From: Maricaulis sp.
GTDB taxonomy: Bacteria; Pseudomonadota; Alphaproteobacteria; Caulobacterales; Maricaulaceae
Strand: one strand, 5' to 3'
Length of the DNA: 64,000 nucleotides
Assembly (NCBI RefSeq): GCF_017643585.1
Contig: NZ_JAEPND010000001.1
Each line of letters starts with the position of its first letter. Position 1 is the first letter of the stretch. This document shows positions 1 to 64,000 of the stretch, piece after piece. Under the pieces are notes generated by a model. It was not told the origin of the DNA. It saw only the letters and a list, made by a program, of their open reading frames with translations, and did not search any database. The position numbers were made by a program, and so were the translations under genes.

Positions 1-558
1 TGCCGTATCCAGGCCAATCCGGGCAGCCGCGAGGTCGAGGAAACCAGCCTGGTCAATGCCGAACTGGGTCGGCGGGAAACCGACTGTCCGGCCGTGTTTG
101 ACGAAGAGCGCCGCCGGGTCGAGGAAATACGCCGTCGCCAGGAAGAGGAACGCCGGATCGCCGAAGAAGAACAGCGTATCTTCACGGAACGCCAGATCGA
201 CCGCATCGCCATGGCGCAAGCAGCCTGGGAACGACCGGGATCATGGCGCAACCGGGAAATCCCGCGCAATGTCAGCGGTGTCGACCTCAATGCGTGCCTG
301 CGTGATGACAGCACGGGCGAAGCGTACCCGGCCGATATCGAACCCATCATGGGTGATGCGCTGAACGTCGCGCTGCGCACTCATGAATTCAGTGCCTATC
401 GACAATATGCCGTCGTCTTCCTGCGCAGCGGTGAGCTGATGATTCTGCAGATGCAGAACGCTTTCCACCAGAACGAACTGCCCCGCGGCTACACGGCGGG
501 TACGGATGAACAGGGACTGACCTGGGATGTGAAGGATTATCGCGGCATGCGCTGCTGA
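1..558 (+). CDS. hypothetical protein, 5' end outside window
   Basis: Frame 1 is open from nt 1 to TGA 556-558 (the ORF track starts it at GTG 94). It has a Glu/Arg-rich helical stretch EERRRVEEIRRRQEEERRIAEEEQ followed by a globular C-terminus. No family recognised. Confidence 0.4.
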   Translation, partial: CRIQANPGSREVEETSLVNAELGRRETDCPAVFDEERRRVEEIRRRQEEERRIAEEEQRIFTERQIDRIAMAQAAWERPGSWRNREIPRNVSGVDLNACLRDDSTGEAYPADIEPIMGDALNVALRTHEFSAYRQYAVVFLRSGELMILQMQNAFHQNELPRGYTAGTDEQGLTWDVKDYRGMRC

Positions 559-565
559 TCCTGTG

Positions 566-590
566 AAGGGGCAGGCCCGGCTTGCCCCTT
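566..590 (+). terminator. weak intrinsic-terminator-like hairpin
   Basis: AAGGGGCA (566-573) pairs with TGCCCCTT (583-590) around a 9-nt loop. Only a short T-containing tail (GCACTTTG) follows. Confidence 0.35.
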
Positions 591-641
591 GCACTTTGTG
601 ACGGTCATGCTATCCGCCCCGCAACACAGCGGGAGATCCTC

Positions 642-1313
642 ATGTCAGACAAGATCATCGTCACCGGCGCCCTCGGCATTCTGGGCCAGGCCGTCGTCGC
701 TCACCTGGTCAAGACCGGCGCAACCGTCACCGCGATCGATCTGGCTGCCGACAATGGCTCCAGCGCAGCGCAGCACGTCATCGGCGGTGTCGATCTGACC
801 AATGAGGCGGCGGTCCAGACCGCCTTCGCCGCTGCGAAGGAAAAGATGGAGGGCCTGACCGGCATCGCCAATATCGCCGGCGGTTTCATCTGGCAGACGG
901 TGGCTGACGGTGAAATCGACGGTTTCGACAAGATGTTCCGCATCAATCTGAAAACCGCCGCGATCGCCTCGCGCACGGCGTTCTCCCTGTTCGAAGGCGA
1001 TGCGGCGATCGTCAATATCGGCGCTTCTGCGGTGAAAGCCCCGGGTCTGGGCATGGCCGCCTACACGGCCTCGAAGGCCGGTGTGCACGCACTCACCGAA
1101 AGCCTGGCGGAGGAAGGCGCGAGCGCCGGCGTGCGCGTCAACGCAGTCCTGCCGACCATCCTCGATACCCCCACCAACCGCGCTGACATGCCCGATGCGG
1201 ACACGTCCAGCTGGGTGAAACCGGAAGCGGCGGCAGAGGTGATCGGTTTTCTTCTGTCCGGCAGCAGCCGCGCCATCACCGGCGCGCTGGTCCCGGTCAA
1301 TCGCGGCGGTTAG
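642..1313 (+). CDS. SDR-family NAD(P)-dependent oxidoreductase
   Basis: Glycine-rich dinucleotide motif IIVTGALGILG and catalytic YTASK (YxxxK). ATG 642 is preceded by GGGAGA. The ORF-track start at 582 is TTG with no SD. Confidence 0.8.
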   Translation: MSDKIIVTGALGILGQAVVAHLVKTGATVTAIDLAADNGSSAAQHVIGGVDLTNEAAVQTAFAAAKEKMEGLTGIANIAGGFIWQTVADGEIDGFDKMFRINLKTAAIASRTAFSLFEGDAAIVNIGASAVKAPGLGMAAYTASKAGVHALTESLAEEGASAGVRVNAVLPTILDTPTNRADMPDADTSSWVKPEAAAEVIGFLLSGSSRAITGALVPVNRGG

Positions 1314-2164
1314 GCCGCAGCCAGTCTCATCGCGATCAGTCCACCGACCAGCACGACCGACAGTGCGATCCGGCGTTTGCCGAAACCTTCCTTGAGCACG
1401 ACAGCGGCGAGGATTGCGCCGATGACGACCGAGGTCTCGCGCAGGGCCGACATGGGCCCCACGGCGGCATTGGCGTAGGCGAACAACGCAAAACCATAGC
1501 TGCCCAGTCCGAACAGCGACGCGATAGCGCCGGATTTGAACTCCTGGCGCATCAGTCCCGGCAGGTCACGCCCCCTGCGGATCAGGGCGGTCAGCAGGAT
1601 CGGCACCGCCGTCACCACCGCAAACCAGGCCAGATAGACAAAGGGACTGCTGGCCGCGCGCGCGCCCGACGCATCATTGACAGAATAGAGCGCTGTCATG
1701 CCGGCCGCGAGGAAAGCAAATCCGATCGCCTGAACCTTGGGACGCCCACCCTTTTCCGGCCAACCGAAACCCAGAACCGCCAGCGAGGCCACGACCAGGC
1801 CGGCAACCTCCCAGATCGACAAAACCTCGCCCAGTACCAGAAAGGCCACGAGCCCCGCCAGCAGCGGCGCGCCGCCGCGCATGATCGGATAGACCAGCCC
1901 CATATCGCCGTGTTCGAACGCACGGATCATCGCCATCTGGAAAGCCCAATGCAGGGCCGCGCCCAGCAACAGGAAGCGCCAGACGCTCCACTCCGGGACG
2001 GGATTGCTCAGCAGGATGGGCAGGACATAGACCGCGCCGATCGACATCATCGTGGCGCGAAAGACCAGGCGGTCACCCGCCTGTTTGGTCAGCAGCCCCA
2101 TGAAGGCATGCAGGCTCGCCGAGCACAGCATGGCCAGGCTGGCGAGCGGGAGGGCTTCGAGCAA
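1310..2164 (-). CDS. DMT/EamA-family membrane transporter
   Basis: 284-aa protein that is hydrophobic throughout, with about 10 predicted helices in two halves, as in EamA/RhaT-type permeases. Its stop overlaps the SDR stop by 4 nt. Confidence 0.65.
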   Translation of the reverse strand: MLEALPLASLAMLCSASLHAFMGLLTKQAGDRLVFRATMMSIGAVYVLPILLSNPVPEWSVWRFLLLGAALHWAFQMAMIRAFEHGDMGLVYPIMRGGAPLLAGLVAFLVLGEVLSIWEVAGLVVASLAVLGFGWPEKGGRPKVQAIGFAFLAAGMTALYSVNDASGARAASSPFVYLAWFAVVTAVPILLTALIRRGRDLPGLMRQEFKSGAIASLFGLGSYGFALFAYANAAVGPMSALRETSVVIGAILAAVVLKEGFGKRRIALSVVLVGGLIAMRLAAA

Positions 2165-2167
2165 GCC

Positions 2168-3097
2168 TTACGCCTCCAGGCCCGCAATGGCGCGGGCAAA
2201 ACCCAGCGCGCTGAACGGCTGGAGATCCTCTTCGCCTTCACCGATACCGATATAGTGGATCGGCAACTGGAATTTCTCCGCCACCTGGACCAGGGCACCG
2301 CCCTTGGCCGTGCCGTCCAGCTTGGTCATGATCACGCCGGTCACATCGGACGCTTCCAGGAAGGCTTCAGCCTGTGACACCGCGTTGGAGCCAACCGTGC
2401 CATCAAGCACCAGCAACACCTCATGCGGCGCGTCAGGGATTTTCTTGCGAATGACTCGAACGATCTTGCGGAGCTCTTCCATCAGCTCGGACTTGTTCTG
2501 CAGACGTCCGGCCGTGTCGATCAGCACCACATCATGACCGCCACGCTCGGCTTCTTCGAGCGCATCGAACGCCAGCCCGGCCGCATCGGCGCCGATATCA
2601 CGCTTGACGACCGGTGCCTTGGCCCGCTCGCCCCAGACAGAGACCTGTTCGATGGCGGCCGCACGGAAGGTGTCGCCCGCCGCCAGAACCGGATTGCGCC
2701 CCTCGCGCTTGAGCTTGACCGCAATCTTGCCGAGCGTTGTCGTTTTGCCGGAGCCGTTGACGCCCACAAACAGCACCACGCGCGGCCCACCGCCGGTCAG
2801 GTCGAGCGGTTTTTCCAGCGGTTCCAGCGTCTCCGCGACCACCGAGGCGAGCACTTCACGCACTTCCTCGTCGCTGACTTCCTTGTCGAAACGGTCCTTG
2901 GCGAGGCGCTCGGTCACACGCATCGCGGCAGCGGCGCCGAGATCCGCGGCGATGAGCGTGTCTTCCAGCTCCTCGATCGCCTCATTGTCCAGCTTGCGCT
3001 TGGTGAAGATCGCAGTGACGGACTCGCCCAGCTTGGACGAGGTGCGTTTCAGACCCGCAGCCAGTCGGGAAAAGAAGCCCGGCTTTTTCTCACTCAT
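2168..3097 (-). CDS. ftsY: signal recognition particle receptor FtsY
   Basis: SRP-GTPase motifs GVNGSGKTTTLGK (G1), DTAGR (G3) and TKLDGTAKGG (G4). Sits downstream of mtaB, as is typical in alphaproteobacteria. Confidence 0.95.
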   Translation of the reverse strand: MSEKKPGFFSRLAAGLKRTSSKLGESVTAIFTKRKLDNEAIEELEDTLIAADLGAAAAMRVTERLAKDRFDKEVSDEEVREVLASVVAETLEPLEKPLDLTGGGPRVVLFVGVNGSGKTTTLGKIAVKLKREGRNPVLAAGDTFRAAAIEQVSVWGERAKAPVVKRDIGADAAGLAFDALEEAERGGHDVVLIDTAGRLQNKSELMEELRKIVRVIRKKIPDAPHEVLLVLDGTVGSNAVSQAEAFLEASDVTGVIMTKLDGTAKGGALVQVAEKFQLPIHYIGIGEGEEDLQPFSALGFARAIAGLEA

Positions 3098-4428
3098 TCG
3101 ACGAGATTCCCCTGCAATTCACGCCCGTCATGACCCGAAACCTCGATATTCACAAGCGCGCCGGGCCGCGGCGCCGTGTCGGAGGGGTAGCGAATGGCGG
3201 CAAAGTTTCCGGCGCGGGCAAATCCCGGCTTCTCGACCAGTGCCGCATCAACCCGCCCGATCATGCTGTAGAGATGGCGAGTGAGCGCTTGTTCAGCCTT
3301 GGCGCGCAATCGTGCAGCGCGCGCCTTGATCACGGCTCGATCCAGTTGCGGCATGCGTGCGGCCGGCGTGCCTGGACGCGGCGAGAACGGGAAAACGTGC
3401 AGATAGGCCAGCTGGCACTCGTCCACGAGTTTGAGCGAGTTCTCGAACATCGCCTCGGTCTCGGTCGGGAAACCGGCGATTAGATCCGCGCCGAAGGCGA
3501 TCTCCGGCCGCGCCTCTTTCAGGCGCGTGCACAAGGCGATGGCATCATCGCGCAGGTGGCGACGCTTCATGCGCTTGAGGATCATGTCGTCCCCGGCCTG
3601 GAGTGACAGGTGGAGATAGGGCGCGACCCGCGCTTCGCCGGTAATGGCCTCGAACAGGGGTTCGTCGATCTCGATCGCATCGATGGAAGAAAGGCGCAGG
3701 CGTGGCAGGTCCGGCACCTGTTTCAGGATCGCCTGGACCAGACGCCCCAGCTGCGGCGTTCCCGGCAGGTCGCCGCCCCAGGAGGTGAGATCCACGCCCG
3801 TCAGCACGACCTCGCTGTGCCCCTTGTCGACAAGCGTCTTGATCTGGTCGACCACTTCGCCCGCCGGCACGGATCGCGAATTGCCGCGACCGAAGGGGAT
3901 GATGCAGAAGGTGCAGCGGTGATCACAGCCATTCTGGACCTGGACATAGGCCCGGGCGCGGCCTTCCATGCCCTCGACCAGGTGACCGGCGGTCTCGCGC
4001 ACGCTCATGATGTCATTGACGCGCACCTTCTCGGTGCCGCCCAGTAACAGATCCGGCTGGAAGGTCTCCGCCTTCAACTTCTCGTCATTGCCGACAACGC
4101 GGTCGACTTCCGGCATCTGAGCGAACATGTCCGGGTCCACCTGGGCCGCACAGCCGGTGACAATGATTTTCGCGTCCGGATTCTCCCGGCGGGCGCGGCG
4201 GATCTGCTGGCGGGCCTGACGCACCGCTTCATTGGTCACCGCGCAGGTATTGACCAGGATGGCGTTGGACAGCCCTGCATCCTGCGCATGCTTGCGCATG
4301 ACTTCGCTCTCCCAGCCATTGAGGCGGCAGCCGAATGTCATGATGTCCAGGCCCGGCCGAGCCTCGGGGGCCTGCTCGGAGGGCCGGTCCGCGCCCGAGG
4401 CGGCAGGATTGTCGTCGTGATCGCTCAT
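3094..4428 (-). CDS. mtaB: MiaB-like radical-SAM methylthiotransferase (MtaB type)
   Basis: N-terminal TFGCRLN...ES domain, radical-SAM cluster CDHRCTFC (CxxxCxxC) and a C-terminal TRAM-like region. ATGA overlap with ftsY. Confidence 0.8.
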   Translation of the reverse strand: MSDHDDNPAASGADRPSEQAPEARPGLDIMTFGCRLNGWESEVMRKHAQDAGLSNAILVNTCAVTNEAVRQARQQIRRARRENPDAKIIVTGCAAQVDPDMFAQMPEVDRVVGNDEKLKAETFQPDLLLGGTEKVRVNDIMSVRETAGHLVEGMEGRARAYVQVQNGCDHRCTFCIIPFGRGNSRSVPAGEVVDQIKTLVDKGHSEVVLTGVDLTSWGGDLPGTPQLGRLVQAILKQVPDLPRLRLSSIDAIEIDEPLFEAITGEARVAPYLHLSLQAGDDMILKRMKRRHLRDDAIALCTRLKEARPEIAFGADLIAGFPTETEAMFENSLKLVDECQLAYLHVFPFSPRPGTPAARMPQLDRAVIKARAARLRAKAEQALTRHLYSMIGRVDAALVEKPGFARAGNFAAIRYPSDTAPRPGALVNIEVSGHDGRELQGNLVE

Positions 4429-4602
4429 TGGGCTTGGATAAGGGGAAGCGACCGGGGAAAGTCAAGCGGTGTGGTGCGCGTGCAACGCTGAGGGGAAAAT
4501 GGCACCTCCTTGTTCCGTGAAACACGAATATTGCTCGAACACCCCCAAAGCTTGTGGCAATTTGGAATCATTCCAACAAAAACGCCCCCGGGGAGAGACA
4601 AA

Positions 4603-6972
4603 ATGAAACAGTCTGGAGTACTCGCTTCAACTGCATTGGCCACGGTGCTTGCCGCATCACTGGCCGTTCCGGCCTTTGCGCAGGATCCGGAAATCATCGT
4701 CGTAACGGCGACCAAGCGCGAGCAATCGCTGCAGGAAGTGCCGTTCTCGATCAATGCCCAGACCGCGGAAGACATTCGGACGACCGGCGCCGGTTCCATC
4801 GAGGACATCGCCCGCAACGTCGCCGGTCTCAACATCCAGAACCTCGGCCCCGGCCAGAGCCAGGTCTCGATCCGCGGCGTCTCGGCCGGCCAGATCGTGC
4901 GCGACCAGCCGGGTGTCAAGGAACAGGTTGGTGTCTATCTCGACGAATCCGTGATCTCGCTCTCGCTGTTCACACCGGATTTCGATCTCTACGACCTGAA
5001 TCGCGTCGAAACCCTGCGTGGCCCGCAGGGTACGCTGTTTGGTTCCGGGTCGATTGGCGGCACCATTCGCTACATCACCAACCAGCCCCAGATCGGCGAG
5101 TATGAAGCGGAAGCGGAATTCGAGCTCAACAGCGTCGCAGACGGTGAAATGGGCGGCCACCTGAAAGGCATGGTCAACTTCCCGCTGGGCGACAATGCTG
5201 CCCTGCGCATCGCGGGTTACCACACCGATTATGCCGGCTTCATCGATGCCCTTGGCGAAGGCGGCTCGCGCACCGAGGACGTCAATGGCGGCAATCGCAC
5301 AGGTATCCGTGCAGCCCTCGCAGTGGATCTGAACGACAACATCCGCGTCACTCCACGCTTTGTGTACCAAGAGATCGAGGCCGATGGCTTTAACCGCCAG
5401 GAACGCTTCAACCTGTTCGCCAACCCGTTCACCACTACCCGCCCAGCCATCAGCATGGGCGAGCGTGAACAATATCTGCTGCTGCGCGAGGGTTTCGAAG
5501 ACGAGACCATGCTGGCCGACATGACGGTTGAAGTTGATTTCGACGGCTTCGCCCTGACCTCGGTCACCAGCTTCATGGACCGCGCCATTCTCGTCAGCCG
5601 TGATGCTTCCGCACTCACCGGGTCCGTCTCAGTCGATCTGGGCTATCCGGACGCAGCCGTGCTGATCCCTTCCAACCTGCGCGATACGACGGATCTGCGT
5701 CAGTTCACACAGGAAATCCGCCTGGCTTCGACCACTGATGGCGCCTTCGACTGGATCGTTGGCGGTTTCTTCTCCGACGTAGAGCGCAACTACAAACAGC
5801 GCTTGCCCACAGCCGGCTATGACGCGGTGACAGATACGGTGCTGGGTGCTGGCACCTCGGCCGCGGTCGCCAATGGCTTCCCGGCAGACAGCCCCTACAG
5901 TGCCGATCTGGACTATAATATCGACCAGTTCGCGATCTTCGGTGAAGCCACCTGGCACGCCTCAGAGCGCACCCGCTTCACCTTTGGTGGCCGCTGGTAT
6001 GACTTCGAGGAAAACCGCACGATTTCCCAGGGCGGTCTGTTCTCGTCCGGCTTCTCCAATGTGGAAGACGACACGGCTTCGGATGGCTTCAACACCCGCT
6101 TCATCCTCAGCCATGACCTCAACGACACCTTCACCTTCAACGCCCAGGCGGCCCAGGGCTTCCGTCTCGGCGGCGTCAACGATCCGCTGAACTCCACCCT
6201 GTGTACGCCAGAGGACGAGGCGATCTTCGGCGGCTTCCAGGATTATGACGACGAGACGTCCTGGAACTATGAAGCGGGCATCAAGGGCCAGGCCAATGGC
6301 TGGACCCTGAACGCAGCCGTCTTCCACAATGACATTGAAAACCTGCAGGTGACGCTGGATGCGGGCTCTTGCTCCTCCCGCGTCAGCTTTAATGTCGACG
6401 AAGCCCATACGACCGGTGTCGAATTCGAATTCTCCAACCAGCTGACGGACAACCTGTTCGTCTCCTTCGCGGGCACCGTGCTGGAAGCCGAGTTCGACTC
6501 GACCGTCGTGGATGGCACCAATGCCGTTCTCGCGGGTATCCGCAGCGGCAACCGCCTGGCCTCCACTCCGGAAGTCATGTTCTCCCTCAGCGGTGTCTAC
6601 ACGTTTGACGCGTCCTGGGCGGGCAATAATGCGGAAGGCTTCCTGACCGCGTCCTACCAGCATGTCGGCAGCCAGTACACGCAGCCGAGTGACCAGGAAG
6701 CGGGTGCAGGCAACTTCTCCTCCGGTCTGCCATTCGGCGGCGCTACGGGTGCGGAAACCACCTCGATCGATCTGGAACTCGACCCGTACAGCATCGGCTA
6801 TCTGTCCGGTGGCATCGACTGGGGCAATACCCAGCTGACCGTGTTCGTCGACAATGTGATGGACGAGAATGCGAACCTGTCCTTTGACCGCGAACGCGGT
6901 GGCCGGGCGCGTCTCTCTTTCCGCACGAACCAGCCGCGCACCATCGGCGTGACGCTGCGTCGTCAGTACTGA
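4603..6972 (+). CDS. TonB-dependent outer-membrane receptor
   Basis: Signal peptide ending PAFA-QD, plug motifs IVVTATKREQSLQEVPFSI and ETLRGPQGTLFGSGSIGGTIRYIT, and a long beta-barrel ending ...TLRRQY. ATG 4603 follows GGGGAGAGA. Confidence 0.9.
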   Translation: MKQSGVLASTALATVLAASLAVPAFAQDPEIIVVTATKREQSLQEVPFSINAQTAEDIRTTGAGSIEDIARNVAGLNIQNLGPGQSQVSIRGVSAGQIVRDQPGVKEQVGVYLDESVISLSLFTPDFDLYDLNRVETLRGPQGTLFGSGSIGGTIRYITNQPQIGEYEAEAEFELNSVADGEMGGHLKGMVNFPLGDNAALRIAGYHTDYAGFIDALGEGGSRTEDVNGGNRTGIRAALAVDLNDNIRVTPRFVYQEIEADGFNRQERFNLFANPFTTTRPAISMGEREQYLLLREGFEDETMLADMTVEVDFDGFALTSVTSFMDRAILVSRDASALTGSVSVDLGYPDAAVLIPSNLRDTTDLRQFTQEIRLASTTDGAFDWIVGGFFSDVERNYKQRLPTAGYDAVTDTVLGAGTSAAVANGFPADSPYSADLDYNIDQFAIFGEATWHASERTRFTFGGRWYDFEENRTISQGGLFSSGFSNVEDDTASDGFNTRFILSHDLNDTFTFNAQAAQGFRLGGVNDPLNSTLCTPEDEAIFGGFQDYDDETSWNYEAGIKGQANGWTLNAAVFHNDIENLQVTLDAGSCSSRVSFNVDEAHTTGVEFEFSNQLTDNLFVSFAGTVLEAEFDSTVVDGTNAVLAGIRSGNRLASTPEVMFSLSGVYTFDASWAGNNAEGFLTASYQHVGSQYTQPSDQEAGAGNFSSGLPFGGATGAETTSIDLELDPYSIGYLSGGIDWGNTQLTVFVDNVMDENANLSFDRERGGRARLSFRTNQPRTIGVTLRRQY

Positions 6973-6996
6973 TAAAGCCTCGCGACTAATGATTAA

Positions 6997-7022
6997 GGGC
7001 GGCCCTCCGGCCGCCCTTTTTT
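6997..7022 (+). terminator. Rho-independent terminator of the TonB-dependent receptor gene
   Basis: GGGCGGCC (6997-7004), loop CTCC, GGCCGCCC (7009-7016), then T6 (7017-7022). Confidence 0.8.
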
Positions 7023-7115
7023 ATGCCTGCCAATTTCCCAGCTTTAGGCACATTGGCGCCGCCTTTGCGCGCATGCTCTGCCACACAGCATCCGAGCGGC
7101 TCGAAAGGGAGTAAT

Positions 7116-8039
7116 ATGCGAAACCGTATCTTGGGATTGGCAGCCGGTCTCACCACCCTGGGGCTCGCAGGGTGCGACAGTCCGGAACAGGTCTACCACG
7201 CGGGCCAGGATCACGCGCTCTACGACATGTCCCGAAGCGCGCTTCCATACAGCCCCCCGGCGGAGCCTGCGCCTGCTCCCCCTCCTCTCGATCAAGAACG
7301 CACGCAGGAAATCGCGCCAGACACGCCCGCGACTGGAGCGCAATACATCGCCTACACTCACCTTTACGGGTTGAGTTTCCAACCTGGCGGCGCGGAGGCA
7401 GCTATGGATACCCATCGCGAACGTTGCCGAGAGGCGGGCCCGGCCGTGTGTCAAATCAGGTCGGCGAATGCACGCACAGACAGAAACCAGTATTTCAGTG
7501 CCACACTTCAACTCCGTGCCGTCCCTAGCTGGATCGCGAGCTTTCGAGCAGACCTCCAGGGTGAGACGGAAGCGGGAGGCGGGCGCATAACGACCCAAAC
7601 TTCGAACGCGACCGATCTGACCAGCCCCATCCTGGACACCGAGGCGCGTCTGACTGCAAAACGGCAGTTGCGCGACCGCCTAACCGCCCTGCTGGAACAC
7701 GAAAACGCCAGCGTCGAGGAACTGGTCCAGCTGGAACGGGAATTATCGCGTGTCCAAGGTGATATCGAGTCCAGCGAGGCCCAGCTCGAGGCCATGCGCG
7801 CGCGGGTATCAATGTCGACACTGAATCTGAATTATTCTACCGAACGCCCGCCCGTCTCAAACGGGGCCTTTGCCCCGGTCGGTGAAGCATTGAGCAACTC
7901 AGTCCGTAACTTCTCCAGCGCGCTGGGCGATGTGATTACCTTTCTGGTCTTTCTCATTCCCTGGCTCGTCGTGATCATTCCAGGCGGCTGGCTGGCTCTT
8001 CAAGCGCTGCGCAGAATTTTTCGTAGACGCACCAAATAG
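7116..8039 (+). CDS. DUF4349-like lipoprotein with C-terminal membrane anchor
   Basis: Lipobox LGLAGC, a central coiled-coil (DLTSPILDTEARLTAKRQLRDRL...ELVQLERELSRVQGDIESSEAQLEAMRARV) and a C-terminal TM helix, which is the DUF4349 layout. ATG 7116 follows AAAGGGAG. Confidence 0.65.
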   Translation: MRNRILGLAAGLTTLGLAGCDSPEQVYHAGQDHALYDMSRSALPYSPPAEPAPAPPPLDQERTQEIAPDTPATGAQYIAYTHLYGLSFQPGGAEAAMDTHRERCREAGPAVCQIRSANARTDRNQYFSATLQLRAVPSWIASFRADLQGETEAGGGRITTQTSNATDLTSPILDTEARLTAKRQLRDRLTALLEHENASVEELVQLERELSRVQGDIESSEAQLEAMRARVSMSTLNLNYSTERPPVSNGAFAPVGEALSNSVRNFSSALGDVITFLVFLIPWLVVIIPGGWLALQALRRIFRRRTK

Positions 8040-8086
8040 CAATAGGCGGAAGGCTCAGGCGGCTACAGAACGCCTGTGCCACCTCT

Positions 8087-9946
8087 CTACTCCGGAGCGG
8101 CGGCTTCCTGTTCATCAATCCAGTTGCGCATTTTCGCTTCCAGGGCCGACAGCGGCATGGCGCCATCTTCCAGAAGGGTGTCGTGGAAATCGCGTATGTC
8201 GAACTCAGCGCCGAGGCGTTCTTCGGCTTCCGCGCGCAGGTCCCGCATCAGGAGCTCGCCGGTCTTGTAGGCCAGGGCCTGGCCGGGCCAGGCGATATAG
8301 CGCAGCACCTCGGTCCGCACATTGTGCGGGGCCAGGGCCGAATTCTCGAGCAGACAGGCCTCCGCCTCTTCCCGCGTCCAGCCCATGTAATGCATGCCGG
8401 TATCCACCACGAGGCGACAGGCCCGCCACATCTCATAGGTCAAACGGCCGAAATTCTCGTAAGGCGTGCGGTAAAGCCCCATGTCGATCGCGAGATTCTC
8501 GGTGTACAGCCCCCATCCCTCACCGAAAGCAGTGATGTAGGAATTGCGCCGGAAGTCCGGGACATGTTCAAGCTCCTGCGCAATAGCGATCTGGTGGTGA
8601 TGCCCCGGCACGGCTTCGTGCACGCTCAGCGCCGGCAGGACATAGAGCGGCCGCTGGGCGAGGTTATAGGTGTTGACCATGTAACCTCCGGCGACCCCGG
8701 TATCGATATTGCCCGGCCAGTAGCGTCCCGTCGTATAGGTCGGCGCCATGGTGGCCGGCACAGCGCGCACGCCATAAGGCAGGCGCGGCAGATTGCCGAA
8801 GAAACGCGGCATTGCGTCATCGGCACGCTTTGAAATCCAGGCCGCGTGCATCAGCAATTCTTCTTCGGTCTCGGCATAGAATTGCGGGTCCGTGCGCAGG
8901 AATTCGAGGAATTGGGCAAACGTGCCGTCAAATCCGGTCTCCGCGATGACCTCTTCCATCTCTGCACGGATGCGCGCCACTTCAGACAGGCCCCGCTGGT
9001 GCACCTCTTCCGGCGAGGTATCGAGGGTCGTGTGATAGCGCACCAGTGACTGATAGTATTCGCGGCCACCCGGCACCTCGGAAATGCCGATACTGTCGCG
9101 CGACCCCGGCATGTATTCCTCGTTGAAGAAATCCAGCACCCGCTGGTAGGCCGGGACTGCATGCCCGCGGATAGCCGCCAGGGTCTCGGCCCGGAGACGT
9201 TCGCGATCGGCCTCATCCATGGCGGGCGGCAAGTTGTCGATCGGCATGATCAGGATGCCTTCCAGCACGCCGTCCTCCAACAGGCCTTCCAACTGTGAGA
9301 TCGCCCCTTGGGCAATAATACGCGGCTGGGTGAAGCCGTCGCCAACTCCCTGGCGCATCCATTCGAGGTTCTGCTCGAAATATCCGTCGATCGCCTCTAC
9401 CCGACGGACCCAGGCCTCGCCCTCTTCCACCGTACGCGGCCGGGTCGAGGACGCTGAATAGGATGGCGTGAAGAAGAAACCGCTGTCCGACAGGAACGGA
9501 ATGCGGCTGGTGTCATACTGTGCAAGCTCGACGGAGAAGCGCAGCAGATAGTCCAGAACAGCGTGACTAACCTGTTCCGACGCTGTCAGCTCGCTGGCAT
9601 CAATCGCCTCGAGGCGCTCGAGAAACGCAATATTCGCGGCATTGTTTTCGGCCTGCACATCGGCGGAGATATCTTCCCACGAGGCAAGAGCCTCCAGATC
9701 TCCATCCTGACCACGGCGATAGTTGGAATTCGCTTCCTGGTGAGATTCATAATCCGTGATCAGCTGGGCAAAGGCCAAACTGGCTTCGCTGGCACTTTCA
9801 GCCAGCGCTTCAGCAGCCGGGCTGCTGGTTTCTGCCGTGTCGCTGGCGACATCGCTGGTGGCCGGCGCGTCAGCGGACGGCGAACAGGCCGCCAGGGCCA
9901 ACGCCATGACCGCGCTACCCGTCATCCAGAATTTTGTGCTGATCAT
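8087..9946 (-). CDS. DUF885-family secreted lipoprotein (metallopeptidase-like)
   Basis: Signal/lipobox ALALAACS and a HEAVPGHHHQ (HExxGHH) motif characteristic of DUF885. ATG at 9946 is preceded by GGAGGGG. The ORF-track extension to 10054 would overlap the upstream gene. Confidence 0.75.
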   Translation of the reverse strand: MISTKFWMTGSAVMALALAACSPSADAPATSDVASDTAETSSPAAEALAESASEASLAFAQLITDYESHQEANSNYRRGQDGDLEALASWEDISADVQAENNAANIAFLERLEAIDASELTASEQVSHAVLDYLLRFSVELAQYDTSRIPFLSDSGFFFTPSYSASSTRPRTVEEGEAWVRRVEAIDGYFEQNLEWMRQGVGDGFTQPRIIAQGAISQLEGLLEDGVLEGILIMPIDNLPPAMDEADRERLRAETLAAIRGHAVPAYQRVLDFFNEEYMPGSRDSIGISEVPGGREYYQSLVRYHTTLDTSPEEVHQRGLSEVARIRAEMEEVIAETGFDGTFAQFLEFLRTDPQFYAETEEELLMHAAWISKRADDAMPRFFGNLPRLPYGVRAVPATMAPTYTTGRYWPGNIDTGVAGGYMVNTYNLAQRPLYVLPALSVHEAVPGHHHQIAIAQELEHVPDFRRNSYITAFGEGWGLYTENLAIDMGLYRTPYENFGRLTYEMWRACRLVVDTGMHYMGWTREEAEACLLENSALAPHNVRTEVLRYIAWPGQALAYKTGELLMRDLRAEAEERLGAEFDIRDFHDTLLEDGAMPLSALEAKMRNWIDEQEAAAPE

Positions 9947-10017
9947 CTCACCCCTCCATTGGATCCAATTCGCCGCAGACTTGCGCGAACCGGACCCAAA
10001 GGGCAAGGGCGATGTGA

Positions 10018-11688
10018 TTACCGGCCGGCCAGAACGCGTGTGCAGGCCTGCCAATCCACATCATCGGCGACGATGATCTGTTGCAGGGGGAAGGTCTCGC
10101 CATTGGTCGGCAGATAGCCGATTTCGCGAATTTCACCCTCATGCTCGACCCGTAAGACGCTTTCCTGGCTGGCATCGCCATAGGCACCGCCCACACGCTC
10201 GATCAGGAACATGCCCGGCAGAAAGCCCGCACGTTCGGCATTGGTCCCGGATTCCACAGCTTCGAGGGGACGGCGACCATCCTCAAGCGGATCGCCCCAT
10301 GTCAGCCCGTATTCAAAGACCGGTTGATCCAGGGTCACAACCTCGCCACAAGCGCCAAACGCGTCAGCCGGGATATCCACCAGATTGCCCTGGTTGATAT
10401 AGTGCTCGATCTGTGCGCTCAGATCGATACCCGCAACCGCCTGTACCGCGGGCAGGAAAGCCTGGGGGGCGGTGACGCCCTCTTCGACATTCAGCATGTG
10501 CTGGAAAACATCATCCAGATCGCGTTGCCCCTGCGTGGCCTCGCGGATGAGCGCCTCGGCCCGGGCGGCAAACATCATTCCACGCAGATACGGCAGGCGC
10601 TGATAGTCCCGCTCGGCCCAGAACCCCGTGGTGATGGCGGAATTGGGCTGGTCGTTGACCGGCGAGGTCCAGTATTCCTGCAAGGCACCATTCCAGGAGG
10701 CAATGGACTCCTCCGCGGTCCACAGGCCGCCATTGACGCCGACACGTTGGGTCAGGAACTCCGTAAAGCCTTCAGAGAGCCAGTATTCAGACGGCTGTTC
10801 ATCACCATCAATCAGCCCACCCAGACGCAAGGGCATCCAGGTATGCGTGTGCTCGTGCGTCAGGATCTCGGTGAGCATGGACGGATCCAGATTGCGCGTG
10901 GCGAAGAAGGCGAAACTGTCTCCCAGATTGGTTCCGCCCAGGCTCTGCCAGTTCTCCGGCGCATCGACCGGCATGATCGAGACAAAATACGGTTCCGCAG
11001 GCGTGTTCCAATAGGCATGACTGGCGGCAACCACACGCGCAACTTCGTCCGCAAACGCCTGCTCGCTCATCGGCCAGCCCTCGCCGCGAATGCCGGTGCG
11101 AATGGCAGCGCCGTCCAGTTCCGTGGTGAAAACCTGATAATCCCCGGCGACCAGGACGCTGGACATGATGTCATCCATCGTCGAAACGCCATGATCCATG
11201 TCACTGGCCAGGGTCCAGCCTTCCGGCGCCTGCAGATCCATGGTCACCGCCTTGTCCGACCCGAGGTCCGGCTCGGCGATCCACGTCTTGCCGATCAGGT
11301 GAAGAAAACCGGGCTGCAGGATGGGGCGATAATTGCTTTGCTCGGCATTGGGCACACCCTGCCAGTCCTGCACAAGCTGATAACGTACGGTCAACGCGGC
11401 ACCGGGCGCGTGGGTCAGCACGCGCACACGGGCCTCATCGCCCTGCGAAACATCTGCGTCCTCGACCACCAGCGACTCGATGCCGTTCCACAATTCAGAC
11501 TCGCCGCCCCAGTTGTCGGGTAAGTACAGGTCCGTGGACCCGTCTGTTTCGCCATCGAAACGAAGTTCCACCGTCACCACCGGGCGCGTATCCGCGCCTT
11601 CTTCGATCGACAATTGATAGTGAACTTGCGGCGCCGTTTGCAGCGCCATAACCAGAGCAGCCGCGCTGCTCGCCATCATCAAGGACAT
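10018..11688 (-). CDS. secreted gluzincin metallopeptidase (M61/M1-like) with C-terminal PDZ-like domain
   Basis: Signal peptide, HEHTH (HExxH) followed about 25 aa later by WLSEGFTEF (third-ligand Glu), and a C-terminal GFLPGMFLIERVGG PDZ-like segment. Confidence 0.6.
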   Translation of the reverse strand: MSLMMASSAAALVMALQTAPQVHYQLSIEEGADTRPVVTVELRFDGETDGSTDLYLPDNWGGESELWNGIESLVVEDADVSQGDEARVRVLTHAPGAALTVRYQLVQDWQGVPNAEQSNYRPILQPGFLHLIGKTWIAEPDLGSDKAVTMDLQAPEGWTLASDMDHGVSTMDDIMSSVLVAGDYQVFTTELDGAAIRTGIRGEGWPMSEQAFADEVARVVAASHAYWNTPAEPYFVSIMPVDAPENWQSLGGTNLGDSFAFFATRNLDPSMLTEILTHEHTHTWMPLRLGGLIDGDEQPSEYWLSEGFTEFLTQRVGVNGGLWTAEESIASWNGALQEYWTSPVNDQPNSAITTGFWAERDYQRLPYLRGMMFAARAEALIREATQGQRDLDDVFQHMLNVEEGVTAPQAFLPAVQAVAGIDLSAQIEHYINQGNLVDIPADAFGACGEVVTLDQPVFEYGLTWGDPLEDGRRPLEAVESGTNAERAGFLPGMFLIERVGGAYGDASQESVLRVEHEGEIREIGYLPTNGETFPLQQIIVADDVDWQACTRVLAGR

Positions 11689-11758
11689 TTTTGTTCGGTT
11701 CCCTCAGCCTGAGCCACACGCCACAGGAGGATTGGTCCGAACATTACGAAATCACGGC

Positions 11759-12628
11759 CTATTTCCGAACCCTGTGTAATCCGAGGCGTTTGGCCACGAT
11801 CTCATCCACCTTGCGCGCGGGCAACATGCGCGGCAGCGACCAGTTCATGAAGCGCTGCGGAACGATGGCATAGCGGAAGCGCGGTTTGGCATCGGTGAAG
11901 GCGCGGAAGACGCGGTCGGCGATCTTGGACGGCGGGAAGCCTTCAGGGCCGGACTTGGACATGTAATTGCGCAAGCGCACCAGCGCGTCATAGAAGATCG
12001 AGCTCTCATAGGCCGAGACATCCACCTCGTCGGACTTGGCCCAGATCGGCGTCGCCACCGCACCGGGGCCGATAACCACAACCTGGATCCCGAACACATT
12101 GAGTTCGCGACGCAGGGATTTCGAGATCCCCTCCAAAGCATGTTTCGAGGCGGCATAAGGCGCGAGGAAGGGCGCCCCCATTTCCCCGGCCATGGAGGAC
12201 ATCATGACGATCCGTCCCGGCTCACCCTTCAGGTCCAGGTCTGCGCCGAGCAACGGCCCGAAAGCCTGCGTCACGCGCACCTGGCCGGTGACATTAATGG
12301 CCATCTGGCGCTCGAAATCCTCGATCGGCAGCTCCAGCAACGGCCCCGCAACAGCCACGCCGGCATTATTGACCAGACCGTTGAGCGTGCGTCCGTTGAG
12401 CGCCTTGCGCACCTTGACGGCGGCCGCATCGATCGCCGCCTGATCCGTCACATCCATCATCAGGGGCGTAACCTTGTCACCAAAGGCGTCCGTCAGGCGC
12501 TTGGCGTCCTCATCCTCGCGGACGGCGGCAAACACCTGCCAGCCCTTGCCAGTCAGTTTTTCAACGCAGGCATAGCCGATCCCGGTCGAAGCTCCGGTGA
12601 CGACGGCGGTTTTTGGCTGTTTGGACAT
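11759..12628 (-). CDS. SDR-family oxidoreductase (paralog 1)
   Basis: VVTGASTGIGYA (TGxxxGxG), NNAG, YAASK (YxxxK). Confidence 0.85.
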   Translation of the reverse strand: MSKQPKTAVVTGASTGIGYACVEKLTGKGWQVFAAVREDEDAKRLTDAFGDKVTPLMMDVTDQAAIDAAAVKVRKALNGRTLNGLVNNAGVAVAGPLLELPIEDFERQMAINVTGQVRVTQAFGPLLGADLDLKGEPGRIVMMSSMAGEMGAPFLAPYAASKHALEGISKSLRRELNVFGIQVVVIGPGAVATPIWAKSDEVDVSAYESSIFYDALVRLRNYMSKSGPEGFPPSKIADRVFRAFTDAKPRFRYAIVPQRFMNWSLPRMLPARKVDEIVAKRLGLHRVRK

Positions 12629-12683
12629 GGCGTTCTCCCTTTGCGGGCAAGCTAGTGTGTTTCCGGGCGAAAGCTATAGCGCT

Positions 12684-13547
12684 CTAGTCTTCGACAATCC
12701 CGGTGCGCTTGGCGATCATGCGATCAATCCATTTTTCCGGCAGGAGCTTGGGTAGGGTCCAGTTGGCGAAGCGCTGAGGCACAACCGCATAACGCAAGCG
12801 CGGCGCGGCCTCGGTCAGGGCCTTGTAAATCCGGTCCGCGATCACCTCCGGCTCCAGCCCATTGGCGCCGATATGGCTGAGATAATCACGAAACCCGACC
12901 ATCGGCTTGTAGAGCGGGGAGTTGTGATAGGGCGTGGCGTCTACCTCCTGGGCCTTTTCCCAGATCGGCGTGCGCACCGGCCCCGGCCCGATCATGACGA
13001 CATCAATCCCGTAGTGCTGAAGCTCGATCCGCAGGGATTTGGACAATCCTTCAACGGCGTGTTTCGACGCCACATAGGGCGCCATGAAAGGAGCACCGAG
13101 CTGGCCGGCCACCGAGGACAGCATGATGATCCGGCCCGGCTTTCCCTGGCGTTCAGTATCCATGCCTAGCAAGCCGCCAAAGGCCTGGGTCACCCGCATC
13201 ACACCGATCACATTGACCTCCATCTGTTGCTGGAAATCAGAGATCGGGATCTCCATGCTCGGCCCGCCAAGTGCAATCCCGGCATTATTGACCAGCCCCG
13301 CAAGGCGCTGTTCGCCCAGGGCTGCCGTGACCGTGCGCGCTGTCTCGGCCACGGACGCCTCATCGGTGACATCCATGATCAGCGCCGTGACGCTGTCACC
13401 AAAGGCGGCGCTGACATCATCTGCCTCGGCCTGGTCGAGCACGGTCGCAAACACATGCCAGCCTTCGTTCACCAACCGCGCCGTGGTGGCACGGCCGATG
13501 CCGCTGACGGCTCCGGTGATGACGGCATTAAGATTGGGTTGTGTCAT
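12684..13547 (-). CDS. SDR-family oxidoreductase (paralog 2)
   Basis: VITGAVSGIGRA, NNAG, YVASK. Collinear with the neighbouring SDR over its full length, at roughly half identical residues by eye. Confidence 0.85.
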   Translation of the reverse strand: MTQPNLNAVITGAVSGIGRATTARLVNEGWHVFATVLDQAEADDVSAAFGDSVTALIMDVTDEASVAETARTVTAALGEQRLAGLVNNAGIALGGPSMEIPISDFQQQMEVNVIGVMRVTQAFGGLLGMDTERQGKPGRIIMLSSVAGQLGAPFMAPYVASKHAVEGLSKSLRIELQHYGIDVVMIGPGPVRTPIWEKAQEVDATPYHNSPLYKPMVGFRDYLSHIGANGLEPEVIADRIYKALTEAAPRLRYAVVPQRFANWTLPKLLPEKWIDRMIAKRTGIVED

Positions 13548-13676
13548 GCTGCACCCCTCACTGCATCGCCTACCTAACCGCGATTTGAGGGCGAGCTCAA
13601 TCTGCGACCCATTCGCAACAAAATGAGCGTTTTCCTAATTCTGTCGGTATGTTGTCAGCGGCTTGCTGCGCTTGCG

Positions 13677-13704
13677 TTGACCCTGACATAAAGCGGCCTA
13701 TTGT
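13677..13704 (+). promoter_or_regulatory. candidate sigma70-type promoter of sdhCDAB
   Basis: TTGACC (13677-13682), 16-nt spacer, TATTGT (13699-13704), about 75 nt upstream of the sdhC ATG. An 8-bp hairpin (13724-13731 / 13739-13746) lies in the putative leader. Motif match only. Confidence 0.25.
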
Positions 13705-13778
13705 GCGCCTCAGACCCCTCTTAAACCGCAACGGGGCTTTGCGGTTACGTAAGCGGAACACTGAAGAAAGGCTGCCAC

Positions 13779-14171
13779 ATGTCTTCCGACTGGTCCGATC
13801 CGAGACCGATGTCGCCACACCTGCAGGTCTGGCGCTGGCATGCGACCATGGCGTCGTCCATCCTCCACCGCGCAACCGGTATCGCCAATTATGTTGGTGC
13901 TGTCGCGATTGCCATCTGGTTCATCCTGCTGGCGCTCGGCGCCGAGGGCGCTGTCGCCTTCCTGTTCGAGGGCTGGATGGCCTGGGTGACGCGCTTTGGC
14001 CTGATCGCCCTGACCTATTCGGTCAGCTATCACTGGCTCAATGGCCTGCGTCACCTGTTCTGGGATATCGGCAAGGGTTTTGATCCTAAAGGGTCGAACC
14101 GCCGCTCTGTCATGATCCTGCTCGGCGCGGTCATCCCGACCGCGCTGCTGTGGCTCAACCTGGGGAATTGA
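13779..14171 (+). CDS. sdhC: succinate dehydrogenase cytochrome b556 subunit
   Basis: RPMSPHLQVWRWHATMASSILHRATG signature, 3 TM helices, first gene of the sdhCDAB order. Confidence 0.9.
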   Translation: MSSDWSDPRPMSPHLQVWRWHATMASSILHRATGIANYVGAVAIAIWFILLALGAEGAVAFLFEGWMAWVTRFGLIALTYSVSYHWLNGLRHLFWDIGKGFDPKGSNRRSVMILLGAVIPTALLWLNLGN

Positions 14172-14551
14172 TGATGTCTGATTATCGCACCCCGACTTCG
14201 AAAGTGCGCGGCCTCGGCGCCTCCGGCCACGGCGCCGGACACTGGATCGCCCACCGCGTTTCCTCTGTCGCCATGTTCCTGCTGGCGCCGGTCTTCGTAT
14301 GGATGCTGGCCATGTCCGGCGCGCCGGAACCGGCTGCGACCCGGGAATTCCTGGCCTCGCCCGCCGGCGCCATTGTCACCCTGCTGACGTTGACTGCGGC
14401 TTTCTACCACATGCGTATGGGTATGCAGGTGGTGATCGAGGACTACATCCATAAAGCTGGCATGAAATTCACCCTGCTGATCGGCAATACGCTGCTGACG
14501 GCGGGACTGTGGCTCGCCACGGTTTTCTGCCTCGTCAAGATTGCGCTGTAA
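14171..14551 (+). CDS. sdhD: succinate dehydrogenase hydrophobic membrane anchor subunit
   Basis: Small 3-TM protein between sdhC and sdhA. ATG 14171 overlaps the sdhC stop (TGATGATG). Confidence 0.85.
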   Translation: MMSDYRTPTSKVRGLGASGHGAGHWIAHRVSSVAMFLLAPVFVWMLAMSGAPEPAATREFLASPAGAIVTLLTLTAAFYHMRMGMQVVIEDYIHKAGMKFTLLIGNTLLTAGLWLATVFCLVKIAL

Positions 14552-14563
14552 CGGACAACACAC

Positions 14564-16351
14564 ATGGCCGAATACAACTGGATTGATCACACCTATGACG
14601 TCGTGGTCGTTGGCGCTGGCGGCTCCGGCCTGCGCGCCGCTCTCGGTGCTTCCCAGGCCGGTCTGAAGACCGCCTGTATCACCAAGGTTTTCCCGACCCG
14701 CTCCCACACGGTCGCAGCCCAGGGCGGCATTTCCGCCTCGCTTGGCAATATGGGTGAGGATGACTGGCGCTGGCACATGTACGACACCGTAAAGGGTTCG
14801 GACTGGCTGGGTGACCAGGACTCCATCGAATATCTCTGCCGTAACGCGCCGGACGCGGTCTACGAGCTGGAGCACTGGGGTGTGCCCTTCTCGCGCACCG
14901 AGGACGGCAAGATCTATCAGCGTGCCTTTGGCGGCATGACGCGCAATTTCGGCGAAGGCCCGGTCCAGCGGACCTGTGCAGCGGCAGACCGGACCGGTCA
15001 CGCCATCCTGCACACGCTGTACGGCCAATCCGTGCGCAATGAGACGGAATTCTTCATCGAGTATTTCGCCCTCGACCTGATCATGGACGATGACGGTGTC
15101 TGCCGCGGCATCACCGCCTGGAAGCTGGACGATGGAACGCTGCACCGTTTCCGCGCCCAGAAAGTGATCCTGGCGACCGGTGGTTATGGCCGTGCCTATT
15201 TCTCCGCGACTTCGGCGCACACCTGTACGGGTGATGGCAATGCCATGGTCCTTCGCGCTGGCCTGCCCCTGCAGGACATGGAGTTCGTGCAATTCCACCC
15301 GACCGGCATTTACGGCGCCGGCGTCCTCATCACCGAGGGGGCCCGCGGTGAAGGCGGCTATCTGACCAATTCCAATGGCGAACGCTTCATGGAGCGTTAT
15401 GCCCCGTCCGCGAAAGATCTCGCCTCCCGCGATGTTGTCTCACGCTCGATGACGGTGGAGATCCGCGAAGGTCGCGGTGTGGGCGCCAATGGCGATCACA
15501 TCCACCTGCACCTGGATCACCTTGACCCGGCCATCCTGGCCGAGCGCCTGCCGGGCATCTCGGAAAGCGCCAAGGTCTTTGCCGGCGTTGATGTGACCAA
15601 GGCACCGATCCCGGTCCTGCCGACGGTTCACTACAATATGGGCGGCATCCCGACCAATTATCACGGCGAGGTGCTGACCAAGAAGGGCGATGACCCGGAT
15701 GCGGTCGTTCCGGGCCTGATGGCTGTCGGTGAAGCGGCCTGTGTCTCTGTCCATGGTGCCAACCGCCTGGGCTCCAACTCGCTGATCGACCTCGTGGTCT
15801 TCGGTCGTGCGGCAGGCCTGCGGGTCGGTGAGACCGTGACAGCGGGCGCGACCCAGCCGGAATTCAAGGCTTCTGAAGGCCAGAACACGCTGGATCGCCT
15901 CGACCGCTTCCGTAACGCCAAGGGCTCGACCCAGACGGCGAAGATCCGCCTGGAAATGCAGCGTTCGATGCAGACCAATTGTGCCGTCTTCCGCACCGGC
16001 GAGGTCCTCGATGAGGGCGTTGAGGCGATGAAGACCATCTATTCCGGCATGCCGGACATTGGCATCAATGACCGCAGCATGGTCTGGAACACGGATCTGA
16101 TGGAAACGCTTGAGCTGGACAATCTGATCAGCCAGGCAGCCGTCACCGTCAACGGTGCGGCCAACCGTGAAGAAAGCCGCGGCGCACACGCCCGCGAGGA
16201 CTTCCCGGATCGCAATGATGATGAGTGGATGAAACACACGCTCGCCTGGTGTGACGAGAACGGCAAGGTCACCATCGACTACCGCCCGGTCCACACCTAC
16301 ACGATGTCCAACGACATTGCCTATATCGAGCCCAAGGCTCGGGTTTACTAG
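14564..16351 (+). CDS. sdhA: succinate dehydrogenase flavoprotein subunit
   Basis: FAD motif [14 protein letters not shown], covalent-FAD His region [11 protein letters not shown], and full-length collinearity with SdhA. Confidence 0.97.
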
Positions 16352-16363
16352 GGGAAGATCACC

Positions 16364-17143
16364 ATGGTTCAGCTCACACTTCCCAAAGGCTCCCAGCCCA
16401 AGAAGGGCAAGTCCTGGCCCAAGCCGGACGGTGCCAAGAACACCCGCACTTTCCGGGTTTATCGATACGACCCGGAAAGCGAACAGGGCCCGTCCTGGGA
16501 CACCTACAAGGTGGACATGGATGATTGCGGCCCGATGGTTCTCGATGCCCTGTTGTGGATCAAGAACAATGTCGATTCGACCCTGGCCTTCCGCCGCTCC
16601 TGTCGTGAGGGCGTGTGTGGCTCCTGTTCGATGAATATCGGCGGCCGCAACACCATCGCCTGCACCTCAGGCATCGAGGACTATAACGGCACGATCACTG
16701 TCTCGCCGTTGCCGCACCAGCCGGTGGTTCGCGACCTGGTTCCGGATCTGACGCAATTCTACGCCCAGCACGCTGCGGTGAAGCCGTATCTGAAGACGGA
16801 TACGCCTGCACCGGAGAAGGAGTGGAAACAGTCCCCCGAGGATCGTGAAAAGCTGGACGGTCTTTACGAGTGCATCATGTGCGCCTCGTGCTCAACCTCC
16901 TGCCCGTCCTATTGGTGGAATGGCGACAAATACATGGGCCCGGCAGCCCTGTTACAGGCCTACCGCTGGCTCGCGGACAGCCGCGATGAAGCCACCGGCG
17001 AGCGCCTGGACGATCTCAATGACCCGTTCAAGCTCTATCGCTGCCACACCATCATGAACTGCGCCCAGGTCTGCCCGAAGGGTCTCAACCCGGCAGAGGC
17101 GATCGGCGAGATCAAGCAGATGATGGTCGAGCGGGAAAGCTAG
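16364..17143 (+). CDS. sdhB: succinate dehydrogenase iron-sulfur subunit
   Basis: Cys clusters CREGVCGSC...[13 protein letters not shown] and [12 protein letters not shown]. Confidence 0.97.
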
Positions 17144-17170
17144 GCCTCTTCGCATTCCCTGATAAGAAAA

Positions 17171-17197
17171 CCCCGCAGTGTCCGCTGCGGGGTTTTT
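17171..17197. terminator. bidirectional Rho-independent terminator between sdhB and the convergent acyltransferase gene
   Basis: CCCCGCAG (17171-17178) pairs with CTGCGGGG (17185-17192). T5 lies on the plus side (17193-17197) and A4 on the left (17167-17170), which reads as a T-run on the minus strand. Confidence 0.8.
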
Positions 17198-17209
17198 GCT
17201 GTGTGCCCT

Positions 17210-18049
17210 TTATTCCCAGGCGATACGTTCACAAATATCGCGGAGCATGAGTGTCAGTTCGGCGTCAGTCCCGCCGTGCTCCGCGACATCGACAGGCTTT
17301 GCAAAGTCCAGTCGATACTTCGCGCCCTTCTTGCCCATCAGACCGTGGAAGATGGTCATGTCCTTTAGCTCCTCGTTTATCTGGGCAAGCAGGTAATAGA
17401 GGAAGGGCATGCGCTGGCGAACGGCGAGAGGGATAATCGGGGCCTTGAACTTGCGCGCCATGCTGACGGCCGTCGGGTGCCAGACCTTGTCCTTGAGCCG
17501 CCGCTCTTTCCAGTTCCACTCGGACATGCGTCCCGACGGAAAGATCACCACGCACTTGCCCGCCTTGAACTCGGCGAATGAACGCTTGAGCAATTCGCGT
17601 GACTGGGAGCGGTTTCGTTCATTGTCACGCCATTCGACCGGAATGATGCGCTCTTCCAGCCCGTGACAGACCTTGAGGGCATCGCGATTGGCGAAATAGA
17701 CAGCATCCGGTCTCCGGGCCCTGATCGCGTCCCAGAGTGCCAACCCATCTGCAATCCCGCCGGGGTGATTAGCGACGATCACACATGCCCCCTCCTTGGG
17801 AATGTGCTCGAGCCCCGTCACATCCGTGTCCAGCGCGAGGAATTGGGACATCCAGTCCAGGCATTGCGTGCCGGTCAGCCCGGCAATTTGATCCGCCATC
17901 CATACCGCACGCCGGTATCCAAGCATGGGATAGCCCACCGCCTTGATCATCGGCCAGAACGGCGTGTGGATCAGTTTCGGTGCGCGGTCCTCGATCAGCT
18001 CATCTACGATATGCTGGTCGGAAAGAGTGACGGAATCAGTGGTTTCCAT
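17210..18049 (-). CDS. PlsC-type (lysophospholipid) acyltransferase family protein
   Basis: Acyltransferase blocks VIVANHPGGIADG and VIFPSGRMSE. Start placed at ATG 18049 (METTDS...). The ORF-track start at 18109 is TTG. Confidence 0.7.
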   Translation of the reverse strand: METTDSVTLSDQHIVDELIEDRAPKLIHTPFWPMIKAVGYPMLGYRRAVWMADQIAGLTGTQCLDWMSQFLALDTDVTGLEHIPKEGACVIVANHPGGIADGLALWDAIRARRPDAVYFANRDALKVCHGLEERIIPVEWRDNERNRSQSRELLKRSFAEFKAGKCVVIFPSGRMSEWNWKERRLKDKVWHPTAVSMARKFKAPIIPLAVRQRMPFLYYLLAQINEELKDMTIFHGLMGKKGAKYRLDFAKPVDVAEHGGTDAELTLMLRDICERIAWE

Positions 18050-18193
18050 GCGTTGAAGAAACTCCCAGCACCGATTTCGCGCAAGCGAGAAATGCGCAAT
18101 GGGCCTCAAAGGTTAACGCCCTGTTTACGAACTGGCCCGCCGCTTGCGTGTAAACAGGCAGGATTAACCGAGTGTTCACCATCGGAACGAGCC

Positions 18194-18760
18194 ATGACCA
18201 AGACGCATAACCTGCCCGCCGGAAGCTTAAGAAAACTTCCAACGCGCCGTGAAAACGTCCGCGACGACCTGGTTGCGGATTATGTCGGACTGCTAACCAG
18301 CAATTCCACGCGGGTCATGCAATTGGGGCAAAGCTGGATCGCTGCCGAGTGCGAGCGCCGCGGGGCCCGGCTCGAGAGCACAGACGATCGGGCATCCACT
18401 GAGCTGGACCTGCTGGTGCTGGGCGAGGGTCTTGGTTTCTCGCTGATGGCCGAACATTGGAGTAGCGCAAGCGCGCGCCTGAAAATCGGTGGTGTCCTGC
18501 TGATCGCAGCCTCCTCTCAGGGCGCCGCAGCCCGGTTGGCCGACACACTTTTCATTGATCCCAACTGGGCCTTTGAAGACATGATCGGTGGGGAAGTTGC
18601 GGTTTTCCGCCGTATCCGCAAGTCGAAACAAGCAACCGAAACGCCTGCGGTCGCAACCCGCCCTGCAGAGCCGTCAAAGCCGCAACCAACCGGACTGATG
18701 GCCGGCGTCATGCGGACCTTGTTCAAGGACCGCTCTGCCCCGCTGAACCGGACGCGCTAG
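18194..18760 (+). CDS. hypothetical protein (possible class I methyltransferase-like fold)
   Basis: Only the part of ORF 17663-18760 downstream of ATG 18194 does not overlap the acyltransferase gene. DLLVLGEGLGFS and GGVLLIAA resemble SAM-MTase motifs I and II. Weak. Confidence 0.4.
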   Translation: MTKTHNLPAGSLRKLPTRRENVRDDLVADYVGLLTSNSTRVMQLGQSWIAAECERRGARLESTDDRASTELDLLVLGEGLGFSLMAEHWSSASARLKIGGVLLIAASSQGAAARLADTLFIDPNWAFEDMIGGEVAVFRRIRKSKQATETPAVATRPAEPSKPQPTGLMAGVMRTLFKDRSAPLNRTR

Positions 18761-18835
18761 ACGCCATTGCGCGTTGTCGCAAAACTTTCACGCAAATCCA
18801 ATCGAACGGTCATGCTTTCACCGTAACAGGCGGGC

Positions 18836-19180
18836 ATGACTAACCGCTTGAGTATATCCGGTTTCTCGGCGCTATCGCACCCGGTTCGACTGGCCCTGTT
18901 CCAGACGCTGTGCCAGCGCGCGCCCGACACCGTTTCGGCAGGCGAGCTCGCAAGCGGGTTCGACATTCCTCCTTCGACGATGACCGGTCATCTCCAGGCC
19001 CTTGAACGCGCCGGCTTGATCCGCTCGCAGCGTCGCTCGCGCTTCATGCTCTATTCTCTGGATCACGAAGGAACCCGCCAATTCCTCAAATTCCTGATCC
19101 AGGATTGCTGTGGCGACCAGCCTCAACTGGTACAGGGCATTGTCGGCGCTGCCGAGAGCGCACTCCAGGAAGCCTCATGA
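18836..19180 (+). CDS. arsR: ArsR/SmtB-family metalloregulator
   Basis: wHTH core LSHPVRLALFQTL...AGELA...STMTGHLQALERAGLI. Translationally coupled (ATGA) to arsC. Confidence 0.85.
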   Translation: MTNRLSISGFSALSHPVRLALFQTLCQRAPDTVSAGELASGFDIPPSTMTGHLQALERAGLIRSQRRSRFMLYSLDHEGTRQFLKFLIQDCCGDQPQLVQGIVGAAESALQEAS

Positions 19181-19674
19181 CATCGCGTCCTCTCTCGGTG
19201 CTGATCCTGTGCACCGGCAATTCTGCGCGCTCAATCCTCGCCGAAGCCTTGCTGAACAAAATCGGAGGCGATCGCTTTCTCGCGCTGTCGGCCGGCTCGC
19301 AGCCCAAGGGCGAGGTGCACCCTGCTGCGCTGGAGCTGCTGGCAGAGCGGGGTTTCGAGACAGGACATTTCCGCTCCAAGAGCTGGGACGAGTTCGACGA
19401 CAACAGTTTCGGTGGGCAGCTCGATTTCATTTTCACGGTCTGTGACAGCGCCGCAGCCGAAACCTGCCCCGTCTGGCCTGGCCACCCGATGACCGTGCAC
19501 TGGGGCATTCCCGACCCGGCTGCGGTTGAAACGCCCGGCCCGCAACAGCGCAGGGCTTTCGAAATCGCGTTTGATCAGCTTAAACAGCGTATCGAGGCCT
19601 TCGCGGCGATCGACAATCTCGATCCGCGACGCGACGGGCTCAAGGCCGAGCTCCAGGCGATCGGCCGCCTCTAG
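19177..19674 (+). CDS. arsC: arsenate reductase, LMW-PTP (thioredoxin-coupled) type
   Basis: P-loop LCTGNSARS (CX5R-S) and a downstream Cys in DSAAAETCPVWPG. ATG 19177 overlaps the arsR stop. Confidence 0.9.
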   Translation: MTSRPLSVLILCTGNSARSILAEALLNKIGGDRFLALSAGSQPKGEVHPAALELLAERGFETGHFRSKSWDEFDDNSFGGQLDFIFTVCDSAAAETCPVWPGHPMTVHWGIPDPAAVETPGPQQRRAFEIAFDQLKQRIEAFAAIDNLDPRRDGLKAELQAIGRL

Positions 19675-19688
19675 GGGACGTTGTTGAG

Positions 19689-20330
19689 ATGTTTGCGCGT
19701 GCACTTGCCGAAACCATCGGGACATTCTTCCTGCTCGTGGCCGTCATTGGCAGTGGCATCATGGCCGAGAGCCTGACGAATGATACCGCCCTTGCCCTGC
19801 TTGCGAATGCCATCGCGACCGGGGCCGCCCTCGTGGTGTTGATCACGACACTGGGGCCCGTCTCGGGTGCACATTTCAACCCCGCGGTCTCGATCGTCAT
19901 GTTCCTGCGCGGCGCTCTGAAGCCGGCCGAGCTGGTCCTGTTCATCGCCTGCCAGGTTCTGGCAGGCCTTGTCGCAGTCATGGCGACGCATTTCATGTTC
20001 GAACAGAGCCTGATCCAGATCTCGACGACCTCTCGGACAGGTTTGGCGCAATACGGATCGGAATTCCTGGCGACATTTGGCCTGGTCTTCTTCATCCTGC
20101 TGGGCATCCGTCACAATGCCGGTGCCGTGCCCTGGATTGTCGGCCTCTACATCACCGGGGCGTACTGGTTCACTTCGTCAACCAGCTTTGCCAACCCGGC
20201 TGTCACCATTGCGCGCAGCTTCACGGACACGTTTTCCGGCATCAATCCGAGCCATATGCCGATGTTCATCATCACGCAGCTGCTCGGGGCCGTCGTCGCC
20301 TGGCTGATCGCCAAACCACTGACCCGCTAG
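19689..20330 (+). CDS. aqpS: MIP-family aquaglyceroporin (AqpS-like arsenite channel)
   Basis: Two NPA boxes (HFNPAVS, FANPAVT) and 6 TM helices. Third gene of the ars module. Confidence 0.8.
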   Translation: MFARALAETIGTFFLLVAVIGSGIMAESLTNDTALALLANAIATGAALVVLITTLGPVSGAHFNPAVSIVMFLRGALKPAELVLFIACQVLAGLVAVMATHFMFEQSLIQISTTSRTGLAQYGSEFLATFGLVFFILLGIRHNAGAVPWIVGLYITGAYWFTSSTSFANPAVTIARSFTDTFSGINPSHMPMFIITQLLGAVVAWLIAKPLTR

Positions 20331-21057
20331 TCGATTTCGGTCCCTAGACCCGGAAACTGACCGCCAATGCCGCGACCGCCGCCCGGACCGCGACCCTGAC
20401 CGCGCTGCCCGCCGGCATTACGCACGCGACGTTCCTGGACCAATCGGGAACATTCCGGCGTCAGCGGGCGCGCCTGCAAGGGTTCGAGGGCGAAGCGTGT
20501 CGCCTCCGCCTGAACATGTTCGCGGACATCCCGGCTGACGGCTGCTTCGAGTTGCGCCTCCAGCGCATCCGGGATGCGGTCGATGCCGTAGGCGCGATCG
20601 CGGGTATTTCGAGTGTAGACGCTGGCCCAGAACATCCCGCGCTCTATGGCCTCGCTTGACCCGACCGTCCAGTAAGCCTGGACAAGTTCGGCCTGGGCCG
20701 CGCCCCATCCTGCAGCCGCCGCGCTCTCGAGACGCTCGAAGCCCTCGGTGCGATATTCAGGGCGAAGGATGTCGGGGGTGGCGGGGTGATCGGCCAGCTG
20801 CAACAGGCTGTAGCCGGCGAGCTATTGCGCGATTTCATAGCCATGACCCTGATCAGCGACACAACGCAGGATCGGCAGGGCTGTCTCGTAGCGCCCTTCA
20901 TCCACAAGACGGGCAGCGAGGGTGAAACCACTCGCCGGGCCAGCCGAGCCCTGGCCCGGCCCGCCCCCGCACGCTCGGCGCGACGCTGATCGGGTCCAGG
21001 CGTAGCGCAAGCGGCCACTACGAGAAGGCTGGCGATGACTGAGAATTGTCGCAACAC
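20327..21057 (-). pseudogene. disrupted lipoprotein gene (helical-repeat, Sel1/TPR-like) with one frameshift and one in-frame TAG
   Basis: GTG 21057 with a GGAGA SD opens a lipoprotein signal (LRQFSVIASLLVVAAC). The sensible reading then moves to another frame near the C5/G5 run at 20964-20968, hits TAG at 20822-20824, and continues in that same frame to 20327. Confidence 0.5.
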
Positions 21058-21116
21058 GTGAGTCTCCAGAACCAAGCCCCGGAGTTCAACGTGGCGACAT
21101 GTGTTTTCCATCGCGC

Positions 21117-21150
21117 AAAAAAGAACACCCGGCCGATGGGCCGGGTGTTC
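21117..21150 (-). terminator. Rho-independent terminator of the autotransporter gene
   Basis: Perfect 12-bp stem GAACACCCGGCC / GGCCGGGTGTTC (21123-21134 / 21139-21150) with a 4-nt loop, followed on the minus strand by T6 (21117-21122). Confidence 0.9.
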
Positions 21151-21171
21151 CTCAAAGCGTTGTTGGTTCGA

Positions 21172-24100
21172 TTAGAACGGGACGCTGACGCCAACAGAGA
21201 CGCCCGTGCGGTCGATCACTTCGCGACCCTCTTCGGTGAAGGCACCGAGGCTGAGGGTTGCGCCCGTTTCGAACTCACGTTCGATGCTGACAGAGATCTC
21301 GTACCAGACCTCATCAACGTCGATCGACTCAGTCGTGCCGAAGCTGACATTCGGCGCGCCCTGGAACGAGGCGGAATAGGCTTCCGACTCAGCACCAAAG
21401 TCAGACGCCACACCGAGATAGAGCACCGGACGCAGGCCGGCGATATTCGTCTCGGCGCTGAAGTGCGCGCCCATGCGAGCGATCAGGCTGTCCGAGGAAC
21501 GGGCATCGATATTGGCACCCGGGATCGCCTGTGCAGTCGTCGCATCGTAATCGAACTCGGTCGATACGAGGCTGGCCGTCGGCACGATCTGGTAGGCCGC
21601 ACCGGCATCGGTCAGACGATAGTCCGCAACCACGCCAAGGCTGGTGGCGTCGCCCTCGAGATCAGACGCGATTACAGATGACATGCCGCCCATCACAACC
21701 GTGCGCTGCGCGTCCGTTTCGCTGCTTGCGAAGCTGTAGAAGCCGGAGACACCGAAACGCTCGGTCTGATAACCGCCGAAGAGGCTGAACTGCGTCGTCG
21801 AGGTTTCGCTGGAGATCGAGTTGAGGATGCTCGGGCTGTCCATGTCCGTGCTGGCCATACCGACAGCAGCACCAACGGACCAACCGGAGTCGAAGGTGGC
21901 TTCAAGACCGAACAGCGAGAACTCGCCATCCAGATCCGTGGAGCCCGTACCGTAGGTCAGGTCGACATCACCGCTGACATAACCCACTTCACCGAAGGCG
22001 CGCAGACCCGGCTGCGACGCTTCCATGTCACCACCATGATTGTGGCGGAACAGCATCTTGGCACCGGAAGCTGCCAGCGGGCTGGCAACACCGTCAGCCT
22101 GCAGTTCTGCAGACTGCACTGCAACCGCGATCTCGGCTGCGCTGGAACCGCCGCTATTGCGAATCTGGCCCATCAGGGCTGCATTCAGTGTGTCCGTGTG
22201 AGAACGCAGAGAGCGATCGAACATCACGGATTCGAACGGCGTCAGTGACGTCAACGCATCCGCCAGATCATCACCCGACAACAGGTCGAGCGGACCGAAA
22301 ATATCGGCCAGTGCGGCGTAGTCGGTGTCACGTGCATTGTCCAGTGCATTGCCGAGGCTGGCCTGGAACAGGTTGGTATAGGTGGTCTGGGTCGAGAACG
22401 ATTCCGCCGTCAGCTCCAGCGTCGCCTGACCACCTGCCAGCGTCACGACCGGACGCAGAACACCCGGAAGATCCATCACGCTGGCAAAACCACCAATGAT
22501 CGAGTTGGCGTTCAGGAAGACATAGCTGTCGCCATAGCGCGGCAGGTATCCAGCCAGCGGGTTGAACACCAGCAAACCATCCAGCGACGCATCGCCGGTG
22601 ATATTGAGCATGGACGAACCAGCCCCATCAACATTGATGACCAGCGAACCTGCGCTGGACTGAACGTAGTCACCCCAGAGATCAAGCGTGCCGGTTGCCG
22701 TTTCGGAACCCGGCAGGACCGCACCACCGATATTCCACATCGTCATGGTGTTGAGGGTGCCGGTACCCATCAGCATGCCGCCCGTCATCATGTATTCGCG
22801 GGCATTCACGCGACCGTTCAGGTCTACGATGCCTGCAGACTGATTGAATGAAATCAGCGTGTTGAATGTCCAATCAGCGCCAATATCGAAACGAGCCTCG
22901 GCATTTGCAACGGACATCGTGTCGAGTTCGACATTCATGTCCAGGGTGGTTGTACCCGCATTCGAAAGGGTGACATTGAAGAAGCGCGCGACGCTGGAGC
23001 TCGGATCATTGAATGTACCGAATGTTCCGTAGTGGTTGTTCGGAACCCAGGTCCCCGGATCCAGGTTGGACGCAACACCGGTGACACCGTCCTGGGAGAC
23101 CGTAACGCCACCGAAATTGGCTGCGAGGTCGACATCTTGGACCTGGACATCGGTCAGCTTAGAGCCCGCATCACCGTTAGGTGAAACGCTGCCATCCTGG
23201 ACCTGGACATTGGTGCCCTTGCCGGTCTGGCCCGGCAGGTCGATCGTGCCGCGGAAATCGATATCCATCAGCGTGGCCGCCGTGGACAGTTCTTCGGCTG
23301 TGGACTCCTGCGGAGCAGCCGTAGCGCGATGCGCATTGACCTCGGTGTCGAAAATGGTTCCGAACGCACCGTCCGTGGTCGTCATCGCGTCCAGCGCGCT
23401 TGTCGGCGCCGTCGTTGACAGGCCATTGACCGCATTGCCGTTCTCATCAAGTACGAAATAGTTCGGATCCAACGTCTGTTGCCAGCGCGACGCGTCAGAC
23501 CAGACACCATCACCTTCGGCGGCAGAAGCGTAGACGTACGGGTTCTGGGCAACGATCCAGTTCTGATACAGGAAAAGCGGGTTGTAATAGCTCAGATCAC
23601 CGTAACCACCGTTCGGGCTGGTAAAGGTCCAACCACCTGACAACACGCCCAGGATCAGGTTCTGACCTCCAAAGTTGGAGAACAGAGCGCCGCCAGAGTC
23701 ACCACCAGCCGTGCCGGCCTCGCGATCGGTCGCATCTCCCGGGAACCAGTCCATATGGTCGCCGACAGAGATCGCCGAGGTGAAATCGAACGTGATCGGA
23801 TTCGTGAAAGGAGGTGTCGTACATGTGATGTCGCTGGCACCCAGGAATGCCGGCCCACGAGTACAATCGTTCGGATTGCGATCCGGGCGGTCGAAGTCTG
23901 TGTGGTACATCATCTGCGAGCCTGAAGGCCCGACAAGCCCAGACCACGAGCCAGGCGCGATACCGAAGGTCGCCGTAAGGAAATCATCCTGGGAAATCAG
24001 TGCGTCAACCATGTTCTCGCCCGCACGGCGCTTCCAGTCGATGCCACCAATCGGGCCGGTAGAACCGGTACCGTTGCCGCCATAACCGACCATGTCCACG

Positions 24101-24618
24101 TGACGCGCTTCGGTGATTGCGGAGAACAGCATACCATAGGTCGGCAGGCCGATTGCCGGCGTGTCTAGGGTCGCCATGGCGACGTCTGCACCCGGGAAGG
24201 AAAAACCAGTGTCCAAGACAGTCTGATATTGCAGGACATTATAAACATGCATGTCCGGATTGGACTGGAAGCTGTTGGCAAACCAGTTCTGGAATCCCGG
24301 CAAAGCGTCGACGCCGAAGCTGAATGCCATCGGGATTGATCCGAAAGTGCCATACTGATCATTCGGCGCATTATCCGCGCAGTGCGCCGCGAAGATCACT
24401 GTGCGGGCATTAACCAGCTGTCCGGTACAGACAAAACCACCCGCGAACATCATGCCGACACCGGACCAGGTGTTTTCGGTATCAACCATACCGTCTGTAC
24501 CAACATCATCACGCCCCGGCAGGGCATGAGCCGCGCTCGCCGCCATGGCCAGGATCGCGGCGGATGCTGTAACATTGAGTGCGCGCTTGAATGCACGCCC
24601 GAAATTCTTCTGAGACAT
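21172..24618 (-). CDS. autotransporter with trypsin-like (S1) serine-protease passenger domain
   Basis: Signal peptide ending AHA. Catalytic His in VIFAAHC (His codon 24382-24384), Asp candidate in GADVAMATL, Ser in GGDSGGALF (Ser codon 23695-23697). Long Gly/Thr/Asn-rich passenger and a C-terminal beta-barrel ending ...VGVSVPF. ATG 24618 follows GGGGGAGA. Confidence 0.85.
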   Translation of the reverse strand: MSQKNFGRAFKRALNVTASAAILAMAASAAHALPGRDDVGTDGMVDTENTWSGVGMMFAGGFVCTGQLVNARTVIFAAHCADNAPNDQYGTFGSIPMAFSFGVDALPGFQNWFANSFQSNPDMHVYNVLQYQTVLDTGFSFPGADVAMATLDTPAIGLPTYGMLFSAITEARHVDMVGYGGNGTGSTGPIGGIDWKRRAGENMVDALISQDDFLTATFGIAPGSWSGLVGPSGSQMMYHTDFDRPDRNPNDCTRGPAFLGASDITCTTPPFTNPITFDFTSAISVGDHMDWFPGDATDREAGTAGGDSGGALFSNFGGQNLILGVLSGGWTFTSPNGGYGDLSYYNPLFLYQNWIVAQNPYVYASAAEGDGVWSDASRWQQTLDPNYFVLDENGNAVNGLSTTAPTSALDAMTTTDGAFGTIFDTEVNAHRATAAPQESTAEELSTAATLMDIDFRGTIDLPGQTGKGTNVQVQDGSVSPNGDAGSKLTDVQVQDVDLAANFGGVTVSQDGVTGVASNLDPGTWVPNNHYGTFGTFNDPSSSVARFFNVTLSNAGTTTLDMNVELDTMSVANAEARFDIGADWTFNTLISFNQSAGIVDLNGRVNAREYMMTGGMLMGTGTLNTMTMWNIGGAVLPGSETATGTLDLWGDYVQSSAGSLVINVDGAGSSMLNITGDASLDGLLVFNPLAGYLPRYGDSYVFLNANSIIGGFASVMDLPGVLRPVVTLAGGQATLELTAESFSTQTTYTNLFQASLGNALDNARDTDYAALADIFGPLDLLSGDDLADALTSLTPFESVMFDRSLRSHTDTLNAALMGQIRNSGGSSAAEIAVAVQSAELQADGVASPLAASGAKMLFRHNHGGDMEASQPGLRAFGEVGYVSGDVDLTYGTGSTDLDGEFSLFGLEATFDSGWSVGAAVGMASTDMDSPSILNSISSETSTTQFSLFGGYQTERFGVSGFYSFASSETDAQRTVVMGGMSSVIASDLEGDATSLGVVADYRLTDAGAAYQIVPTASLVSTEFDYDATTAQAIPGANIDARSSDSLIARMGAHFSAETNIAGLRPVLYLGVASDFGAESEAYSASFQGAPNVSFGTTESIDVDEVWYEISVSIEREFETGATLSLGAFTEEGREVIDRTGVSVGVSVPF

Positions 24619-24954
24619 GGATCTCCCCCTTGTAAGAACCGGTGTTGGACGAAGTCTTAGTCCATTTCGCAGTCGCTGTAGAACTGATTTTTCAAATGCC
24701 GCAACTGGAAATTGATGCATATCGATATTTCCAAACACGTAGCACTGCGGCGCATTCGTCAACCCTTGCGGGCGGCTTGTCACACATCTCCTCGCAAACC
24801 GTTGTCCCAAAGCAACGGTCCGTCAGTGAGACGGCATGACAAGCTTGCAAGATGCCGCGCCACCGCCTCGACACAGGCTGCCAGCCGTATTAAGTGACCC
24901 GCAAATATCTTGCCCAATCCGGGCCAAGCTTAGAACATCAGGGGAGAGACGCGC

Positions 24955-26454
24955 ATGAGCCGCGAAATTCATCACTTTGTGAATGGCAAATCCCATACCG
25001 GCAATTCCGGCCGCTATGGCGATGTCTTCAATCCCAGCACCGGCGAAATCCAGGCGCGAGTCCAACTGGCCACGACCGACGAAGTCGCGTCCGCCGTTGA
25101 AGGCGCCAAGAAAGGCCAGGCCGTCTGGGCCGCGATGAACCCGCAGCGTCGTGCCCGCGTCCTGATGAAATACAAAATGCTCGTTGAGGCCGAGATGGAC
25201 AGCCTTGCGGAACTGCTGTCCTCCGAGCACGGCAAGGTCATCGCCGACGCCAAGGGTGATCTGATCCGCGGGCTTGAAGTCATCGAGTTCGCCATGGGCG
25301 TCCCGCACCTGCTGAAGGGCGAATATACCGAGAGCGCCGGCACCGGCATTGACGTCTATTCCATGCGCCAGCCGCTCGGCGTCGTCGCCGGCATCTCGCC
25401 ATTCAACTTCCCGGCCATGATCCCGATGTGGTTCATGGGCATGGCGCTGTCCACGGGCAACGCGCTGGTCCTCAAACCGTCGGAAAAAGATCCGTCAGTC
25501 CCGGTTCGCCTGGCTGAATTGTGGATGGAAGCTGGCCTGCCCGAGGGTGTTCTGCAAATCGTCCATGGCGACAAGGAAGCGGTCGACGCCCTGCTGCACC
25601 ATGACGATATCAAGGCCGTCAGCTTTGTCGGCTCGTCCAACATCGCCCAGTACATTGCCGCGACCTGTGCTGCCAATGGCAAGCGCTTCCAGGCCATGGG
25701 TGGCGCCAAGAACCACGGCATCATCATGCCGGACGCCGATATGGACCAGGTGGTCAAGGATTTCCTCGGCGCCGCCTATGGCTCTGCCGGCGAGCGCTGC
25801 ATGGCGCTGCCGGTCGCGGTTCCGGTTGGCAAGGACACGGCGGACAAGTTTGTGGCTCGCATGAAAGAGGAAGCGCAGAAGCTGAGCGTCGGCGTCTCCA
25901 ACGATCCGGACGCCCATTACGGACCGGTTGTCAGCGCGGCTCACAAGGCCAGCATCGAGAACTGGATTGGCAAGGGCGTCGAGGAGGGCGCAGACCTGCT
26001 GCTCGACGGTCGCGGCTTCTCCCTGCAGGGCCACGAGAAGGGCTTTTTCATCGGCCCGAGCCTGTTCGATAATGTCACCACCGAAATGACCTCCTATCAG
26101 GAAGAGATCTTCGGACCGGTTCTGCAGGTGGTTCGCGCCAATGATCTGGAAGAAGCTGCGGCCCTGCCCAGCCAGCACCAGTACGGCAATGGCGTCGCCA
26201 TCTTCACCCGCAACGGCCTGGCGGCGCGCGAGTTTGCCGCCAAGGTCAATGTCGGCATGGTCGGCATCAATGTGCCGATTCCGGTCCCGGTGGCCTACCA
26301 CTCCTTTGGTGGCTGGAAGCGATCGGCCTTCACCGACACCAACCAGTACGGCACCGATGGCATCCGTTTCTTCACCAAGATCAAGACGGTGACCCAGCGC
26401 TGGCCGTCCGGCGAGATTGGCGACCAGGCCTTCGTCATCCCGACGATGCAGTAG
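24955..26454 (+). CDS. mmsA: CoA-acylating methylmalonate-semialdehyde dehydrogenase
   Basis: Aldehyde-dehydrogenase fold with FNFPAMIPMW and catalytic Cys in GERCMA. Length and N-terminus (HFVNGK...) are typical of MmsA. Confidence 0.9.
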   Translation: MSREIHHFVNGKSHTGNSGRYGDVFNPSTGEIQARVQLATTDEVASAVEGAKKGQAVWAAMNPQRRARVLMKYKMLVEAEMDSLAELLSSEHGKVIADAKGDLIRGLEVIEFAMGVPHLLKGEYTESAGTGIDVYSMRQPLGVVAGISPFNFPAMIPMWFMGMALSTGNALVLKPSEKDPSVPVRLAELWMEAGLPEGVLQIVHGDKEAVDALLHHDDIKAVSFVGSSNIAQYIAATCAANGKRFQAMGGAKNHGIIMPDADMDQVVKDFLGAAYGSAGERCMALPVAVPVGKDTADKFVARMKEEAQKLSVGVSNDPDAHYGPVVSAAHKASIENWIGKGVEEGADLLLDGRGFSLQGHEKGFFIGPSLFDNVTTEMTSYQEEIFGPVLQVVRANDLEEAAALPSQHQYGNGVAIFTRNGLAAREFAAKVNVGMVGINVPIPVPVAYHSFGGWKRSAFTDTNQYGTDGIRFFTKIKTVTQRWPSGEIGDQAFVIPTMQ

Positions 26455-26466
26455 GCACCACCAAGG

Positions 26467-26494
26467 AAGCCGCTCCTAGTGAGCGGCTTTTTTT
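26467..26494 (+). terminator. Rho-independent terminator of mmsA
   Basis: AAGCCGCTC (26467-26475), loop CTAGT, GAGCGGCTT (26481-26489), with a T7 run at 26488-26494. The stop codon of the convergent minus-strand ORF lies in the loop. Confidence 0.85.
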
Positions 26495-26895
26495 CTGTCC
26501 GATTGTGGTGTGCGATCCGATGGCTCGGTGGCAATTCTCAGCCAGTCCAGAGCCGCTTCCCGCGCCTTGAAGACCTCGACCCAGATATCGAGCTCAGGCA
26601 CCAGTGACCAGACGCGCTCAAAATGCGCCTCTGACCATCCCAGCGGCGGCAGGAAGGCAATCGGCAGGGAACGCTCAAGCGCAAAGATGAAATTCTCGAC
26701 GATTTCAGCTGAATAGGCAGGAGTGCTTGTGATCTCGGTGTCACGTACATCGACAAGAATACCGATCGCGTTCGCGGCGACCACATGCTCGCGAACTGTC
26801 TCGTGTGCCCAGCCGGTCTCCTGACGACTGAGAACACCCCAGCAGATCATGGAGACAAAAAGACCATCCTCGAGAAGTTCGACCTTCACCGGCAT
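26476..26895 (-). CDS. hypothetical protein (STAS/SpoIIAA-like architecture suspected)
   Basis: 139-aa ORF starting MPVKVELL. Coding-like composition, no motif recognised. Similar layout to the upstream disrupted ORF. Confidence 0.45.
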   Translation of the reverse strand: MPVKVELLEDGLFVSMICWGVLSRQETGWAHETVREHVVAANAIGILVDVRDTEITSTPAYSAEIVENFIFALERSLPIAFLPPLGWSEAHFERVWSLVPELDIWVEVFKAREAALDWLRIATEPSDRTPQSDRKKAAH

Positions 26896-27150
26896 ACGCA
26901 TCACCACACACGATTTTTCTTGTTATTCACCCACTCGGGATGATGCAGACGTATCGCAAGTGCCCCGCTGCGGCCAGTATTTGAAAATTCGATTCACCTA
27001 CCAGAGCAAGCAGATCCGGCTAGCTGCACTTCTTTCGCGAGCGCGCAATCGTGGCCAGCAACCAGTCAGGCCCTGCCACTTCCCCGGTGCGTTGCCCGGG
27101 CTGGTCTACAAGCAGGATGCCGGTCTTGACATCTTACTCCAGCAAGGCAA

Positions 27151-27531
27151 TCAGCGACTCTTGGCCACCTGGGAGACCCAGTCGAAAGCGTCTTCAGGGG
27201 TCGGGAAAACACCCACCGGTGTGCCGTTGTTAAAGCCCGTCAGTTCCAGCAGCATCGACTGGTCCGGCGTAACCGCACCATCGATGACATAGGCAGTCGG
27301 AACATGTGTGCCGATCTTATCGAAATACTGGGCAATCAGATCGATCTAGGCATCCATTGGTATGTCGACCGTATCTGCACGGGTGTCGATCACCACGCCG
27401 CGCGGACTGTTGGCCCGCACAGCGTCACGGGTATCATCAATGGCTCTGTCGATCTCGGCGGGACCCACATCTCCGCTTCCGGTTTGCAGCACGATCCGGG
27501 GCTCTGGCAGATAGCTGACGGCAATAGGCAT
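27151..27531 (-). pseudogene. small ORF interrupted by an in-frame TAG (distant paralog of 26476-26895?)
   Basis: ATG 27531 with a GGAGA SD. The frame reads ...TVDIPMDA-TAG(27346-27348)-IDLIAQYFDKIG...FDWVSQVAKSR-TGA(27151-27153) with no other stop. 127 codons in total. Confidence 0.45.
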
Positions 27532-27640
27532 ACAATCTCCGCGAGAACGAACGCTCGCCCTACAATAATTGCAAGAATTTCGCGTTCAAGGCGCTTGCAG
27601 AGAAAACCGGCTTTCGCCAGTTTGAAACCGGGAGGACCAG

Positions 27641-28780
27641 ATGGCTGCATATGATTTCAGAACGGTACCGCACATTCATGTCGGCCGTGGAGCCACCGCT
27701 CAGCTGAGCCGCGTGTGCGCGTCACTCATCGGCAATGCCAGGCGCATCTTTCTGGTAACCGATGCCGGCGTCCGGAAGCTGGGCCTGATCGATGCCGCTG
27801 TTAAAAGCCTCGAAGCTGCCGAGCTGGACGTTCAAATCTTTGATCAGGTCGTCGCCGACCCACCCAAGGATGTGGTGTTGATGGCCGAGGACCAGGCACG
27901 GGCCTTTGGCGCAGAAATTGTTATCGGACTGGGCGGCGGCAGCTCGATGGACACAGCCAAGCTGATCGCCCTGCTCCTGGGCTCGGATCAGGCCCTGGAA
28001 GATATGTACGGCGTCAACAATGCTACCGGCCCGCGTCTGCCACTTGTGCTCATCCCCACCACCGCAGGAACCGGCTCCGAGGTCACGCCAATCTCGGTGA
28101 TCACCATCGGCGAGAGCACGAAAATGGGCGTGAACGCTCCGCCTCTCTATGCGGACATCGCCGTTCTGGACGCCGAGCTGACGCTGGGCTTGCCGCGCGC
28201 CGTAACAGCAGCCACCGGCATTGATGCGATGGTGCACGCCATCGAAGGCTACACGTCCAGGATTGAGAAAAATCCGATCTCCGACAGCCTCGCCCTGGCG
28301 GGATTGAGGAAGCTGCACGGTGCGATCGAACGCGCCTGCCTGGTCGGTGACGATGTCCAGGCTCGAGAGGACATGCTGACCGGCGCACTGTTGGCGGGTC
28401 AGGCGTTCGCCAATGCGCCTGTGGGTGCGGTGCATGCGCTCGCCTATCCGCTCGGTGGCGTATTCCACATCCCGCACGGCCTCTCCAACTCCCTGATGCT
28501 CCCCCCGGTGCTGCGCTACAACGCCGAGGCTGCTGAGCCTCTCTACGCGGAACTCGCCAGCCATCTTGGCCTGCACGCCTCCACGGACGGGCTGGTCGAA
28601 GAGATGGAGCGCATCGCGGATGTCGTCGGAATTGAAACCCGCCTGTCCCAGCTCGGGATCAGTCATAATGATCTGCCGCGTCTGGCCGAAGAGGCGATGG
28701 ACGTGAAACGCCTGCTGGTCAACAATCCGCGAGACATGACCCTGGATGCCGCGCTGGCGTGTTACGAGGCCGTACTGTGA
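27641..28780 (+). CDS. iron-containing (group III) alcohol dehydrogenase
   Basis: GLGGGSSMDTAK NAD motif and metal-ligand His residues (MVHAIEG, HALAYPLGG..HIPHG). Confidence 0.85.
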   Translation: MAAYDFRTVPHIHVGRGATAQLSRVCASLIGNARRIFLVTDAGVRKLGLIDAAVKSLEAAELDVQIFDQVVADPPKDVVLMAEDQARAFGAEIVIGLGGGSSMDTAKLIALLLGSDQALEDMYGVNNATGPRLPLVLIPTTAGTGSEVTPISVITIGESTKMGVNAPPLYADIAVLDAELTLGLPRAVTAATGIDAMVHAIEGYTSRIEKNPISDSLALAGLRKLHGAIERACLVGDDVQAREDMLTGALLAGQAFANAPVGAVHALAYPLGGVFHIPHGLSNSLMLPPVLRYNAEAAEPLYAELASHLGLHASTDGLVEEMERIADVVGIETRLSQLGISHNDLPRLAEEAMDVKRLLVNNPRDMTLDAALACYEAVL

Positions 28781-29205
28781 TGGAAAAGCGACTTCGAGAG
28801 GATTATCGCCACTGGCTCGTTCAACCGACACGCTGGGCCGATAATGATATCTACGGCCACGTCAACAACGCCGCCTATTACGGGTTTTTCGACACGGTTG
28901 TGAATTGCTTCCTGATTGAACAGGCCGGACTGGATATCCATGCCGGCTCGGTCATTGGCCTGGTTGTCGAGACGGGCTGCAACTATTTCGCGCCTCTCGC
29001 CTACCCCCAAGCGATCGAGAGCGGCTTGCGCGTTGCGCGTATCGGGTCGTCTTCCGTGCAATACGAACTTGGTCTGTTCGCCGAGGGCGAAAGCGAACCG
29101 GCAGCTCAAGGCCGTTTCGTGCATGTCTATGTCGACCGGCAAACCCGCCGCCCCGTTCCCCTGCCAGCCCCCATGCGCTCTGCCCTGGAGGCAATCCATG
29201 CGTGA
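28780..29205 (+). CDS. hotdog-fold acyl-CoA thioesterase (4HBT/YbgC-like)
   Basis: WADNDIYGHVNNAAYYGFFD motif. ATG 28780 overlaps the ADH stop (TGATG). Confidence 0.75.
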   Translation: MEKRLREDYRHWLVQPTRWADNDIYGHVNNAAYYGFFDTVVNCFLIEQAGLDIHAGSVIGLVVETGCNYFAPLAYPQAIESGLRVARIGSSSVQYELGLFAEGESEPAAQGRFVHVYVDRQTRRPVPLPAPMRSALEAIHA

Positions 29206-29344
29206 GATCCGGCGCCCGGGACTGCTGGCCGGCATTTGCCTGCTAGCGCTGTCACTGATCATTTTTGCAGTTTTCCGGCACTGGCCCGGTTGAAGCGCAT
29301 CTGTGTGATTGACCTGCACCCCAGACAGCGGCATGAGGCCTGAC

Positions 29345-30481
29345 ATGGCAACGCCTCTTGAACAATGGAAAGCCCGGGTCGCAGCCGGAGAGCTTTCTCC
29401 CGACCCTGCCCAGGAACATGCGGCGGAAATCCTGACCATGCTGAGCGTCCAGCTCGCAAGCTGGAAATCCGGACGCAAACCGCTGTTCGGGCGCGCTCAA
29501 GCGGCCCCGCGTGGCCTGTATCTGTGGGGAGGTGTAGGCCGCGGCAAGTCGATGCTGATGGACCTGTTCTTCAAGCATGCGCCCGTCGAGAAAAAGCGCC
29601 GCGTCCACTTTCACGAATTCATGCTGGATGTGCACGCCCGCATCGCCGAATGGCGCAAACTGAAGCCGGGCCAGCGCAAGCGTCGCTCAGAATTTGTCAA
29701 ATCGGCAGGTGATGATCCGATCCCGCCGGTGGCGCGTGCCCTGGTCCGCGACGCAAAACTGCTTTGCTTCGATGAATTCCAGGTCACCGATATCGCCGAT
29801 GCGATGATCCTGGGGCGCCTGTTCGAAGCCATGTTCGATGAAGGCATCGTGGTCGTCTCGACGTCCAACCGGCATCCGGACACGCTGTACAAGGACGGGA
29901 TCAACCGGCAGCTCTTCCTGCCTTTCATCGCCTTCCTCCAACAGCGTCTGGATGTGCACGAGATTGGGGGCGATACAGACCACCGCCTGCGCCAGCTTGA
30001 AGCCGCACCCGTTTATTATTGCCCGCTTGATGCAGAGGCAGATCTGGCCATGGATGACGCCTGGGACCGCCTGACCCAGGGCGCCGCCCCGCAATCCTGT
30101 CAGATCGATGTCAACGGGCGGACACTCAAGGTCCAGCGTGAAGCGGCCGGCGTTGCCCGCTTCACCTTCGAGGAATTGTGTGCCCAGCCGCTCGGACCCG
30201 CGGACTATCTGGCCATAGCCTCGCGCTTCCATACCGTCCTGCTCGACCGGACGCCACGTCTCAGCCCGGACAAGCGCAATGAAGCCAAGCGCTTTGTCAC
30301 GCTCATCGACGCCCTCTACGAAGCCCGCACGAAGCTGGTCATGAGCGCCGATGCCGAGCCCGAAGACCTGTACCCGGCCGGCGATGGCGCGTTCGAGTTC
30401 GAACGCACCGCCTCGCGACTGATCGAAATGCGCACGCACGACTATCTAGCCGCAGAGCGTCAGATCACTGAACAAACCTAG
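29345..30481 (+). CDS. zapE: AFG1/ZapE-family ATPase
   Basis: Walker A GGVGRGKSMLMD and Walker B LLCFDEFQV. ATG 29345 follows GAGG. Alternative starts are ATG 29333 and TTG 29309. Confidence 0.85.
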   Translation: MATPLEQWKARVAAGELSPDPAQEHAAEILTMLSVQLASWKSGRKPLFGRAQAAPRGLYLWGGVGRGKSMLMDLFFKHAPVEKKRRVHFHEFMLDVHARIAEWRKLKPGQRKRRSEFVKSAGDDPIPPVARALVRDAKLLCFDEFQVTDIADAMILGRLFEAMFDEGIVVVSTSNRHPDTLYKDGINRQLFLPFIAFLQQRLDVHEIGGDTDHRLRQLEAAPVYYCPLDAEADLAMDDAWDRLTQGAAPQSCQIDVNGRTLKVQREAAGVARFTFEELCAQPLGPADYLAIASRFHTVLLDRTPRLSPDKRNEAKRFVTLIDALYEARTKLVMSADAEPEDLYPAGDGAFEFERTASRLIEMRTHDYLAAERQITEQT

Positions 30482-30505
30482 TCACAGCCACACGCGGAGC
30501 CCTTT

Positions 30506-31183
30506 ATGTCTCGCTCTATTGGTCTTGATGAAACCCTGACCGCCTATGTCCGCAACGCCAATCGGCAAGAGCACCCGGCACTCGCCGCCTGCCGGGAATT
30601 CACCGCGAATATGGGCCAGATCGCCCGCATGCAGATTTCTCCGGAACAGGGCGCGTTCCTGCAGCTCTGCGCACGCATGGTGAATGCAAGAACAGTGGTC
30701 GAGATCGGCGTGTTCACCGGCTATTCCTCGCTGACCACCCTGCTGGTCATGCAGGAGTTGCACGGCGATGCTGCCCGGCTTTATGCCTGTGACATCAATG
30801 CGGATTACTTCCGCCAGTCCAAACGCTTCTGGGACCAGGCGGGCGTGACGGATCTGATCGAAATGCGCCAGGGCGACGCCGTGGAGACGGTTCACGCGCT
30901 GGTCGAGGACATTCCCGGCGAGGCCGACATGATGTTCATCGACGCCGACAAGGCCAATTACGACACATATTACGAGGCGGGCCTCCAGCTCCTTCGCCCG
31001 GGGGGGCTGATGCTGCTGGACAATGTGTTGTGGTCCGGAGATGTCACGGATGCACGCAAACGCGAAGGGGATCGCGACACCCGTGCGCTCTATGAAATTG
31101 CCGAGAAAATCCGGGATGATAGCCGCGTCGACATGGCCTTTACGGCGATCGGCGACGGTATTCTCATGGCCATCAAGCGCTGA
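30506..31183 (+). CDS. class I SAM-dependent O-methyltransferase (caffeoyl-CoA OMT-like family)
   Basis: VVEIGVFTGYSS SAM motif, FIDADKANY and LLRPGGLMLLDNVLWSG. Confidence 0.8.
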   Translation: MSRSIGLDETLTAYVRNANRQEHPALAACREFTANMGQIARMQISPEQGAFLQLCARMVNARTVVEIGVFTGYSSLTTLLVMQELHGDAARLYACDINADYFRQSKRFWDQAGVTDLIEMRQGDAVETVHALVEDIPGEADMMFIDADKANYDTYYEAGLQLLRPGGLMLLDNVLWSGDVTDARKREGDRDTRALYEIAEKIRDDSRVDMAFTAIGDGILMAIKR

Positions 31184-32042
31184 CGAGGCGACCTTCCAGA
31201 AGGTCGCGGCGGGCCCGCAACCCGTCCGCCAGGAAGTTGAACAGGCTCCGGATCCGCGGCGATGTCAGGAGATCCTTGTGCGTGAGCACCCAGACATCCC
31301 GGCTCGGCCAGGTCTGGTCCGGAATGATGCGCGCCAGATCCGGTTGTGTGTCCGCCAGCGGGCAAGGCAGTATCGCCATGCCCAGACCACGGCGCACCAA
31401 GGCAACCTGGCCCTCCATGCTTTCGGTCTTCCAGATGCGTGAATGCACAGGCAATCCCCGCTCTCGCGCCCAGGCTTCGAGCTCGCCTGGCTCGCCCCAG
31501 CCAATCCATGGCAGGTCCATGGCCTGGTCAACCAGGTCTTTGCGCGCATAGAGCGTCATGTGATACGTGCCGGCGCGCCGCCCGATCAGGTGATCCGGCG
31601 GCGTATTGGAACCCCGGACAGCAATGTCGGCTTCCCGCTTGGTCAGATTGGCCTCGGTCATCGAGATGTCGATATCGAGATGCACTTCCGGATGAACCTC
31701 GTGATACTCTGCCAGGATCTCGCCGAGAAAGCCGCTGAGCATATAGGGCGGAACCGTCAGGCGAACCTCGCCTTCAAGTTCCTCTCCACCCCCAACCAGG
31801 CGGCGCTCCAGGGAATGCACGTCGGTTTCGACCTTGCGGGCCGTGTCCAGCATCTGCTCGCCGGCCGGAGTCAGGATCAATCCGGTTGGCAATCGCTCGA
31901 ACAGCCGGTGGCCGAGACGTTTCTCAAACGATGCAATACGTCGTGATATCGTGCTCTGATCAAGGCCCAGATCAGCTGAAGCTGCCTGAGTGGATCCTGC
32001 TTCCGCGGTGACGAGGAAGGTTTGAAGGTCTCTCCAGTCCAT
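31173..32042 (-). CDS. LysR-family transcriptional regulator
   Basis: N-terminal HTH LQTFLVTAEAGSTQAASADLGLDQSTISRRIASFEKRLG plus a LysR substrate-binding domain. Divergent from the MAPEG gene. Confidence 0.9.
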   Translation of the reverse strand: MDWRDLQTFLVTAEAGSTQAASADLGLDQSTISRRIASFEKRLGHRLFERLPTGLILTPAGEQMLDTARKVETDVHSLERRLVGGGEELEGEVRLTVPPYMLSGFLGEILAEYHEVHPEVHLDIDISMTEANLTKREADIAVRGSNTPPDHLIGRRAGTYHMTLYARKDLVDQAMDLPWIGWGEPGELEAWARERGLPVHSRIWKTESMEGQVALVRRGLGMAILPCPLADTQPDLARIIPDQTWPSRDVWVLTHKDLLTSPRIRSLFNFLADGLRARRDLLEGRLVSA

Positions 32043-32144
32043 GGGCGCACCCTACCCGATGCCTCAGCGCATAACCACCCTGATTACTTGCCGATTGCAG
32101 ATGCGTATTTGCATGCACACAGTGCGGCTCATCAAGCAGGAGAC

Positions 32145-32543
32145 ATGGTGATGACCACAGAATTATGGATGCTCATGGCCGGAGTCGGCATCCTCGCCGC
32201 AGGTATCGTTTCGCAGGGTATAGCCGGGCTCATCGCCTTCGGGCCCCTGCGCCAGGCGGGCGCCCGCGACGAGCCACGCGAACCCGACAAGCTGATGGGG
32301 CGCACAACCCGGGCTGTGCAGAACCAGATCGAAAGTCTGGCCCTGTTCACACCCATCGTCCTGATCGCACACATGCTGGATGCGAACACCGCCACCTCCG
32401 CGTTCGGCGCGACGCTCTATGCAATGTCCCGCGTGATCTACATGCCGGTCTATTGGCTGGGCGTACCCTTCGTGCGCACGCTCCTGTTCACCGGCGGCCT
32501 GGTGGGCACAGTGATGGTGGCCTTGCCGATTTTCTCGTCCTGA
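32145..32543 (+). CDS. MAPEG-family membrane protein
   Basis: 132 aa, 3-4 TM helices, NQIESLALFTP and RVIYMPVYWLG segments typical of MAPEG. ATG 32145 follows AGGAGA. Confidence 0.6.
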   Translation: MVMTTELWMLMAGVGILAAGIVSQGIAGLIAFGPLRQAGARDEPREPDKLMGRTTRAVQNQIESLALFTPIVLIAHMLDANTATSAFGATLYAMSRVIYMPVYWLGVPFVRTLLFTGGLVGTVMVALPIFSS

Positions 32544-32584
32544 AGCTCTTGAGGATTTGCACGCCGCGGTCCAAAAGACCGGGC

Positions 32585-33193
32585 ATGCAAACGCGCTTGG
32601 TCTTTTCTCATCAGCCGGGTTTTCCGAGCCCGGAGACCCTGGCGGACTTTGTTCGCCAGGGCGCACGCGGCGGCCTGACCAATCGTGATGCGGCCCTGTT
32701 TGCCAATGCCATGGAGCAAGGCGCCCTGATTGCCGTTCTGGACAGCGCCGACCAGCTCATCGCGATGGCCGGGATACTGCCGTTGCTGGATGACGAATTC
32801 GAACTGGGCGGCGCCCTCGTCCGCGCCGACATGACCGGATTCGGACTGCAAAAATACATGGTCCAGGCACGACTTGCCGTGTTCGAGGCGCGCCAGATCG
32901 CGGCCTGGAGCGATCTGTATACCGGCGCAGCACACGCCGATTACGGCGCCGGCTCGCGCAAGGCGCTGGCGCAGGCCGGCTTTGTCCCGATCGCCTATGA
33001 AGCAGGCCCGCGGGAGCTTCGGGAGGAGTGCGCGACCTGCACAAAACCCGTCCCGGACGGCAAGACCTGTTGTTACCAGTTTTTCCAGGCGCCGCAGGAC
33101 GGACTGCCGGTTAGCTATACACCGGGGTCCATCAGCATCCGCAATAGTCGGGATGACCGGGTCATGGAACTCGACCTGCCTCCGATCGACTAG
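32585..33193 (+). CDS. hypothetical protein (GNAT-like fold possible)
   Basis: ATG 32585. The upstream part of ORF 32165-33193 overlaps the MAPEG gene out of frame. ELGGALVRADMTGFGLQK resembles an acetyl-CoA-binding loop, and there is a Cys-rich tail CATCTKPVPDGKTCC. Confidence 0.4.
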   Translation: MQTRLVFSHQPGFPSPETLADFVRQGARGGLTNRDAALFANAMEQGALIAVLDSADQLIAMAGILPLLDDEFELGGALVRADMTGFGLQKYMVQARLAVFEARQIAAWSDLYTGAAHADYGAGSRKALAQAGFVPIAYEAGPRELREECATCTKPVPDGKTCCYQFFQAPQDGLPVSYTPGSISIRNSRDDRVMELDLPPID

Positions 33194-33678
33194 GTGTCAA
33201 TCGTCACGCCAAAATCCACCTGTTGGCCGTCCGGACGGTAGAATTTACCAATGGTGAAGGCCTCGGCGCTCGGCCCGTTCCTGTCGAGCTGCTCCAGCCT
33301 CGCCCGCGCTTCCGCCAGATCGGGCTGGTGACCGGCCGGCACCCACCACAACACCAGGTGATGGCTCTCCATCGCCGCGAACCATTCCTTGCGCCGGTTC
33401 ATCACCCGGGCATGGACGGTTTTGTTGACGAAGGTCAGCAGGCTGTCGAGATCCTCCCAGACACTCAGATTGACCAGCAGTCGCGGATCATCGAACGCCT
33501 TGATATCCATGGTGCCAACACCGTCATCGTCGACGAGGCGCCAGACATAGCCCGGCATGCGTTCCGCCATCTGGTTCACAGGCTCGATCATGTCGACGAA
33601 ATCCTTGAATCGCGGATCGTCATTTTCATAGCGCGCGCGGGCTATATTGAGCTCGGCAAGGTGGTATTCGCTCGACAT
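33190..33678 (-). CDS. DUF3291 domain protein
   Basis: HLAELNIARARYENDDPRFKDFVDMIEPVNQMAERMPGYVWRL is the DUF3291 N-terminal signature. Strong SD GGAGGAGAG. Confidence 0.7.
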   Translation of the reverse strand: MSSEYHLAELNIARARYENDDPRFKDFVDMIEPVNQMAERMPGYVWRLVDDDGVGTMDIKAFDDPRLLVNLSVWEDLDSLLTFVNKTVHARVMNRRKEWFAAMESHHLVLWWVPAGHQPDLAEARARLEQLDRNGPSAEAFTIGKFYRPDGQQVDFGVTIDT

Positions 33679-33797
33679 TCATCTCTCCTCCGGTTCGTCC
33701 AACATGTGGGATACAGAGCCCCTGTGCACAATGGCGGGGTCGATGGCGGGACCACGCGACGTCATGTGCACTTGCAGCATGGTGAAAGCGGCGCTAG

Positions 33798-34814
<1,017 letters not shown>

Positions 34815-34838
34815 GCCAAAATGAAGTGCCCAAACAGA

Positions 34839-34874
34839 AAAGCCGCTCATCGAGGGATGGGCGGCTTTTTATTT
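34839..34874 (+). terminator. Rho-independent terminator of mdh
   Basis: 12-bp stem (34839-34850 pairs with 34857-34868, one G-U), loop CGAGGG, T-run 34866-34870 then ATTT. Confidence 0.75.
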
Positions 34875-35065
34875 CCCTACACAAATAGAAATTTGCGAAA
34901 CCGCCTCTCATCGCGTCCGGCACACATAATAGCTGCAACCCGCTGAGGGGCCGCAGAAATAGACACAAAATTAAGCACCGGCGAAAACAGCGCCTGCTTT
35001 AGATCCGATCTTCTGTTAATATGATAAAACTGAGACCGATAGCGGGAACACATTAGACACGGCGA

Positions 35066-35446
35066 ATGTCCGGGGGCGGAGACATAAAATCACTCAACAC
35101 GCACGTTGAGGTGACGTTGAGCGGGGATATTGATCCGCGTCGATTACTGATGCTTGCTCGCCTGATCAACCAGCACGACACCTGGAACGCCCAGCAATCC
35201 CTGATGATCGATGCCAGCGAATGCGACTTTCACCGTTCGCTTCGCGATCTCGATATTCCTGGAGGGGAGTTCGGGTCAGAAGCCCCCGACGCGCCTCGAA
35301 CCGTGTGGATCTGCAAGTCTGATCACTGCAGTATTGCCGCCCAAACGCTTGAAATGCTGCTCAGCCGCTCGGGCGGGTCTCACATCAGCTTTGCGCCGAA
35401 CAAACACGCCGGGCGCACGATGTTCGTGGAACCGCTGGACGCCTGA
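35066..35446 (+). CDS. hypothetical protein
   Basis: 126-aa ORF with a weak SD that follows an AT-rich spacer. It uses more A/T-ending codons than the flanking core genes. No motif recognised. Confidence 0.35.
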   Translation: MSGGGDIKSLNTHVEVTLSGDIDPRRLLMLARLINQHDTWNAQQSLMIDASECDFHRSLRDLDIPGGEFGSEAPDAPRTVWICKSDHCSIAAQTLEMLLSRSGGSHISFAPNKHAGRTMFVEPLDA

Positions 35447-35455
35447 AGACCTGGC

Positions 35456-35962
35456 CTAAAGTCCGCCAACAAGGCCGGCATTGAGCCGCATCAACTCGAA
35501 ACTCACCGTCAGATTGAACGTATGCCAGGCAAACACCGGCCAGAAGAGGTAGCCGGCTGCGCGGGAGCATCGCCCCACAATGCCGGTCACAAACAGCAGG
35601 TAAACCCAGCTTCCCAGTTGCGCGAGGAAGCCCAGCGAGACGTCACGGACACCGAAGAAGAACAGCATGTGCCCCACCAGGGCGGCCAGGGCGCCGGCGA
35701 TCAGCAGCGAACACAGCATGCGCAGCCCGTCGCGGCCACTGCGCTGACAGAGCCACAACGCGATCGCCATGGGCGGGATCATCAGAACATCGATAAGGAC
35801 AGAAAGATTGAACCCCAGCGTCCAGTCCGGTGCGTCCAGGTCCGCAGCCCAGTCGCCACCGCCCGTGGACTGAACCCAGCCCGCCAGACCACCAGCCAGA
35901 CCAGCTGCTGCGATCAGATAGATCAAAAACCGTATCACTCCGGGACGGTTTGCTTCGTCCAT
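35456..35962 (-). CDS. TspO/MBR-like tryptophan-rich membrane protein
   Basis: 168 aa, 5 TM helices, Trp-rich. The C-terminus YLFWPVFAWHTFNLTVSFELMRLN resembles the TspO ...LN....RLN end. Confidence 0.5.
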   Translation of the reverse strand: MDEANRPGVIRFLIYLIAAAGLAGGLAGWVQSTGGGDWAADLDAPDWTLGFNLSVLIDVLMIPPMAIALWLCQRSGRDGLRMLCSLLIAGALAALVGHMLFFFGVRDVSLGFLAQLGSWVYLLFVTGIVGRCSRAAGYLFWPVFAWHTFNLTVSFELMRLNAGLVGGL

Positions 35963-36145
35963 GGTGTGTACAACCCCACTTACTTACCCCTGCGCCTGCC
36001 CAAGCAAGACACGCGCCACAGGGGCTACCCCAATGCCCTCATTTCGTATTCAATCGCTTTGCAGATCCACTGTGCCACTCATATAGCATGAGCGGCAAGA
36101 CCACCTCCCGCGATCCGACGCCGCGCAGATAGAAAGCAGGCCATC

Positions 36146-36688
36146 ATGGACCATCCTCGAATTGAGACAGAACGCCTGCTGCTTCGCTACCCCGAGGAAC
36201 AGGACTTCGAACCCCTGGCGGAGATGATGCAGGATGAAGATGTGGCACGCTTTATTGGCGGGGTGCAGGATCCCGCGATCACCTGGCGCGCCTTCTGCAG
36301 CCTTCTGGGGCACTGGCAATTGCGGGGCTACGGGTTCTTCTCCGTTGTCGACAAGGCGTCCGGCGAATGGCTGGGACGAATTGGACCCTGGTATCCCCAT
36401 CTCTGGCCACAGCCGGAAGTCGGCTGGACCATCAAGCGCGCCGCGTGGGGCAAGGGTTATGCGCCGGAAGCGGCCGCGGCCTGCCTGGACTTCGTGTTCG
36501 ACACCCTGGACTGGCCCTCTGTCATCCACCTGATCGACCAGAAGAACACACCGAGCCAGGCCGTTGCCCGCAAACTCGGCTCCACGGATTCCGGACAGGA
36601 AGTCGAGGTTCCCGGCTTTGGCATCAAGGTCAATGTCTGGGGTCAGACCGCCGACGAATGGCGCGCCAAACGAGCCACGCTGCGCTGA
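36146..36688 (+). CDS. GNAT-family N-acetyltransferase (RimJ/RimL-like)
   Basis: IETERLLLRYPEEQD N-terminus and WGKGYAPEAAAA acetyl-CoA loop. Confidence 0.8.
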   Translation: MDHPRIETERLLLRYPEEQDFEPLAEMMQDEDVARFIGGVQDPAITWRAFCSLLGHWQLRGYGFFSVVDKASGEWLGRIGPWYPHLWPQPEVGWTIKRAAWGKGYAPEAAAACLDFVFDTLDWPSVIHLIDQKNTPSQAVARKLGSTDSGQEVEVPGFGIKVNVWGQTADEWRAKRATLR

Positions 36689-37429
36689 TCAGGCGCCGGC
36701 CGGTGGATCATCCCGCAGCCATCCCGTGACCTGGAAACGGCCCGCACCTGCGAAAGGTGAGACCGGGCTGACCGCGTGAATCTTGCGTCCGTCGAAAATC
36801 GACAACACGTTGAACCGCGGCACAAAGGCCTGGCTGACATCCTGGTTCTCGTCGAGGAACATCAACAGACCGCCCCAGTCGGTCTGCCACCCTTTGGTGA
36901 AGCCAAAGGTCAGGGCCGCGCGACGTTCATTATCCATCCCCTTGTCCACGTGCCGGGTCAGGAAATGACCGCGCGCGTACAGGGTCGCCTGGACATCTGC
37001 CTTGGTGATGCCCGGCACGCCGATAACCTGACCGCCGAATTCCAGGAATTCGGGTGAATTCAGGAACTCGGTCAATCGGTGGATGGGATGGCCGGCATCC
37101 CATTGTTCGACATAGGCGCGGATCATCGGATAGGACGAATACAGGAAGCCGATATTGCGCTGGGCCCGCTGCATCACGCCCTGGATTTTCTCGCGGATAC
37201 CATCGGCACCCAGATCATCAATCTGTGCCTGGGTCAGGCTTTCCACCTGTCCATCACCCATGTCCGTGCTGGGGAAAACCAGCCTCCAATTCATGGTCTT
37301 GGACAAGATTTCATGGATCGCCTCGGCCGTATCCGGCTCGAAAATGTCCGGAATGCGGACCAAGGGATCGCGTTGATAGGCCTCTGCGTAAGCCTGGACA
37401 TCGATATTTGGATTGAGCTTCAGCTCCAT
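36689..37429 (-). CDS. 2OG-Fe(II) oxygenase-family protein
   Basis: HxD in LTRHVDKG and a distal His in KIHAVSPV. ATG 37429 follows GGGGAGGG. Confidence 0.65.
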   Translation of the reverse strand: MELKLNPNIDVQAYAEAYQRDPLVRIPDIFEPDTAEAIHEILSKTMNWRLVFPSTDMGDGQVESLTQAQIDDLGADGIREKIQGVMQRAQRNIGFLYSSYPMIRAYVEQWDAGHPIHRLTEFLNSPEFLEFGGQVIGVPGITKADVQATLYARGHFLTRHVDKGMDNERRAALTFGFTKGWQTDWGGLLMFLDENQDVSQAFVPRFNVLSIFDGRKIHAVSPVSPFAGAGRFQVTGWLRDDPPAGA

Positions 37430-37589
37430 CTGACCCTCCCCAAGGACAGGCATTGCTTTGCGGACAGTCTTTCCTGTGCGCGCGGGTGAGGCAAGGACCC
37501 TGACGCAGTCAACGCGCGCCTGCGACGTGAAGCCCCATTTAAATTGTGGGATTTACGGTCCACATTTGGGAAAAGCGGAGGAGAAAACC

Positions 37590-38429
37590 ATGAAACTGCG
37601 TCGTGTGATTTCTGTTCTCAGTGGCAGCGAAGAAGATACCCCGCTCCTCAACTCGTCCTATTCCCTGTGTGCCGATTATGGCGCACGCTTGGACTCGCTG
37701 TTTGTCCGTCGCAATGCCGCCTCCGGCGGAGACCTTCTGGGGGATGCCTTCTCGACCTATGGCATGGAGGCGGTGCTGGAAGCCCTGGATGACGCAGCGG
37801 TGCTGGCCGCGCGCAAGGCCCGCGCGAGTTATGAAGCACTGGCAGATGATGCCGAACGTGATCACCTGGGCCGGTTCATCGAATTCATCGGATTGCCACG
37901 CAGCGCGATGAGCCAGGAAGGTCGGTTGTGCGATCTGCTGATCATGCCCAAACCCTCTCGCCAGGACTTGCGCAACAAGCTCAACTCGATCGAGACCGCC
38001 GCGTTCGAGTCCGGTCGACCGGTCCTTGTCTTGCCGCTTGATGGCCAGGCCAGCGAGCGCTTCAACGATATCGTCATTGCCTGGGATGGTTCACTCGAAG
38101 CCATGCACGCCGCAGTCGGCTCGATGCCGTTTCTGCAGGACGCCGAACACGTGACCATCACCCATGCCGGCACGGACAGCGAGGCCGCCAACCAGCTGGC
38201 GGACCTGTCCGACTATCTCGAACTGCACGGCATCAAATCCGCGACCCGGTCTGTTGAGCTGTCAGGGAGAAGCATCGCCCGGGCGTTGATTGAAAGCTCG
38301 GACCAGAATGGTGCCGACCTGTTGGTCATGGGCGGCTTCGGAGCCTCTGGCTGGCAACGATCCCTGGGCCGTGACGAGACGACCTGCCTGATCAAGGACC
38401 TTCCCTTCGCCATTCTGCTGGCGCACTAG
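37590..38429 (+). CDS. tandem-domain universal stress protein
   Basis: Two USP halves. The C-terminus DLLVMGGFGASGWQRSLGRDETTCLIKDLPFAILLAH is USP-typical. ATG 37590 follows GGAGGAG. Confidence 0.75.
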   Translation: MKLRRVISVLSGSEEDTPLLNSSYSLCADYGARLDSLFVRRNAASGGDLLGDAFSTYGMEAVLEALDDAAVLAARKARASYEALADDAERDHLGRFIEFIGLPRSAMSQEGRLCDLLIMPKPSRQDLRNKLNSIETAAFESGRPVLVLPLDGQASERFNDIVIAWDGSLEAMHAAVGSMPFLQDAEHVTITHAGTDSEAANQLADLSDYLELHGIKSATRSVELSGRSIARALIESSDQNGADLLVMGGFGASGWQRSLGRDETTCLIKDLPFAILLAH

Positions 38430-38447
38430 AAGGGTCCGCTTCCCTTC

Positions 38448-39182
38448 TCAGTACCAGCCAGCGTCTCGCAGTCTGGGCGCGAATGTCCGGCTGACCGGTG
38501 CGGTGATGCTGTTCTTGAGCGTGAGCTGGGCACGCCCCTGGCCACGCTCAACCTTGAGAACTGCATCCTTGGCAACCCACCAGGAACGATGGGTTTGCTC
38601 TCCCGCCGCGTCCGGCAGCGCCGCGATTGCGTCCCGCAATCGCATGAGGATGAGCGCATCTCCCGCCTCGCAATGCACACGCAGATAATGGTCTTCAGAC
38701 TCCAGGGCGAGGATTGGTGAGCTGCGCAAGCCTGGCGGCAATTGATCGAGAAGCGCCGGTGATGCGACTGCGGCATCGGTCTCCTTGTCCTGCTGTTCGC
38801 CATGACGGCTGGTGAGCCAGCCGATCACACTCACACCAATGGAAATCACCCACACAAATCCGAAGACGACCGGGATTGCCTGTAGCGGGAAACCCGGCCC
38901 CCAGGCGCTCTGTACAAGCAAAACGCCAATCGTCACGGGCACGCTGACAGACAGCGACAGGCACAGGAGGTAGGCCCAGACCGGAATATCGGGTGCCCAG
39001 CGCGCGATAATCGGCTGGATCACGGCTGCAGACCCCCACCCCACAGCCATCAATCCGGTCCAGTAGATATAGCGCAGCCAGATCGGCAGCCGGTCAGTGT
39101 CATAGGGAGCCAGGACGGTCATGAACGCACCAATTGCGATGACCGAGATGACCTCTGAACGATATTTCTGCAGCCAGTTCAT
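38448..39182 (-). CDS. membrane-anchored LytTR DNA-binding domain protein
   Basis: 4 N-terminal TM helices plus a LytTR core LESEDHYLRVHCEAGDALILMRLRDAIAAL...HRSWWVAKDAV. Confidence 0.75.
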   Translation of the reverse strand: MNWLQKYRSEVISVIAIGAFMTVLAPYDTDRLPIWLRYIYWTGLMAVGWGSAAVIQPIIARWAPDIPVWAYLLCLSLSVSVPVTIGVLLVQSAWGPGFPLQAIPVVFGFVWVISIGVSVIGWLTSRHGEQQDKETDAAVASPALLDQLPPGLRSSPILALESEDHYLRVHCEAGDALILMRLRDAIAALPDAAGEQTHRSWWVAKDAVLKVERGQGRAQLTLKNSITAPVSRTFAPRLRDAGWY

Positions 39183-39329
39183 GTGCCACTCGCGATACGT
39201 GAAACGACATCTAGCGCGTTTCACGAAGCAAGGCAGCCCCTTCGCGCAATTGCACTCGCAGGGCGCCGAAACTTGCGGCACTCCGATCCCAGATCCCGGC
39301 GGATCACCATAATAGATTGGAGTAAGACA

Positions 39330-39761
39330 ATGAAAAACATCACCACTGCCCTGTTCGCTCTTGGCCTGTTCACCGCCCCGAACAGTACGGCTCTTGCCGA
39401 TGATACCGAGCTGGTCTTGACCGTGTCATCCATCAATGATCATCAGGGCACCCTCATGGTCGCCGTATTCGACAACGAGGCTGACTGGAATGGTGGATCG
39501 CCTGTTACCGGCGCTCGCATCGATGTCACCAGCGACACCGCATCAGCATCGCTGGGACTCCTGCCGCAGGGCGAGTACGCCATCCGCCTGTTCCACGACG
39601 TCAACGGCAATGGCGAGCTGGACACCAACATGATGGGCATCCCCAGCGAACCGTTCGCCTTCTCCAATAACGCACGCGGCAGTTTCGGTCCGGCGTCGTG
39701 GGCAGACGCCGCCTTCGAACTGTCGGCAGACTCTGGCGCCCACGCCGTGCGCCTGGACTAG
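39330..39761 (+). CDS. DUF2141 domain secreted protein
   Basis: Signal peptide plus GEYAIRLFHDVNGNGELDTNMMGIPSEPFAFSNN, the DUF2141 hallmark. Confidence 0.8.
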   Translation: MKNITTALFALGLFTAPNSTALADDTELVLTVSSINDHQGTLMVAVFDNEADWNGGSPVTGARIDVTSDTASASLGLLPQGEYAIRLFHDVNGNGELDTNMMGIPSEPFAFSNNARGSFGPASWADAAFELSADSGAHAVRLD

Positions 39762-39772
39762 GAGGCCTGCTG

Positions 39773-41284
39773 ATGTCCCCCAATCGTCGCGACACGCTGA
39801 AACTCATGATGGCTGGCCCCTGCATGGCGGGTGTGAGCTCGCCCCTTTTCGCCCAGTCAATCGACCCGGTTTATGCCGCCTACGAAGCCGCCAGCGCCCA
39901 CGACCCCTGGACCTTGATCACCCGGGACGCGCCCGCAGAGGGTTTTGACAGCGCGGCGCGTCGCCTGCACGGATCGCTGCCTGACGGCCTCCGCGGCACC
40001 CTGTTTCGCAATGGCCCGGGACGCTTCAGCCGACAGGAGTGGCGCTATCGCCACTGGTTCGATGGCGACGGGTTCATCCAGTCCTGGACCATTGGGGACG
40101 AGGGCGTTCGACATCGTGGCCGCTTTGTCCAGACAGACAAATGGCGCAATGAAGAGGCTGCGGGCCGCTTCCTGGTACCGGCGCTGGGGTCTGTGCCTCC
40201 CAATCCCGGCGGGCTGACTGGTCCTGACGACATGAATGTCGCCAACACGTCGGTGATGATGCTGGGCGATGAGCTTCTGGCCTTGTGGGAAGGTGGCTCT
40301 GCCTGGTCGCTCGACCCGGACACGCTCGCCAGCAATGGTGCCCGCCGTTGGGGCCAGGGCCTGGACGGCGTCCCCTTCTCGGCTCACCCCAAACGCGAAC
40401 CAGGGATCGGCATTGTCTGGAATTTCGGCCAGGACGCGATGAATGACCGCATCATTCTCTGGAAGATCTCTCCCGAAGGCGAATTGCTTCAGGCCGGACT
40501 GGTTCCGGGTATTCCGGGCGGCATGATCCATGATTTCGTCATCACAGAACGCTCACTCGTCTTCCTGGTCGGCAGTTTTCGCTTCGACCAGATGCGCCTG
40601 CCTTTCATCGACAGCTTCAGCTTCCGTCCGGATGTGCCGATGATTGCCATCGCCATCGACAAAAACGACTGGACGCAAAAACGGGTCTGGGAAATGGAGC
40701 CGGGCTTCCTCTTTCACTTCGGCGGCGCCTGGGAAGATGCGGACGGCACTATTCGCCTCGACGCGGCGCTGTCACAGGATGCCCGTTTCGCCGATGGCGG
40801 CGCCTATGCGGTCATGCGCGGCGAACCGGTCGCGGAAAGCGACAGCCAGACGCGCCATAGCCTTGTCACGCTGCGCAATGGTCGCGCCCCGGACGTTCAG
40901 GTGTTCAGCACTGACTTCGCCGAATTCCCGCAGGTCGACATGCGCTTCACCGGGCGTCAACGCAACCGGACCTGGACGATCGCCTGGCGCCCCGAGCAGA
41001 TCCGCAGCGCGACGCGCATCGAGAGCCGGGACCTGCACACCGGCCAACTCGACAGTTTCGACCATGGCGATGGCATTTATGTCGAGGAGCCTCTCTTCAT
41101 CCCGGCTCCCGACAGCCGCAATGAAGGTGAGGGGTGGATCATCCATACCGCACTGAACACGCATGAGCGGCGCACGGAGCTGCATGCGTTCAATGCGCTC
41201 AAACTGTCCGATGGTCCGGTTGTGTCCTGGCAACTCGACCACGCCGCACCGTTTGGCTTCCACGGCTGCTGGCGCCAGGCTTAG
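39773..41284 (+). CDS. carotenoid/apocarotenoid cleavage oxygenase family protein, Tat-exported
   Basis: Twin-arginine signal SPNRRDTLKLMMAG...FAQ and four His-ligand contexts (SAHPK, MIHDF, LFHFGGAW, FGFHGCW). ATG 39773 follows AGGAGG. Confidence 0.8.
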   Translation: MSPNRRDTLKLMMAGPCMAGVSSPLFAQSIDPVYAAYEAASAHDPWTLITRDAPAEGFDSAARRLHGSLPDGLRGTLFRNGPGRFSRQEWRYRHWFDGDGFIQSWTIGDEGVRHRGRFVQTDKWRNEEAAGRFLVPALGSVPPNPGGLTGPDDMNVANTSVMMLGDELLALWEGGSAWSLDPDTLASNGARRWGQGLDGVPFSAHPKREPGIGIVWNFGQDAMNDRIILWKISPEGELLQAGLVPGIPGGMIHDFVITERSLVFLVGSFRFDQMRLPFIDSFSFRPDVPMIAIAIDKNDWTQKRVWEMEPGFLFHFGGAWEDADGTIRLDAALSQDARFADGGAYAVMRGEPVAESDSQTRHSLVTLRNGRAPDVQVFSTDFAEFPQVDMRFTGRQRNRTWTIAWRPEQIRSATRIESRDLHTGQLDSFDHGDGIYVEEPLFIPAPDSRNEGEGWIIHTALNTHERRTELHAFNALKLSDGPVVSWQLDHAAPFGFHGCWRQA

Positions 41285-41296
41285 GGAGTTCTCAAC

Positions 41297-41689
41297 ATGG
41301 ATCTTCACGTCTTCCTCGCCGCGCCCCTGGTGATCCAGGTTCATGCGCTCGCAGCCCTGTCTGCTCTGGTCATCGGCGTGGTGCAGTTCGTGGGCCCCAA
41401 GGGCAGCTTGCCCCACCGGACGCTGGGCACCGCCTTTGTCTTGCTGATGGTGGTGACGGCCACAACGGCCATCTTCATCCGCCAAATCAATGATGGCAGT
41501 TTTTCTCCAATCCATCTGTTCGTACCTTTGACCTTTGCCGGTCTGTACGGGCTGGTCCGCCACGCCCGGGCGGGGCGCGGAGGCAAACACGGAAAGGACG
41601 CAAAGGGGCTTCTGTTCGGCGCTTTGCTCATCCCCGGCATCCTGGCCTTCATTCCCGGTCGCTTGATGTGGGCCGTGATCGCCGGTTGA
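41297..41689 (+). CDS. DUF2306-like small membrane protein
   Basis: 130 aa, 4 TM helices. APLVIQVHALAALSALVIGVVQF...KGSLPHRTLG and FIPGRLMW match my recollection of DUF2306. Confidence 0.55.
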   Translation: MDLHVFLAAPLVIQVHALAALSALVIGVVQFVGPKGSLPHRTLGTAFVLLMVVTATTAIFIRQINDGSFSPIHLFVPLTFAGLYGLVRHARAGRGGKHGKDAKGLLFGALLIPGILAFIPGRLMWAVIAG

Positions 41690-41738
41690 TCTCATCCCCC
41701 GGAGGTTGCAAGTTTCAGGCAATCGCCCGGGGGATTTC

Positions 41739-42602
41739 ATGACGCGTTTTCTTTGCCTGCTCGCTCTTTTGTACACATCGGCTGCCGCACACGCCCAGGC
41801 CCCGCGGGACGTGTTGCTGAACATCTGCAATGACACCCGCTTCACAGTCGCTTCGGCAGCGGCCTACCGCACCTCTCCACAGTCGGGACAGACCTTGCGC
41901 GCCTGGTTCCTCATCCAGCCCGGCGAGTGCCTGAATGGCGCCCTGAGCGGCGTGGCCGGAGAAACCCTCGACCTGCACGTTATGTCAGGGAGTTTCCGGT
42001 GGCCGGCAGCAGATGGCGACAGCGCATTCTGTGTTCCGGCAGCGGGTGGGCTGCAGTACGCGTCCTTCCCACCCTGCGGGGGCGGGCAGGAAGCCCGGGA
42101 TTTTCGCACCCAGAGGATTGAACGCTCCAATCGGCGCGGATCAGGGGGCCGCTATCTCGGCCGGGTGTCGTGGCGCATTTCCTGTAGTGACCTCAGCGCC
42201 CAGGACGCTGCACTGTGCCTGCAAGCCCCGCGGGATGAACGTGGTCTCGCCCAGCTCGCTCGCACACTCGAAGTCTGCAACACCGGGGGCCGAAGTGTAG
42301 AGGTCCTGGCCCTGATCCCGCGCCCGGACGACACCTATGAGACTGGTGAACCTCAATCTCTGCCCGCCGGAACCTGCGCGCCGATCTATCGGGGTTTCCC
42401 GCCGGACAGCCAGGTCTTAGCGGCCGCGACTCTCACGCAGAGACGGGGTGGTTTTGAACCCTTGTGCTGGTTCACCGACGGCAATGCGGTGATCAACTCG
42501 ACAGATGGAAGCTGCCCGGAAAATGCACGACCGCTTGCGGCCCAACTGGCGGCCTACGGTCCCTTCACCGACAGCTATACAGTCTATTTCGAAGCCTATT
42601 GA
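41739..42602 (+). CDS. secreted Cys-containing protein with two DUF1036-like repeats
   Basis: Signal peptide ending AHA-QA. Repeats LLNICNDTRFTVASAAAY...FLIQPGECL and LEVCNTGGRSVEVLALI...LPAGTCAPIY. Confidence 0.4.
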   Translation: MTRFLCLLALLYTSAAAHAQAPRDVLLNICNDTRFTVASAAAYRTSPQSGQTLRAWFLIQPGECLNGALSGVAGETLDLHVMSGSFRWPAADGDSAFCVPAAGGLQYASFPPCGGGQEARDFRTQRIERSNRRGSGGRYLGRVSWRISCSDLSAQDAALCLQAPRDERGLAQLARTLEVCNTGGRSVEVLALIPRPDDTYETGEPQSLPAGTCAPIYRGFPPDSQVLAAATLTQRRGGFEPLCWFTDGNAVINSTDGSCPENARPLAAQLAAYGPFTDSYTVYFEAY

Positions 42603-42688
42603 AGGCATTTACTGTCCACGATTTAAGTAGGCAGGTCAGTACCGCCCGCTATTCTTCTCCCGAGTGCGGCATCATATGGGGGAAGTCC

Positions 42689-43408
42689 ATGTTCAGTAGT
42701 CTTCTGTCCGCCTGTGCGGCATTCATCTGGTTCTCATCAGCTCACGCGCAAGAGGTCGACTATCTCGACCGTATCGACCGGGAACGCCTGGCCAGTGGTG
42801 AGATTCATCTTGGCTTGTTTCTCAACGGCCAACGCGATGGTTCCTTCCATCTTGGCTGGCAGCTTGACGGCGATGACATCCACGCCTTTGACCGCTCAAT
42901 GCTGGCGTCGCAGGAAATCTACGAGACAATGGATGTGCGGCTTGCGGCAAACGATCTGAGCCCGCGCTCTGCTGACATACGCTTCCATGCCGGCCTCGAT
43001 ATTTTCGAGTTCGACGTAGACTTCGAACCGAATTCGGTCAGCAATACGATCACGACCACCCGGCCTCGTGGCGAGGACAGCACCCAGACGCTGAGTGCAC
43101 CGCTGCCGGACGGTACGCTGGCGCGCGTGACCGCCTTCATCCTGCCAGCGATCATGCACCTGGAGGTCGGCGAGAGCATGCGCTTTGACTGGTATGCGCT
43201 GCTCTCGCACGGCGTGGCCCAAATCACCCTGTCCGCTGTCGAACGCGTCGAGATCGAGACCCCGGCAGGGCCCTTTACGACCACGCGCATCGAATTGCGC
43301 GGCGGCGCACCGGAAAACGATATCTTCGTGGACACGGAAAGCGGTGATATCGTGCGTATCGACGTGCTTGGCCAGGACATGTCCTTTCTGAAGCTTGCTG
43401 ACGACTAG
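42689..43408 (+). CDS. secreted hypothetical protein
   Basis: ATG 42689 after GGGGGAAG, signal peptide ending SAHA-QE, beta-rich composition, no motif recognised. Confidence 0.45.
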   Translation: MFSSLLSACAAFIWFSSAHAQEVDYLDRIDRERLASGEIHLGLFLNGQRDGSFHLGWQLDGDDIHAFDRSMLASQEIYETMDVRLAANDLSPRSADIRFHAGLDIFEFDVDFEPNSVSNTITTTRPRGEDSTQTLSAPLPDGTLARVTAFILPAIMHLEVGESMRFDWYALLSHGVAQITLSAVERVEIETPAGPFTTTRIELRGGAPENDIFVDTESGDIVRIDVLGQDMSFLKLADD

Positions 43409-43471
43409 CGTTCCAACATCTACCTGTCATAGAAACGTTCTAAGCCCGGTCGCGAACACAGGGAGAATTTC

Positions 43472-44614
43472 ATGCGCGCCTATCTGATTGCAGCATCCAC
43501 GCTTGCCGTTGCTGCCTGCCAACAAGACCAACACGTTGCGCCGACCAATGTTGTCGATGCCTTGACCCCGTATTACGCGCAGCTGGAAGTCGAACGACCC
43601 CAAGCGCCAGTCGGGGCTGGCGAGCCGACAGCGGACGCGTTGCTGGAAACCGTGTTCTTCGGCTCCTGCCATAGCGGCGACCGCCCGCTCGGCATTCTTG
43701 ATACGATCTCCGCTCAGCAGGGCGACCTGTTCATCTATACGGGCGACAACGTCTATGGCGATGCCTATTCGTGGGATGCCACCCTGCCGGAATTACGCGA
43801 AGCCTACGCAACGCTCGCGGCCGCTGAGCCCTTCCAGAATCTGCGCCAGTCCACCCCGATGCTCGCGACATGGGATGACCACGATTACGGAATGAATGAT
43901 TTTGGTCGCGAATTTCCGTTCAAGGGCTTTGCCGAAGAGCTGTTTCTGGAATTCTGGGGCGTTTCTGATGATGATGAGCGCCGCTCTCGACCTGGGATCT
44001 ACACCAGTCGGACCTATGGTCCGGACGGACAGCGTGTACAGGTGATCCTGCTGGACACGCGTTACTTCCGCGGCGCCCTGGCCCGGACACCTGAACGCAA
44101 CGCGGTGGGCATGGAGCGCTACGTTCCGACGGAGGACACCCGGGTATCCATGCTGGGTGAAGACCAGTGGGCCTGGCTTGCCGAGGTTTTGCAGGAACCC
44201 GCAGACCTACGCCTGGTCATCTCATCAATCCAGGTCCTTGCCGACGGTCATGGCTGGGAGGCCTGGCGCACCATGCCGCACGAACGACAGCGTTTCTATG
44301 ACACGATTACCGAGTCTGGCGCTGAAGGCGTGGTATTGGTGTCCGGCGATCGGCATTCCGCTGGTCTCTATGTGCGTGAAGACGTGATCGATTATCCGTT
44401 GTACGAGATCACATCATCTGCCCTGAACATGTCCTATCGCGACGAGAATAATGAGCCCGGCCCCAACCGGATCGGCGATATGTACGCGCCCGCCAATTTT
44501 GGCGCCATCTCGGTCGACTGGGACAATCGGAGCCTGTCCCTGGAAATCCGTGATGATGCAGGGCAGACCGTGCGCCAGCAGCGCGTCGAACTGGACGACC
44601 TCACGCGCAACTGA
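43472..44614 (+). CDS. PhoD-like alkaline phosphatase / metallophosphoesterase lipoprotein
   Basis: Lipobox LAVAAC, and metallophosphatase motifs YTGDNVYGD, TWDDHDYGMND and VLVSGDRH. Confidence 0.7.
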   Translation: MRAYLIAASTLAVAACQQDQHVAPTNVVDALTPYYAQLEVERPQAPVGAGEPTADALLETVFFGSCHSGDRPLGILDTISAQQGDLFIYTGDNVYGDAYSWDATLPELREAYATLAAAEPFQNLRQSTPMLATWDDHDYGMNDFGREFPFKGFAEELFLEFWGVSDDDERRSRPGIYTSRTYGPDGQRVQVILLDTRYFRGALARTPERNAVGMERYVPTEDTRVSMLGEDQWAWLAEVLQEPADLRLVISSIQVLADGHGWEAWRTMPHERQRFYDTITESGAEGVVLVSGDRHSAGLYVREDVIDYPLYEITSSALNMSYRDENNEPGPNRIGDMYAPANFGAISVDWDNRSLSLEIRDDAGQTVRQQRVELDDLTRN

Positions 44615-44761
44615 CGCGAGGCTGACATTCGATAACGCGATGGTGACGCAGCGTCGGGGGGACGTTACTGGAATTTTATCTTCTGCACAGCGTAATAGAT
44701 CGGTGTCAGGTCGGGCTCTCCTGTCCCCCCGCTCGACCTCTCAACAAGGAGACACTGAGAG

Positions 44762-45049
44762 ATGAAAACCGAAACCAAACTCGCTGCCGTCGCGTCGACC
44801 GCCCTGGCCCTCTCCCTCGCATCGGCCGCTGCCCATGCAGCCACCACGTCTGCCGAGGAAATGGAACAGTGCTACGGCGTTTCACTGGCCGGCGAAAACG
44901 ACTGTGCTGCGGGTCCGGGTACGTCCTGCGCGGGCACCTCGACCGTCGATTATCAGGGCAATGCCTGGACTTATGTTCCGGAAGGCACCTGCGAAAGCAT
45001 CCAGACCCCGTACGGCACAGGCTCCCTCGAGCCAGTTGAACGTCCGTAA
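44762..45049 (+). CDS. bufA1: DUF2282 / BufA1-type bufferin precursor peptide (secreted 4-Cys RiPP)
   Basis: 95 aa. Sec signal peptide ending AAAHA, then [26 protein letters not shown]...[10 protein letters not shown] with Cys at residues 37, 48, 56 and 77. Immediately upstream of a DUF692 gene. Confidence 0.85.
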
Positions 45050-45059
45050 AGTGTCTCAG

Positions 45060-45090
45060 CCCTGGCGCGCATCCCCCCATCGCGCCAGGG
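45060..45090 (+). promoter_or_regulatory. strong intercistronic hairpin between precursor and maturase genes
   Basis: Perfect 10-bp GC-rich stem CCCTGGCGCG (45060-45069) / CGCGCCAGGG (45081-45090) with an 11-nt loop and no U-tract, inside the 51-nt bufA-bufB spacer. Confidence 0.5.
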
Positions 45091-45100
45091 TCCCTGCCTG

Positions 45101-45952
45101 ATGCAAAGACTCCCCGACACCGCCGGACTGGGCCTCAAGCCCGAGCATTTCAGGCAAGCCCTGGACTGTGCCAAGGACGGTATCTGGTTTGAAGTGCATC
45201 CTGAAAACTACATGGCCGAAGGCGGCCCGCGATTGCAGTGGCTGGACGCATTTGCGGAGCGCTTCCCGCTTTCCCTGCACGGCGTTGGCCTGTCACTGGG
45301 TGGCCTCGAGCCGCCCGACCGCGAACATCTGAAGCGCTGGAAACAGCTGATCACGCGCTACCGGCCTGACGCGATTTCCGAACACCTCGCCTGGACGAGC
45401 CATCAGGGCACGCACTTCAACGACCTGCTGCCCGTGCCGGCAACCCAGGCGGCCCTTGATCGCTTTGTTGAGCATGTGACCATCATGCAGGACACGCTGG
45501 ATCGGCAGGTTCTGATTGAAAACCCGTCGGTTTACGTGGCTCTCAAGTCAGACATGACCGAAATCGACTTCCTGCGAGAAACCGTTGCCAGAACCGGATG
45601 CGGCTTGTTGCTGGACGTCAATAATGTCCATGTCAGCTGCCACAATCTGGGGCTCGATCCGATCGCCTATCTGGATGCAGTGCCCCATGACGCAGTGGGC
45701 GAAATTCATATTGCCGGCCATGAAGAAGACGCTGCACTGGGGGGCGAACTGCTGATCGACACCCATGGCGCGCCGATCGTCGAGACGGTCTGGTCATTGC
45801 TCGATTATGCCCTGGCGCTGACCGGGCCCCGACCTGTTCTGATCGAACGTGATACCAATATCCCCGCCTTTGACGATTTGCTCGACGATCGACGGCGCGC
45901 GCAGACCTGTATTGATGCTGCGCCAGCCCGGAGGGCCGCTCATGTCTGCTGA
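45101..45952 (+). CDS. bufB: DUF692 / MNIO-family (MbnB-like) RiPP maturase
   Basis: GLGLKPEHF, WFEVHPENYM, PLSLHGVGLSLG, ISEHLAW, LIENPSVY, LLLDVNNVHVS and HIAGH are the DUF692 TIM-barrel blocks. Confidence 0.9.
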   Translation: MQRLPDTAGLGLKPEHFRQALDCAKDGIWFEVHPENYMAEGGPRLQWLDAFAERFPLSLHGVGLSLGGLEPPDREHLKRWKQLITRYRPDAISEHLAWTSHQGTHFNDLLPVPATQAALDRFVEHVTIMQDTLDRQVLIENPSVYVALKSDMTEIDFLRETVARTGCGLLLDVNNVHVSCHNLGLDPIAYLDAVPHDAVGEIHIAGHEEDAALGGELLIDTHGAPIVETVWSLLDYALALTGPRPVLIERDTNIPAFDDLLDDRRRAQTCIDAAPARRAAHVC

Positions 45953-46697
45953 ATTCAACCAGGCGTTCGCAGACACACTTCTGGGACGCGACGACCGGAA
46001 TCTACTGGCGCACCTCGCCAACCCTGATCACGCCCGGCGTCTCAACGTCTATCGCAACAATGTGACCCGAGCCGCCATCGAGGCATTGCGCGCGGCTTAC
46101 CCGGCCGTGAACCGGATAGCCGGCGCCAACTTCTTTTCACCCATGGCGCGGCAATACTGGCTCAACCATCCGCCATCCAGCGCGTCCCTGACGCTGTACG
46201 GGCACGATTTCGCGGGTCATGTGGCCCGGTACGATCCGGCGCGCGCCCTGCCCTATCTTCCTGCAATTGCCCAACTCGACCGGGCCTGGCTGGAAGCACA
46301 TCATTCAGCAAATGATCCTGTCCTGACCGCGACCGACATCGCCAGCTTCGAACCTGAAAGCTTGCCGTCCCTCGCCCCGGGCCTGTCCGCCAGCGTTCGT
46401 CTGGTCCAGCTGGATGTCGCCGTGCACGCCGTCTGGCAGGCCAATCGCCAGGCTGAACCTGACCCGCAACCGCGGATCGAGCCTGGCCCTCAATCAGTCC
46501 TGGTCTGGCGCCACCAGGGCGTTGTGCAATCCATGCCGCTCCCGCCCCAGCACTTTGCCTTTCTGGACCAGCTTGAACGCGGAGCCTCTTTGCAGGCCGC
46601 CATTGAAGCAGCCACCATCCCTGATCCCGCCGCCATTGATCCGGCGCAGTTTTTCTCCCACGGTCTCAGCCACGGCGTATTTGCCGCGAGCCGCTAA
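45942..46697 (+). CDS. bufC: DUF2063 partner protein of the MNIO enzyme (BufC-like)
   Basis: RLNVYRNNVTRAAIEALRAAYPAVNRIAGANFF is the DUF2063 N-terminal signature. ATG 45942 overlaps bufB by 11 nt. Confidence 0.8.
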   Translation: MSAEFNQAFADTLLGRDDRNLLAHLANPDHARRLNVYRNNVTRAAIEALRAAYPAVNRIAGANFFSPMARQYWLNHPPSSASLTLYGHDFAGHVARYDPARALPYLPAIAQLDRAWLEAHHSANDPVLTATDIASFEPESLPSLAPGLSASVRLVQLDVAVHAVWQANRQAEPDPQPRIEPGPQSVLVWRHQGVVQSMPLPPQHFAFLDQLERGASLQAAIEAATIPDPAAIDPAQFFSHGLSHGVFAASR

Positions 46698-46712
46698 GAA
46701 GAAAGCCACATC

Positions 46713-47252
46713 ATGTCTTCATTCCTTGTCCGGGCTCACGGCCTTTATGTCAGCGTTTTCAACGCGGTTGAAAAAACCCTGGGAGGCGACCTGCTGGCCC
46801 TGCTGGCGCGCTTCACCCTGGCCGGAGTGTTCTGGCGCTCGCTCCTGACCAAGGTCGAAACGGTCAAGCTTTTCAAATACACCGAGTACATCAATGACTT
46901 CCCGGTCGAGCGCGCGCATGTCCGCCTGCCCGCCTTCCCCCTCGAGATCCGCCCCGCCACCTATCATCAGTTCAACGGGGATTTTGCCTTGCCGCTGCTG
47001 TCGGGCGAGTTCGCAGCGCTGCTGGCGACATTGGGAGAGTTCATCCTGCCGCTCTTGCTGGTGTTTGGCGTTTTGACCCGTTTCGCCGCTGCGGCACTGC
47101 TGGTGATGACGCTGGTCATCCAGATTTTCGTTTATCCCGAAGCCTGGTGGGGCACACATGCCCTGTGGGCCGTGATGTGTCTCTATCTCATGTCCAAAGG
47201 GCCGGGACGCCTGTCTTTCGACCACATGCTGAGAAATAGATTCGCCTCATAG
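46713..47252 (+). CDS. DoxX-family membrane protein (fourth gene of bufferin operons)
   Basis: 4 TM helices, LARFTLAGVFWRS and a C-terminal KGPGRLSFDHML (GxGxxSxD) DoxX signature. Confidence 0.8.
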   Translation: MSSFLVRAHGLYVSVFNAVEKTLGGDLLALLARFTLAGVFWRSLLTKVETVKLFKYTEYINDFPVERAHVRLPAFPLEIRPATYHQFNGDFALPLLSGEFAALLATLGEFILPLLLVFGVLTRFAAAALLVMTLVIQIFVYPEAWWGTHALWAVMCLYLMSKGPGRLSFDHMLRNRFAS

Positions 47253-47312
47253 GCTTAAGCGGTTGCGCCTTACCGCCCGAGGCGCCATTTTGTTCCCTGC
47301 GGATGGGGATCC

Positions 47313-47320
47313 GGGGGGGG
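47313..47320 (+). repeat. G8 homopolymer in the SD position of the second DoxX-like gene
   Basis: CCGGGGGGGGTAATGATG: eight consecutive G at 47313-47320, 2 nt upstream of ATG 47323. Confidence 0.9.
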
Positions 47321-47322
47321 TA

Positions 47323-47772
47323 ATGATGAACAAGGTCTCGGTCGTGAAGACCCAGATTGCAAGCAAACCTGAGCGTTTCATGCCGGACTGGGTTCTGGGA
47401 CTGATCGTCCGCCTGTCTGTTGTTCCGGGTCTGTGGAGCTGGGGTCGCGCCAATGCCGGTGATGACTGGCTGGACGTGTCTCCAGAGATCATCTCCGCTG
47501 TTGGATACTGGCAGATCCCGCTGCTTCCGGACGCCCTGATCGCCCAGATCGCAGTCTGGGGCGCACACCTGACAGCCTTGACCCTTTTGCTCGGATTTCT
47601 CAGCCGGATTGTCGGCTTCGTTCTGGTGCTGGCTGGCGGGGTTTACATCTTCTGGGTCGCACCGGGCGCCTGGCAATCCGCAATCGTGTTCGAGGCGGTC
47701 GCCTTCTATCTCTTTGCCCGCGGCAGCGGCGCACTCTCGATCGACGGTGCCCTGGCGGCAACCGCTCGCTAG
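47323..47772 (+). CDS. second DoxX-like membrane protein
   Basis: 149 aa, 4 TM helices, C-terminal RGSGALSIDGAL (GxGxxSxD). Co-directional, 70 nt after the first DoxX gene. Confidence 0.55.
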   Translation: MMNKVSVVKTQIASKPERFMPDWVLGLIVRLSVVPGLWSWGRANAGDDWLDVSPEIISAVGYWQIPLLPDALIAQIAVWGAHLTALTLLLGFLSRIVGFVLVLAGGVYIFWVAPGAWQSAIVFEAVAFYLFARGSGALSIDGALAATAR

Positions 47773-47881
47773 ACAGCGACCAGCGACCGCGCAATCGCGT
47801 TTGCGAATTACTGTTTCTCAACCAATGCCGTTAAAGGCTATGAATTAGCCCCTCGCGCAAGGTCAGGAGAGCGTCGGCCGC

Positions 47882-49267
47882 ATGTCGCCCGATCTCAAAC
47901 AGAAACTCAAAAAGGCCCTCGCCGGCAAAGCGGCCGTCGAGATGGGTCAGTTCCAGTTCGTGAACCTGGACGAGATTCGTTCCCAGGCCGGGGATGAGTG
48001 GCCGGAAATCCGTGACAAGACGTATGAGGTCTCTGGCCATTTCATTGAAAAACGCCTCGCCGATGACGACGTGCTCATTCGTTGCCAGGGCGGGTTCCTG
48101 ATCATTTTCTCGCAGATGGGCGGGGTCGAGGCCGAAGCTCATGTCGAGGAAATCAACGATGAGCTGAACGAGTTTTTCCTCGGAAAGGACTGGTTGGAAA
48201 AACTGCGCTCCGAAGCCGAAGCGCGGCGGGTCCCGACCGATGAATTCCTGAGCATCGTCGCTCGCACACAGGCCGAGGACAGCGTGGAAACGCGCCAGGC
48301 CCGCCCCGAACCGGAGCAGACCAAGGAAGCGGCCGAAGAAGCCGCGGCCGGCTGGGAGAAAAAGACCGAGACCACGGACGGACCCAAGGGCCCCAAGGGA
48401 GGGCGCTGGGAGAAAACAACGCACGCAAAAGCCCGATCCGGTGATGAGGGCGCGCTGGACTGGCCCGAGGAAGCCTATGAGGCGAAGGCCTGGGATGACA
48501 TCATTTTCCAGCCCGTCTGGGATAGCCGCAACAACGCCGTGCTGCACCATGTCTGCCAGGCCCGCCGATCGGTGGGTGATCGCCATGTCTACGGGCGCGA
48601 CACACTGATGGGTATCGACGAGGCCGAGGCCTTGCGCGGACTTGATCGCGAGGTCGCGCTTGCCGCGCAACGCGGATTCCAGACTGTGTTTGCCCAGGGC
48701 GGCAAGTGCGCAATCACCATTCCGGTCCACTACGAGACCTTGTCGGCCGTATCACACCGAATGGAATATTTCTCGATCCTGCAGGCCGTACCCAAACCGA
48801 TCCGGAAATATTTCCAGATCCGCGTCGACTCGGTGCCCTCGGGAGCACCCGTGACCCAGATGCAGGAAGTTTTCCGCTCGATGCGCCACTTCGGGTCCGA
48901 CATCCTCGCCGAGATCGGCTACACCACCAAATGGGACCTGACACGTTTTGAAGGGTGCGGGATCAGCGTTTTCGGCTCGGCCCTGCCCCAGACAGCAAGC
49001 TTGCGGGAACCTGACGATGATGCGGTGATGGGCTTCATGCAGCTCGTCACGCAGGCCCGGGCGCTGCAGGGCGAAGCCTTCCTGAACAATCTGGGCAATC
49101 CGGAATTGCTGAACGCCGCCATTTCAGCAGGGATACGGCTGTTTTCCGGGCCGACAATCGCGGCGGACGAAGACGAACCCCAACCGGCACGCGCGCTCGA
49201 TTTCGCCGGTATCGCCAATCGTCTGCACAAACCCGACCCGGATCCAGACATCCGTGTAATCGACTGA
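47882..49267 (+). CDS. degenerate GGDEF-like / EAL-like two-domain protein (possible c-di-GMP effector)
   Basis: N-terminal [10 protein letters not shown] sits where RxGGDEF is expected. The C-terminal half starts [23 protein letters not shown] (EAL replaced) and keeps EAL-fold spacing without catalytic residues. An acidic/Lys-rich linker joins the halves. Confidence 0.45.
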
Positions 49268-49380
49268 TCACATATCTTTTAAACCCTCACAGTGCTTGCC
49301 GTTGCGCTGTGGGCAACCAGTGTTATAAGGCGGACTCCACCTGGATTTCCTCCGCTGATTCCTCCCGCGAGGCCCATTAC

Positions 49381-50580
49381 ATGAATATCCACGAGCATCA
49401 GGCTAAAGCTGTCCTGAAATCCTTCGGCGCGCCCGTCGCAGAAGGCGTTGCCATTTTCTCTGCAGACGACGCAGCCGCCGCTGCGGATCAACTTCCCGGC
49501 CCGCTTTGGGTGGTGAAGTCCCAGATCCATGCCGGCGGTCGCGGCAAGGGCCAGTTCAAGGAACTTGGTCCCGACGCCAAGGGCGGTGTCCGCCTCGCCT
49601 TTTCCAAGGACGAGGTCATTTCCCACGCCAAGGAAATGCTGGGCAATACACTGGTCACACACCAGACCGGCCCGGACGGCAAACAGGTCAACCGCCTCTA
49701 TATCGAGGACGGTGCTGACATCGAGACCGAGCTCTATTGCTCGCTGCTCGTCAATCGCGAAACCGGCCGCGTTTCCTTTGTCGTCTCCACCGAGGGCGGC
49801 ATGGACATCGAGGCGGTCGCCGAAGAGACCCCGGAGAAAATCCACACGATCGATATCGATCCGGAAACCGGCGTAACCCCGGCTGATGCGGCCAAGATCG
49901 CCGACGCTTTCGAGCTGTCCGGCACGGCACGCGACGACATGCTGTCGCTGGCCGGCATCCTCTACAAGGCCTTCACCGAGAAGGACATGGCCCTTTTGGA
50001 AGTGAACCCGCTGATCGTCATGAAAGACGGCCATATGCGTGTTCTCGACGCCAAGGTCTCCTTCGACGGCAATGCTCTCTTCCGCCATGACGACATCATG
50101 GAACTGCGCGACGAGACCGAGGAAGACGCCAAGGAAATCGAAGCGTCCAAATACGACCTCGCCTATGTCGCGCTGGACGGCAATATCGGCTGTATGGTCA
50201 ATGGCGCTGGCCTGGCCATGGCGACGATGGACATCATCAAGCTGTACGGTGCCGAGCCGGCCAACTTCCTCGATGTGGGTGGTGGCGCGACCAAGGAAAA
50301 AGTCACCGCAGCCTTCAAGATCATCACCGCTGACGAGAACGTCAAAGGCATTCTGGTCAATATCTTCGGCGGCATCATGCGCTGTGACATCATCGCCGAA
50401 GGCGTGGTTGCCGCGGTGAAAGAGGTCGGCCTCCAGGTCCCGCTGGTGGTTCGCCTGGAAGGCACCAATGTCCAGCTGGGCAAGGACATCATCAATAATT
50501 CCGGCCTCAACGTGATCGCTGCTGACGATCTCGATGATGCCGCACAGAAGATCGTCGCCGCTGTGAAGGGGGCTGAATAA
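49381..50580 (+). CDS. sucC: succinyl-CoA ligase (ADP-forming) beta subunit
   Basis: [17 protein letters not shown]-terminus, ATP-grasp domain, 399 aa. Confidence 0.97.
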
Positions 50581-51488
50581 TGTCTGTGATCGTCAATAAA
50601 GACACCAAGATCATCGTTCAGGGCCTGACCGGTAAAACCGGCACCTTCCACACGGAACAGGCGCTGGAATATTTCGGCACCAAGATGGTCGCCGGCGTAC
50701 ACCCGAAAAAGGGCGGCACGACCTGGTCATCCGGTCTGGAAAGCTCGGCTGAGCTGCCGATCTATACCTCGGTGGGTGAGGCAAAAGACGCCACCGGCGC
50801 CGACGCGTCCGTGATCTATGTCCCGCCGGCAGGCGCGGGCGCGGCGATCATCGAGGCTATCGATGCCGAAATCCCGTTCATCGTCTGCATCACGGAAGGC
50901 ATTCCGGTCATGGACATGGTCAAGGTGAAGGCCAAGCTGGAAAAATCCAGCTCCATGCTGCTGGGCCCGAACTGCCCGGGCATCCTGACGCCGGAAGAGT
51001 GCAAGATCGGCATCATGCCGGGCTCCATCTTCAAGAAGGGCTCTGTTGGCGTGGTCTCGCGCTCCGGCACGTTGACCTATGAAGCGGTTTACCAGACCTC
51101 CCAGGTTGGCCTCGGCCAGACCACCGCGGTCGGTATCGGCGGTGACCCGGTCAAGGGCACGGAATTCATCGACGTGCTGGAGAAATTCCTCGCCGACGAC
51201 GAGACCGAGTCCATCATCATGATCGGTGAGATCGGCGGTTCTGCCGAGGAAGACGCCGCACAATTCCTGGCTGACGAAGCCAAGAAGGGCCGCTCCAAGC
51301 CGACCGTCGGCTTCATCGCCGGCCGCACGGCACCTCCGGGCCGCACGATGGGCCATGCCGGCGCCATCGTCTCCGGCGGCAAGGGCGGCGCAGAAGACAA
51401 GATCGCAGCCATGGAAGCCGCGGGCATCCGCGTCTCCCCGTCTCCGGCACGCCTCGGCGTCACGCTGGAAGAACTGCTCAAGGGCTAA
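50580..51488 (+). CDS. sucD: succinyl-CoA ligase alpha subunit
   Basis: [19 protein letters not shown] and phospho-His loop MGHAGAI. The start overlaps the sucC stop (TAATG). Confidence 0.97.
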
Positions 51489-51510
51489 GGGTCGTTCCAG
51501 ACCTGATTGA

Positions 51511-51548
51511 AAAGCCGCGCTCCGGGAGATCGGGGCGCGGTTTTTTTT
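51511..51548 (+). terminator. Rho-independent terminator after sucD
   Basis: 10-bp stem CCGCGCTCCG (51515-51524) / CGGGGCGCGG (51531-51540, one G-U) with loop GGAGAT, followed by T8 (51541-51548). Confidence 0.85.
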
Positions 51549-51602
51549 GTTGTGAATCAACTAAACATTGCCTTGTCTGGGGTGCCCGCTTACCGAGAAC
51601 AG

Positions 51603-52073
51603 ATGATCGCACGCATTGTTTCCTTTCTCGATGACTATGGCGAACTCGCATTTGACTCCCTGGTCTGGTTCGTTTGGCTGAACTCGATGAGCGGAGTTTC
51701 GCTTATTGGCTTCGTTATTCTTCTACTGGTCGGTGCTGTTGGACCTATGCGGCGAGGTCGGGTGGTTTCACTACTTTTCGGCGCTGTCGCCGTCATCATT
51801 CTCGCGGCGCTGGTTCAGCCTCTTTCCGTTTTGATTGCCGAGACCCGCAATCTGGGCTTCGTTCCGATGCCCCCGCATACGCCGTGGATAGAAATACTTC
51901 CGTGGAAGCTGCCGGTCCTACTCATTTGGCTGGCCCTTGTTCTCAAACTCGTCCGTGACTACACGGCGAGGCTGGGCCGGGGGTGGGCACGCATAGCCTG
52001 GCTTGGATGGGTGCTGTTGGCCGGCGGTGTTGCCGCCTATTTCGTGCGGATAAATTCCTGGCTCTACATCTGA
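51603..52073 (+). CDS. hypothetical membrane protein inserted between sucD and sucA
   Basis: 156 aa with 4-5 TM helices. The surroundings are visibly more AT-rich than the suc genes. No family recognised. Confidence 0.45.
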   Translation: MIARIVSFLDDYGELAFDSLVWFVWLNSMSGVSLIGFVILLLVGAVGPMRRGRVVSLLFGAVAVIILAALVQPLSVLIAETRNLGFVPMPPHTPWIEILPWKLPVLLIWLALVLKLVRDYTARLGRGWARIAWLGWVLLAGGVAAYFVRINSWLYI

Positions 52074-52251
52074 TCGAGTTTTAATTTCGGAGCTCAGCTT
52101 TAAAAAGCTTTTTCGATTATGCAATGTCACCTTCTTGTCAGCAGACCGGCGCGCAAACCTTCTGTTTGTTGCAAAAGGGGCATATCTCCTTTTTTAACAA
52201 TATGGGCTTTCGCCCACTCCAGACACCCTCCTGACTCAGGTCTTCCCCCCA

Positions 52252-55236
52252 ATGTCTGACAACAACCGATCTTCCGAAAACCAGGCATTCCTGGACACGT
52301 CATTCCTGCAGGGCGCCAACGCGCTCTATCTCGAACAGATGGCCGCCGCCTACTCCAAGGACCCGTTCTCGGTTCCGGAAAGCTGGCGCAATTTCTTCGC
52401 GGCCATGGGCGATGCACCTGCCGAGACTGCACATGCAGCCACCGGCCCGGCCTGGAAACGCTCCGACTGGCCGCGCGAGGCCAATGGCGAGATGGTCAGC
52501 GCGCTGGGCGATATCGGCCCGGACGAAGCGGCCATGGTCGACAAGGTCGCCGCTCACGTCGAGAAAACGAAGCCGGAAGCAGCGCCCGAAGATGTTCGCG
52601 CTGCCACCCAGGCCTCGATCCGCGCCATCATGATGATCCGCGCCTATCGCATGCGCGGCCACCTGGCCGCGGACATGGACCCGCTCGGCCTGACCGATTT
52701 CGGCCCGCAGCCGGAACTGGACCCGGCCACCTATGGCTTTGCCGGTGCGGCCCTGGACGAAGACGTCTTCATTGACGGCTATCTGGGTCTGGAAACGGCG
52801 ACGCCGCGCCAGATGCTGGATATTCTCAAGCGCACCTATTGCGGACCGGTGGGCGTGGAGTTCATGCATATCTCCAATCCGCAGGAGAAAGCCTGGCTGC
52901 AGGAACGCTTCGAGGGCCCGGACAAGGACATTTCCTTTACCGCCGAAGGCAAGAAGGCGATCCTGTCCAAGCTGATCGAGACCGAGCGTTTCGAGCAATT
53001 CCTGCACAAGCGCTATCCGGGCACCAAGCGATTTGGAGCCGACGGTGCCGAAGCCATGGTTCCGGCGCTGGAACAGGTTATCAAGCGCGGTGGCGCGATG
53101 GGTGTCGAGGACATCATCATTGGCATGCCGCACCGTGGTCGTCTGAACATTCTCGCTGCCGTGATGGGCAAGCCGTACCACCAGATTTTCCATGAATTCC
53201 AGGGTGGCAATACCCAGGGCGAGGACGAGTTCGGTTCCGGCGATGTGAAATATCACCTGGGCGCCTCTTCCGACCGAGAATTTGATGGCAATACCGTTCA
53301 CCTGTCGCTGACCGCCAACCCGTCTCACCTGGAGGCCGTCGATCCGGTTGTCCTGGGCAAGGCGCGCGCCAAGCAGGAAGAGAATTGCCGCAAGGAACCG
53401 GGCACACCGCGCATGAATGTTCTGCCGCTTTTGCTGCATGGCGATGCGGCCTTTGCCGGCCAGGGCATCGTGACCGAATGTCTGGGCCTGTCCGGACTGC
53501 GCGGACACAAGACGGGTGGCGCCATCCACTTCATCGTCAACAACCAGATCGGTTTCACAACCGATCCCAAGGACAGTCGCTCCAGCCCCTATCCGTCCGA
53601 TGTGGCGTTGATGGTGCAGGCGCCGATTTTCCACGTGAACGGAGACGATCCGGAAGCCGTGGTCCACGCGACCAAGATCGCCACGGAATATCGCCAGCTG
53701 TTCGGCAAGGACGTGGTCATCGACATGATCTGTTATCGCCGCTACGGCCATAACGAAGGCGATGATCCGACATTCACCCAGCCGATCATGTACCGGATCA
53801 TCAAGGACCTGCCGCCGGTCAAGAAGAAGTATCAGGACCGCCTTATCGCCGAGGGCACCATCAGCGCTGCGGAAGCAGAAGCGATGGAAAACGAGTTTGA
53901 TACCTTCCTCGACAGGGAATTCGAGGCCGGCAAGGAATTCGAACCCAAGAGCGCGGACTGGCTGGATGGTCGCTGGTCGGGCCTGGGCCTGCCGGAAGGT
54001 GATGACCGCCGCGGCGAGACCAGTGCCACGACCGAGAGCCTCACCGCCGTTGGCATGGCCATGACCGAGATCCCGGACGGCGTGAATATCCACCGCACGC
54101 TCAAGCGCGTCATCGATAATCGTCGCAAGATGATCGAGACCGGCAAGGGGATTGACTGGGCCACGGCCGAACACCTCGCCTTTGGCACGCTTGTCACCGA
54201 GGGCTTCCCGGTGCGCCTGTCGGGCCAGGATTGTGGTCGCGGGACGTTCTCGCAGCGCCATTCCCACATCATCGATCAGCAGACCGAAGAGCGCTACACG
54301 CCGCTCAACCATCTGGCGGAAGATCAGAAGAAGTATGAAGTCATCGACTCCATGCTGTCCGAGGAAGCCGTGCTCGGTTTCGAGTATGGCTACTCGCTGT
54401 CTGCTCCGAACACGCTGACCATGTGGGAGGCACAATTTGGTGACTTCACCAATGGCGCCCAGGTCATCATCGACCAGTTCATTTCCTCCGGTGAGCGCAA
54501 ATGGCTGCGCATGTCCGGCCTGGTGATGCTGTTGCCGCATGGCTATGAGGGTCAGGGACCGGAACACTCCTCCGCGCGCCCGGAGCGCTTCCTGCAGCTG
54601 TGTGCCGAAGACAATATGCAGGTCGCGAACTGTTCGACCCCGGCCAATTACTTCCACATCCTGCGTCGTCAGATTCACCGCAATTTCCGCAAGCCGCTCG
54701 TCATCATGACGCCGAAGAGCCTGCTGCGTCACAAGCGCTGCGTCTCTTCGCTCAAGGCCATGGGGCCGGGCTCTACCTTCCACCGCGTGCTGTGGGATGA
54801 TGCGGATCCGGTGAAGAAGAACCAGGGCGAAATCTCGCACACCGAGATGACGCTGAAGCCGGATGACCAGATCCGCCGCGTCGTCCTGTGTACGGGCAAG
54901 GTCTATTACGACCTGCTCGAGCGCCGCGAGGAAAACGGCGTCGACGACGTCTACATCCTGCGCACCGAACAGCTCTACCCGTTCCCGTTCAAGGCGCTGC
55001 TGGAAGAAATGGCGCGTTTCCCGAACGCGGAAGTCGTCTGGTGCCAGGAAGAGCCCCGCAATATGGGCTACTGGACCTTCATGGAGCCGAATATCGAATT
55101 CGTGCTGACCAAGGTCGCCGGCGAAACCAAGCGCCCGTCCTATGTCGGCCGGCCGCCGACCGCATCAACCGCCACCGGCATCGCCTCGAAACACAAAGAA
55201 CAGCAAGACGCGCTCGTCGAAGAAGCGCTGTCCTAA
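52252..55236 (+). CDS. sucA: 2-oxoglutarate dehydrogenase E1 component
   Basis: 994 aa, collinear with SucA: LYLEQM N-terminus, ThDP region GDAAFAGQG...NNQIGFTT and HGYEGQGPEHSS. Confidence 0.97.
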   Translation: MSDNNRSSENQAFLDTSFLQGANALYLEQMAAAYSKDPFSVPESWRNFFAAMGDAPAETAHAATGPAWKRSDWPREANGEMVSALGDIGPDEAAMVDKVAAHVEKTKPEAAPEDVRAATQASIRAIMMIRAYRMRGHLAADMDPLGLTDFGPQPELDPATYGFAGAALDEDVFIDGYLGLETATPRQMLDILKRTYCGPVGVEFMHISNPQEKAWLQERFEGPDKDISFTAEGKKAILSKLIETERFEQFLHKRYPGTKRFGADGAEAMVPALEQVIKRGGAMGVEDIIIGMPHRGRLNILAAVMGKPYHQIFHEFQGGNTQGEDEFGSGDVKYHLGASSDREFDGNTVHLSLTANPSHLEAVDPVVLGKARAKQEENCRKEPGTPRMNVLPLLLHGDAAFAGQGIVTECLGLSGLRGHKTGGAIHFIVNNQIGFTTDPKDSRSSPYPSDVALMVQAPIFHVNGDDPEAVVHATKIATEYRQLFGKDVVIDMICYRRYGHNEGDDPTFTQPIMYRIIKDLPPVKKKYQDRLIAEGTISAAEAEAMENEFDTFLDREFEAGKEFEPKSADWLDGRWSGLGLPEGDDRRGETSATTESLTAVGMAMTEIPDGVNIHRTLKRVIDNRRKMIETGKGIDWATAEHLAFGTLVTEGFPVRLSGQDCGRGTFSQRHSHIIDQQTEERYTPLNHLAEDQKKYEVIDSMLSEEAVLGFEYGYSLSAPNTLTMWEAQFGDFTNGAQVIIDQFISSGERKWLRMSGLVMLLPHGYEGQGPEHSSARPERFLQLCAEDNMQVANCSTPANYFHILRRQIHRNFRKPLVIMTPKSLLRHKRCVSSLKAMGPGSTFHRVLWDDADPVKKNQGEISHTEMTLKPDDQIRRVVLCTGKVYYDLLERREENGVDDVYILRTEQLYPFPFKALLEEMARFPNAEVVWCQEEPRNMGYWTFMEPNIEFVLTKVAGETKRPSYVGRPPTASTATGIASKHKEQQDALVEEALS

Positions 55237-55266
55237 CGCCCGAAGATCAACAGGAAAAATATACTC

Positions 55267-56814
55267 ATGACCGACATCATCGTTCCCGTACTCGGTGAGT
55301 CCGTAACCGAAGCCACCGTTGGCGGCTGGATGGTCAAGGCTGGCGACAGCGTCTCCAAGGATGACGTTCTGGTCGAGCTTGAAACCGACAAGGTTGCCGT
55401 GGAAGTCCGCGCCGAAGCAGACGGCGTCATCACGGCCATCGTGGCCGAGGAAGGCGACACCGTCGAGATTGGCGCCAAGCTGGCCGAGATGGGCGGCGCT
55501 GGCGCCGCTGCAGCCGAGGCTCCGGCCGCGGAAGCCCCGGCACCGGCAGCACAGGGCGCAGCTCCGGCCGCTGCTCCGTCAGGAGCCGTGACGGATGCGA
55601 CGGTGCCGCAGATGGGCGAGAGCGTGACCGAAGGCACGATCGGCAGCTGGCTCGTCGGTGTCGGTGACACGGTCGAGGTCGACCAGGCGCTGGTTGAAAT
55701 CGAGACCGACAAGGTCGCCGTTGAAGTTCCGTCTCCGGTCGCCGGCACAGTCACCGAGCTGCTGGTCGGTGAGGGTGACAGCGTTGCTCCGGGTGACGCG
55801 GTCGCTCGCATTTCCGAAGGGGCTGGCGCAGCGGCGCCCGCTTCTGCACCCGCCGGTGCATCGCCGGACACGGCGTCGGCCTCGACGGGGGGTATCGCCA
55901 TGCCATCTGCCGCGCGCATCATCGAGGAGAATAACCTGGATGCGGGCGCCATCGCCGGCACCGGCAAGGATGGCCGCATCACCAAGGCAGATGCCAAAGC
56001 GGCTGCCGACGCGCCTGCTCCTGTCGCGGCCAAGTCCACGGCAGCACCGGCGGCATTGCCGGTGACAAGCGCCCCGACCCCGTCTGCCGCTCCTGCCGCA
56101 CCGCGTGAAACCGGTCCGCGCGAGGAACGTGTCCGCATGACACGTCTGCGCCAGACGATCGCCAAGCGCCTGAAGGATGCACAGAATTCCGCAGCGATCC
56201 TGACGACTTACAACGAAGCCGACATGTCCGCGATCATGAAGGCGCGCAAGGCACACCAGGAAGCCTTCGTGGCCAAGCACGGTGTGAAGCTCGGCTTCAT
56301 GTCCTTCTTCGTAAAGGCCTGCGTCAACGCGCTGAAAGAGATCCCGGCCGTCAATGCCGAGATCGATGGCACGGACATCATCTACAAGAACTATTATGAC
56401 ATGGGCGTTGCCGTTGGCACGGACCGTGGCCTCGTGGTTCCAGTCGTGCGCGATGCCGACCAGATGTCACTCGCAGACATCGAGAAGGAGATTATCTCCC
56501 TCGGCAAGAAGGCCCGCGACGGCAAGCTGACCATCGAGGACATGCAGGGCGCCACATTCACCCTGTCCAATGGCGGCGTCTATGGATCCCTGATGTCCAT
56601 GCCAATCCTCAATGCGCCACAATCCGGCATTCTGGGCATGCACAAGATCCAGGAACGTCCGGTCGCTGAAAACGGCCAGGTCGTCATCAAGCCGATGATG
56701 TATCTCGCCCTGTCCTATGATCACCGCATCGTCGACGGCAAGGAAGCCGTGACCTTCCTCGTACGCGTCAAGGAAAACCTCGAAGATCCGCAGCGCATGC
56801 TGTTTGATCTCTAG
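55267..56814 (+). CDS. sucB: dihydrolipoyllysine-residue succinyltransferase (E2o) with two lipoyl domains
   Basis: Two lipoyl domains ([11 protein letters not shown] with K42, [11 protein letters not shown] with K149), Ala/Pro linkers, an E3-binding domain [12 protein letters not shown], and a catalytic domain with DHRIVDG. Confidence 0.95.
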
Positions 56815-56986
56815 CGCTCGCGCACAGGGATGCCTGAGCTCGGCCAGCCTGCGCTGGCCGAGACCGTCAGCGCCCCTCGAGAGAACGGCGTTCAAGACGG
56901 CGGCGCCTTTTACCTGGTGACCACTACGTTGGCGAAATCTCGCTAAGGGCTTTGTATCGACCTCTGAATATGTTTATGCTGGCCTC

Positions 56987-57427
56987 ATGGTCGTGCTCGG
57001 TAAGACCCTGACTCTACGCTGGTTCATGCTTCTCGCAATCGCGGGTTGGGCATCCGTGCAAGCAACGTCTGCCATTACGATTTTTCTCGTAATGTTAGGA
57101 CAGGGCACAACCATCGGGCTGGACCCGAACAGGATCGTCGTCCTGACCGCCCTGCACACCTGGGAAATCGCCGCCGCCTATATCAATGCTGCAGCCTACT
57201 GGGCCGCTGTCATCGGTCTCTATCTGCGTCGCAAATGGGCCTTCTATGCGTATGGCGTTGCCGTCTTCGTGGATCTCGCTGTGTGGCTCTCCTATTCGGC
57301 CGACCCGTCCTATGACCAGATTGCCGGAGGGCAGAATGTCTGGCTCGATTGGCTAGTCAATATCGCCCTTCTGTCGGGCATTCTGGGCTTCATCTTCCTG
57401 CACGGTCGCAAACCGCAGCGCTGGTAG
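56987..57427 (+). CDS. hypothetical membrane protein between sucB and lpdA
   Basis: 146 aa, 4 TM helices, no family recognised. Confidence 0.45.
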   Translation: MVVLGKTLTLRWFMLLAIAGWASVQATSAITIFLVMLGQGTTIGLDPNRIVVLTALHTWEIAAAYINAAAYWAAVIGLYLRRKWAFYAYGVAVFVDLAVWLSYSADPSYDQIAGGQNVWLDWLVNIALLSGILGFIFLHGRKPQRW

Positions 57428-57530
57428 CGCAATCCCGCCTTGCACAGCTGGGACATATTGGCCCTTACCTTGTCTTCATATCCCGGGCATATAGGGGGCT
57501 GGTCTTTCCTTCCCCAATCATGAGGCAAAC

Positions 57531-58937
57531 ATGTCGGATAGCTTTGATGTCGTCATCATCGGTGGTGGCCCCGGCGGATATAATTGCGCCATTCGCGCTG
57601 GGCAGCTGGGCCTCAAGGTGGCCTGTGTTGAAATGCGCGGCACCCTGGGTGGCACCTGCCTCAATGTCGGCTGCATCCCGTCCAAGGCCCTCCTGCATGC
57701 ATCTGAACTGTATGAGGCGGCCAATACCGAGTTTGCCAAGATGGGGATCAAGACCTCTGGCGTGGAGGTCGACCTTCCGACCATGCTGTCCCAGAAGGAC
57801 GAGGCCGTCGACGGACTGACAAAAGGCGTAGAATTCCTCTTCAAGAAGAATGGCGTCGAATACATCAAGGGCAAGGGGCGTATTGCCGGCGCTGGCCAGG
57901 TCGATGTCGACCTTGCAGACGGCGGCAGCCAGTCGCTCAGCGCCAAACATATCGTCATCGCCACCGGCTCCGAGGTGACCCCGCTTCCGGGTGTCGACAT
58001 CGATGAAAAACGCGTTGTGTCATCCACTGGCGCGCTCTCTCTCGAAAAAATCCCGGGCAAGCTCATCCTCATCGGCGCCGGCGTGATCGGCCTCGAGCTC
58101 GGCTCGGTCTGGCGGCGTCTGGGCGCTGAAGTCACCGTGGTGGAGTATCTCGACCGTATCCTTCCTGGAATGGATAGCGAGCTGGCCAAGACCGCTCAGC
58201 GCACGCTCAAGAAACAGGGCATGGAGTTCAAGCTTGGCACCAAGGTCACCGGTATCGACAACTCTGATCCGGATACGCTGAAAGTTTCCATCGAGCCCGC
58301 TGCAGGTGGCGATGCAGAAACGATCGAGGCCGACACTGTGCTCGTTTGCATCGGCCGCCGTCCCTACACTGAGGGGCTGGGGCTGGAAAGCGTTGGCATC
58401 GAACCGGATGCCCGCGGCTTCATCTCCAACAGCCACTTCCAGACGTCAGCGGAAAACGTCTGGGTCATTGGTGATTGCACGCATGGTCCCATGCTTGCCC
58501 ACAAGGCCGAGGATGAAGGCGTGGCCTGTGCCGAGCGCATCGCCGGCAAGGCCGGGCATGTCAATTACGGCGTTATTCCCGGCGTGGTCTATACCGCGCC
58601 CGAGATTGCATCCGTTGGACTGACAGAGGACGAACTCAAGGAGAGCGGCCGGAAATACAAAAAGGGGAAATTCCCCTTCCAGGCGAATTCCCGCGCGCGC
58701 ACCAATCACACGACAGACGGCTTCGTGAAGATCCTGGCAGACGCCGAGACGGATGAAATTCTCGGCGCCCACATGATCGGGGCAAATGTCGGCGAGATGA
58801 TCGGCGAGGTTTGTGTGGCCATGGAGTTCCGGGCAGCGTCTGAAGATCTGGCGCGAACCTGTCATCCGCATCCGACTTTGACTGAGGCCGTTCGCCAGGC
58901 CGCCATGGGTGTCGAAGGCTGGACGATGCAGGCCTAA
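57531..58937 (+). CDS. lpdA: dihydrolipoyl dehydrogenase (E3)
   Basis: FAD motif [11 protein letters not shown], redox disulfide [13 protein letters not shown] and a C-terminal HAHPTLTEA interface motif. Confidence 0.97.
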
Positions 58938-59106
58938 CGTCGTCCACAAAGCCTGCCTGTGGCGTCCTGTGTTCACAGGCAAAATCGAGAAAATTCGATT
59001 GTGACACGAAATTGAGCGGACAAGCCGTGCCGGATCGGGCATATAGCTGATCCGGTGAGTGCCCGGCGCGGGCACCCTCGGCTTTGGGGGCCACAGGACC
59101 GGTATT

Positions 59107-59652
59107 ATGACGCTCGAGATTGCATCTTCACGCCTGCGACTGATCGCACTCGACGCCGAGCTGGCACGCTTGCAGCTCGAAGATCGCCTGGCCTTTTTCA
59201 AGGCCCTGGGCGTCGAGATTGAGCCGAGCTGGCCGCCGGAACTTATGGACAAGAATGCACTGCACTGGGCAGCAGACCGCCTCGCGGCAGAACCGGACAA
59301 GCTGGGCTGGCATGCGTGGGTCTACGTTTCACCGGTGCTCAACCGACTGGTTGGCTGTGGGGGCTATAAGGGACCGCCGGACGCTGAGGGTCGCGTTGAG
59401 ATTGGCTACTCAATGCTCCAATCCTATCGCGAACAAGGCTTGGCGACCGAGGGCGTACTGGCGCTATTGGAATGGGCCTACGGCCATGATGCGGTGAAAT
59501 CTGTTTCTGCCGTGACGCGCGCTGACCGTGACGCCTCGCACCGCGTGCTGGAAAAGGCCGGCTTCCAGTTTTTGCGCTCACGTTTTGACGCGGCTGAAGA
59601 TTGCGATGTCGTCGAGTGGGAACACCACCCCGCCAAGGAAGCAGCTGCCTGA
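59107..59652 (+). CDS. GNAT-family N-acetyltransferase
   Basis: SRLRLIALD N-terminus, YREQGLATEGVLALLEWAY acetyl-CoA region and VLEKAGFQF. Confidence 0.75.
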   Translation: MTLEIASSRLRLIALDAELARLQLEDRLAFFKALGVEIEPSWPPELMDKNALHWAADRLAAEPDKLGWHAWVYVSPVLNRLVGCGGYKGPPDAEGRVEIGYSMLQSYREQGLATEGVLALLEWAYGHDAVKSVSAVTRADRDASHRVLEKAGFQFLRSRFDAAEDCDVVEWEHHPAKEAAA

Positions 59653-59653
59653 T

Positions 59654-59953
59654 CTACTCGCCCAGCAGGGTCCGGATGTGGTCGAGATAGGCCTGCCAGG
59701 CCTTGCGCCCGGCTGGAGTCAAAGAGGCGCGGGTATGGGGCTTGCGATCCACGAATTGCTTTTCGATCCCGACATAGCCCGCATCCTCCAGCTTCCTCAG
59801 ATGGACTGACAGATTGCCGTCGCTTGCGCCGGTCTTGTCCTTCAGCTCGTTGAAACTGGCGCTCTCCACAGAGGAGAGGTAGGCCATCAGGCCCAGTCTC
59901 AATTTGCCGTGGATGACATCATCCAGGCCGGACGCGTCGAACTTGTCTGCCAT
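59654..59953 (-). CDS. winged-helix transcriptional regulator (small ArsR/MarR-like)
   Basis: 99 aa: HGKLRLGLMAYL...FNELKDKTGASDGNLSVHLRKLEDAGYV...LTPAGRKA. Confidence 0.75.
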   Translation of the reverse strand: MADKFDASGLDDVIHGKLRLGLMAYLSSVESASFNELKDKTGASDGNLSVHLRKLEDAGYVGIEKQFVDRKPHTRASLTPAGRKAWQAYLDHIRTLLGE

Positions 59954-59955
59954 TC

Positions 59956-60567
59956 TCAGCTCTCTGCTGCGGGTTCAGCGCGCAACAAAAGCACACCCGG
60001 CACGACCGCGACCAGCAGAACACTCACCACACAGAACAGGTATAATTCTGCCGTTCCGATGAAGCTGGTTCCAATCGCGCACAAGATCCAGCTCACCCAG
60101 GCCATCACACGCATCCAGCGCGGCCCGCCAAGTGCGGCGACTGTGGTGAAGGCCACGCCATAGGATGCCAGCGAGAAGAGCGGGATCGTATCGAACAGCG
60201 TCTGCTCGATGCGCCCCAGCGAGAGGGCGGCGACCAGACCCAGCGTATAGGCGACAATCGAGATGAACATCGCGTGCCAGACGGCTCGGTCGCCGCGATT
60301 GGCTGCCGAGCCCGCACCGGGCTTCACCTTCATGCCCTTGCGCAACACACCCGATCCGATGGTTCCAACAACCCCGAAAGCCAGCCAGACAAGGCCGACC
60401 TGTTCAATGGGCATGCCCGCACGCCCGGTCAGGATGAACCAGTGTCCCAGCAAAGCCAGCGAGGCGAGGCTTCCCCACCAGACAAAGAAGCGCCCGGACA
60501 AGATCGGCGCCCGCTCTCCCGCTTCTGCCATCTCACGCAAATAGGACAGGTCGGCATCACTGCTCAT
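59956..60567 (-). CDS. hypothetical membrane protein co-transcribed with the wHTH regulator
   Basis: 203 aa, 5-6 TM helices. Its stop lies 2 nt upstream of the regulator start. Confidence 0.5.
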   Translation of the reverse strand: MSSDADLSYLREMAEAGERAPILSGRFFVWWGSLASLALLGHWFILTGRAGMPIEQVGLVWLAFGVVGTIGSGVLRKGMKVKPGAGSAANRGDRAVWHAMFISIVAYTLGLVAALSLGRIEQTLFDTIPLFSLASYGVAFTTVAALGGPRWMRVMAWVSWILCAIGTSFIGTAELYLFCVVSVLLVAVVPGVLLLRAEPAAES

Positions 60568-60656
60568 AGCATCACTCCAAGTACTTTATTATTTAAAGTA
60601 CCAAGCCGCAGAGAGACTGTCAAACATGAAATCACCGACCATGCGCAGATCCGGGT

Positions 60657-61589
60657 TCAGCCCTGACCGCGTGGATGGGCCTTGTCGTAGAGCTTGAGCA
60701 GGTTGTCGGTATCGACCTCGGCATAGACTTGTGTCGTGGACAGGCTGGCATGGCCCAGCAACTCCTGGATCGCGCGCAGGTCGCCACCATGCGCAAGGAG
60801 GTGCGTGGCAAAAGCGTGGCGTAGCGCGTGCGGTGTCGCGCTCGGTGCGAGACCCAGTGCAAGGCGCATCTCCTCGACCAGTTTCTGGACCGGTCGCGGC
60901 CCCAGCGCGCCACCGCGAACACCTCGAAACAACGCAGCTTCGGGCGCGAGGTCGAAGGGGGCGAGCGCGACGTATTTCTCCACGGCTGCGGCGACATTGG
61001 GCAGCACGGGTACCAGCCGGATCTTTCCCCCCTTGCCCGTGACCCGCAATGCGTCGCCCAATACCCGGTCTCGACCGGTCAGAGACAACGCTTCAGAGAT
61101 CCGCAGCCCGCACCCGTAAAGCAGCAGCAACACCGCCACATCCCGCGCCGCGACCCAGTCGGGCACATCACGCTCACCGACCTGTTCCATCAAGTCGCGC
61201 GCGGCGGCCTCGCTGACAGGCTTGGGTTTGGAGCGCGGAACCTTGGGCAGTTCGACAAGCAGAAGCGCAGAATTCGAGACACCCCAGCGACGTTCCAGAT
61301 AGGTGTAGAAGGATCGCAGGGCGGACATTTCCCGGGCCAGCGACCGGGCAGCCAGGCCCGTCTTGCGCCGAGCCGCCATGAAAGCGCGGAAATCACGCGC
61401 ACCGACCTCGCCCAGCGTCCGCACGGATACCGCCTCACCGAGATGCCCGGCGAGGAAGCCCAGAAAGCCGGAAATATCGCGTTGATAGGCGTCCACCGTC
61501 TTCAGGCTCAGCCGACGCTCGCCCGTGAGATGCTGAAGAAAGGTCTGCAGCGCGTCGCCCGCGCTCGTTTTCAGCGCTGATGCATCCAT
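60657..61589 (-). CDS. xerC: site-specific tyrosine recombinase XerC
   Basis: Catalytic set R...HALRHAFATHLL...GHASLSTTQVY. Located directly downstream of a DUF484 gene (the yigA-xerC arrangement). Confidence 0.8.
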   Translation of the reverse strand: MDASALKTSAGDALQTFLQHLTGERRLSLKTVDAYQRDISGFLGFLAGHLGEAVSVRTLGEVGARDFRAFMAARRKTGLAARSLAREMSALRSFYTYLERRWGVSNSALLLVELPKVPRSKPKPVSEAAARDLMEQVGERDVPDWVAARDVAVLLLLYGCGLRISEALSLTGRDRVLGDALRVTGKGGKIRLVPVLPNVAAAVEKYVALAPFDLAPEAALFRGVRGGALGPRPVQKLVEEMRLALGLAPSATPHALRHAFATHLLAHGGDLRAIQELLGHASLSTTQVYAEVDTDNLLKLYDKAHPRGQG

Positions 61590-62257
61590 TGCACGATCAG
61601 TCGCTCGGTTACGCGGGCGAGGAAGTTGAGCAGCTCCGTCCCCTGCCCGAACTGGAACAGGTGCGGATCCCGCGCCGCCAGTGCGAACAGGCCGTCATGA
61701 CCATGAAAGTCCAGGCGGACGATAGCCTGTGACCGCATGCGCGCACCTTGCTGACCGTAGATTTCATGCGCCCGCTCGGCATCTACCGGCCCGAGCAATT
61801 CCACCCGTTCGCCCATGACACTCGACACCATGCCCTCGGACGCGCCCAGAATGGACTCCGCCGACTTGAGCGGCGCATGCCCCTCGATCAGCACGCGGCA
61901 GACATCCACCCCCAGCGCGCCTGTCAGGCGGCTGGAGATTTTCCGATCCAGCCCTGCAAGACTATCGACTTCAAGCAGGCCCAGCACAGCCGCATGGATC
62001 TGCGACTGGATTGCCAGATTGGCGCGGGCCGTCTCGACGATGCCCTCGTTCAGCGCCTTGTACTGACGGAGCTCACCGACCAGCTTTTCGCGCGCGGCAT
62101 TGCCGATATCGATCACACCCTCGGTCGACGGGCTCTCGGTGACACGGGCAAAGAGCTCGGCGTCCTCGCGGACGAAATCCGGATTGCGCATCAGGAACTC
62201 CCGGATCGTCTCGATATCGAGCTGGCCGGACCGGGTTTCGTCAGTGGTCGTGGACAT
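61571..62257 (-). CDS. DUF484 (YigA-like, GAF-type) protein
   Basis: IREFLMRNPDFV N-terminus. Overlaps the xerC start by 19 nt. ATG 62257. Confidence 0.7.
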   Translation of the reverse strand: MSTTTDETRSGQLDIETIREFLMRNPDFVREDAELFARVTESPSTEGVIDIGNAAREKLVGELRQYKALNEGIVETARANLAIQSQIHAAVLGLLEVDSLAGLDRKISSRLTGALGVDVCRVLIEGHAPLKSAESILGASEGMVSSVMGERVELLGPVDAERAHEIYGQQGARMRSQAIVRLDFHGHDGLFALAARDPHLFQFGQGTELLNFLARVTERLIVQWMHQR

Positions 62258-62332
62258 AGGCTTTGCCTCTTCTGGCGCTGACGGGCAATTTGAGGGCCCG
62301 TACAAACCGAATCATTTCTGACATTCTGCCCT

Positions 62333-64000
62333 GTGACCGAGCCGAAAGTGAAATCGCAAAGCCGAGCCGCGGTACTTTTTCCGATGCCGCTGCCGGAGGC
62401 GTTTGACTATTGGGTGCCCGATGGACTGGAGCTCCACCCGGGTGATCATGTGATTGCCCCGCTCGGTCAGCGCCGCGCCCACGGCGTGGTCTGGGCCATC
62501 AAGGACGGCCCCGGCGAACGGGAATTGAAGAGCGTAGAAAGCCGCATGGATGGCGCACCCATCCCCGAAGGCACACGCAATCTCGTCGACTGGGCCGCAA
62601 AATACCTGGTCCAGCCACCCGGAATCCTCCTGCGTTCGGTCCTGCGCAGCCAGGACGCCCTGAAACCCTCGCCGACCGAGACACTCTATGTCCGCGGCGA
62701 TGCGGAGCCTCCGCGCATGACCGCTGCGCGCGAAAAAGTGCTCGATGCCGTAGACAGTCTGACAGAGGCCAGCGCCGCCGATATCGCCCGCGAAGCCGGG
62801 GTGAGCTCTGGTGTTGTAAAGGGCCTGGCCGAGACCGGGGCCCTGCACTCGATCACCAAGCTGGTGGACCCACCCTTCGACAAGCCGGATCCGGAGCTGG
62901 AGGGCCTGCCGCTGACACAGCTCCAGGCCGAAGCGGCGGGTGTGCTCCGACGCCTGGTCAAGACAGGCGGTTTCCAGTCTGCCCTGCTGGACGGTGTCAC
63001 CGGTTCGGGCAAGACGGAAGTCTATTTCGAGGCCATCGCCGAGATCCTGCGCCAGGACGAGCGGGCCCAGATCCTGATCATGCTGCCGGAGATCGCGCTG
63101 ACCGAGGCCGTGCTCAGCCGGTTCGAGAAACGCTTCGGCGCGCAGCCGGCCCTCTGGCATTCCGGTGCCGGGCCGAAGAACCGCCGCCGCGCCTGGCGCG
63201 AAATCGCGGAAGGTCGCGCCCGTATCGTTGTCGGCGCGCGATCCGCGCTGTTCCTGCCCTTCCCCAATCTCAAGATGATCATCGTCGATGAGGAGCATGA
63301 CCCCACCTACAAACAGGGAGAGGGGCTGCATTACCAGGCGCGTGATCTGGCCGTGGTCCGGGCCAAGCTGGAAGGTGCCAATGTCATCCTGGCTTCGGCG
63401 ACGCCGTCGCTGGAGAGCCTGACCAATGCCCAGGCCGGGCGATATGTGCATGTGCGCCTGCCGGCCCGTCCGGGAGCAGCCATTCTGCCGGCGGTCGATA
63501 CGATCGATCTTCGCGAGACCCCGGCCGAGGACGGTCGCTGGCTCTCCCCGCCGCTGATCGAGGCCATGCGCGATACGCTGGAGCGCGGTGAACAGAGCCT
63601 GCTCTATCTCAACCGCCGCGGTTACGCGCCGCTGGTTCTGTGCCGCAAGTGCGGGCACCGCATGGTCTCGCCGGACACCCAGTCCTATCTGGTCGAGCAC
63701 CGCTATACCGGCCGCCTGGTCTGTCACGTCACCGGCTTTTCCATGCCCAAACCCAAGCTGTGCCCGAACTGCAAGGCCGAGGACAGCCTGACCTCTGTAG
63801 GGCCCGGCGTGGAACGGGTCGCCGAGGAAGCGCGCCATCTCTTCCCCGAAGCCCGGGTCGAGATCTATTCCTCCGACAGCTCTTCCGGTGCCGACATCGT
63901 CGAGCGTATGGAAAACAGCGAGATCGATATCCTGGTCGGCACCCAGATTGCCGCCAAGGGCCATAACTTCCCCAACCTGACCCTGGTCGGCGTGATCGAC
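62333..64000 (+). CDS. priA: primosomal replication protein N' (PriA helicase), 3' end outside window
   Basis: Not in the ORF track because there is no stop in the window. The frame from GTG 62333 reads AAVLFPMPLPEAFDYWVP..., Walker A GVTGSGKTEVY, Walker B IIVDEEHD, and a Cys cluster CRKCGH...CH...CPNC. Start codon uncertain. Confidence 0.9.
   Translation, partial: MTEPKVKSQSRAAVLFPMPLPEAFDYWVPDGLELHPGDHVIAPLGQRRAHGVVWAIKDGPGERELKSVESRMDGAPIPEGTRNLVDWAAKYLVQPPGILLRSVLRSQDALKPSPTETLYVRGDAEPPRMTAAREKVLDAVDSLTEASAADIAREAGVSSGVVKGLAETGALHSITKLVDPPFDKPDPELEGLPLTQLQAEAAGVLRRLVKTGGFQSALLDGVTGSGKTEVYFEAIAEILRQDERAQILIMLPEIALTEAVLSRFEKRFGAQPALWHSGAGPKNRRRAWREIAEGRARIVVGARSALFLPFPNLKMIIVDEEHDPTYKQGEGLHYQARDLAVVRAKLEGANVILASATPSLESLTNAQAGRYVHVRLPARPGAAILPAVDTIDLRETPAEDGRWLSPPLIEAMRDTLERGEQSLLYLNRRGYAPLVLCRKCGHRMVSPDTQSYLVEHRYTGRLVCHVTGFSMPKPKLCPNCKAEDSLTSVGPGVERVAEEARHLFPEARVEIYSSDSSSGADIVERMENSEIDILVGTQIAAKGHNFPNLTLVGVID

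Follow-up and report, generated by a model that had tools for sequence, protein, structure and literature searches.

Bufferins are periplasmic copper-binding RiPPs. Their class, defined only recently, is very large, with thousands to more than 20,000 examples known, and the locus described here is a further uncharacterised example from Maricaulis, a marine stalked alphaproteobacterium. In Caulobacter vibrioides, the buf1ABCD operon (CCNA_03363-03366; Leprevost et al. 2024, PMC11626156) has the gene order and protein families that we found in Maricaulis. Its DUF2282 precursor is likewise a Sec-exported peptide with four cysteines, and the central and outer cysteine pairs are conserved in Maricaulis. 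The published work on Buf1 reports the same gene order, two thiooxazoles and one disulfide bond, with BufB and BufC together necessary and sufficient (PMC11626156, PMC12452194). The central-cysteine 5-thiooxazole and outer disulfide chemistry gives an expected shift of -10 Da (PMC11626156). The Maricaulis cluster differs from Caulobacter Buf1 in having neither adjoining sigF/nrsF genes nor a SigF-type motif, in carrying a different conserved upstream box, and in having a distant DoxX paralogue downstream as a separate gene.

The gig (gold-induced genes) operons of Cupriavidus metallidurans and Legionella pneumophila are Buf1-type as well, with the same four genes and a DUF2282 precursor (PMC11626156, PMC12452194). 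These operons respond to gold or copper.

Haemophilus influenzae HvfABC(X)/oxazolin and the fontiphorin and gonophorin systems, grouped as captophorins, share with Maricaulis an MNIO and a DUF2063-type partner, with or without DoxX/HvfX (PMC13097082). In these systems 5-thiooxazoles are placed on cysteines of a secreted copper-binding peptide (PMC13097082). Maricaulis BufB, BufC and BufD gave only sub-threshold matches to the HvfB, HvfC and HvfX models and did not reach the Hvf equivalog cutoffs. The precursors of these systems carry EGKCG-type repeats, in contrast to the four-cysteine DUF2282 precursor of Maricaulis.

Methanobactin biosynthesis (MbnABC) relies on a partner protein and a homologous MNIO whose iron ligands are the same, and a cysteine-derived heterocycle binds copper. 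Unlike a bufferin, however, MbnA is a short leader-dependent peptide with a dedicated exporter, yielding a secreted chalkophore with oxazolone/thioamide chemistry. Maricaulis BufB scored 55 bits against the MbnB model (cutoff 325).

Layout of the locus

An earlier note on this DNA placed five open reading frames, and an ORF check found all of them on the plus strand with the coordinates given there:

bufA, 44762..45049, plus strand: 95 aa, BufA1/DUF2282 precursor (Pfam PF10048)
bufB, 45101..45952, plus strand: 283 aa, MNIO (DUF692) bufferin maturase (NCBIfam, Pfam and PDB matches)
bufC, 45942..46697, plus strand: 251 aa, DUF2063/HvfC-BufC partner (Pfam, AF2 and PDB folds)
bufD, 46713..47252, plus strand: 179 aa, DoxX-family membrane protein, last gene of the cassette (Pfam)
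gene 5, 47323..47772, plus strand: 149 aa, divergent DoxX-superfamily membrane protein (Pfam, profile-profile comparison)

bufB starts 51 nt downstream of bufA. The 11-nt overlap between bufB and bufC was also correct, with the 251 aa of BufC counted from the ATG chosen in the earlier note. The profile-HMM check that the note had called for, using Pfam and NCBIfam, matched genes 1-4 to the expected families above cutoffs and far beyond chance. The combination of DUF2282, MNIO, DUF2063 and DoxX thus showed every defining feature of a Buf1-type bufferin RiPP cluster that can be tested at the sequence level, in agreement with the note. Its proposal of a five-gene architecture with an extra DoxX gene did not stand: gene 5 is kept at loci that have no buf genes, and it has its own promoter-like motif, invariant either way. 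These results therefore describe a four-gene bufABCD beside a resident gene, and we regard it as very probable that the cassette comprises genes 1-4 (44762-47252), with the make-up of a canonical Buf1-type bufferin (captophorin) cluster, and that gene 5 is separate from it. Exact-sequence look-ups for P0009 and P0156 gave no record.

The precursor, maturase and partner proteins

BufA matched Pfam PF10048 (DUF2282) with an E-value of 8e-26 and 90.2 bits (gathering cutoff 22.4), covering 51 of 53 profile positions. By inspection, residues 1-26 (44762-44839) form a predicted Sec signal peptide cleaved at AHA|A, with an n-region MKTETK, a hydrophobic stretch of 16 residues and a c-region AAHA|A. 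The mature part of 69 aa carries all four cysteines (Cys37, Cys48, Cys56 and Cys77), which were invariant in an alignment of 20 sequences (A4). At least 7994 BufA homologues were found, named BufA1 family in some sources. Comparison of BufA with solved structures by sequence returned chance-level matches only, and an AF2 model built from an alignment of 20 close homologues (pLDDT 44) was unusable for fold or disulfide. A ribosome-binding site was read from the sequence upstream of the gene, and its GGAG was invariant across 17 loci (alignment A5):

ribosome-binding site AAGGAGA, 44746..44752, plus strand: about 10 nt 5' of the bufA ATG

BufB exceeded the cutoff of the NCBIfam equivalog NF050167, 'MNIO family bufferin maturase' (MNIO_BufB; 358.9 bits, cutoff 310), and matched Pfam MbnB_TglH_ChrH at E 1e-99. 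Among PDB entries it matched 3BWW (2e-45) and MbnB 7DZ9 (3e-16). Pairwise alignments with 3BWW and MbnB, together with motif order, placed H60, H95, E140, D172, N175, H203, D220, H222 and E249 of BufB at the nine iron-ligand positions of MbnB, which are H54/H90/E133/D163/N166/H192/D208/H210/E239 (PMC9060507).

BufC matched Pfam DUF2063 (E 4e-21, 75.5 bits, cutoff 27.2). Sequence comparison of BufC with solved structures gave chance-level matches only. Its AF2 model was of high score (pLDDT 94.1, pTM 0.90), and the best PDB folds for the model were the MNIO partner TglI (8hci_A, TM 0.64) and NGO1945 (3dee, TM 0.54/0.65). BufC accordingly has the make-up of a DUF2063 partner with an RRE-like C-terminal domain, where the sequence match to NGO1945_C was weak (17.7 bits, cutoff 27).

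BufD matched Pfam DoxX (E 2.5e-13, 50.9 bits, cutoff 23.6), and a related protein, P0176, is encoded in fourth position in a sigma-linked bufABCD operon elsewhere. The cluster thus includes a DoxX gene, which in the family is frequent yet accessory; BufD is dispensable in Caulobacter (PMC11626156).

The earlier note expected routine annotation to report hypothetical or DUF genes here. This was too pessimistic: BufB passed the NCBIfam equivalog, Maricaulis BufA orthologues are already labelled 'BufA1 family periplasmic bufferin-type metallophore' in NCBI/UniRef, and BufC homologues, Maricaulis orthologues among them, are named 'HvfC/BufC family peptide modification chaperone' at NCBI.

Upstream region and regulation

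Two non-coding elements, the ribosome-binding site and the following box, were the sole invariant non-coding columns among the 17 loci of alignment A5:

conserved upstream box TAACGCGATGGTGACGCAGCGTCGGGGGGACGTTACTGG, 44633..44671, plus strand: dyad TnAC-N6-GTnA, followed 15-16 nt later by CGTnAnTnG as third element

The pattern of the box occurred once in the window (the whole 64-kb stretch of DNA analysed) and in 0 of 100 shuffles. It was found 125-135 nt 5' of bufA in 19 of 21 Maricaulis loci with buf genes and in none of the 8 loci that do not have them. Its sequence and distribution make the box a candidate for an operator of bufA, a non-sigma-70 promoter of this gene, or both. The published SigF motif GTAACC-N16-CGAA (PMC3511200), with no more than 2 mismatches allowed, had no match upstream of bufA, and its 51 matches in the window were near the shuffle expectation. 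Gene tables of identical contigs and Pfam scans revealed no sigma, NrsF or copper-regulator genes in the 64-kb window, which confirms the view in the earlier note that a sigma/anti-sigma pair or copper regulator is absent nearby. The locus is therefore not of the SigF/NrsF-regulated Buf1 subtype seen in Caulobacter. A missing sigma/anti-sigma pair is not unusual, since an adjacent sigma/NrsF defines a subtype only and accompanies part of the Buf1 clusters (PMC12452194). An Rfam search of 44300-48100 (E<=1) found no riboswitch or known RNA.

One reading is that the modified peptide serves mainly a non-copper role, such as handling another metal, oxidative stress or sulfur stress, under a regulator other than that of Caulobacter. 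It would fit the lack of a SigF-type motif upstream of bufA and of sigma/NrsF or copper genes in the window, as well as the cassette-specific, dyad-containing box that stands in the bufA upstream region instead; moreover, homologous operons are induced by gold, chromium and cadmium, and roles with other metals are possible (PMC3511200, PMC12452194). Yet BufA has a core peptide that is typical of Buf1 and shows high conservation, copper binding is common to all characterised members of the class (PMC13097082), and the absence of a linked regulator carries little information on product function. We consider a mainly non-copper role improbable and retain copper as the expected ligand.

Another element lies within the 51-nt spacer between bufA and bufB:

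GC-rich stem-loop GCCCTGGCGCG...CGCGCCAGGGT, 45059..45091, plus strand: no U-run after it

This stem-loop had a predicted folding energy of -23.6 kcal/mol (z -3.77), and 0 of 200 shuffles folded as well. A hairpin stood at the same place in nearly all of 22 loci (the window and 21 genomes), and in 16 of the 22 its stem ran for 8 bp or more without a break; the stem sequences were unrelated. As a candidate stabiliser or attenuator, the hairpin would determine the ratio of precursor to enzyme transcript. The conserved non-SigF box and the conserved hairpin after the precursor gene are testable leads on bufferin regulation.

Proposed mechanism

The steps proposed here are drawn by homology from C. 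vibrioides Buf1, with chemistry, export, metal binding and expression transferred from Caulobacter and its relatives. Transcription would start near the cassette-specific box about 130 nt 5' of bufA and not from a SigF-type promoter, the hairpin 3' of bufA may favour the precursor transcript, and the 11-nt overlap suggests translational coupling of bufB and bufC. BufA would be synthesised with its Sec signal peptide, as a precursor of 95 aa. BufB, an iron enzyme, would act in the cytoplasm and use O2 to turn the central Cys48 and Cys56 into 5-thiooxazoles while the partner BufC holds it on the BufA substrate. Sec would then export the peptide, with predicted signal peptidase cleavage after Ala26 and a Cys37-Cys77 disulfide. 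The resulting 69-residue periplasmic mini-protein is expected to chelate Cu(I)/Cu(II) and buffer copper stress, with BufD (DoxX) probably acting as an accessory membrane protein.

Gene 5 and the distribution of the cassette

Gene 5 scored just above the Pfam cutoff for DoxD (23.8 bits, cutoff 22.7) and below that for DoxX (17.4 bits, cutoff 23.6). Profile-profile comparison (hhalign) matched it to BufD-like proteins with 99.4% probability (E 9e-22, 138 columns), which makes its homology to them clear. Its family is tiny: a search of 1.84 billion representatives gave only 53 relatives of gene 5 at E<=1e-3. On contigs identical to this one, gene callers set its start at either the ATG at 47323 or a TTG 33 nt upstream. 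A further feature precedes the gene:

gene-5 promoter-like motif, 47263..47291, plus strand: TTGCGC, 17-nt spacer, CATTTT, with a hairpin at 47265-47285 inside the spacer

The 13 loci of alignment A3, of which 4 have no buf genes, share the underlying pattern, TTGC-N19-CAT, without change, and it was present upstream of gene 5 in 30 of 30 loci inspected.

We examined the surroundings of gene 5 in 28 Maricaulis species genomes, queried with the narrower gene-5 alignment A2, which reaches Maricaulis only. bufABCD lay upstream of gene 5 in 21 of these genomes and was absent in 7. Gene 5 always preceded a gene for a 461-aa protein and sucCD; the 461-aa protein had no Pfam or NCBIfam match. Gene 5 also occurred without buf on contigs of M. 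maris and in the more distantly related outgroup L016, where it directly follows PhoD. Gene 5 was thus not gained or lost together with bufABC: bufABCD behaves as one unit, and gene 5, the 461-aa gene and sucC are fixed in place. The presence of bufABCD therefore varies naturally across Maricaulis species at one fixed chromosomal site. A tblastn search for BufD remnants gave weak matches at two loci without buf (L026, E 0.056; L040, E 0.023). The retained TTCGCGCGnTAGG could be the 3' end of bufD or a piece of the gene-5 upstream region; it is ambiguous because a similar string occurs in the basal clade without buf, so the event in the basal clade may have been either a gain or a loss.

The sequence and neighbourhood of gene 5 suggest a distant paralogue of BufD that has a promoter-like motif to itself, stays when the cassette is absent and is not an obligate part of it. 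The locus might instead be a genuine bufferin variant of five genes, in which gene 5 is co-transcribed with bufABCD and encodes a second, specialised DoxX subunit working with BufD and the bufferin; the two DoxX proteins could, for example, form a hetero-oligomeric membrane oxidoreductase. Gene 5 lies on the same strand as bufD, 70 nt downstream, and adjoins it in the 21 species with the cassette. Its homology to BufD-type DoxX extends over the full length of the protein (29% pairwise identity, E 8e-5), and its nearest relatives beyond its own small clade are BufD-like proteins. Read-through from bufD into gene 5 across the gap is possible, as is, given homology and adjacency, a functional link between gene 5 and BufD. 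However, the gene 5 ORF is intact in the same place in the 7 genomes without buf, in M. maris and in the outgroup, its promoter-like motif is conserved with or without buf, and its adjacency to the 461-aa gene is more constant than that to buf. Even BufD is dispensable in Caulobacter (PMC11626156). We judge a dedicated second subunit to be quite unlikely.

The hairpin at 47265-47285 admits a different interpretation, in which it forms, with the following CATTTTG, an intrinsic terminator of the buf transcript and no part of a gene-5 promoter. A consensus scan flagged it as terminator-like, and it lies 13 nt past the bufD stop codon. The same scan gave 10 terminator-like sites, against 4.8 +/- 2.4 in shuffles, so that single matches are weak. 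Its T-run has just four T's and is confined to the window and the closest relative of the window (L020), and the stem is missing or different in other loci, whereas the overlapping TTGC-N19-CAT is invariant; we therefore downgraded the terminator reading, which is doubtful in this form. The terminator and gene-5 promoter readings can both hold.

With gene 5 taken as a resident paralogue, its survival at loci without the cassette is a lead on the unexplained role of DoxX. Tentatively, gene 5 may found a small new DoxX subfamily, derived from BufD, transcribed on its own and retained upon deletion of the bufferin genes, and the cassette box may mark a bufferin regulator that takes the place of SigF/NrsF in this lineage. 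If gene 5 does found such a subfamily, BufD-type DoxX would have a cellular job independent of bufferin, offering a way into the part that DoxX plays in such clusters. The subfamily so defined would occur almost only in Maricaulis and a few relatives.

Bufferin genes of the Maricaulis locus

The five plus-strand open reading frames that an earlier note had read as a five-gene bufferin operon were all found exactly where it placed them, including the 11 nt shared by genes 2 and 3. Its bufferin identification was likewise confirmed by Pfam and NCBIfam profiles: genes 1-4 scored above their Pfam cutoffs, with gene 5 borderline (DoxD), and gene 2 also exceeded the NCBIfam equivalog cutoff for "MNIO family bufferin maturase" (358.9 vs 310 bits). 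Genes 1-4 are called bufA, bufB, bufC and bufD here.

Genes of the buf locus and family assignments
44762-45049, + strand, gene 1 (bufA): DUF2282/BufA1, Pfam 90.2 bits vs cutoff 22.4
45101-45952, + strand, gene 2 (bufB): Pfam MbnB_TglH_ChrH, E 1e-99
45942-46697, + strand, gene 3 (bufC): DUF2063, Pfam 75.5 vs 27.2 bits
46713-47252, + strand, gene 4 (bufD): DoxX, Pfam 50.9 vs 23.6 bits
47323-47772, + strand, gene 5: Pfam borderline, DoxD 23.8 vs 22.7 bits; DoxX 17.4 bits, under cutoff

By inspection, BufA has the typical n/h/c layout of a signal peptide, ending AHA/A, with a predicted 69-aa core. Cys 37, 48, 56 and 77 were invariant in an alignment of 20 homologues whose cores are ~70-90% identical; at least 7994 homologue matches show the family to be very large. 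BufB aligned with the DUF692 structure 3BWW (2e-45) and also with MbnB, and in the sequence alignment H60, H95, E140, D172, N175, H203, D220, H222 and E249 fall in the MbnB iron-binding motifs. The three iron ions of MbnB are held by H54, H90, E133, D163, N166, H192, D208, H210 and E239 (PMC9060507). A sequence search of the PDB gave no match for BufC. Its AlphaFold model was confident (pLDDT 94.1, pTM 0.90), with the MNIO partner TglI (8hci_A, TM 0.64) and NGO1945 (3dee, TM 0.54/0.65), the founding DUF2063 structure, as top structural matches. Taken together, the BufA cysteines and signal peptide, the BufB ligand motifs and the BufC fold indicate that the Maricaulis locus carries every sequence-level feature defining a Buf1 cluster (PMC11626156, PMC12452194).

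Bufferins were first described in 2024 (PMC11626156). There are thousands of Buf1 (DUF2282) clusters (PMC12452194), and the wider class, now called captophorins, comprises >20,000 clusters in RefSeq (PMC13097082). The Buf1 core set of precursor, MNIO, DUF2063 protein and DoxX is exactly the composition of the Maricaulis locus. Nor are the genes invisible to annotation, as had been supposed: Pfam now labels PF10048 "BufA1" and PF09836 "HvfC_N", and Maricaulis orthologues in NCBI/UniRef are already named BufA1-family metallophores and HvfC/BufC chaperones, older records reading "DUF2282 domain-containing", "DNA-binding domain-containing" or "TQO small subunit DoxD". Given this standard composition and the existing names, the locus is therefore an uncharacterised member of the known bufferin class, not a new architecture. 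Modest leads are a BufD-like paralogue that persists without the cassette, variation in cassette presence at one fixed site, a non-SigF upstream box and a conserved hairpin after the precursor gene.

Gene 5 and presence of the cassette across Maricaulis

Sequence comparisons indicate that gene 5 is a real gene and a true but distant homologue of BufD. The two proteins share 29% identity over 97 aa (E 8e-5), and profile-profile comparison with BufD-like proteins gave a probability of 99.4% (E 9e-22, 138 columns). Gene callers differ by 33 nt on its start, giving 149 or 160 aa. The gene-5 family is tiny (53 matches at E<=1e-3 among 1.84 billion representatives), and search matches outside its own clade are closer to BufD than to gene 5, among them P0176, which occupies the fourth position in a sigma-linked bufABCD operon.

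Scanning species-representative genomes for gene 5 gave 28 loci, all Maricaulis. In 28/28, wherever the contig extends that far, gene 5 is followed by an orthologue of the 461-aa gene and then sucC, and bufABCD lies immediately upstream in only 21. Gene 5 stands without bufABCD in M. maris contigs, M. maris DSM 4734, M. virginensis and four other genomes. In L016, a more distant relative, buf genes are absent and the gene-5 homologue (176 aa) comes directly after PhoD. The proposed five-gene variant was thus not borne out: gene 5 stays without the cassette in 7 of the 28 Maricaulis loci and in L016, a distribution that shows it not to be an obligate cluster component.

In a rough neighbour-joining tree of sucC, five buf-less genomes grouped as a basal clade and the other two, L026 and L040, were nested among buf-containing genomes, which implies at least two secondary losses of bufABCD. 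Weak BufD remnants, at the expected place and strand, were found in exactly L026 and L040. L026 (the type-strain DSM 4734 contig) lacks bufABCD at this site and L027, a MAG that also carries the M. maris label, contains the cassette, which therefore varies in presence even between very close lineages. Listed BufA1-family proteins include some for M. maris (P0036). In another M. maris sequence (AP027270.1; L009, 8502-9301), an IS element with a DDE_Tnp_1 transposase lies between the gene-5 and 461-aa gene orthologues.

Upstream of gene 5, a promoter-like motif, TTGC-N19-CAT (TTGCnn, 17 nt, CATnnT), was invariant in 13 aligned loci, four of them buf-less, and present in 30/30 loci inspected, outgroup included. 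A hairpin at 47265-47285, terminator-like by scan, falls in its spacer; the T-run is not conserved across loci. Since gene 5 is kept without buf genes and has this invariant motif, it is read as a resident gene that most likely has its own transcript. Transcription of bufD may occasionally read through into it.

Candidate expression signals of the cassette

In 17 aligned loci, 44633-44671 was the only conserved non-coding block upstream of bufA apart from the ribosome-binding site. The invariant positions comprise a dyad, TnAC-N6-GTnA, and a further element, CGTnAnTnG. This pattern occurs once in the window and lies 125-135 nt before bufA in 19 of the 21 buf-containing loci, three of which were not used in deriving it. 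It was found in none of eight buf-less loci and in none of 100 shuffles. The Caulobacter SigF motif was absent upstream of bufA, and an Rfam search of the locus gave no match. This box may serve as an operator, as an alternative-sigma promoter, or as both.

The 51-nt bufA-bufB spacer holds a GC-rich hairpin (11+2 bp, dG -23.6, z -3.77) with no U-run after it. In nearly all of 22 loci a hairpin sits at this position, formed by unrelated stem sequences. In RiPP operons, hairpins after the precursor gene raise the precursor-to-enzyme transcript ratio, and by analogy we infer the same role here.

Proposed mechanism

In Caulobacter vibrioides, BufB1 and BufC1 are both required, and together suffice, for converting the two central cysteines of BufA1 to 5-thiooxazoles; the outer pair forms a disulfide, which brings the overall mass change to -10 Da (PMC11626156). 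The precursor is exported by Sec and cut at the signal-peptidase site, and the periplasmic bufferin binds Cu(I)/Cu(II), giving protection from copper, the DoxX protein BufD1 being dispensable for both modification and phenotype (PMC11626156). By homology, Cys48 and Cys56 of Maricaulis BufA would be modified likewise and Cys37 and Cys77 bridged. Export, cleavage and periplasmic copper binding and protection would follow as in Caulobacter, and BufD would be needed for neither modification nor phenotype.

Chromosomal surroundings

Several marine metagenome assemblies and one MAG contain the locus in identical or near-identical form, and every named relative belongs to Maricaulis. The window represents ordinary chromosome, with sdh, mdh, sucCDAB, lpd, a TonB receptor, an ars-like operon and a xerC-like recombinase.

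Other features of the window
~18836-20330, + strand: ars-like operon (ArsR-type HTH_20 regulator, LMWPc arsenate reductase, MIP-family channel), inferred from the gene table of identical contig L014
21172-24810, - strand: large autotransporter, ~1150-1210 aa, faint trypsin-like passenger-domain match
43472-44614, + strand: PhoD-like phosphatase, lipoprotein-type N-terminus (…LAVAAC), directly upstream of bufA
47882-49267, + strand: 461-aa protein, no Pfam or NCBIfam match
60657-62305, - strand: XerC/XerD-like tyrosine recombinase, Phage_integrase and SAM-like N-terminal domain, overlaps a DUF484 gene

Within the 64-kb window no gene for a sigma factor, NrsF or copper homeostasis was found, in line with the earlier report of no adjacent sigma/anti-sigma or copper regulator. 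Only some Buf1 clusters have sigma/anti-sigma genes alongside (PMC12452194). The sigma-less Maricaulis locus contrasts with that on an unrelated metagenome contig (L046, 587-3791), which is Caulobacter-like, with a divergent ECF sigma gene beside bufABCD and a BufD of 163 aa.

Because the PhoD-like gene lies upstream of buf in some Maricaulis lineages only and directly precedes the gene-5 homologue of L016, it belongs to the backbone rather than to the cassette. Across the Maricaulis loci examined, the pairing of gene 5 with the 461-aa gene is more constant than that of buf with gene 5. The XerC/XerD-like and DUF484 genes look like the usual housekeeping pair rather than a mobile element.

The 461-aa gene is tandemly duplicated in L031, L036-L039, L041 and L043-L045. 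The window has no extra sequence between sucC and sucD; some contigs that are near-identical elsewhere do (L001, 11476-12117; L003, 11467-11870), the L001 insert being a 213-aa ORF.
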